Below are positions 1 through 23,893 of a stretch of DNA of 23,893 nucleotides, one piece after another (within the stretch, counting starts at the first letter, position 1; the number at the start of each line of letters is the position of its first letter). This DNA comes from Candidatus Nanohaloarchaea archaeon (GTDB lineage Archaea > Nanohalarchaeota > Nanosalinia > Nanosalinales > Nanosalinaceae). The notes under the pieces are model-generated. The model saw only the letters and a program-made list of their open reading frames with translations, ran no database searches and was not told the origin of the DNA. The stretch is taken from positions 1 through 23,893 of the forward strand of contig JBEQBC010000010.1 in the NCBI GenBank assembly GCA_041640035.1, in the 5' to 3' direction. A program made the translations under genes and the position numbers.

Positions 1-80
1 CCTGCTCTCTTTGCATAGATTGCTGCTGACTGTGCTGCTGATGCTCCGCCGATGATTATTATGTCACGAACCTTGCTCAT
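1..80 (-). CDS. trxB: Thioredoxin-disulfide reductase / pyridine nucleotide-disulfide oxidoreductase, 5' part (runs off window)
   Basis: Manual translation of the reverse strand from ATG at 80 gives MSKVRDIIIIGGASAAQSAAIYAKRAG. This matches the TrxB N-terminal FAD-binding segment (DvIIIGgGpAgltAAIYaaRag). Only 26 codons are visible. Confidence 0.75.
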   Translation of the reverse strand, partial: MSKVRDIIIIGGASAAQSAAIYAKRA

Positions 81-135
81 ATAGAGTAATCTTTGAGGGT
101 CAAGATTAAAACATGCTAGATTACCCGTCGGAAAC

Positions 136-151
136 TGAACACATGTGTTCA
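136..151. promoter_or_regulatory. Perfect 16-bp palindrome TGAACACATGTGTTCA, candidate operator between divergent genes
   Basis: Self-complementary sequence read directly. A second inverted repeat, ACTTAA-N6-TTAAGT, follows at 159-176. Confidence 0.5.
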
Positions 152-188
152 AGTACATACTTAACTTTGTTTAAGTGACAACGGTTTC

Positions 189-1418
189 ATGGTTGATGAG
201 GAGGCGACCACACCTGATTCCACATCCGGGATGGATGCTCTTCAACCTGATTTCTCACCTAACTACCCTGAATGGTCGGATGAAGAGAAAATGGCTTCAG
301 ATCTCCTCATAAAGGATATAATTGATTACTACCCTGAATATAGCCTTCAGCAAGGAGTAGAGATCACGGAAAACAGTGATGGAGCGCATTTCTACGATAG
401 AGATAACGATGATACGCCTCCGGGTCAACCCTTGATAGAGGTGAATCCTTCCCGTAAAATAACATCCATGGCTCACGAACTCGGCCACGATGTGCTTGTG
501 CAGTCTCTCCCGGATATAGGCGGCTCTAGAATAGTATATAGCACTTTCAAAGAGCTTTTCGCTGACCTGAACACTCTGCACTTCACCGAGGTAGAGCCAA
601 GCGAAAGAGAACTGGATAGGGATCCTGACAAAGACCTATCGGCATACGAAGGTGTCGCAGATATACTGGAACCGAAACACTGGGAGAAAGGCATCATGAG
701 AGTTGACAGCATCATGGAGGGGCTTGAAAGAGGCAACTGGGATTCCGTTCAAGGTGATGCCAAGGTTTTAGCAGGTTCAGCTCCTCAGGCAGAAACAGTG
801 CTGGATGTAAGGGATTTCCCGTACGAACGAGCAGGAGCTCAGAACTATGTTGAAAAGCTTGTGGATAATCCAGAGGTAAGCCATATGTTCTACGACAACT
901 TCTTCGGAACCAGAGACTACTCTCCTGTCAGTGAGGTAGCTGAAAAAACCCATGATATCTGGAGTATAGCTCAGGTATTGGGAAACCAGGAAATCATGCA
1001 TCCACAATACCCTGTAGAAGAAGCTCGAGGAGAACACTCCCGGATATGGGGTAAGATGGCTCACGCCGCAACAGCTATGGATGACTTCTCACTGGATGAG
1101 ATAGAGGAAAAACCTGCACAGGTCCTTTCTCAAGCCCTTCAAACAGATCTCTGGGATACGCGTGAGAAAATGACTGAGATCAGAGATAACCTGGAGACTG
1201 TGGGTGAGCCCGAGTACTTCGTGATGAACAGTATCTCCGGTCTGAAGTACGGTAAACCCTATGATACCAGTATAGATTATCCTCACAATATCGGAGGAAG
1301 ACTGGCAGAGCAGCTCTACCTCTCTGGAACAGAACCCATGGATGTGATCGAAGAACCAGCAAAGTACCTGCAGCTTTCAGCGGACGCAATAAACCACCAT
1401 ATAGAAACCAATATGTGA
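189..1418 (+). CDS. Hypothetical acidic protein with zincin (HExxH) metallopeptidase motif
   Basis: 409-aa ORF. MAHELGHD is followed about 20 residues later by FKELFAD, a gluzincin-like third-ligand Glu. No signal peptide or TM segment. Confidence 0.65.
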   Translation: MVDEEATTPDSTSGMDALQPDFSPNYPEWSDEEKMASDLLIKDIIDYYPEYSLQQGVEITENSDGAHFYDRDNDDTPPGQPLIEVNPSRKITSMAHELGHDVLVQSLPDIGGSRIVYSTFKELFADLNTLHFTEVEPSERELDRDPDKDLSAYEGVADILEPKHWEKGIMRVDSIMEGLERGNWDSVQGDAKVLAGSAPQAETVLDVRDFPYERAGAQNYVEKLVDNPEVSHMFYDNFFGTRDYSPVSEVAEKTHDIWSIAQVLGNQEIMHPQYPVEEARGEHSRIWGKMAHAATAMDDFSLDEIEEKPAQVLSQALQTDLWDTREKMTEIRDNLETVGEPEYFVMNSISGLKYGKPYDTSIDYPHNIGGRLAEQLYLSGTEPMDVIEEPAKYLQLSADAINHHIETNM

Positions 1419-1484
1419 GAAAAACTTTCTGAAAACCAGTTGGTTTTTAACTATTTACCGACCCAGTCAATACATAGAATAGAG

Positions 1485-1556
1485 GCGGTGTTGGTCCAGT
1501 GGCTACGACTCGTGCTTGCCATGCACGCGACCCGGGTTCAAATCCCGGACACCGCA
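1485..1556 (+). tRNA. tRNA-Gly (GCC)
   Basis: Acceptor stem GCGGTGT/ACACCGC with discriminator A; D-loop AGTGG; anticodon arm CGTGC-TTGCCAT-GCACG; T arm CCGGG-TTCAAAT-CCCGG. No intron, and CCA is not encoded. Confidence 0.97.
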
Positions 1557-1570
1557 CTTCAGGTTTCTAC

Positions 1571-2128
1571 CTAACTCAGTTTCTCATTCAGTAACTGGAA
1601 GGTTTCTGTAGCATCTTCTTCATCTATCACAAGGTGTGTGTCTTCCCGGCATGAGATCACTTCTGTCAAGTTGATTTCTCTACCTGCCAGTATCGAAAGA
1701 ACATAGGCAAGTACGCCAGGAGTTTTTTCCAGGCTGTTCGGGCTTTTCAGGGTTACAACTACCTGATCTTCAAGTGTTTCTCCGCGGCATTCCTCGGATG
1801 ATTTCATCACTGCTGTATATCCGTTTTCAGTCTTCGCGTATATCTCGGATTTCTCTTCTTCCTGTGTTTTACAGATTTTCATGTTGCTTTTCAGTTCTAC
1901 TGCTGTCTCTCCTAGAACCTCTGTGATGTTTGCCTGTCTCTTCTTTCTGCCTTTCTGGATTTCCTCTTTGTGCCGTCGCAAAGCCATTTTGACTGCTTCG
2001 AATCCTCCGGCGGTCTCTGGTTCTATTTTTCTGGCGAGAGCTGAGTAGTTTACGATTTCCTGTGAAAGCGCTTCCTGGATGTAAGGTCGCTTCTCCACAT
2101 AGTTCTCGACTTCTTCCTGTACAGACAT
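1571..2128 (-). CDS. ACT-domain protein with N-terminal HTH-like segment (putative amino-acid-sensing regulator, DUF7523-like)
   Basis: N-terminal EALSQEIVNYSALARKI...AVKMALRR and C-terminal ACT motif TPGVLAYVLSILAGREINLTEVISCREDTHLVI, both typical of this archaeal family. Confidence 0.85.
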   Translation of the reverse strand: MSVQEEVENYVEKRPYIQEALSQEIVNYSALARKIEPETAGGFEAVKMALRRHKEEIQKGRKKRQANITEVLGETAVELKSNMKICKTQEEEKSEIYAKTENGYTAVMKSSEECRGETLEDQVVVTLKSPNSLEKTPGVLAYVLSILAGREINLTEVISCREDTHLVIDEEDATETFQLLNEKLS

Positions 2129-2145
2129 ATATTTTACCTATTTGG

Positions 2146-2200
2146 AACAGAGTTTTTTATTTCTGTTATAGAAGTAACTGAATCTATAAATAGTGTTCAG
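2146..2200. promoter_or_regulatory. Divergent promoter region with inverted repeats around the AT-rich boxes
   Basis: AACAGA-N10-TCTGTT (2146-2167) brackets the minus-strand AT-rich box. CTGAA...TTCAG (2178-2200) brackets TATAAATA (2185-2192) on the plus strand. Confidence 0.55.
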
Positions 2201-2234
2201 AATAAAGAGTAGTAACACAAGGTGACACAATCAC

Positions 2235-2279
2235 ATGACAGACTCAACTTCAACACAAGGTGGACACGAAAGACTCTAA
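2235..2279 (+). CDS. Leader micro-ORF A, MTDSTSTQGGHERL (14 aa)
   Basis: ATG at 2235, preceded by archaeal SD GGTGA (2221-2225) at 9-nt spacing and downstream of the TATA box. TAA stop at 2277. Confidence 0.5.
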   Translation: MTDSTSTQGGHERL

Positions 2280-2316
2280 CCAAAACCTAGAACAGGGTGG
2301 ATACGAAAGGAACTGA
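2260..2316 (+). CDS. Leader micro-ORF B, (M/V)DTKDSNQNLEQGGYERN (18 aa)
   Basis: GTG at 2260 in the +1 frame relative to ORF A; TGA at 2314. It repeats the QGG[H/Y]ER C-terminus of ORF A and the VDTK N-terminus of the downstream gene. Confidence 0.35.
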   Translation: MDTKDSNQNLEQGGYERN

Positions 2317-2971
2317 GATAGAAGAAGTAACGATAGAAGCCGGACACGCATACCTCGAAAAACTGAAAAACGGCGAACAAATACCTCCGCCCAACCCGGA
2401 AACAGTTCAGGCTGCCCAAGAATTCCTCCACGACCATGGAGTAGAGACCAGCTTGATAGCCATACTGGACGATACCCACAGCTCAGTACAGGGAATAGAT
2501 GAGGGTCAGAAACAGGAGCTTGCCGAAGAGTACATTTCTACCTGGGAGATACAGCCGGACTCATATCACTGGGAGAGCGAAGCCATAGATGTCTGGAACC
2601 AGGAATGGAACCAGTACCTAGATCTGAACAATGCAGTAGATGAAGCAGATAGTAAATGGTGCAGCCTCACATGTGCCGCACTGGACGCAGCGATGACTGC
2701 TGAAAAACTCGGTATAACAGATCAAACCAGTATCCCATCCGCTGACGCAGCTGTAACCCAGCACGATGAGAACTATCCGCTTCCATCAGGATACAGCAGC
2801 TTCCATAACTATGACAACCAGGAGGAGTCACATCACCTGCAGCAGAACCTCTATGAGGACGGATTAATGCCGGTTCCTACTTTCCAGGATCAGTACAACC
2901 TGGAGTTCAACCCTGAACAGGTCAGTAACGGTGAGCTCGAGGAAGATCTCTATCAGGAGGTGATCTCATGA
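2297..2971 (+). CDS. Hypothetical protein, probable HUP/class I aminoacyl-tRNA-synthetase-like catalytic domain (SCO2522-like)
   Basis: Ordered motifs IEAGHAY, LIAILDD, DSYHWES and TCAALDAA..EKLG resemble the class I aaRS Rossmann core and the SCO2522 family as I recall it. No anticodon-binding domain. ATGA overlap with the next gene. The ORF is solid; the function is tentative. Confidence 0.6.
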   Translation: MDTKGTEIEEVTIEAGHAYLEKLKNGEQIPPPNPETVQAAQEFLHDHGVETSLIAILDDTHSSVQGIDEGQKQELAEEYISTWEIQPDSYHWESEAIDVWNQEWNQYLDLNNAVDEADSKWCSLTCAALDAAMTAEKLGITDQTSIPSADAAVTQHDENYPLPSGYSSFHNYDNQEESHHLQQNLYEDGLMPVPTFQDQYNLEFNPEQVSNGELEEDLYQEVIS

Positions 2972-3888
2972 AGGGCACTCTCGGTGAGGGCAGTACCCCA
3001 CTGGTGAAAAGCAGTGGGAAAGATCAGCTGTACTACAAGAACGAAGCCATAAACCCTACAGGGAGTTTCAAGGACCGTGGAACCGCGAAGATAGTTGATG
3101 AAGCACTGCAGCAAGGTGTTGAGAAACTGCATATCTGCTCGTCCGGAAACGCAGCACTATCTCTTTCAGTGTACTGCCAGAAAGCAGGTCTGGAATCTGT
3201 CTGCCATGTGCCGGAGTCAACTTCAGAAAGCAAGAAACAGTTGATGAAGGCGTTCGGCGCCACACTGAAACAGTACGATGCGATCTACGAGGAGATATTC
3301 CACGGCCTCGAGGAAAAGGACCTAGAGGGATGGAATGTAACGCCTGGCGCCTCGGATACCTCGCTAGAAGCTTACAAAGCTATTGCGGAGGAAATCCTGG
3401 ACTCGGGAATCGAGCCTGATCAGGTTGTGGTTCCGTGTGGGAACGGTACCAATCTGGCGGGTATCTGGAAAGGCTTCAAAGAGAATGGTGTTCATCCTGA
3501 GATGATCGGTGTCCAGATAGAAGGAGCCGCACCGATCAAGCAAGCGATTCAAAAGGAAAAACAACATGGAGTAGTTGGAAATCCTGGTAACAGCGTAGCT
3601 GAAGGCATCATCGCCTCTGAGTCATTCAACTGTGGAGAAGCAGTGAAGGCAATCCAGGAATCAAACGGCTCCCTTGAAACAGTTACGGAAGAACAAATCC
3701 AGAAGGGAATGAATGATCTGGTGGAAGATGGAATCATCTGTGAACCTACATCTGCAGTTGCCAAGCCTGTAGCGGACAAGTTCGTAGGCGAAACCGTCGC
3801 AGTGATCACAGGATCCGGTCTTAAATCCTATAGCAAGATCAAAGAAATGGTTCTTGAAACCCGAAATGAGATAGCTGTAGATACCTAG
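2968..3888 (+). CDS. thrC: Threonine synthase-family PLP-dependent enzyme (fold type II)
   Basis: LGEGSTPL, NPTGSFKDRG (PLP Lys), SSGNAA, VPCGNG, EPTSA and ITGSGLK motifs. Strong SD GGAGGTGA upstream and ATGA coupling. The true substrate is not established. Confidence 0.85.
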   Translation: MKGTLGEGSTPLVKSSGKDQLYYKNEAINPTGSFKDRGTAKIVDEALQQGVEKLHICSSGNAALSLSVYCQKAGLESVCHVPESTSESKKQLMKAFGATLKQYDAIYEEIFHGLEEKDLEGWNVTPGASDTSLEAYKAIAEEILDSGIEPDQVVVPCGNGTNLAGIWKGFKENGVHPEMIGVQIEGAAPIKQAIQKEKQHGVVGNPGNSVAEGIIASESFNCGEAVKAIQESNGSLETVTEEQIQKGMNDLVEDGIICEPTSAVAKPVADKFVGETVAVITGSGLKSYSKIKEMVLETRNEIAVDT

Positions 3889-3902
3889 AGGTGTTACTCT
3901 CG

Positions 3903-3920
3903 CTTTTTCTCTCTTTTTTC
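3903..3920 (+). terminator. Pyrimidine/T-rich archaeal-type terminator
   Basis: CTTTTTCTCTCTTTTTTC just after the stop of the thrC-like gene. Confidence 0.45.
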
Positions 3921-3958
3921 CGTAAAACTCAATAGTTTATGTGAGAGAGTAAATTTCT

Positions 3959-4933
3959 ATGACGGGTTTGAGAGAAGTCGCTGAGGATAGAGGTCTTCGA
4001 ATAGGTACATGTGTTGATTACGATGTATGGAAAGAAGATAAGGATTATCGAGAACTGATTGCGGACGAGTTCAACTTGATAACCCCGGAAAGCTGCCTGA
4101 GCTGGAAATACATTCATCCGGAAGAAGAAAGATTTGATTTCGAGAAGCCTGACGCCCTGATTGATTTTGCTGAAGAAAACAGTATGGAGGTCACAGGAAT
4201 TCCCTTGGTATGGCATCTGGAGAACCCTGAATGGCTTGAAAACGGAGATTTCAACTCAGAAGAACTTGAAGACATACTGAAGAACCACATTAAAACGACT
4301 GTTGAAAGGTACTCTGGAAGAGTCGCGACCTGGAATGTAGTGAATGAGGCAGTCAACGATGACGGAGAACTGAGAGAAAACCTCTGGTTGCAGACGATCG
4401 GAGAAGATTATATCGAGAAAGCTTTCAGATGGACGGCCGAGTTTTCAGACGCAGATATTTTCTACAACGACTACGGACTTCCGTACGACGAAGAGAAAAG
4501 AGAGGCTGTATACCAGCTTCTATCCGACTTACTGGACAAAGATGTACCGATAGATGGAATCGGTTTACAGATGCATTTCATCGGCATAAAGGCTTCAACT
4601 GAGCAGATAGAAAAAACTATAAAGAAATTTCAAGAGCTCGGACTAGAGGTCAGGATGACAGAGATGGATATAGCCTATAGGAAGGAGGAAGCGCCGTCAA
4701 ACTTGAATCAGAGACAGGCAGAGTACTACCGAAAAGTATTCAGAACCTGCCTGGAAAATGATGTTACTAATCTCTCTGTTTGGGGTGTCAGAGATAATGA
4801 GTCGTGGATTAACTATTTCCGTGACTACGATGAGCAGTATACGGATAGTCCTTTGCTTTTCGATGAAGAAGGAGACAGGAAGAAATCTTACAGAGAAGTC
4901 AAAAAAGCCCTTGAAACAAAAATTAAAACCTGA
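3959..4933 (+). CDS. Glycoside hydrolase family 10 (endo-1,4-beta-xylanase-like)
   Basis: FNLITPE, LVWH, WNVVNEA (acid/base Glu), IFYNDY, IDGIGLQMH, MTEMDI (nucleophile Glu), VWGVRD and PLLFD. No signal peptide and no CBM. Confidence 0.93.
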   Translation: MTGLREVAEDRGLRIGTCVDYDVWKEDKDYRELIADEFNLITPESCLSWKYIHPEEERFDFEKPDALIDFAEENSMEVTGIPLVWHLENPEWLENGDFNSEELEDILKNHIKTTVERYSGRVATWNVVNEAVNDDGELRENLWLQTIGEDYIEKAFRWTAEFSDADIFYNDYGLPYDEEKREAVYQLLSDLLDKDVPIDGIGLQMHFIGIKASTEQIEKTIKKFQELGLEVRMTEMDIAYRKEEAPSNLNQRQAEYYRKVFRTCLENDVTNLSVWGVRDNESWINYFRDYDEQYTDSPLLFDEEGDRKKSYREVKKALETKIKT

Positions 4934-4954
4934 AGAGATCTAGGTCGACCAATA

Positions 4955-5431
4955 GTGAAAATAAGGTACGCAGAACAGGACGAGGCGGAAGAAATCTATG
5001 AAGTAGCCCTGAAAACCTGGAAGGACACCTACGGCCAGATCTTTTCCGAGGAAACAATCGAAAAGGTTATCAGTGACTGGTATGATGTAGAAGACCTGCG
5101 TCAACAGGTCGAACATCCGATATTCTATGTAGCAGAGGCAGGTGCTCAAGTTGTAGGCTTCGTGCATGCGAGTGTGGAGGATGGTGAGGCAACTCTTCAC
5201 AGGATATACCTTGATCCAGAGTATCAGGGAGAAGGCGTAGGGTCAAAGCTCTATGAAAAGGCGGAAAATGATATCAGGCAGAAAGCTGACATGATAGAAC
5301 TTGAAGTACTGGCAGAGAACGAAAAAGGCAAAGGTTTCTACCTCAAACAAGGATTTGAAGAACGGAAAGAAGAGGAAGTAGAACTGAAAGGAAAGAAGGC
5401 CAAACAGAAGATCATGGTAAAACACCTCTAG
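4955..5431 (+). CDS. GNAT family N-acetyltransferase
   Basis: LHRIYLDPEYQGEGVGSKL (acetyl-CoA motif A) and N..GKGFYLKQGF. Confidence 0.92.
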   Translation: MKIRYAEQDEAEEIYEVALKTWKDTYGQIFSEETIEKVISDWYDVEDLRQQVEHPIFYVAEAGAQVVGFVHASVEDGEATLHRIYLDPEYQGEGVGSKLYEKAENDIRQKADMIELEVLAENEKGKGFYLKQGFEERKEEEVELKGKKAKQKIMVKHL

Positions 5432-5485
5432 AACAGAAATACCTCCCTGACACAGCAGTTTTTATTTTAACTTTAATTCTCGATC

Positions 5486-5779
5486 TTGAACTCTGTGGAT
5501 TACGATTTTCCGGCTTTCAAGATACTGAATATATCTGAAGCGGAGTACGAAAAAAGGAAGGAGCGGAGAGCCAAGAATATCTACCAGGATATCGTTGAAC
5601 CAGCACTCGAACAGGGCTTAGATTCAACAACTGTTTTCCAGCCTAAAAGAATACAAGATGAAATAAGACCGCCGTATAGCTACACAGAAGTGAAGAATGC
5701 TTTGGAATACGGAGCGCAGAACTCAGATGATTTTCACCTCTTGGAATCCGATATGGACCTGTATCTGATTGAAGAGTAG
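5486..5779 (+). CDS. Hypothetical protein
   Basis: 97-aa acidic ORF filling the gap between neighbours. Start is uncertain (TTG 5486 or GTG 5495). Confidence 0.6.
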   Translation: MNSVDYDFPAFKILNISEAEYEKRKERRAKNIYQDIVEPALEQGLDSTTVFQPKRIQDEIRPPYSYTEVKNALEYGAQNSDDFHLLESDMDLYLIEE

Positions 5780-5831
5780 GTAAGAATTTTGCTCCAGTAA
5801 CTTTTTACCCCAACTAAAACAATAATTTCGT

Positions 5832-6200
5832 GTGAAGTATTCTTCCGGTGACGAAAATATCGGTGCTACAGGCAGGAGAAGGAGGAAGGCACTATCGATA
5901 GTTCTTTTCTCGGCTTTCATCTTCAATATAACTGCTTATCCAGGCCGACTTACTACTTTGACCGGGGCTTCCTCATCGGTTTTCCTTCTGTACGGTGCTT
6001 TCTACTGCTTCATCCAGTCAGAGCAGAAGTTCTGCGGAACATTCGGCTTTCTCGGCTTGAAGAAGACACCGGAAGGATTGAAGAAGATTCAGCAGAGATC
6101 TAACAGGTTGACAGATCTAAGCAAGTCGATGAGACAGAACATGTATTCACTAGGTGCTGCAGTATTTCTCTATCTCTGGGTTTTCGCTCTGGCTATCTGA
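5832..6200 (+). CDS. Small hypothetical membrane protein
   Basis: NIG..GRRRR followed by 2-3 hydrophobic segments and a QKFCGTFG motif. Confidence 0.65.
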   Translation: MKYSSGDENIGATGRRRRKALSIVLFSAFIFNITAYPGRLTTLTGASSSVFLLYGAFYCFIQSEQKFCGTFGFLGLKKTPEGLKKIQQRSNRLTDLSKSMRQNMYSLGAAVFLYLWVFALAI

Positions 6201-6201
6201 A

Positions 6202-6324
6202 CTACCAGAAAACCATTGAGATCCACGATATAATCGATACAAGTGATATCATAAGAAGAAGGCTTTTCTCATGTATACAAAGTCCTTCCTGTTTGATATT
6301 ACATCTTGAACATGTCGCTGCCAT
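6202..6324 (-). CDS. Uncalled 40-aa Cys/His-rich single-TM microprotein
   Basis: Manual translation gives MAATCSRCNIKQEGLCIHEKSLLLMISLVSIISWISMVFW*. It fills the intergenic gap exactly, starts 4 nt after the upstream stop and has GGAGG upstream. Confidence 0.55.
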   Translation of the reverse strand: MAATCSRCNIKQEGLCIHEKSLLLMISLVSIISWISMVFW

Positions 6325-6328
6325 ACAT

Positions 6329-7300
6329 TTATTCTCCTCCGATATCTTCAAAGATTTCCTCGATTTTCTTCTCAGCAACAGGCCCCATAGTATCCGTGAA
6401 CTTCTCTATCAACACTTTCTTCACTTCTTCAGGATCTTCGCCTGAAGCTGCGCCCTCAGCTGTATCTTCTTTTTCGAAAGCCTGGTTGAGTGCTTTCTTG
6501 GCCATCCTTTCAGCCAATTTCTTACCCATGATAGCTCCAAGATTCTCCACAGTCTCCGAAACAAGTCTCTGACTGGTATCCAAGCTATCCTCCTGGTCAT
6601 TTTCTGTATCCTCTTCATCAGTGCCTGTAGTCTGTACATCTCTGAATACTCCGTGGTAGAAAAGGTAAACGCTGTAACCCAGCATCAAAGTCCCTGAGAG
6701 CTCTATCGCTGGAGAGGAAACCAGTACATTGTGGACAATCCCGGTTTCCAGTGTCGGGATGTTCAGGCTGTGAATAAATTTGAATGCGTAAGAGGTCAGG
6801 TAAAGTATTGTTGCCGCTGTGAAAGAGTAGAATATTGATTCCTCTCCCTCAGTGGTTGCGCTCTGGAAAAGTATTACAGCAGGCTTCACGGCCAGGAAAC
6901 CAACCAGGTATAGAAGACTGGTGTAGTTGATAGCGTTGGAGATACCTGCTATCATCAGGAAAGCGAAGAGGAATGCCTCGTAAAACAGTATCTTAGACTT
7001 GAAACGCATCTTTACATCGTACTTCTCAACAAACCGTTCTGCTGAAAGCACGAAAAGTAGTCCTATCATCGGAGTTGAAAGCGCGTCAACAGCAAGAGAA
7101 AAAGTTTCCATCAGGTTGAATATGGAGGTTAAACCTATTACTCCTGCCAGAGCAGTTATCAGATTCCAGTTCAGGGATTCTACAGATTTGCTTATCCTGT
7201 AGGAGCTGTAAATTACAAGAAGCGTCACTAAGATTTCGAGAAAACTGAAAGCTATCTGCTCCTTCAAAACTGGTTCGACCCTTACACAATCACTGATCAC
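6329..7300 (-). CDS. About 7-TM membrane protein with acidic linker and small C-terminal helical domain
   Basis: Seven hydrophobic segments, a D/E-rich linker and a C-terminal domain with IMGKKLA / TMGPVAEK pseudo-repeat. GTG start. Confidence 0.75.
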   Translation of the reverse strand: MISDCVRVEPVLKEQIAFSFLEILVTLLVIYSSYRISKSVESLNWNLITALAGVIGLTSIFNLMETFSLAVDALSTPMIGLLFVLSAERFVEKYDVKMRFKSKILFYEAFLFAFLMIAGISNAINYTSLLYLVGFLAVKPAVILFQSATTEGEESIFYSFTAATILYLTSYAFKFIHSLNIPTLETGIVHNVLVSSPAIELSGTLMLGYSVYLFYHGVFRDVQTTGTDEEDTENDQEDSLDTSQRLVSETVENLGAIMGKKLAERMAKKALNQAFEKEDTAEGAASGEDPEEVKKVLIEKFTDTMGPVAEKKIEEIFEDIGGE

Positions 7301-7382
7301 TCCTCCATATTATTGTTTTCGCATAGAGGGTTGACATTTGATGGAAACTGTTTTGACATTTAACCACGCAAACTTTCACAGG

Positions 7383-8393
7383 ATGACCGAGCCAGGCAAC
7401 CAGATAATCGAAGATGCTCGAGTACTGACCGCGGACTACCTCCCGAACAACATGGTTCACAGAGATAGTGAGAGGCAGGAAATTGCTAGGAACCTGAAAC
7501 CGGTTCTACAGGAAGGACAACCGCTGAACATGCTTGTACATGGACCCCCGGGAACAGGGAAAACAGCTATGGCTCAGCATGTGGTAGAGGAGCTGAAGAA
7601 ACAGCAGTTCGTCAAGACACCGTATGTGAACTGTTTCAGTCAGAAAAGCAGGTTCGAAATATTCTACAAACTACTCAACAAGAGAGCTACAGTACCGCGT
7701 GACGGCACGAGCACAGAGAAAGTCATAGACATGTTTGAAGACGAGGCTAGAGAGAATCCTACTGTGATCACAATCGATGAAGTAGATCAGATAGCAGACG
7801 ATGACGCACTGTTCCAGATATCCCGTTTCCAGAAAGCAGGGCTGATACTTATAGCGAACAATCCGAACGCCTTGGCTAACTTTGATGAACGAGTTAGAAG
7901 TAGGCTTTCCGGACTAAAAAAGGTTCGTTTCCGTAGATACGATAAGGATGAACTATTTGATATTCTTAAGCAGCGGAGGAAGTATGGGATGTACCCTGAC
8001 TCGGTATCGGATGACAAACTGCATTCAATAGCAGCCGCTTCTAACGGAGATGCGAGGATGGCGTTGAACAGTCTGCGTATAGCAGCTCAGGATGCTGAGA
8101 ACCGTGGCCTGGATAAGATCACTGAGGATATAGTTGAACAGAGTATAGATGACTCGCAGGACAGGGACAGGATTGAGTCCTTGGAACGGTTGAACCGTCA
8201 TCAGAAAGAGGTTTACAGTATTTTACAGGAGGAGGACGGGCTTCAGATGAGCGATCTGTACAGCAGGTACAGCTCCAGCGTTGAGGACCAGAAGACCAAG
8301 AGAACTCTGCGCCGCTACCTGAACAAGATGGAAGCGTACGAACTGATCTCTTCTGAAGGAAGCAAGAGCGGTAAGACCTACAGGCTTGAGTAA
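7383..8393 (+). CDS. cdc6: Cdc6/Orc1 family replication initiator AAA+ ATPase
   Basis: IEDARVL..YLP...HRD N-terminus, Walker A GPPGTGKT, Walker B ITIDEVD, RVRSRL, GDAR and a C-terminal winged helix. ATG at 7383 is preferred over TTG at 7338. Confidence 0.93.
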   Translation: MTEPGNQIIEDARVLTADYLPNNMVHRDSERQEIARNLKPVLQEGQPLNMLVHGPPGTGKTAMAQHVVEELKKQQFVKTPYVNCFSQKSRFEIFYKLLNKRATVPRDGTSTEKVIDMFEDEARENPTVITIDEVDQIADDDALFQISRFQKAGLILIANNPNALANFDERVRSRLSGLKKVRFRRYDKDELFDILKQRRKYGMYPDSVSDDKLHSIAAASNGDARMALNSLRIAAQDAENRGLDKITEDIVEQSIDDSQDRDRIESLERLNRHQKEVYSILQEEDGLQMSDLYSRYSSSVEDQKTKRTLRRYLNKMEAYELISSEGSKSGKTYRLE

Positions 8394-8442
8394 ACGATTT
8401 GAGAACGGTTTTAACATTTCATAACTAAACCTGTAACTGTCC

Positions 8443-8871
8443 ATGAAGGAAAGATACGCCGATCATTTTCTGGATATGATTCAGGACGACCGGCTGAAAT
8501 ATGAAACATTCAAGGATAATATTAGCACGGTTCCAGACGCTTTTCAGGAATCGGTTTCCCGTGAAATGGATCTTAACCAGTTAACTGAGATGATAAATAA
8601 TCTCGATCAGCCTGACTACCGTGTAGATCAGGCAGAGGTGGAGATAACCGCTGATACCTATGATTCTCTTGGTATAATTGAATCAGACAGGCGAACGCTG
8701 TCGGGTACGAAGCTTTACCGAGCTCCGAACTACAACGGCAGAGGTGCCAGCACTTCATGGAACGAGATAGTAACTGAACTGAGTGAAGCAGCCTTGGAAG
8801 CTGAAAAACAGATGATGAGAATAGAGAAAAGAGAAAGAGCGGACCAGACTGAGATCCAGGACTTCCACTAA
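8443..8871 (+). CDS. Hypothetical protein
   Basis: 142-aa acidic ORF with ATG start, convergent with the SDR gene (4-nt overlap). Confidence 0.65.
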   Translation: MKERYADHFLDMIQDDRLKYETFKDNISTVPDAFQESVSREMDLNQLTEMINNLDQPDYRVDQAEVEITADTYDSLGIIESDRRTLSGTKLYRAPNYNGRGASTSWNEIVTELSEAALEAEKQMMRIEKRERADQTEIQDFH

Positions 8872-9593
8872 TGGCTGGTCCAGCCACCGTCGACAGGAAT
8901 GTTCGCACCTGTGATGTAGGATGCTTCGTCTGATGCCAGGAAAGCAGCTACCGATGAGATCTCTTCAGGCTCGGCCATCCTCTCCAGCGGAGTCATGTTT
9001 TCTATATGTGCCTGGAATTCCTCTCCCAATCCTTCTGTCATAGGTGTCTCAACGAATCCAGGGCAGATGCTGTTTACTCTTACATTATGTTCAGCTAGGT
9101 CGTTAGCGACGCTTCTCGTCATGTTGACAACTCCTCCTTTCGCTATATTGTATGCTGTTGATCCTTTATCTCCGACCAGGCCGTAGATTGAGGCCATGTT
9201 GATTATGACTCCTTCAGTCTCTTTCAGATGCGGTGCTGCTGCCTTGCATCCGTAGGTGACGCCGTCAAGGTTGATACTTCTGATCTGTTTGTAATCTTCT
9301 ACATCCATGTCTTCTATTCCCTCAACAGCTCCGATACCGGCGTTGTTAACTATTATATCTAGTTTTCCGTGTCTTTCAACGGTTTCCTCAACCAGGTTTT
9401 CTACCTCTTCCCATTCTGAGACATCGCACTGTATGAAGTCGGAGTCTGTTTCCTCCGCGACTTCCTGTCCTTTCTCTTCATCTACATCGGCGACTACGAC
9501 TTCTGCGCCTTCCCATGCGTATCTTTCTACTATAGCTTTTCCGATTCCGCTTGAACCACCTGTTACGATTGCAACTTTTCCTTCGAGATCCAT
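8868..9593 (-). CDS. Short-chain dehydrogenase/reductase (classical SDR, probably NAD-preferring)
   Basis: TGGSSGIG, acidic ADVD at the end of beta2, NNAG, catalytic S...YNIAK, and VDGG. Confidence 0.95.
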   Translation of the reverse strand: MDLEGKVAIVTGGSSGIGKAIVERYAWEGAEVVVADVDEEKGQEVAEETDSDFIQCDVSEWEEVENLVEETVERHGKLDIIVNNAGIGAVEGIEDMDVEDYKQIRSINLDGVTYGCKAAAPHLKETEGVIINMASIYGLVGDKGSTAYNIAKGGVVNMTRSVANDLAEHNVRVNSICPGFVETPMTEGLGEEFQAHIENMTPLERMAEPEEISSVAAFLASDEASYITGANIPVDGGWTSH

Positions 9594-9732
9594 AGAGTGT
9601 TATTCACCTTCGAACTATGTAAAATTTACAGGTTTCACTGAATAAAAACCGGGCTGGTACAAAACTCCAAAAACCGGTGCTTTGTAGTCAAGGGGTAAAG
9701 TTAGTTAAGCATGAAACCAGCAAACTTTGATA

Positions 9733-10761
9733 GTGAGGATTGTACATACAGCGGATGTCCATCTTTCTCAGGACCATCCTGAAAGACTGGAAGCACTGAA
9801 ACAGATACTGAAGACATGTGAAGACGAAGATGTAGACATACTTCTAATCGCTGGAGATCTCTTCGACGACAATGTAGATGTAGAAACACTGAAAACAGAT
9901 CTAAGACCATTATTCAAAGACAACAGCTTCCAAACCTATGTGATACCAGGAAACCACGACAACACAGCTTTCAGAAAAGAAGACTACTTCGGGGAAGACA
10001 TACAGATACTGACAGAAAGCCCTTACGAAATCAAAGAGTTCGATGACCTCCGCCTGATCGCCTTACCCTACACAGAGAAAAACTTCTCCGAAATCATGGA
10101 CGAACTACCGGAACCAGGTACAAAGACAGACATCATGATGATGCACTGCACACTCTCAGGAACCACAGGAGGATTCGGAGAAGAAGAAAAATACATGCCA
10201 GTCAAACCAGCACAGATAATCCAGACCGGCTACGACTACATACTAGCAGGACACATACACTCCTCAGCAACCAGAAAAACATTCGGAGACACCACATTCG
10301 CATACTCAGGCTCACCAGTATCAATATCAAGCAGCGAAACAGGAAGAAGAGCAGTATGGATACTCGATACCGAAAAAGAGGAAATGAAAGCCCAGCAACT
10401 AGACACAGAGTACTTTATACAACGCAGAATCGAACTCATGCCAGGAAATGAAGACGAAGAACGGGACACCCTTATATCGAATTTGAGTGATAGAGAGCTG
10501 GACAAAGCAAACATCCAGATCGAGCTCGCCGGTTTCACAGAAAAAGAACTGGAACAAATTAAAGAAGATTTCAGAGATGAAATAAAAGATCTAGAGCCTC
10601 TTTCACTGGATATAGGTTCAGATCAGCTCCAGTCCGCAGCATCAATAGTAAAAACCGATATCTACAGTGAATTCGAAGACAAGCTAGAGGAAAAAGAGTT
10701 TGAAAACCCGGAAGCCGTGAAAAGAAAGTTTTTGAGAGGTCTCTCAAGATATGAGCGATAA
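9733..10761 (+). CDS. Mre11/SbcD/YhaO-like metallophosphoesterase DNA nuclease
   Basis: HTADVH, AGDLFD, PGNHD, MHC, AGHIH and YSGSP motifs. GTG at 9733 is the likely start (track gives TTG 9727). Overlaps the next gene. Confidence 0.92.
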   Translation: MRIVHTADVHLSQDHPERLEALKQILKTCEDEDVDILLIAGDLFDDNVDVETLKTDLRPLFKDNSFQTYVIPGNHDNTAFRKEDYFGEDIQILTESPYEIKEFDDLRLIALPYTEKNFSEIMDELPEPGTKTDIMMMHCTLSGTTGGFGEEEKYMPVKPAQIIQTGYDYILAGHIHSSATRKTFGDTTFAYSGSPVSISSSETGRRAVWILDTEKEEMKAQQLDTEYFIQRRIELMPGNEDEERDTLISNLSDRELDKANIQIELAGFTEKELEQIKEDFRDEIKDLEPLSLDIGSDQLQSAASIVKTDIYSEFEDKLEEKEFENPEAVKRKFLRGLSRYER

Positions 10762-12724
10762 CACATGGATTAAAAGAATCAAAGTAGATCACTACGGCCC
10801 ATTGGGAGACATAGATGTAGAACTTGATGAGGGAATGAATGTATTCTACGGAAAAAACGAGTCAGGGAAAACTCTGCTTGTCGAAGCGGTTACCAAGATG
10901 CTTCTGGACGACAGCTCTTCCTTCGCAGATATCGGCCGTGTATCTCAGGATCCTGCCGGGATGCTTCTGATGGAAACAGGTGGAGAGGAACTTGAGGTCT
11001 CTCAGGAAGACTTGAATACAGTTTTCCAAGATGTTACTGCCAGCGATGTAAGAAACTCATTCCTGATCAGAGACTTCGATCTGAGGCTGCCGGAAAGACA
11101 GAACGACTTCGGTAAAGGAAACTACTTCAACGATGTAACCGACAGAGTCCTCGGATCCAAAACCAACAAGATCCAGGGTGTTAGAGAGGAGATAGCGGAC
11201 TTCAGCTACCTCACAAACAGCACACCAAGCTCCAAGATCGAGAACCGGAAATCAACAGGCCATCTCAGAAAGAAAAAAGAAGAAGCAGAAGGACTGAAAG
11301 ATGAGATCGAAGAAGCAATCGCCGAGATACGGGAAGAAGGCTTGGTTGAAAAGTACTCCGAGATCGAAACACTTCAGAAACAGGTAGAGAAAGATAAAAA
11401 CCGGATCGAGACACTGGAAAACGCCAGAAAACAGCAGAAATACCAACAAGGCAAGGAAATTATATCAAAGGTCCGTGAGATAGAGGACGACCTGGAAGAA
11501 CTGAGAGAGGAAGAAGAGAAGCTTGATCAGGCCCGTGAACTGAAGCAGAGAGCAGAATCATTTGAACCCGTCAAGATCTCAGGATACAGCTTCTTCCGGA
11601 AAGCATCGATTGCAACCACAGTGACCACATTAATCGGTCTGGTAGCAACGATAATCACAAGCAACCCAATACCAGCAGCGGTAGCAGGACTCGCTTTCCT
11701 AGTCTCCATTTACACAGGTTACAGGTACTTCAAAACCAGGAAAGAGATGGAAGAATCCGATATGAAGAAAGAAAAGATACTTGAACAGGCAGAAGCCAAA
11801 GGACTGGAAGCAGAGAACCTTGCCGATGTAACAGAGGAATTTAAGGACTGGAGAGAAAGCATAGATAGCCGGAAGAACGAACTGAAAGAGGAACGAGGAG
11901 AACTAGCCGGTACCTTCCGTGCAGAGTTCAACACGGATGCAGAGGATCTGGAGAAATGGAAGAAAATCCTGGATGAATTCTCGGAAAGCTTTGAAACAGT
12001 GGAAGAGGATTACAGCGAGGGAGATATCGAAGAACTGGAAGCAGATTTGAATGAGAATCAGGATGAGCTTGAGCAGCTTGAAGACGATATCAGCAGGTTC
12101 GATAGCCGTTTCAACGACTTTGATTCTCGGCTCTCTACAGTGCTCAGACTAGAGTTCCTTGAGGACGAACCGGTAAGTGTAGAGGTTTTCGAGGACCTAG
12201 AAGAAGCAGAAAGACAGCTTCAGGAGTTCCTAGATAACATTGAGGAGATGAAGAAGAGTTCACATGAAGCCTTGGAGATACTGGTCGAGATGGAGGAAGA
12301 AGAGGAGGACGAGTTCAACAGGATTTTCAGTGACGGAAGCTACGCTGTAGAGATGTTCAAGGAAGCTACAGACGGTAACTATACCGATATAAATTACGAT
12401 AAGGATGAGAGAGTTCTGAAAGTGGAGAGAAGCGATGGAACTGTTCTTACACCTGATCAACTCAGTCAGGGGACATATGACCTGCTGTACATGGCGGTAA
12501 GGCTGAAACTGGCCAGAGAGATACTTGGAGAACCAGGTTTCCTTATACTGGATACCGCTTTCGTGCATTCAGATATTGACAGGGTTCAGAAAGAGCTTGA
12601 GTTCCTGCAGAAACTGGAGGATGACGGCTGGCAGATAATCTACTTCACCTTTAGGGACGATGTAAAGGAACAGCTAGAGGAATTAACAACTGTAAGAGAG
12701 CTTGAAGATCTCGAGTTCGAGTAA
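10751..12724 (+). CDS. Rad50/SbcC/YhaN-like SMC-type ABC ATPase with central transmembrane hairpin
   Basis: Walker A GKNESGKT, long coiled coils, signature LSQGT, Walker B region LILDTAFVHSD and YFTFR. Two hydrophobic helices at about aa 285-327; no CxxC zinc hook. Confidence 0.9.
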   Translation: MSDNTWIKRIKVDHYGPLGDIDVELDEGMNVFYGKNESGKTLLVEAVTKMLLDDSSSFADIGRVSQDPAGMLLMETGGEELEVSQEDLNTVFQDVTASDVRNSFLIRDFDLRLPERQNDFGKGNYFNDVTDRVLGSKTNKIQGVREEIADFSYLTNSTPSSKIENRKSTGHLRKKKEEAEGLKDEIEEAIAEIREEGLVEKYSEIETLQKQVEKDKNRIETLENARKQQKYQQGKEIISKVREIEDDLEELREEEEKLDQARELKQRAESFEPVKISGYSFFRKASIATTVTTLIGLVATIITSNPIPAAVAGLAFLVSIYTGYRYFKTRKEMEESDMKKEKILEQAEAKGLEAENLADVTEEFKDWRESIDSRKNELKEERGELAGTFRAEFNTDAEDLEKWKKILDEFSESFETVEEDYSEGDIEELEADLNENQDELEQLEDDISRFDSRFNDFDSRLSTVLRLEFLEDEPVSVEVFEDLEEAERQLQEFLDNIEEMKKSSHEALEILVEMEEEEEDEFNRIFSDGSYAVEMFKEATDGNYTDINYDKDERVLKVERSDGTVLTPDQLSQGTYDLLYMAVRLKLAREILGEPGFLILDTAFVHSDIDRVQKELEFLQKLEDDGWQIIYFTFRDDVKEQLEELTTVRELEDLEFE

Positions 12725-12752
12725 AAAATAATTTGGAAGATGAGAGGAAAGC

Positions 12753-13007
12753 CTATTCCTCTTCATCATCTTCTTCCATAAAATGCTGGCACGCCTTATG
12801 GCTGAAACGCTTGAAATAACCGAACGAAACCGTAAAGGAAATCGCTGAAGCAGCTACAAGCGTACCTGCGACCAGGTAAGCCATGAAAGTAGTAACCGGA
12901 CCACACTGGCAGTAACTGTAAGACATGAGAGCTACAAGAGACTTGTAGGCCTCCATACCTACCAGAAACATGATCCCAGATACTACAATATCCTTCTCCT
13001 TGCTCAT
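12753..13007 (-). CDS. Small hypothetical membrane protein
   Basis: 84 aa with two hydrophobic stretches, a CQC loop motif and an acidic tail. GGAG upstream. Confidence 0.6.
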   Translation of the reverse strand: MSKEKDIVVSGIMFLVGMEAYKSLVALMSYSYCQCGPVTTFMAYLVAGTLVAASAISFTVSFGYFKRFSHKACQHFMEEDDEEE

Positions 13008-13080
13008 AACCCTGAATTATAGCTCCTCCTTATTATAACATCAAGATAACTTCGCAGTAATTGAAATCAGAAAAAAGGAG

Positions 13081-13797
13081 TTATTCGAACTCGTCGTCTT
13101 CAGGTTCAAGCATATCCTCTCTGAGCTCTTGCTCTTCTTCAGGGGTCAAAGGTTCTTCCTCCATTTCAACCTCACCTGTCTGAGGGTTCACTCTGCCTGC
13201 TCCGACAATGACTTTAGGCTGTCTGACCTCTACATCTTCGTCGTCATCGTACTCGAAAGCCATCTCCTGGAACTCTGCGTCATCAACCAGGTTCAGTTCG
13301 TAGTCTTCCTCTGCTACAGCTCCAAAGTCGTAACTCCGACCTACTTTTGACTTCACTGCTCTTCTGACAACTCCTTCAACAGCTTGTTTTGCTCCGTTAG
13401 TAATGGATTCAGCGAACATCGCGGTGCTGAACATAGAACCGAAGACCCAGAAAGGTTCTCCTCCTGATTCTATCGCCATGTATCCTGTTCCGGCTGGTAA
13501 GGCTGTGAGTCCGGCGGTGTACGCTGCGGCTTTACCCGCATCTTTCAAACCGTTGTTCATGTGTTCTGCAGATCTGTCTGCTTCTGGAATCCTTGATTCT
13601 CTTATGTTGAGCTCTCTTTCATTGTGATCTACGATTGTTCCTTCTCCCAGTAGGTTGACGGCCTCGAACTTACCGTAGTCCTCAGCGACATCTTTCTGTG
13701 TATAGTCTCCTTCTTCGATACTTTCCACGATACCGTCGTATACCTCTAGGTCATCCATATCGTAGGCTGCTCCGCCGTTCATCACACCAGGTCTCAT
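13081..13797 (-). CDS. Hypothetical acidic protein with central hydrophobic hairpin
   Basis: 238 aa with SD GGTGA upstream of the ATG and Gly/Ala-rich hydrophobic segments mid-protein. Confidence 0.75.
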   Translation of the reverse strand: MRPGVMNGGAAYDMDDLEVYDGIVESIEEGDYTQKDVAEDYGKFEAVNLLGEGTIVDHNERELNIRESRIPEADRSAEHMNNGLKDAGKAAAYTAGLTALPAGTGYMAIESGGEPFWVFGSMFSTAMFAESITNGAKQAVEGVVRRAVKSKVGRSYDFGAVAEEDYELNLVDDAEFQEMAFEYDDDEDVEVRQPKVIVGAGRVNPQTGEVEMEEEPLTPEEEQELREDMLEPEDDEFE

Positions 13798-13885
13798 GTG
13801 TTCACCTTTGAATCCTAAAAATTATATTTGGTGGTGGTGGTCAACTGGGAAGTTCTTATGAAACTCCCTCGCTAACACTGTAAAC

Positions 13886-14554
13886 ATGGGAGTTATCGAC
13901 ACTTTGAAGAGCAGCTTCATATCTGGCCTGGTTCTGGCTTTACCTGTACTGATAACTCTCTTCATAGTAAGAACAATATCCGGATGGGCATTCAAAGTAG
14001 TTAATCCGATAGTCCAGGGAACCAACCTAGTAAAGTACACAGGAAATATAGAGATAATAGCACAATTGCTGGCACTTATAACTGCTGTTGCATTCCTGAC
14101 ACTACTCGGTTATCTTTCCAACTACCAGTTAAGCAACCAGATAAGAAGCACAGCAGCCAAGATGGTAAAGGAAATTCCTTTGTTTGGATCCGTATATGTA
14201 ACGGTCAAGCAGATAACCTCCACATTCCAGGACGGAGGCGACAAGTTCGAGAAAACAGTACTAGTAGAATTTCCACGAAACGAGGTCTACTCGCTTGGAT
14301 TGATAACATCTGAATCACCTAAATCGGTTGAAGAAGCCGTAGCGGACGGAGAGGAAATGAAATCAGTGTTCGTACCGATGAGCCCTAACCCTACGATGGG
14401 AAGACTGATAATGGTAGAACCAGAGAACTACACCGAATTAGATATGTCCGTACAGCGCGCAATGAAACTCCTGCTCACAACAGGAATCGCCTACAGCGAA
14501 GAAGAACTACCTGACGAAATAATAGACGCTGCAAAAACCAAGTACGGCACATAA
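13886..14554 (+). CDS. DUF502 family membrane protein
   Basis: FISGL..LP..IT, IPLFGSVY..VKQI, VLVEFPR and VFVPMSPNPTMG motifs. Confidence 0.92.
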   Translation: MGVIDTLKSSFISGLVLALPVLITLFIVRTISGWAFKVVNPIVQGTNLVKYTGNIEIIAQLLALITAVAFLTLLGYLSNYQLSNQIRSTAAKMVKEIPLFGSVYVTVKQITSTFQDGGDKFEKTVLVEFPRNEVYSLGLITSESPKSVEEAVADGEEMKSVFVPMSPNPTMGRLIMVEPENYTELDMSVQRAMKLLLTTGIAYSEEELPDEIIDAAKTKYGT

Positions 14555-14622
14555 AAACACTGTAACAAGGTAACACCAGCGTCACTTTTCCTAATTTAAT
14601 ACCTTCCAACTATTTCTTCCAT

Positions 14623-15279
14623 ATGACACAAACGAAGCAAGACTTCCAGGACGAAGTCGAGGTCGACGAAAAATACAAAGAAAAACCATCCGAAGAAGAA
14701 CTCCAGCAAACAGTAGAGAACCTTGAAGAAAGCGGATTCGTAGTCAAGGTTGTAGGAACCGCTGATGAAGCGCTTGAAGAGATCAAAGACGAGATAAACG
14801 ATGGTAGCTCCGTGATGAACGGTCACTCCACAACATTAGAACAGATCGGTTTCACGGAGTACCTTAACGAAGGAGAGCACGACTGGGAGAACCTTCCAGG
14901 AAAGATTTGGTCCATCGACGACGATGAGAAAAGAAATGAGGAGAGAAGAAAGGCAACAACAGCTGATTACTTCCTCGGCAGCGTAAACGGCATCGCCAGA
15001 GAGGACGGCTCACTCGTAGCAGCAGATCTCTCAGGAAGCCGAGTAGGAGGATATCCATTCGCGGCAGGAAATGTAATCATCGTATCAGGAACCAACAAAG
15101 TCCAGAAAGATGTAGATGAAGCCCGTGACCGACTCTGGGAGTACGCGTATGAATTCGAGAACCAGAGAGCACAGGAAGAGTACGGAATCGAGAGCGCATG
15201 CGCCAAAGAATTCCTCTACCACATGGAAAGCGAAGAAAGAACCACCGTAATCCTGGTAAAAGAAGATCTAGGATTTTAA
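14623..15279 (+). CDS. LUD-domain (lactate utilization LutC-like / DUF162) protein
   Basis: GHSTTLEQIG, ADYFLGSVN, DLSGSRV, IIVSGTNK and C-terminal VILVKEDLGF. Confidence 0.88.
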   Translation: MTQTKQDFQDEVEVDEKYKEKPSEEELQQTVENLEESGFVVKVVGTADEALEEIKDEINDGSSVMNGHSTTLEQIGFTEYLNEGEHDWENLPGKIWSIDDDEKRNEERRKATTADYFLGSVNGIAREDGSLVAADLSGSRVGGYPFAAGNVIIVSGTNKVQKDVDEARDRLWEYAYEFENQRAQEEYGIESACAKEFLYHMESEERTTVILVKEDLGF

Positions 15280-15283
15280 ATCC

Positions 15284-15868
15284 TTATCTTTCTCTTTTCT
15301 CTGCGTACTTCGCCATTATATCGGCTTCCAGGTTCACTTTTTCACCAATCTCTTTCTCTGATAGATTTGTGGCATTCCAGGTCTCGGGAATAATCGTGAC
15401 TGTGAAGCTTTCCTCATCTATTTCGGCTACTGTCAGGCTGATACCTTCTACTGCGATGAACCCTTTCTGAACGATGTATTGATTGATCTCTTCAGGTATT
15501 GAAAATCTTATGTTCCAGCCTTCTTCCAATTCTTCGATCTCCAGTACCTCTGCTGTTGTATCTACATGTCCCTGGACATAATGTCCGCCCATCTTGTCGG
15601 TCGGTGTAAGTGAGTCCTCGATATTCAGTTTATCTCCTTCAACTAGTTCGCTGAACCAAGTCTTCTCGATTGTTTCCTTGGCTAGGAAGAATATAACGCC
15701 GTTATCCTTGAATTCTTCAATGGTCAGACAAGCTCCGGATACCGAGATACTAGCTCCGACCTCGTTATCATCAAAAACTTCATGGTTGTCTAAAAGTACT
15801 CTGCGGCCTTCTCCAGCCTCTTCTATATTTTTGACTTCTACGGTATCCTCGACCAGTCCTGTAAACAT
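15284..15868 (-). CDS. ribE: Riboflavin synthase (bacterial/alpha-chain type)
   Basis: N-terminal MFTG, GASISVSGACLT, GGHYVQGHVD, GFIAVEGISLTV, IPET and VNLEAD. Confidence 0.95.
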   Translation of the reverse strand: MFTGLVEDTVEVKNIEEAGEGRRVLLDNHEVFDDNEVGASISVSGACLTIEEFKDNGVIFFLAKETIEKTWFSELVEGDKLNIEDSLTPTDKMGGHYVQGHVDTTAEVLEIEELEEGWNIRFSIPEEINQYIVQKGFIAVEGISLTVAEIDEESFTVTIIPETWNATNLSEKEIGEKVNLEADIMAKYAEKRER

Positions 15869-15908
15869 ACTCTAGAATAATGTTTGACACAGTTATAAAC
15901 CGGGATAA

Positions 15909-16289
15909 TTACTTGGTGGTGACCTTCACAGTGTCTCCATCCTCAAGTTCGAGCTCTCCACGCAGGTATTCTGCTGCGATTATCTCCATAACATCTTCGC
16001 CGTGATCGGTTACCTCTATATCCAGGTAGGCTGCCTTAACACCGTCAATTTCAACCGTGTAGACCTCTACCCTGCTGTACTCATCTCCCTGGAATTCAAA
16101 GGTTTCTATAACCTCCGGTTCATGGGTCTCCTTCAGTTCTTTCAGTTTCTCCTCGCTCACTTTGAGGTTCAGAGTACCTTCAAACGGATAGTAACCTGTG
16201 ATATCCTTCAATTTCTCCTGGTAGGGCTTCATTCCTATGTAGTCAGCGCCTTCACCCAGTCCTGTGAAAACTTCTCCCTCTAACTCCAT
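15909..16289 (-). CDS. ribK: CTP-dependent riboflavin kinase (archaeal type, no HTH fusion)
   Basis: GEVFTGLGEG..Y, YPFEGTLNL and EIIA...LR..L.LEDGD.V motifs. Confidence 0.92.
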   Translation of the reverse strand: MELEGEVFTGLGEGADYIGMKPYQEKLKDITGYYPFEGTLNLKVSEEKLKELKETHEPEVIETFEFQGDEYSRVEVYTVEIDGVKAAYLDIEVTDHGEDVMEIIAAEYLRGELELEDGDTVKVTTK

Positions 16290-16316
16290 AACCTGTCACT
16301 TGGTGGTACAGTGTTA

Positions 16317-17087
16317 TCAATCCAGCAGTCCATCGATGGTCTCCGTCGCATTCTCCGAGAAACTTCTGGCCCAGTAAACATCATCCGAGAACCTGATCTC
16401 TCCGGATTCCATGTACTGATCCAGGTAGGATGCGGCCATGACTGATAGCGCTGCTCCTTCTTCATGCTCGAAGACTTCTCCGTCGTCATGCTCCAGGCCA
16501 AGGTTGTGTCCTATCTCGTGTATACCTGCTACCACGGTCTTGAAGGGAGAGTAGTTGATCTCGTATCCCAGTTCTTCAAGCTCGTACTCGCCTACAAGTA
16601 CTTCCTGAAAATCTTCGTCCCTATCGATATCCAGGAAGTCGTATCCCTCTCCCAGTACTGATACAGTAGCTTCCGTCGGATTGTTCGTTCTCTCTGCAAC
16701 ACCTACCGAGTCATGATACTTCCTGTCAGTCAGCAGAAGTGATGCAGCGTTTCCATCCTCAATAGTTCTCCGCCACCGCTTTAATGTACTCTCAGCTGCT
16801 TCCTCGTCGAGGGAAGGTTCAAGTTCCGGTCTGTAGTTGACTTTGATGGAGTCGATATCTGTTGAGTCAATCAGCGGTTTCAGTGCTTCGGCTGCGAATC
16901 CTTGTAGTATCTGAGCCGGGTATCCGCGGTTATCATGGACTAGTTGAGCTCTGTCTGCGAGTTCCTCAGTCTGGTAAATATCTACTTCCAAGTCTACACT
17001 GTCTTGTTTGGTTATAGCTGTTCCGAGAACTGTGGCTGTGGATGCAGCTATGAACTGTCTTCTCGTCAAACCCTTGTTCTCAGCCAC
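16317..17087 (-). CDS. Metzincin-type zinc metallopeptidase with twin-arginine (Tat)-like N-terminal signal
   Basis: HEIGHNLGLEH with a downstream Met-turn SVM. LTRRQFIAASTATVLG lies close to GTG 17087, the probable start; the longer track ORF overlaps the divergent gene. Confidence 0.8.
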   Translation of the reverse strand: MAENKGLTRRQFIAASTATVLGTAITKQDSVDLEVDIYQTEELADRAQLVHDNRGYPAQILQGFAAEALKPLIDSTDIDSIKVNYRPELEPSLDEEAAESTLKRWRRTIEDGNAASLLLTDRKYHDSVGVAERTNNPTEATVSVLGEGYDFLDIDRDEDFQEVLVGEYELEELGYEINYSPFKTVVAGIHEIGHNLGLEHDDGEVFEHEEGAALSVMAASYLDQYMESGEIRFSDDVYWARSFSENATETIDGLLD

Positions 17088-17109
17088 GGTTATTGTTGCT
17101 ACATCTTGA

Positions 17110-17117
17110 TTATAAAA
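17110..17117. promoter_or_regulatory. Shared AT-rich/TATA element between two divergent, probably leaderless genes
   Basis: TTATAAAA lies about 23-26 nt from both GTG 17087 (minus) and ATG 17143 (plus). Confidence 0.5.
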
Positions 17118-17142
17118 ATTTTCCTGGTAACTGTATAGGTTG

Positions 17143-17985
17143 ATGGCCCGGATAAACCTGATCGGAACACAGCACCACGAACCATTAGTCGAAGAAAGAG
17201 TCGAAGACACAATTCAGAACAACGATTTCGACTCAATCTTCCTCGAAGGCGTAGATGAAGAAACATCAGAAAAGGTGCAGCAAGCCGTGGAAAAATGGAC
17301 AAAGCAGGTTTCCGAAAAGATAGACCGTCAGATACCAAGTGTTCCAGAGGAAAACGGAAGATTCAGAGAAGCCAAGGCAGCGGAAAATGTATACGAAGGC
17401 AATATAACCTACCTTGACTCAGCTAAAACAATATTTCTAAACACTAAGGACACGATCCAGAACAACCTTATCGGGATAGAAAAAGGAGAAATTTCAGGCG
17501 ACCTGGGCATGCTTCTACAGCCTGATGTAACACCGGACCAGGTCAAAGCACTGATGAGAGTGTATACACCGGATCCTGATCTACCATACGATATGATGCT
17601 GGGAACCATGGACGAAGACGAGTACCGGCACCATCTCGCAGATTCCTTCGTACAGCTGTACCGCGAAGAGTTCGAGGACCACGGACACGAGATGTCGGAT
17701 GAGCAGATCAAACTTGTCAGAAGTAATGTGCTTGAGAAAGCTCCGGAACAGGATGAAATGTTCTCAGTCATGATTCAAGAGGTCTACGATAATGAGAACG
17801 AACAGGCAAGAGAGCAGCACTGGCTGGAAGTATTCGAGGAAAACTACGATGGAGAGGAAACCGCAGTATTTGCAGGACTAGGCCACCTGGACGAAGACAA
17901 CGAGTCCTTCTACAACAAACTGGTTTCATCAGGCTATGAAGTAGACCGGTATGTTCTCAGAGACTTTACACCGATGACGGATTAA
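17143..17985 (+). CDS. Hypothetical protein, TraB/GumN/Tiki-like fold
   Basis: INLIGTQHH, DSIFLEG, REQHW and AVFAGLGHL match the order of TraB/PrgY/GumN motifs (GTxH, E, R, GxGH). Confidence 0.6.
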   Translation: MARINLIGTQHHEPLVEERVEDTIQNNDFDSIFLEGVDEETSEKVQQAVEKWTKQVSEKIDRQIPSVPEENGRFREAKAAENVYEGNITYLDSAKTIFLNTKDTIQNNLIGIEKGEISGDLGMLLQPDVTPDQVKALMRVYTPDPDLPYDMMLGTMDEDEYRHHLADSFVQLYREEFEDHGHEMSDEQIKLVRSNVLEKAPEQDEMFSVMIQEVYDNENEQAREQHWLEVFEENYDGEETAVFAGLGHLDEDNESFYNKLVSSGYEVDRYVLRDFTPMTD

Positions 17986-18072
17986 CCGCGGAACGGGAGA
18001 TCCCTCTCTGGTAATTCCTAAGCTTAAATAAAATTGAAGTAAAAACTTGGTTTCAGAGGGTCGGTAAAACAG

Positions 18073-19473
18073 GTGGAAAGCAAAAAAGGATTAGCGAACT
18101 CCGCAGCAGCTCTAGCCACCTCAACAGCCCTTGCAGCCGGTCTCATGCTTTTATCCTTCTCAGGTAACCCTTACTCGCTGGCAGGTCAGACCGCACAGCA
18201 GTCGGGAGCCAACGCAACCGGTGACAACCTGGATTTCCCGGGAAACCGGTCGCTGAACGCAAGTGATGTACCCCGTAACGCGTTAAGCAACACCAGCATA
18301 CCACAGAACCAGGACCTGGTTACAACTGTAGCGAAAAGCCTGTTCAAATTCCTTTCAGGTAAAAATATAGAACCCCCTCAGGGCCAACTACAGCCTAATA
18401 TCTCGGAAAACATGACCGGGAACCAGACGCTGCCGGAGAACATGACGGATCCGGACTCAAATACTACTGAAAACATTACAGAACCGGATAGACCGAATAT
18501 AACTGAACCTGATCCAGAGAATATCTCTGAACCGAATATAACGGAACCTCCGATAAACCAGACTCCTGATATCAACCAGACATCTCTCAATGGAACCAAG
18601 GAATCGCTCGGCTTCGCAGCCAAACTTATCAAAAGCCTGAAAGGACTGTTCAGCGGAGAACAGGACCTACCACAGAACAACCAGACACCTAGCCAGAATC
18701 AGACACAGCCGGAAAATCAGACAGAACCACCTAGTGAGCCACCTCAAGAAAACTCCACTGATCCGGAACCTCCAGAGGACAACGAGACCTCACAGACTCC
18801 GGAGGAAGGGAACAATACACAGCAGTCAGATGACAAAGATCAGCAGAAGCAGGGCCTACCTGATATCAACCTGAAGAACCTGCTACCGATTTTAGGACTG
18901 CTTGCAGCGGCAGCACTCGCACTATTATTCTACAGAAGCGACAAGGACGGAAAAGAATTCCTCAAAGCAGTGTTCAACAAGGTAAGAAACTTCGTATACA
19001 GCGTACCGGACCTGTTCAGAAGAACAATCGTAAACAGCATCTCATTCATCTACAGCAAAACAAACGCACTATACATACTAGCTGTCAGGATAGCAAAGGC
19101 GCCAGCTAAAACACTGAGATCGATCAAAAACAGGATAATACAGAAAATACAGTACTACAGAGGAAGAATGAACAGGGTAAGACAGCGATCAGTCAAACAG
19201 AACTTGGAAGTACTTCTGAAAGGTCAGCAGGAAACCTTCGAAGGACTTGACGAGGTATGGCACGAACTCAAAACCCGTTCAAAGTTGAAGGGAGAAACCA
19301 CTGTCACACCTGCCGAAGTAAGAGCTGAAGCGGTCAAGCAGAACCTGCCAGAGGAAACAGTTGATCAGGTTGTAGACGCGTTTAGACATGAAAAATACAC
19401 TGTAGAAGGCTGCCCCGATATGCTGAACATCTCCGAATGGGAAGGCGACCTCAGAGGTGACAGCGATGAGTAA
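18073..19473 (+). CDS. Membrane protein with low-complexity N-x-T/S-rich ectodomain and C-terminal DUF4129 domain
   Basis: N-terminal hydrophobic segment, NITEP/NQT repeats, TM helix LLPILGLLAAAALALLFY and C-terminal W.EL...TPAE...A....LP...V......F...KY. Confidence 0.8.
   Translation: MESKKGLANSAAALATSTALAAGLMLLSFSGNPYSLAGQTAQQSGANATGDNLDFPGNRSLNASDVPRNALSNTSIPQNQDLVTTVAKSLFKFLSGKNIEPPQGQLQPNISENMTGNQTLPENMTDPDSNTTENITEPDRPNITEPDPENISEPNITEPPINQTPDINQTSLNGTKESLGFAAKLIKSLKGLFSGEQDLPQNNQTPSQNQTQPENQTEPPSEPPQENSTDPEPPEDNETSQTPEEGNNTQQSDDKDQQKQGLPDINLKNLLPILGLLAAAALALLFYRSDKDGKEFLKAVFNKVRNFVYSVPDLFRRTIVNSISFIYSKTNALYILAVRIAKAPAKTLRSIKNRIIQKIQYYRGRMNRVRQRSVKQNLEVLLKGQQETFEGLDEVWHELKTRSKLKGETTVTPAEVRAEAVKQNLPEETVDQVVDAFRHEKYTVEGCPDMLNISEWEGDLRGDSDE
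18397..18830 (+). repeat. Coding low-complexity repeats (NITEP(D)/NQT(P/Q/E))
   Basis: Repeated aatataactgaacc / aaccagac-type units encoding ENMTD, ENITEPD, PNITEPD, NISEP, NITEP and NQTP. Boundaries approximate. Confidence 0.65.
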
Positions 19474-20020
19474 ATTCAAAGCCTTCCTCTCACTGCTAGG
19501 ATTCACCTTGGTAACCGCAGCAGTAGCCATAGCACTACAACCAGGACTGCTATCACAGGTAAACATACCACAGATCGGCCAGCTACCCGCACTCGGAATC
19601 ACCGCGTTGATCATGCTGCTCTTCGGACTCTACGGACTGAAATCCTTCCGCGTCAGCAATGTAAGCAAATCAGACCTGACTCTCCAGCTTGAACAGGAAC
19701 CGGAGATGGTGAAGGACCGTTTCGACGACCTGGCAATACAGTTCGAATGGAAAAATGAAGAAGAAGCACGGAAAATCATGAGAGATACCGTTAAACAGGT
19801 ACTAGAACAGCAGAAAAACAAAAGCACCGAAGAGGCAGATGAAATAGTGGCTGAAGGAGAATGGACCGATAACCGTGTCGCAGCAGCCTTCATCGACACA
19901 GGAATCAAATACCCGTTGCTTGAACGGCTGCGTGAATGGCTGGAAGAGGAAGGAACACTGGAAAGAAGAATCAATACCACGGTAAAAGCAGTAGAAGAAC
20001 TTCATGAGGAGGATGACTAA
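19466..20020 (+). CDS. Membrane protein of the MoxR/DUF58 cluster (DUF7269-like)
   Basis: Two N-terminal TM helices, GEWTDNRVAAAF motif and RLREWL. SD GAGGTGA precedes ATG 19466. Confidence 0.8.
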   Translation: MSKFKAFLSLLGFTLVTAAVAIALQPGLLSQVNIPQIGQLPALGITALIMLLFGLYGLKSFRVSNVSKSDLTLQLEQEPEMVKDRFDDLAIQFEWKNEEEARKIMRDTVKQVLEQQKNKSTEEADEIVAEGEWTDNRVAAAFIDTGIKYPLLERLREWLEEEGTLERRINTTVKAVEELHEEDD

Positions 20021-20022
20021 AG

Positions 20023-21312
20023 GTGAAGAAGACAAGCTACGGATCATGGAAACTCGCAGCACCACTCGCAGTAGTACTGGCATTCACAGGACTGGTCACA
20101 GGGTACATCGAGTTCTTCGTCGCCGCAGTAATACCCTCTATAATGCTGATGATGAGCTACCTCTCAAGAACACCGGAGCCCGACAGCATCAAGATAGAAC
20201 GAGTAATCGAAGATGAAGCTCCAAGTCCTGGGCAGGAAGTAGAGGTCAGACTGAAAGTCGAGAACACTGGTAACACAACATTCACGGATCTCAGAGTGGT
20301 TGACAGCGTACCTGAAGAACTCAAAGTTCAAAGCGGATCACCAAGAGCATCAATGGCAGTCTCACCAGGAAACACAGCAGAACTCAGCTACAAGGTCGTA
20401 GCACGGAGAGGAAGCCATGTATTCAAAGATGTCAAGACCGAGATACGAGGCGGCGGCAGAAACGCAATAATACAGGATATACAGGTTGAAGGAGACGAAA
20501 AAATCGAATGCAAAACTGAGTTAGAGGAAATTATTCTTCGTGATAAAACAAGCGAGCAGATAGGAGATATCGTAACAAGCCGTGGAGGAAGCGGAATAGA
20601 ATTCCACTCGCTGAGAGACTACAAAGGAAGCGACCCATTGTCAAGAGTCGAATGGAAACACCTGGCGAAAACAGGAGACCTCGCAACCAAGAACTTCCGT
20701 GAAGAACGGTCAGGAGACATTGTACTGGTCATAGACGCAAGAGAGATTTCTAACAGGAAAGCAGAGAAAGGACATCCAACAGGTACAGATCTCTCAGCTT
20801 ACGCAGCCAAGAGAGCTTACACAGCTCTGCTGAAGTCACGGCACAAACCAGGTATAGCAGTACTCGGTGTAGATAACTCCGAGATAGATGTTACAACTGA
20901 CTCCGCACTGATTCCCTACATCGAGCCGGGTAGAAGCAGAACCAAGAGGAGAAAAGTAGATCAGGTGCTGACAGAGGTGCAGAAAGCGGATAAGAAGAAT
21001 GAAGTCGATCTGAAGTCCAAGCTGTACAAGATGCTTCCACCGAACGCACAGATAGTGTTCTTCACACCACTACTTGACGACCAGTTAACCTCGGCGATAA
21101 AGGTACTTGATAGACATGGTTATCCTTCTATCGTGGTTAGTCCTGATGTGACTTATGCGGATTCACCTGCTTCACGACTGGAGAAAATCCGTAGAGATCT
21201 CAGGTTGAAACAGGTCAGAAGCTTTGCTCCGGTCGTTGATTGGGATATCAATCAGCCGATGTCCATACAGGTCTCAAAAGCGCTTAGAAGAGTTTACTCG
21301 AGGGATATGTAG
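20023..21312 (+). CDS. DUF58 domain protein (vWA-related MoxR partner) with Ig-like (DUF11/CARDB-like) domain
   Basis: N-terminal TM hairpin, PGQEVEVRLKVENTG, GSGIEFHSLRDYKGSDPLSRVEWKHLAKTG and VLVIDAR. Confidence 0.92.
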   Translation: MKKTSYGSWKLAAPLAVVLAFTGLVTGYIEFFVAAVIPSIMLMMSYLSRTPEPDSIKIERVIEDEAPSPGQEVEVRLKVENTGNTTFTDLRVVDSVPEELKVQSGSPRASMAVSPGNTAELSYKVVARRGSHVFKDVKTEIRGGGRNAIIQDIQVEGDEKIECKTELEEIILRDKTSEQIGDIVTSRGGSGIEFHSLRDYKGSDPLSRVEWKHLAKTGDLATKNFREERSGDIVLVIDAREISNRKAEKGHPTGTDLSAYAAKRAYTALLKSRHKPGIAVLGVDNSEIDVTTDSALIPYIEPGRSRTKRRKVDQVLTEVQKADKKNEVDLKSKLYKMLPPNAQIVFFTPLLDDQLTSAIKVLDRHGYPSIVVSPDVTYADSPASRLEKIRRDLRLKQVRSFAPVVDWDINQPMSIQVSKALRRVYSRDM

Positions 21313-21313
21313 A

Positions 21314-22867
21314 ATGCTAGAAGACGAACTTACAGACAGAAACTGGAATATCACAAGGATAGGAGCAGCATCAGTACTCGTCATAGCAGCAGTATTCCTA
21401 TCCTACATGTGGTCATCACTTCCATTCAAGATGCCTGTAGCGATGGCAGCCGGAGCAGGACTGGTATTTGCAGCTGCTGCGAAAGTAGGCGACCTGGATA
21501 AGTTGAAGACCTTGATGCAGCCGCTTTCAGGATTCCTAAACATGGTAGCCGGAGCATTACTCGTGGCTTCAGCCATATTCTTCCTCTCGAACTCCATCGA
21601 AATGATAATCGAAACACTTGAACAGTTCAGCGGAGACTCAATAGTAGGCCTGATCAGAAGCCTAATCCTTCCGGTAATGGGGTACATCACCGTCTTATTT
21701 GGGTCTTTCATCGCAGCAACAGGTTCAGGCATGGTTTACTGGGACCGCGTCGATGAGAGAGTACCGGTAGGGGCTGGTAGAAAGGACTTCATGTTCACAG
21801 TTATCCTCGGAGCACTGACTGCTTTCGGTATATTCGGTACTGCGGTACTGAAGCAGCTGCCCGTAGGAGAGTACATTGGAATCGCTACGGAGATTCTTTT
21901 CCAGGCGAACTCCATTGATTCGGTTGTGGCTGGAGCACTTGTATTCGCAGCTTACCGTGGTGTTAGAATGGCCTGGGCCAGCCTTCCGATCCGTGAGTCA
22001 GTTCCACGGGACAGCAGAGAAACATACGATAAGCTAAAGAAACCGGAGCTTGTGGTCCGCTGGCTAATCATACCAGTAATAGCAATACTAACGGCAGCTC
22101 AAGGCTTTGTTTCCATTAAGTATCTGCAGTACTTCGCTCCGTTGACAGCTCCATCGGTCAGAAAACTTCTTGCTGCTGCAACAGTGGTAGGTATCGCGAT
22201 CTTCGTGGCTATCAAGCTGTTGAAGATTCTGACTGGTGACCGTGAGAAGATCAAGTGGCTTATTCCTTACACCGTTTTCGGTGCGGTAGCATATATCTCC
22301 GCACCTTACTTCACAGAATCCTTGAATCAGGTAACAAGTAGATTGCCTGAGTTCGCCGCTACCAATGTTGAACCGTTTATCTCTGCGGTTGGAGCTACAC
22401 AGGCAGTGATGATCCTGATGACCGCGGCTTCCGCCTTCGCAGTTATATTGAAGATATTCATGGGAATCCTCAGAGGATTTGGAATCGTACCGAAAGGACT
22501 AGAGGGAACAACTCTCGTCGCTTCAGGTATATTCTTCTCCTCCGTCGGATTGAACCTTTACGCACCTAACCCTGTAGTCCTATTTGTAGGCGTAGGTCTT
22601 TCGATGGCTTCCTGGGAGATCGGAAAACGATCAGTAATTCTAGGTAGAGAAGTCGGTCGTTCAGGCTCTACCTACAAGGCTGAACTAGTACAGGTAGTAT
22701 CCAAGCTTGTACTTGTGTTCGTGGCTGTAGTGGCTGCTAGAACCTTCTTAATCGCTGCGAACAACTTGAACTTCACGGTTCCGGAAGGTTCCACAGGCTA
22801 CATCGTCTTCCTTCTGGCTGTTACAGGTGTAGGATTACTGGCTGCCTCGCTGAAGAACTACACTTAG
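21314..22867 (+). CDS. Polytopic membrane protein of the MoxR/DUF58 cluster
   Basis: Many hydrophobic helices and C-terminal SWEIG...LGREVGR motif. ATG 21314 directly after the DUF58 stop is the likely start. Confidence 0.8.
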   Translation: MLEDELTDRNWNITRIGAASVLVIAAVFLSYMWSSLPFKMPVAMAAGAGLVFAAAAKVGDLDKLKTLMQPLSGFLNMVAGALLVASAIFFLSNSIEMIIETLEQFSGDSIVGLIRSLILPVMGYITVLFGSFIAATGSGMVYWDRVDERVPVGAGRKDFMFTVILGALTAFGIFGTAVLKQLPVGEYIGIATEILFQANSIDSVVAGALVFAAYRGVRMAWASLPIRESVPRDSRETYDKLKKPELVVRWLIIPVIAILTAAQGFVSIKYLQYFAPLTAPSVRKLLAAATVVGIAIFVAIKLLKILTGDREKIKWLIPYTVFGAVAYISAPYFTESLNQVTSRLPEFAATNVEPFISAVGATQAVMILMTAASAFAVILKIFMGILRGFGIVPKGLEGTTLVASGIFFSSVGLNLYAPNPVVLFVGVGLSMASWEIGKRSVILGREVGRSGSTYKAELVQVVSKLVLVFVAVVAARTFLIAANNLNFTVPEGSTGYIVFLLAVTGVGLLAASLKNYT

Positions 22868-22901
22868 AAAGAGAAAAAATTAGGAGTAAATAAACTGGTT
22901 T

Positions 22902-23849
22902 TTAGACTTCGGGTACTTCGGTGTTGTCGAGGACTTGGTCGATTACCTGTTCTTTCCCTACATCATCGACTTCGGCTTCCGGTGTAAGAACAAGGCGGTG
23001 CTTGAGGACCGGCCGGGTGATGCTCTTCACATCTTCAGGTGTGACGAAGTCGCGTCCTTCGATCATGGCTTTGGCTCTGGAGGCTTCGAATAGTCGCTGG
23101 ATTCCTCTTGGTGATACTCCAACTTCCACTCTTTCATCTTCACGAGTGTTTCTTCCGATATCAACTATGTAGTCGCGGATTTTTTCGTTGGCCTCGATTC
23201 TTTCTACTGCTGCCTGTACTTCTCTGACTGTGTTTCCGTCTACTACCTGTGATGCTTCTGGCATCTGTTCGCTTCTGTCTGCTCTTCCGTCTAGGATTTT
23301 TCTTTCTCCTTCACGGTTTGGGTATCCCATTTCTGTTTTGACCATGAAACGGTCTCTCTGCGCTTCCGGTAGTGCGAATGTTCCTTCTTGTTCTACAGGG
23401 TTCTGTGTTGCGATCACGAAGAACGGTTCGGGTAACTGTCTGGTTTCGTTGTCTACTGTTACCTGTTTCTCTCCCATCGCTTCCAGTAGTGCTGCCTGGG
23501 TCTTTGGTGGTGCTCGGTTTATCTCGTCTGCTAGTACGATGTTTGAGAAGATTGGTCCTTTGTTGAATTCGAACTGTCCTGTGTCTTCGTTGTAGATGTG
23601 GCTTCCTGTGATGTCGCTTGGCAGGAGGTCTGGTGTGAACTGTATTCTGTTGAAGCTGAGTCCCATGGATTTTGCGAAGCTTCTGGCTGTCAGTGTTTTT
23701 CCGGTTCCTGGTACATCTTCTACTAGTACATGTCCTTTGGCGGTTAAGCCTGTTAGTACTGTTTTGAGGAATTCTTCGTCGGCGATTACTGCGTTGCTTA
23801 CTGAGTCAAGTATCTGAGCGGCGTTTTGAGATGCCTGAGAATTTGTCAT
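22902..23849 (-). CDS. moxR: MoxR family AAA+ ATPase
   Basis: GHVLVEDVPGTGKT, RIQFTPDLLPSDITG, LADEINRAPPKTQAALLEAM, ATQNPVEQEGTF.LPEAQRDRF and GVSPRG. Confidence 0.96.
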   Translation of the reverse strand: MTNSQASQNAAQILDSVSNAVIADEEFLKTVLTGLTAKGHVLVEDVPGTGKTLTARSFAKSMGLSFNRIQFTPDLLPSDITGSHIYNEDTGQFEFNKGPIFSNIVLADEINRAPPKTQAALLEAMGEKQVTVDNETRQLPEPFFVIATQNPVEQEGTFALPEAQRDRFMVKTEMGYPNREGERKILDGRADRSEQMPEASQVVDGNTVREVQAAVERIEANEKIRDYIVDIGRNTREDERVEVGVSPRGIQRLFEASRAKAMIEGRDFVTPEDVKSITRPVLKHRLVLTPEAEVDDVGKEQVIDQVLDNTEVPEV

Positions 23850-23893
23850 AACAGGTGTTTCTTGCCGGAGTTTAAAGAATATTTTCCTGTACC

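Follow-up and report, generated by a model that had tools for sequence, protein, structure and literature searches.

Gene arrangement at the locus

The window analysed here, i.e., the whole stretch of 23,893 nucleotides (23.9 kb) from a salt-loving archaeon, carries near its start a gene for a 185-aa ACT/DUF7523 protein and, divergent from it, two overlapping genes encoding an aaRS-like protein and a PLP enzyme. The features are arranged as follows.

1571-2128, minus strand: ACT/DUF7523 gene, 185 aa (ORF call)
2129-2296: intergenic spacer of 168 nt, from which the ACT/DUF7523 gene and the aaRS-like gene diverge
2297-2971, plus strand: aaRS-like gene, 224 aa, GTG start (ORF call)
2968-2971, plus strand: ATGA stop/start overlap from the aaRS-like gene to the PLP gene (sequence)
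2968-3888, plus strand: PLP-enzyme gene, 306 aa, ATG start (ORF call)

All three ORFs, the ATGA overlap and the divergent ACT gene had been described in an earlier reading of the letters (the sequence-only reading), and each was found at these positions. The ATGA overlap is predicted to couple translation of the PLP gene to that of the aaRS-like gene. In the spacer, a repeat search found three copies of the motif AACA..GGTG(G)AYAC, at 2214, 2252 and 2292 with a spacing of 38-40 nt, the third of which spans the start codon (GTG) of the aaRS-like gene; the copies are possible operator sites or, alternatively, may provide an upstream decoy start. A scan for sigma-70 promoters and terminators, with models ill-suited to archaea, returned sites no commoner than in shuffled sequence.

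The 185-aa protein consists of an N-terminal, HTH-like region matching DUF7523 (42.3 bits against a Pfam cut-off of 27) and a C-terminal ACT-like domain, for which ACT_7 scores 25.4 bits, slightly below its cut-off of 27. With this layout, the protein is a candidate regulator that may sense amino acids. The sequence-only reading had reported that hom, thrB, ask and asd are missing from the window, and a Pfam scan of 25 window products indeed contains no homoserine dehydrogenase, GHMP kinase, aspartate kinase or aspartate-semialdehyde dehydrogenase. The same scan identified no aaRS gene within the 23.9 kb, and arg genes are likewise absent from the window. A defence system was ruled out, PADLOC returning no match at all.

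Family and predicted fold of the 224-aa protein

The motifs that had been picked out in the 224-aa translation, i.e., IEAGHAY (residues 13-19), ILDD (56-59), DSYHWES (88-94) and TCAALDAAMTAEKLG (125-139), are all present. The protein has no match in Pfam, NCBIfam, PADLOC or PHROG, and the same holds for its relatives P0022, P0021 and P0025. Eighteen homologues with 46-90% identity, and 61 invariant columns in the resulting 19 sequences, indicate that the 224-aa ORF is a real gene. At E ≤ 1e-3, the family profile retrieved 11 clusters among 1,835,955,588 representatives, with lengths of 223-282 aa; a fused or split gene was rejected, as all 11 clusters fall in this range and no fused forms were seen. 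Searched against PDB sequences with hmmsearch, the profile gave a single chance match (E = 3.1). The ESM Atlas yielded nothing usable for the window protein and, with P0022, sub-threshold leads only (0.77 and 0.75), and a tblastn search of plasmids found no match for the window aaRS-like protein, the PLP enzyme or P0022. Judged by these profile searches, the family is an unnamed sequence orphan of apparently tiny membership. The window protein is extremely acidic (pI 4.05, with 6 Lys and 0 Arg), and ten of the 11 clusters have a pI of 4.05-4.57, P0025 being at 6.42. Eleven mostly acidic clusters would argue against a link with the large actinobacterial SCO2522 family, a resemblance suggested in the sequence-only reading. 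The aaRS-like/PLP module appears to be confined to halophile-like (acid-proteome) archaea, as far as the minority of matches with known taxonomy goes.

A HUP/class I aaRS fold had been proposed for the protein, and structure prediction bears this out. The model of P0022, which is 27% identical to the window protein, has a pLDDT of 95.2 and a pTM of 0.92, with all five models at 94-95. A Foldseek search of the PDB with this model gave 12 matches at E ≤ 1e-3, every one of them a class I aaRS or MshC: five CysRS, four ArgRS (3fnr, 1iq0, 6ao8 and 5yym), one GluRS and two MshC (3c8z and 8hfm, both below 1e-3). The best matches are 3sp1 (5.7e-5) and 1li7 (8.2e-5), and the first non-aaRS among the matches listed stands at rank 40, with a probability of 0.11; query-normalised TM-scores are modest (0.40-0.52), with a large rmsd. 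The model contains a five-stranded parallel Rossmann sheet (strands 6-14, 45-52, 88-91, 187-191 and 228-231) with an inserted beta region (121-148) between strands 3 and 4, at the CP position. The window protein itself was modelled with a pLDDT of 80, and class I aaRSs account for nine of its top 11 Foldseek matches, none at E ≤ 1e-3. The models thus predict a class I aaRS catalytic core as the fold of the family.

Across 29 aligned sequences, with identity down to 24%, 13 columns are invariant (E14, H17, D58-D59-T60, Y79, E93, K120, C126, A128, D130, K137 and S178), and H156 is conserved except for a Tyr in two members. The invariant residues appear to lie where strands 1-3 end C-terminally and where the helix preceding strand 4 begins. 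The canonical HIGH is absent, residues 14-17 reading E-x-[GSAC]-H with Glu in place of the first His. KMSKS is absent as well: K137 is the last Lys or Arg in the window protein, and the family has no conserved basic position past strand 5. Nor is there an anticodon-binding domain, all family members having 223-282 aa and no Pfam or NCBIfam aaRS match. In MshC and CysRS, a zinc site with Cys/Cys/His/Glu ligands lies at the amino-acid pocket. H17, C126, D130 and H156 of the family are conserved at topologically comparable positions. The order of the zinc ligands along the fold is matched by H17/E14 where strand 1 ends, C126 where the helix leading to strand 4 begins, and H156 past strand 4; since Foldseek gives no residue-level alignment, the putative equivalences with both HIGH and the zinc site are drawn from topological order only.

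Of the nearest known systems, CysRS and MshC provide the best matches to the P0022 model, and MshC is likewise an aaRS-like enzyme acting outside translation; however, the family shows no detectable sequence similarity to them or to any other aaRS, lacks KMSKS and the canonical HIGH, and is about half the size of MshC. ArgRS accounts for four of the 12 significant matches, and an argS gene directly precedes the pair at a second locus described below, yet hhalign of the family against the two ArgRSs of that locus shows no similarity (probability 0.2), and the family has neither the N-terminal nor the DALR domains. With a class Ia/Ib-like core of about 224 aa, this would be a new sequence-orphan family and among the smallest natural class I cores.

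A ThrC-derived PLP enzyme and conservation of the pair

The PLP enzyme contains a PALP domain (PF00291, 199.2 bits in Pfam), with the PLP lysine K35 in an SFKDRG motif that is invariant in its clade. ThrC is its top-scoring family, but every NCBIfam ThrC model stays below its cut-off: TIGR00260 at 105.7 (167.1), PRK05638 at 166.2 (421) and PRK06381 at 141.3 (266). The orthologue at the second locus behaves likewise. The clade comprises 20 clusters of 295-315 aa with 52-100% identity, beyond which the next relatives fall to 43%, and it is split off in the tree with an SH-like support of 100 and a branch length of 0.51; an orthologue 65% identical to the window enzyme occurs in Natronobacterium gregoryi. 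A profile of the clade scores best against solved ThrCs (6cgq, 6.5e-40; 2zsj, 4.3e-39) through its fold-type II PLP domain, yet the clade differs from these in length (295-315 against 351-360 aa) and in its invariant motifs. Where four of four solved ThrCs carry STGNT, VNSVNPxR[IL]EGQKT and ATAI[RK]IGNP, the clade has SSGNAAL, GWNVTPG...AY and AEGIIASES instead, with core residues invariant in 20 of 20 members. The arginine lost from the ThrC motif is reported to have a role in phosphate binding in T. thermophilus ThrC. E212 and E218 are invariant in the clade. The below-cut-off scores and the three replaced motifs agree with the earlier suggestion that the enzyme is something other than an ordinary threonine synthase; on sequence grounds, we assign it to a separate ThrC-derived clade of fold-type II enzymes. 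MetM and cysteate synthase are comparable ThrC-derived enzymes. ThrC homologues with other reactions, MetM for example, have been described as being misannotated as ThrC (10.1101/2024.10.14.618325).

To locate the pair elsewhere, genome contigs were scanned with two alignments of the aaRS-like family. The close-family alignment gave 93 pattern stretches, 0 of which were confirmed, and the distant-member alignment gave one locus, L001; both scans are blind to variants like P0019 and P0020, whose motifs differ from the patterns used. L001, from an archaeal MAG with 67% GC, is the only other locus fetched with the pair. Here, a homologue of the aaRS-like gene (27% identical) is followed by the PLP gene (proteins 54% identical) with an 8-nt overlap, so that the pairing predicted to be conserved is kept. 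Homologues at L001 were found for only three of the 25 window proteins, i.e., the ACT, aaRS-like and PLP proteins. The association with the ACT gene, also proposed earlier, extends to this locus: the ACT/DUF7523 orthologue is 59% identical and lies at 15976-16536, 6.3 kb downstream of the L001 PLP gene, with DUF7523 above its cut-off and ACT_7 at 26.2 bits (cut-off 27). Five further pairs of aaRS-like and PLP homologues come from longest contigs of matching sizes (69605, 311720, 13692, 2504 and 28285). The aaRS-like and PLP genes form a conserved, translationally coupled two-protein module, with gene context from two loci. In the literature searched, no described aaRS-like/ThrC-like pair was found.

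Arginine signals and candidate functions

At L001 the pair sits between two argS genes (argS - pair - argS), with argH, argG and an ADI-like gene also around it, and the argS located 24 nt upstream of the pair is full (410 bits against a cut-off of 261.65). In the window, the two proteins of the pair have only 2 Arg in 530 residues, compared with 4.7% in 23 neighbouring proteins (Poisson P = 2e-9), and the depletion persists when their 34 basic residues are taken as given (binomial P = 3e-7). Fourteen of the 20 closer aaRS-like homologues (P0001-P0020) are free of Arg; the high-GC orthologues are not depleted, P0022 having 16 Arg among its 250 residues and P0051 having 17 among 298. Together, the arginine genes of L001 and the scarcity of Arg in the two window proteins hint at an arginine-related substrate or signal for the pair, which we consider possible, if somewhat short of an even chance.

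Our best overall explanation, to which we give even chances, is a coupled aaRS-like/PLP module acting on a common amino acid. The invariant residues of the aaRS-like protein may form an acidic, possibly metal-binding pocket in which the amino acid is bound as in class I aaRSs. Its PLP partner would catalyse an elimination or replacement at the beta or gamma position of a substrate other than O-phosphohomoserine, with a leaving group that is probably neutral or cationic. The aaRS-like protein would most likely be a partner that contributes catalysis or specificity towards this amino acid, perhaps as part of a complex. That it activates a carboxyl group with ATP, as MshC does, is conceivable but rather unlikely. 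The sequence-only reading had envisaged an amide bond, possibly to leader peptides as a scaffold, and an osmolyte or host-interaction molecule as the product; ligation, scaffold and product of this kind are speculative. The pair probably handles an amino acid in an undescribed way, perhaps one related to arginine, and an arginine-linked amino-acid transformation is our leading guess at its function. New chemistry has come to light with each of several stand-alone aaRS-like proteins (MshC, CDPS, HisZ, AsnA and GluQRS, for example), and to our knowledge none was earlier known to be genetically locked to a PLP enzyme. The module thus bears on substrate binding by minimal aaRS cores and on misannotated haloarchaeal "threonine synthases".

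Two other precedents place the aaRS-like protein in a different role. It might have lost adenylation chemistry and act as a ligand-sensing subunit with a regulatory or scaffolding function for the PLP enzyme; the missing KMSKS and degenerate HIGH fit such a role, a stoichiometric complex would agree with the coupled translation and the co-distribution of the pair, and HisZ is a non-adenylating regulatory aaRS paralogue that partners an amino-acid-pathway enzyme without aminoacylation (PMC9437257). However, the bacterial HisZ belongs to class II and partners a phosphoribosyltransferase, not a PLP enzyme. The 13 invariant residues, mostly charged or nucleophilic (Cys, His, five acidic residues and two Lys), sit at the catalytic edge of the sheet, so that catalysis or metal binding looks likelier than effector binding alone, and a sensor is already offered by the separate ACT protein; we regard a purely regulatory subunit as unlikely. 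The other precedent is that of the CDPSs, in which case an aminoacyl-tRNA, e.g., Arg-tRNA from the L001 ArgRS paralogue, would be used through a covalent Cys, Ser or Thr intermediate. CDPSs such as AlbC and Rv2275 consist of a class I aaRS-like core by itself, about 240 aa long and with neither HIGH nor KMSKS, and they use aa-tRNA via an acyl-serine and remain partly active as a Ser-to-Cys variant (PMC3105412). The family has invariant C126, T60 and S178, and the full argS immediately upstream of the L001 pair could supply the tRNA substrate. Yet a protein with the charge of the window protein offers a poor, extremely acidic surface for tRNA, there is no CDPS among the Foldseek matches listed, the window lacks an aaRS gene, and CDPSs resemble the class Ic TyrRS/TrpRS, whereas the family resembles CysRS, ArgRS and GluRS, its best matches being of class Ia/Ib. 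A CDPS-like reaction is accordingly very unlikely in our view.

Two further explanations keep the PLP enzyme in ordinary metabolism or detach it from its neighbour. Operons of thrB and thrC are common, and the enzyme could be a working ThrC whose upstream neighbour replaces homoserine kinase or is unrelated to it. ThrC is after all its top-scoring family, and GapMind finds no thrB in 16 (8%) of the prototroph genomes it analysed, with other kinases suspected (10.1101/2024.10.14.618325). Against this stand the scores below every ThrC equivalog cut-off, the replacement of three ThrC motifs in all 20 clade members, and the rarity of the aaRS-like family, as 11 clusters in 1.8 billion are far too few for a core pathway. 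HUP enzymes, moreover, normally adenylate and do not phosphorylate. An ordinary threonine pathway is thus most improbable. That the two genes are functionally unrelated chance neighbours is barely credible: their context was inspected in two loci only, but the overlap persists at 27% and 54% protein identity, and the two families match in rarity and in longest-contig sizes.

A more specific reading, which we hold to be unlikely, makes the pair an arginine-stress module, in which a ThrC derivative with an acidic pocket and a minimal aaRS core act on a cationic amino acid with an O- or N-substituent. The ThrC derivative would have given up the phosphate-binding pocket for an acidic one with the invariant E212 and E218. 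The substrate of its gamma/beta-elimination or replacement could be a precursor or an analogue of arginine, or an antimetabolite of the canavanine or ureido-homoserine type, and the minimal class I core would bind or activate this cationic compound. With hardly any Arg in them, both proteins could be translated even during a shortage or mischarging of Arg-tRNA, and the pair would be accompanied in some genomes by an ArgRS paralogue of its own. If the arginine link is true, the module bears on how halophiles respond to arginine limitation or to arginine analogues. The arginine signals are an addition to the sequence-only reading, which had not remarked them.

The locus and a small orphan family

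The aaRS-like gene and the PLP gene overlap as ATGA, and together with the divergently oriented ACT/DUF7523 gene they occupy the following positions:

1571-2128, minus strand: ACT/DUF7523 protein, 185 aa (DUF7523, 42.3 bits; ACT-like C-terminus)
2297-2971, plus strand: aaRS-like protein, 224 aa (GTG start)
2968-3888, plus strand: PLP enzyme, 306 aa (PALP, 199 bits)

On the 185-aa protein, ACT_7 scores 25.4 bits, slightly below the Pfam cut-off of 27. All motifs quoted in the sequence-only reading of these genes are found in the translation and, as that reading had stated, hom, thrB, ask and asd products are absent from the 25 ORF products of the window that were scanned. The window has a G+C content of ~46%, its encoded proteins are acidic, and it carries haloarchaeal DUFs along with archaeal replication, repair and riboflavin metabolism genes, all of which assign it to a halophilic archaeon. 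At 7338-12724 and 15284-16289 lie Orc1/Cdc6, an Mre11-like phosphoesterase with an overlapping Rad50-like ATPase, and riboflavin synthase beside CTP-dependent riboflavin kinase, all ordinary archaeal housekeeping genes. Nearer the pair, a tRNA-Gly(GCC) gene (1485-1557, plus strand) is separated by 13 nt from the 3' end of the ACT/DUF7523 gene, and a 409-aa acidic ORF (189-1418) contains a metalloprotease-like HELGH (HExxH) motif, with no match in Pfam, NCBIfam or PHROG. Immediately 3' of the PLP gene are a GH10 endo-xylanase gene (3959-4933; Pfam, 304 bits) and then a GNAT acetyltransferase gene (4955-5431).

The 224-aa ORF is a genuine gene, and the orphan family to which it belongs is very small. 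The protein has 18 homologues at 46-90% identity, a profile search reading all 1.84 billion representative proteins returned only 11 clusters at E<=1e-3, and a word-indexed search seeded from distant members contributed four more. The 11 clusters all measure 223-282 aa, and thus no fused or longer forms are seen. Across 29 family sequences, with identity down to 24%, 13 columns are invariant (E14, H17, D58, D59, T60, Y79, E93, K120, C126, A128, D130, K137 and S178), and nearly all members are strongly acidic. Searches of the family against Pfam, NCBIfam, PADLOC, PHROGs, PDB sequences and the ESM Atlas gave no usable match.

Predicted fold of the aaRS-like protein

Modelled from 19 sequences, the window protein reached a best pLDDT of 80 (54-69 for the other four models), and nine of its first 11 Foldseek matches are class I aaRS, with no match of any kind at E<=1e-3. 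The model of P0022, a distant family member (27% identical; 25 sequences) encoded in L001, the second locus carrying the pair, has a pLDDT of 95.2 and a pTM of 0.92, and each of the five models scores 94-95. At E<=1e-3 it has 12 PDB hits, namely five CysRS chains, four ArgRS, one GluRS and two MshC, below which come MetRS and other aaRS; the first non-aaRS among the matches listed stands at rank 40 with a probability of 0.11. TM-scores of the P0022 matches are 0.40-0.52 with large rmsd, and the comparison holds at the level of the overall fold. The P0022 model contains a five-stranded Rossmann sheet whose third and fourth strands are separated by a beta insert, in the place of the CP domain of class I enzymes; in the subfamily of the window protein the insert is ~40 residues shorter. 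The invariant residues are predicted to line the usual active-site edge, where strands 1-3 have their C-terminal ends and the helix preceding strand 4 begins. Models, Foldseek lists dominated by class I aaRS for both proteins, sheet architecture and residue placement together bear out the fold anticipated from the sequence, and the modelled match singles out class I aaRS from among Rossmann folds generally.

No sequence similarity of the family to aaRS was detected. HIGH is not kept, residues 14-17 reading E-x-[GSAC]-H instead, and past residue 137 the window protein lacks both Lys and Arg and therefore KMSKS. At the end of strand 2, the invariant DDT would occupy the position at which the alpha-amino group is anchored in class Ia enzymes, and H17, C126, D130 and H156 would follow the zinc ligands of CysRS and MshC in topological order.

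The PLP enzyme and its conserved partner

The sequence of the PLP enzyme sets it apart from ordinary threonine synthases (ThrC). ThrC models score highest on it, yet all fall under their curated cut-offs (e.g., TIGR00260, 105.7 versus 167.1), and the same holds for its orthologue in L001. It belongs to a clade of 20 clusters (52-100% identity, 295-315 aa); outside this clade, the next among the matches listed is 43% identical, and most others measure 355-390 aa. In a FastTree of the 120 matches listed, the 20 fall on one side of a branch of length 0.51 with an SH-like support of 100. The motifs STGNT, NSVNPxR[IL]EGQK and ATAI[RK]IGNP, common to all four solved ThrCs, are replaced in the clade by SSGNAAL, GWNVTPG...AY and AEGIIASES, the core residues of which are invariant. 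Relative to ThrC, the clade has lost Arg, Thr and Asn residues, presumably the substrate-phosphate binders of T. thermophilus ThrC, and gained two invariant Glu, which together suggest a substrate without a phosphate leaving group, possibly a cationic one. Natronobacterium gregoryi encodes a clade member (P0045, 65% identical) on a 3.79-Mb replicon.

The pairing of the two genes is conserved. L001, the sole second locus inspected, is a contig of an uncultured-archaeon MAG (67% GC; 16.7 kb compared), in which argS (608 aa) is followed after a 24-nt gap by the P0022 gene and, with an 8-nt overlap, by the gene for a PLP enzyme that shares 54% identity with that of the window. The two families are similarly rare, and in five cases homologues of both proteins come from equally sized longest contigs (69605, 311720, 13692, 2504 and 28285). 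Only three of the 25 window proteins have homologues in L001, namely the two members of the pair and the ACT/DUF7523 protein, so the proposed triad recurs in both loci, although in L001 the gene for the ACT/DUF7523 homologue (59% identity) stands apart from the pair, 6.3 kb downstream of the one for the PLP enzyme.

Arginine signals and possible roles

Several signals absent from the sequence-only reading concern arginine. In L001 the pair is flanked by two full-length argS genes (6150-7976 and 9643-11724), 50% identical to each other and both above the argS cut-off, which are adjoined by argH, argG and a distant ADI-superfamily gene; the window contains no arg genes. The window aaRS-like protein has no Arg in 224 residues and the PLP enzyme two in 306, one being the invariant Arg of SFKDRG, which makes them the two lowest of 25 (mean of the other 23, 4.7%; Poisson, 2e-9; binomial, 3e-7 for two Arg among 34 basic residues). 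Closer orthologues of the pair are mostly K-rich and R-poor: Arg is absent from 14 of the 20 closer aaRS-like homologues (P0001-P0020), and 11 of the PLP homologues nearest to the window enzyme (P0034-P0044) contain 1-4 Arg and 22-36 Lys. High-GC orthologues have normal Arg content, with no depletion, which, like the lack of arg genes in the window, counts against an arginine link. In the 67%-GC genome of L001, ArgG (12722-13960) contains 1.7% Arg and 5.8% Lys, versus 4.0-9.7% Arg and mostly 1-3% Lys in its neighbours; this fits the known pattern that biosynthetic enzymes tend to contain little of the amino acid they make, of which ArgG is a possible example. Circumstantially, these signals suggest for the pair a setting in which arginine is limiting or arginine analogues are present.

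The aaRS-like core would bind an amino acid in its class I pocket, a compound on which it and the PLP enzyme would then act together. That it performs ATP-dependent activation is a tentative proposal. Unlikely, though with a precedent in the 2022 review of aaRS paralogues (PMC9437257), is a HisZ-like role as a non-catalytic partner. Use of aa-tRNA, as in CDPS (precedent in PMC3105412), seems improbable because the surface is very acidic and Arg-free. We give least credence to ordinary threonine synthesis with a novel kinase; the ThrC models do rank first on the PLP enzyme, but its motifs have diverged from those of ThrC. Stand-alone aaRS-like proteins are a known group, within which the literature searched yielded no described aaRS-like/ThrC-like pair; the term ArgRS is absent from the main text of the 2022 review.

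The divergent promoter region carries three copies of the motif AACA..GGTG(G)AYAC, spaced by 38-40 nt (2214-2309). The second copy (2255-2272) matches the start context of the aaRS-like gene at 16 of 18 bases and opens an out-of-frame upstream ORF of 18 codons that ends past the real GTG start; the three copies may act as regulator sites or provide a decoy start.

Follow-up and report, generated by a model that had tools for sequence, protein, structure and literature searches.

T-box riboswitches are structured, untranslated bacterial RNAs of ~200 nt that bind tRNA directly, and in prfB, which encodes release factor 2 (RF2), a short frame-0 ORF leads to a +1 product by way of a Shine-Dalgarno (SD)-like element 5' of the shift codon and a slow A-site codon that reports the regulated factor. 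Termination-reinitiation couples overlapping genes in archaea and bacteria alike. To our knowledge archaea possess neither T-boxes nor classical attenuators, and how they match the expression of aminoacyl-tRNA synthetase (aaRS) and amino-acid genes to amino-acid supply is largely unknown. In Ty1, and at hungry codons in starved E. coli, the P-site tRNA slips by +1 as an Arg (AGG) or other codon awaits a scarce aminoacyl-tRNA, and according to the same review hungry-codon shifting is not known to yield a functional starvation product in any case (PMC5009743). For the cellular genes of archaea, a demonstrated +1 frameshift is lacking (PMC8211752).

Here we analysed a 23,893-nt stretch of DNA from a Candidatus Nanohaloarchaea archaeon (JBEQBC010000010.1, positions 1 to 23,893; the whole of this stretch is referred to as the window), in which a sequence-only reading had pointed to a staggered cascade of short ORFs as a candidate translational-control or recoding element. 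The suggestion was borne out, the element being conserved and not noise: the cascade is an arginine-type, two-unit member of a large family of leaders in this archaeal order. The family is widespread in the order and apparently previously undescribed, no description of such leaders having been found in openly licensed PMC papers and bioRxiv.

Results

The leader (2185-2316) carries two copies of a 15-nt unit (Table 1). In unit 1 GAA occupies the P position and AGA is the Arg specifier, and upstream ORF (uORF) A decodes the unit as G-G-H-E-R. The GTG at 2260 within this unit opens the +1 frame of ORF B, which would bring ribosomes onto unit 2 in frame, and the GTG at 2297 within unit 2 opens the frame of the 224-aa gene, upstream of which an in-frame TAG lies at 2288. 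The repeat copies (2255-2272 and 2292-2309) are 89% identical at a spacing of 37, and the stops of ORF A and ORF B each begin 17 nt past the next GTG. There is also a third, partial repeat copy (AACACAAGGTG at 2214 and 2252), which brings out the likeness of the unit to the SD of ORF A. The layout of the ORFs is of the prfB type, with an SD and ATG at 2235, a stop at 2277 and +1 ORFs from 2260 and 2297. On direct reading, the sequence-only account of the TATA box at 2185, the SD, both ORFs, GTG 2297, TAG 2288 and the +17 stops proved correct to the base.

Table 1. Features of the leader and its flanking genes in the window.
Feature	Position	Strand	Details
Divergent gene, DUF7523 + ACT-domain protein, 185 aa	1571-2128	-	Pfam PF24367 (1.2e-10), ACT_7 (1.2e-5)
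TATA-like TATAAATA	2185-2192	+	Promoter; read directly from the sequence
Second promoter element GTTCAGAAT	2195-2203	+	3' of the TATA-like element; palindrome GTTCAGAAC in relatives
SD AAGGTGA of ORF A	2219-2225	+	9 nt 5' of the ATG; direct reading
uORF A, MTDSTSTQGGHERL, then stop	2235-2279	+	ATG 2235 to TAA 2279; 14 codons, frame 0
Unit 1	2259-2273	+	SD-like GGTGG 2259-2263, ACAC spacer, GAA 2268-2270, AGA 2271-2273
ORF B, VDTKDSNQNLEQGGYERN, then stop	2260-2316	+	GTG 2260 to TGA 2316; 18 codons, frame +1
A-rich box CCAAAACCTAGAAC	2280-2293	+	Recurrent nucleotide-level element
Unit 2	2296-2310	+	GGTGG, ATAC spacer, GAA 2305-2307, AGG 2308-2310 (specifier, Arg)
Cargo gene 1, 224-aa protein	2297-2971	+	GTG start; no Pfam or NCBIfam family
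Cargo gene 2, PLP-dependent enzyme, threonine-synthase-like group	2968-3888	+	PF00291 (1.3e-58)

Allowing up to two mismatches, GGTGGAYACGAAAG occurs twice in the window against 0.20 expected, a number reached in 1/100 shuffles, and no further places were found in the 0.98-Mb genome. Tandem Repeats Finder reported no repeat in the window because there are just two, diverged copies; a scan of viral contigs for the motif gave 0 matches, and a bacterial promoter/terminator scan is uninformative for an archaeon. The three-frame cascade was found at three complete and one truncated metagenome loci and in gap-free contigs from another study. Exact contigs (run X1) hold 0 indels between 2214 and 2316, and two relatives from two runs of another study, one spanning 2015-2331 with 22 changes (X2, record 8) and one spanning 2184-2562 with 16 (X3, record 16), show 0 gaps, differing across the leader by substitutions alone; the cascade is not an indel error.

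Much of the leader is kept in relatives. The promoter block TATATAGTGTTCAGAAC recurs in L007, L008, L026, L030 and L014, position 2203 is C in relatives, and the second promoter element, palindromic there, is a putative operator. The SD is complementary to a 16S 3' end of ...GGATCACCTCC, which is present in three of the four relatives read, and in L007 and L008 both the SD and its spacing to the ATG are identical to those of ORF A. Counterparts of uORF A read MNAQTSTKGGYERL (L007/L008), MKTEDAISGGYERL (L010), MAQPGKQKGGYERL (L014) and MQSQTTVSESHLQKGGCERL (L027), each followed by a stop. ORF B starts with VDTKDS, the argG N-terminus in relatives (the argG of G001, G007, G024 and others begins VDTKDSIDYLAKPSN), and its peptide KDSENxLE is common to the window, L007 and L010, the changes being synonymous (AAC/AAT, CTA/TTA). 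Variants of unit 2 in relatives fall at unit positions 5 and 9 (2300 G>A, 2304 C>T). Between the units, a box of the form YNAAAAYCT recurs in Arg, Lys, Cys, Gly, His, Pro and Leu leaders in differing reading frames, and for that reason its interpretation as a peptide motif was dropped; pairing of the box with the unit was dropped as well, a complementary run being absent from the Arg units. At leaderless thrS loci the box resembles a BRE/TATA.

The leaders of the family share one plan, namely a well-started short ORF, an SD-like GGUGR, four nucleotides NYRY, a shift-prone codon in the P position (GAA, UUU, GUU or CCC) and one specifier codon. The +1 frame opens at the GUG inside the unit and is either the gene itself or a short ORF, in which case the stop of the short ORF overlaps the ATG of the downstream gene. 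In all leaders tabulated the frame-0 ORF ends soon past the unit and the +1 product ORF is open.

The specifier codon matches the cargo. Arg specifiers stand before argG/argH/argS operons and Lys specifiers before lysS and dapF, and in the genome of the window (G000) Thr, His, Val, Gly, Pro, Trp and Cys specifiers precede thrS, hisS, valS, glyS, proS, trpS and cysS. In an unconstrained scan of G000 for GGTGRNYRY with an in-frame ATG, a short frame-0 ORF and a +1 ORF of at least 20 aa, 17 of 238 sites passed, 11 of the 17 having UUU, GUU or GUC in the P position. Nine of these 11 precede the aaRS for the amino acid of the next codon (ACC-thrS, CAC-hisS, GUA-valS, GGA-glyS, CCU and CCA-proS, UGG-trpS twice, AAG-lysS), all of these aaRS being named by NCBIfam above cut-offs, and a relaxed scan added UGU-cysS. 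Running against the codon-cargo rule, the two Leu-codon (CUG) leaders of G000 precede a gene of no family or a class-I GATase, and not leuS. With both codons left free, UUU-GGA was found at 23/24 glyS loci and a Thr codon at the specifier position at 22/30 thrS loci. Behind the Arg units lie argG-argH-argS or other cargo with argS as its last gene (Pfam), and among the 70 genomes 15 of the 16 argG genes have such a uORF, two of them with CGA in place of AGR. The pattern GGTGRNYRYGAAAGR occurred at 39 places in 27/70 genomes, whereas the reversed control gave 14, and leaders account for 27 of these 39; part of the Arg and Lys counts is circular because the search patterns already contained the codon, and the G000, glyS and argG-neighbour counts are free of this. 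The loose Lys pattern GNNNRNYRYTTTAAR was swamped by chance matches, five GATG variants that were fetched all lying within ordinary genes, and in genus g28 looking for further CGA-type Arg leaders yielded chance matches only. The likeness to an attenuator that had been read into the Thr/Ser-rich start of ORF A was not supported: the N-terminal part of the uORF is unconserved (MNAQTSTK, MKTEDAIS, MQLGTK and others), conservation falls on an Arg codon, and the genes of the regulon are those of arginine (argG, argH, argS).

The frames of these leaders are as regular as their codons. An in-frame ATG lies 2-22 codons upstream of 25/25 first or single Arg units and of 22/26 Lys pattern matches examined. 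The 37-nt period noticed earlier was confirmed, and its 3n+1 form is functional, being found in 7/7 complete two-copy Arg leaders as well as in the Pro (100) and His (91) cascades of G000; Arg cascade periods of 37, 40 and 46 were seen and one of 43 inferred. The stop of the +1 ORF falls between -13 and +5 nt relative to the aaRS ATG in 15/15 thrS and 23/23 glyS leaders, mostly as ATGA, a placement that argues for translation of the +1 ORF, and ATGA, TGATG or GTGA overlaps of its stop with the cargo ATG occur in Thr, Gly, Lys, Cys, Leu and Pro leaders. Stop-start overlap is thus seen from +1 ORF to cargo and at 2968-2971, but not from uORF to GUG. When orthologous leaders were compared, as the sequence-only reading had suggested, the unit and the 3n+1 period turned out to be conserved, in one- and two-unit forms, and the expected stop position did not.

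No RNA structure accompanies these elements. The leader of the window folds with an MFE of -12.3 kcal/mol (z +0.90), and 170/200 shuffles fold as well; consensus folds (Alifold) of six Arg leaders and of ten Lys leaders each gave an energy of ~0 and no conserved structure. Mutually exclusive terminator/antiterminator hairpins of the attenuator type were found neither in the window nor in the Arg or Lys leaders, and an Rfam scan of 1900-2700 at E<=10 returned one chance-level lncRNA as its sole match, with no T-box or other family. An ermC-like pairing of the leader with the lysS SD was dropped because conserved structure is absent.

The 224-aa product of cargo gene 1 has 18 homologues (46-90% identity) with a conserved N-terminus, M/V-D-T/A-K-G/E/D. 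Its structural model (pLDDT 80) shows a Rossmann-like fold that bears a weak similarity to class I aaRS catalytic domains, with ArgRS 3fnr as best Foldseek match (E 4e-3) and no match at E<=0.001. Two scans of genome contigs for the protein gave no relative, and the gene is present in just 2-3 genomes of the phylum sample, so that close relatives could not supply leaders; a distant homologue in G052 has no leader. The best NCBIfam matches of cargo gene 2 are threonine synthase models, all below cut-offs. It begins at an ATG that runs into the stop of gene 1 (ATGA, 2968-2971), and the gene pair recurs in L008, L010 and G052. The divergent DUF7523-ACT protein may bind an amino acid and regulate transcription of the locus. 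A DUF7523 gene lies no more than ~2 kb from an Arg-type leader at 21 of the 25 places where one was found (23/70 genomes), the remaining four being longer paralogues adjoining Lys-type leaders.

Discussion

Beyond the observed architecture, conservation, codon-cargo match and absence of RNA structure, the leaders are very probably ribosome-read sensors of charged tRNA that act through the specifier codon. As to how reading the codon is coupled to the cargo, a +1 slip at the hungry specifier codon is the step we favour, although we regard the case for it as evenly balanced. A ribosome would start at the well-placed ATG of the short ORF and read GGUGR-NYRY-GAA-AGR in frame. With Arg-tRNA plentiful, the Arg codon would be decoded, termination would follow a few codons on and the cargo would stay silent; with Arg-tRNA scarce, the A site would stand empty on AGA or AGG and the peptidyl-tRNA on GAA, with base pairs between the upstream GGUGR and the 16S 3' end as an aid, would slip one base forward to AAA, translation then going on in the +1 frame. 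In the window two slips, at 2268-2273 and 2305-2310, would be needed to enter the 224-aa gene, and the gene for the PLP-dependent enzyme would then be translated through ATGA coupling. Stacked units such as these would give a steeper response, and the divergent DUF7523-ACT protein probably adds transcriptional control.

Several observations bear on the slip. Induction on starvation is the direction required for aaRS and salvage genes, and this counts for it. GGUGR can form 5 bp with the 16S 3' end (...CACC) and lies 8 nt from the P codon (counted from G2) versus a peak of 10-11 nt at real starts. Many uORFs begin two codons ahead of the unit on seemingly leaderless mRNAs, which leaves ribosomes one entry site and likewise speaks for the slip. 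On the other side, AGA is the most frequent Arg codon (50% in 350 long ORFs) and a tRNA-Arg(UCU) is present, so the rare-tRNA situation does not apply and any slowness must stem from starvation, not rarity. By the usual pairing rules, +1 re-pairing on GAA-A, UUU-N, GUU-C and CCC-A gives 2-3 of three pairs and that on GUC-C and CCU-A is poor. Also against the slip, GAA to AAA is mismatched at its first base, the SD-like spacing is just 2-3 nt below the natural optimum, and inefficiency would be multiplied by two shifts in series. The YRY triplet has its four-fold sites constrained in both frames (third base Y in 11/11 at +1 codon 2 and in 8/8 uORF CGN codons), which may mean that +1 codons 2-3 are translated and would then count against it. 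The GUG is moreover near-invariant, as expected of a real start codon, and its role as a start is inseparable in silico from its role as the core of the SD-like GGUG.

A second possibility keeps the same sensor but has the +1 ORF initiated at its own GUG, gated by the overlapping uORF, either through re-initiation 8 nt upstream after stalling or drop-off at the hungry specifier or through codon-dependent relief of GUG occlusion by uORF traffic. We consider this rather unlikely, yet a serious contender. Only one or two of ~100 units lack the GUG, namely those of G046 (GCG) and of G023, which has lost GGUG and nevertheless has a TTG in the +1 frame, 3 nt upstream. Residues 2-3 of the +1 product form a coherent small/aliphatic set (D/N/G/A/T/S, then T/A/M/V/I), gene callers and 18 homologues agree on the M/V-D-T-K-G start, and termination-reinitiation is clearly at work one step later, via ATGA. 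However, the GUG lies 8 nt upstream of the P site of a ribosome that has stalled on the specifier and is covered by it, so that simple occlusion would repress on starvation, the wrong direction, and the GUG has no SD of its own. The uORF stops lie 8-59 nt past the GUG and are not conserved, and classical termination-reinitiation therefore does not fit; of the re-initiation relay first put forward, the last step, from an ORF stop to the overlapping next ATG, stands and that from uORF to GUG does not. Initiation at the GUG also leaves unexplained the constant G before it, the start of argG in G046, where the frame has no ATG, GTG or TTG before the conserved VVLLYSGGLDTS, and the choice of P codons. 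The latter is fixed at the nucleotide level (UUU in 23/23 glyS leaders), nearly always has the same second and third base (UUU, GUU, GAA, CCC) and depends on which base the specifier begins with: UUU stands before A, G or U, and GUU/GUC before C. Both this pattern and the argG start of G046 speak for a slip.

The two +1 frameshifts of the sequence-only reading are thus the option we prefer, but without the dependence on stop codons that it gave them. That the shifts are triggered by the stops, as in prfB or antizyme, or that a pure termination-reinitiation relay runs from ORF A through ORF B to the gene, is quite improbable. In 6/7 two-copy Arg leaders the first uORF does stop right after ERL (CTC TAA/TGA), 17 nt past the GTG, and in the window both stops lie at that distance. 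The uORF stop of single-unit leaders, though, lies at +20 to +59 and is not conserved (20-47 nt past the GTG and away from the motif in 13 single-unit argG leaders), and that of ORF B varies from +8 (L010) through +20 (L014 and L027) and +26 (L028) to +35 (L009), where a shift at the stop would put other residues in place of the conserved VETVVHE. Conservation attaches to the sense codon pair GAA-AGR.

There is likewise little likelihood that the conserved 15-mer is a DNA or RNA operator, bound by a protein such as DUF7523-ACT or directly by tRNA in T-box fashion, with no need for uORF translation. Its conservation at the nucleotide level does exceed that of either reading frame, the unit covers the GUG, and a putative regulator gene adjoins Arg and Lys leaders. 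Yet an in-frame ATG, with an SD or at a leaderless 5' end, is a feature of the Arg and Lys leaders counted above, the spacing is always 3n+1, and the spacings of 37, 40, 43 and 46 are out of helical phase; G000 holds one DUF7523 gene only, most of its aaRS leaders (Thr, Gly, Val, Cys and others) having no such neighbour, and the leaders are unstructured, with no T-box match in Rfam.

It is very improbable that the uORF encodes an arrest peptide, G-G/E/D-Y/C/H/R-F/V/E-X, that halts ribosomes on top of the GUG in the presence of plentiful free amino acid, in the manner of the fungal arginine attenuator peptide, TnaC or SpeFL. There is a short peptide pattern conserved at the C-terminus, and the direction would be right, high supply giving repression, but the residue that varies is the amino acid itself, and its codon tracks the cargo for ten amino acids. 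Codons are fixed despite possible synonyms (GAA never GAG, UUU never UUC), Y/C/H/R at one position is chemically incoherent, and the nascent chain is just six residues long at the site in Lys, Thr, Gly and Cys leaders. The metabolite-sensing arrest peptide of the sequence-only reading is not supported, since it is the codon and not a ligand that tracks the cargo. Finally, a relic without function, left by tandem duplication of the argG 5' end and suggested by the clear derivation of ORF B from the argG N-terminus (VDTKDS), or an assembly artefact has next to no chance of being correct, given that the arrangement is kept, with frame-preserving indels, at 47% cargo protein identity (L010), that independent contigs have no indels and that the same design recurs for other amino acids.

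Taken with the +1 slip, these leaders would amount to a ribosome-based counterpart of the T-box regulon, run by an archaeal order over aaRS and amino-acid salvage and biosynthesis operons for at least ten amino acids and switched on by hungry-codon +1 frameshifting, a picture to which we give an even chance. A compact element of ~15 nt plus a start codon appears to sense the supply of at least ten amino acids, with a specificity legible from one codon. Were the slip real, it would fill a gap in the recoding literature, in which no functional use of hungry-codon frameshifting is known (PMC5009743); it would be the first natural regulatory use of such shifting and the first +1 recoding in cellular archaeal genes, and it would offer an amino-acid sensor that is both portable and programmable. 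Annotation misses the short ORFs, may place the N-termini of cargo proteins wrongly and would take genes like the argG of G046 for pseudogenes.

In comparison with known systems, the leaders resemble bacterial leader-peptide attenuation (his, thr, trp, pheST) in that a leader ORF holds the operon's own amino-acid codon(s), here for Thr, His, Val, Gly, Pro, Trp, Lys, Cys and Arg, the speed of reading would report charged tRNA, and the targets are aaRS and biosynthetic genes. They differ in being archaeal, in using one codon instead of a run, in having no terminator/antiterminator hairpins and in an output ORF that opens within the leader ORF, in its +1 frame and 11 nt ahead of the regulatory codon. 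As in T-box riboswitches, each leader has one specifier codon matched to the downstream gene, and paralogous leaders differ mainly there; unlike a T-box, the leader is unstructured, is read by ribosomes from an ATG and has no Rfam match. Ty1 relies on a constitutively rare tRNA and a fixed ratio, whereas here no other Arg codon is as common as AGA, and any shift would be conditional, with a regulatory role. Termination-reinitiation coupling has its like in the last step, in which the +1 ORF ends in a stop that shares bases with the ATG of the aaRS or next gene, but not in the step from uORF to GUG, where the stop is variable and lies 8-59 nt downstream of the start. With the autoregulatory shift of prfB the leaders share a frame-0 ORF with a good start, a product in the +1 frame, an SD-like element a few bases 5' of the putative shift codon and what would be a slow A-site codon. 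The A-site codon of prfB is, however, a stop that reports release factor, whilst the conserved A-position codon here is a sense codon (AGR, AAR, ACY and others) that would report aminoacyl-tRNA; the SD-like spacing is less compressed, the family comprises many genes for at least ten amino acids, and its units can stand in series.

Structure and authenticity of the cascade

Direct reading of the sequence bore out every coordinate and element that the sequence-only reading had assigned to this leader, in which two copies of a short unit (2255-2272 and 2292-2309) are 89% identical and spaced by 37 nt. Each unit consists of an SD-like GGUGR, four nucleotides (NYRY), a P-position codon and a specifier codon; a GUG inside the unit opens the +1 frame, a short frame-0 uORF (ORF A in the window) reads the unit, and the downstream genes are the cargo. 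The 11-mer AACACAAGGTG stands both in the SD region, at 2214, and in copy 1, at 2252. For the 14-mer GGTGGAYACGAAAG, two occurrences in the window compare with 0.20 expected, and two were reached in 1 of 100 shuffles; these are its sole sites in the 978,572-base, 24-contig genome (G000).

Features of the leader read directly from the window
Feature	Position	Strand	Basis or remark
TATA-like box	2185	+	direct reading
SD AAGGTGA	2219-2225	+	direct reading
ORF A (MTDSTSTQGGHERL, then stop)	2235-2279	+	direct reading
ORF B (VDTKDSNQNLEQGGYERN, then stop)	2260-2316	+	direct reading
224-aa ORF	from GTG 2297	+	in-frame TAG at 2288

Indel errors in the assembly, considered earlier as a source of the staggered frames, were excluded because contigs of sequencing run X1 are identical to the window with no indels in 2214-2316, and because independent, gap-free contigs of two runs from another study, from relatives spanning the whole leader, differ by substitutions only (X2 record 8, 22 changes; X3 record 16, 16 changes). 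In a divergent relative from run X1 (record 3), 77 nt of the leader (window 2228-2304) are swapped for 76 other letters. Directly 3' of the TATA box, at 2195-2203, lies GTTCAGAAC, a perfect palindrome in relatives (loci L007, L008, L026 and L030), with T at position 2203 in the window and C in variants of runs X1-X5; the palindrome is likely an operator for the divergent DUF7523-ACT protein.

Orthologous cascades and their cargo

A metagenome scan for the 224-aa cargo returned four loci, three with the whole cascade (L007, L008 and L010) and one, L009, beginning inside it. Their uORFs read MNAQTSTKGGYERL and MKTEDAISGGYERL, and the second ORFs VDMKDSENQLESSTDGGYERK and VGTKDSENLEFSKGGC, each followed by a stop. 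Copy spacings are 46, 46 and 40 nt, respectively, and an inferred 43 nt in L009, and the 3n+1 period described for the window is kept at all of them despite indels. Two earlier suggestions were not supported: the Thr/Ser-rich N-terminal part of ORF A, likened to an attenuator, is not conserved among the metagenome cascades, and a shift at the stop codon would replace conserved protein in L009, where the second ORF extends 35 nt beyond the GTG.

No Pfam or NCBIfam family was found for the 224-aa protein, which has 18 relatives at 46-90% identity (out of 124 candidates), all with the N-terminus M/V-D-T/A-K-G/E/D. Within the phylum sample (61 and 70 genomes) the sole matches were those in G000 and, at 31-34% identity and without a leader, in G052, plus a single weak partial one. 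Foldseek searches with its model gave weak matches to class I aminoacyl-tRNA synthetase (aaRS) catalytic domains, the best being ArgRS (E 4e-3). In the window the doubled Arg leader stands before the gene for this Rossmann-like protein and an ATGA-coupled second gene encoding a threonine-synthase-like PLP enzyme (2297-3888). Since the same pair adjoins argS in L008, L010 and G052 (L011), the window operon is, as judged by gene neighbourhood, linked to arginine, and the pair may provide a novel route to arginine or an arginine precursor. argG was not found in G000 (assembly 89% complete), and argS is located elsewhere in that genome with a plain start.

Arginine and lysine leaders across the phylum

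Across the 70 genomes, GGTGGNYAYGAAAGACTCT (at most one mismatch) was found at 13 places in 11 genomes against one match for the reversed control, and GGTGRNYRYGAAAGR, whose control gave 14 matches, at 39 places in 27 genomes. Inspection of 38 of these 39 places, one at a contig edge being left out, gave 27 leaders and 11 matches that were due to chance inside genes or ambiguous. In 13 genomes a single unit lies upstream of argG, the order being a divergent DUF7523-ACT gene, a promoter, the SD and ATG of the uORF (e.g. MEQNIISAQKGGYERL...) and then, opening in the +1 frame with VDTKDSIDYLAKPSN..., argG, behind which lie argH and argS (all three assigned by Pfam). ORF B of the window thus represents the retained 5' end of argG. 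The 16 argG genes found in the 70 genomes comprise these 13, two with a variant unit (G(C/T)GATT(A/G)C-GTT-CGA in G046 and G050, Arg being kept via CGA) and one with a plain SD-ATG start (G034). Other Arg leaders have different cargo, usually ending in argS: L014, L027 and L028 have two units each before a small ORF, an unknown gene and an M20 deacylase, in L025 a separate unit precedes each of two unknown proteins of 318 aa, and G023 has a variant leader. A possible minimal Arg unit, ATG TTT AAC GGT GGC TAT GAA AGG (MFNGGYER...), adjoins a divergent gene start in L041 and L042 (G027 C67 and G013 C1), with a +1 ORF of only nine codons.

Of the 25 DUF7523 genes, spread over 23 genomes, 21 are no further than about 2 kb from an Arg leader; the four remaining, longer paralogues adjoin leaders with GGT-GRN-YRY-TTT-AAR (G-G/E-R/C-F-K), a pattern present at 28 places in 26 of the 70 genomes against five for the control. 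Of 26 places inspected, 22 are preceded in frame by an ATG at a distance of 2-18 codons and four are chance matches. The cargo of these Lys leaders includes lysS (NF001756, 591 and 632 bits, cut-off 468), DAP epimerase, an ArgE/DapE deacylase and S-Me-THD-like proteins, and at 10 loci a +1 ORF of 26-41 codons has a stop overlapping the lysS ATG. The first cargo of one Lys leader (L064, G046 C6) and of the second unit of a His leader (L093) is an 86-92-aa protein with ...RGRI(T/V)IPA..., a segment that we take to recall AbrB/SpoVT-type DNA binders.

The specifier codon matches the cargo

G000 was scanned for GGTGRNYRY preceded in frame by an ATG, where the frame-0 ORF is short and the +1 ORF extends over 20 codons or more; the P-position and next codon were left free. 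Seventeen of 238 sites passed, 11 with UUU, GUU or GUC at the P-position, and nine of these 11 lie upstream of the aaRS gene for the next codon's amino acid, all nine above NCBIfam cut-offs: UUU-ACC before thrS, GUU-CAC (two units) before hisS, UUU-GUA before valS, UUU-GGA before glyS, GUC-CCU and GUU-CCA before proS, UUU-UGG (two units) before trpS and UUU-AAG before lysS. A relaxed scan gave AGUGAUCGU-UUU-UGU before cysS. The Pro and His cascades have periods of 100 and 91, both 3n+1. The exceptions are two GUU-CUG (Leu) leaders upstream of family-less genes or a class-I GATase.

Across the family (f1), with both codons again free, a glyS leader was present in 23 of the 24 loci (30 fetched) where the start could be placed, with UUU-GGA every time. 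thrS leaders, present in 22 of 30 loci, always have ACC or ACU as specifier, preceded by UUU (15) or CCU/CCC (7); the other eight loci lack a uORF. The +1 ORF stops -13 to +5 nt from the aaRS ATG in 15/15 thrS and 23/23 glyS leaders, mostly as ATGA. Since the probability of the right codon arising by chance in nine or ten leaders is negligible, we regard it as established, by inference from these comparative data, that the fixed-position codon acts as a specifier and is read in the frame of the uORF.

Several further features were observed at these loci. The Leu leaders (L096 and L097, G000 C1:215910-220409 and C1:237708-242207) precede family-less proteins of 576 and 633 aa and the class-I glutamine amidotransferase, not leuS, and may serve leucine-linked functions yet to be recognised or be exceptions to the rule. 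A recurring set of a GNAT acetyltransferase, an M20 or AstE/AspA-type deacylase and an MR/MLE-family enzyme ahead of trpS, hisS and some argS (L099, G000 C2:58757-63515; L093, G000 C6:11264-15763; L027; L028) suggests that amino acids are salvaged from N-acyl or D-forms under joint regulation with the aaRS. The Pro-leader operon L098 (G000 C1:201148-205747) has two proS-like genes, one 401-aa bacterial-type (proS_fam_II matched in two stretches) and one 454-aa archaeal-type, with a formate/nitrite-transporter family gene between them. A glyS match at G067:C7:532881-533481 is interrupted by TGA codons (three and one inside two pieces), which could reflect a pseudogene, assembly error or recoding. 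An A-rich box, YNAAAAYCT(N)TCTA, follows the unit by 20-70 nt in leaders for several amino acids and in differing frames (window 2280-2293; the G000 C1:242404 region; L092, L095, L132 and others). Because thrS loci without a uORF have a BRE/TATA-like sequence at the same place (CAAAACCTAATTAATAAT), about 27 nt upstream of the ATG, the box may be an internal promoter giving basal aaRS expression.

Proposed coupling of the specifier to the +1 frame

We give a +1 frameshift an even chance of being the coupling step; initiation of the +1 ORF at its own GUG, gated by the uORF, is the main alternative, though less likely, and the remaining odds are distributed over minor rivals. A ribosome waiting at the specifier would cover the GUG, which lies 8 nt upstream of its P site. 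Stalling as such would then prevent initiation at the GUG in starved cells, opposite to what aaRS, argG and salvage genes require, whilst a +1 slip of the waiting ribosome would give induction in the right direction without RNA structure.

Slippage is favoured by the P-position codon, which is fixed at the nucleotide level, almost always has identical second and third bases (UUU, GUU, GAA, CCC) and partitions by the first base of the specifier (UUU before A/G/U, GUU/GUC before C). GGUGR at the unit start is a 5-bp complement of the 16S 3' end, ...GGAUCACCUCC in three of four relatives (the fourth extraction ended elsewhere than at the motif), and lies 8 nt from the P codon against a peak of 10-11 nt at genuine starts. 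Many uORFs look leaderless, with a single ribosome entry, since their start lies only two codons ahead of the unit and a TATA-like box stands about 27 nt further upstream; and in G046, where GCG replaces GUG, the argG frame has no ATG/GTG/TTG before the conserved P-loop. Against slippage, GUG is near-invariant, and four-fold sites of both frames are constrained in the YRY triplet, such that +1 codons 2-3 may be translated. Furthermore, the spacing of the SD-like element is compressed only to a modest degree, Arg is encoded most often by AGA, some units allow only imperfect re-pairing and two serial shifts would cost efficiency.

A structured leader RNA was ruled out, as the window leader showed no structure against shuffles (z +0.90), consensus folding gave about 0 for the Arg set and for the Lys set, the z scores being mostly positive, and no Rfam family matched the leader. 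Nor can a protein operator be the common mechanism, because G000 has one DUF7523 gene and ten leader types; the spacings of 37, 40, 43 and 46 nt do not keep DNA helical phase.

Comparison with known systems

Within the literature searched (archaeal frameshifting, uORFs, DUF7523 and aaRS attenuation) no description of such archaeal leaders was found. Also against slippage, +1 frameshifting is so far undemonstrated in cellular genes of archaea (PMC8211752). According to the recoding review PMC5009743, shifting at hungry codons exists, and no example is known of its yielding functional trans-frame proteins for starvation. In layout the leader family resembles the RF2 frameshift site, and it shares with bacterial attenuation and with T-boxes the logic of one specifier per leader with aaRS and amino-acid genes as targets; it lacks some defining features of each of the three.
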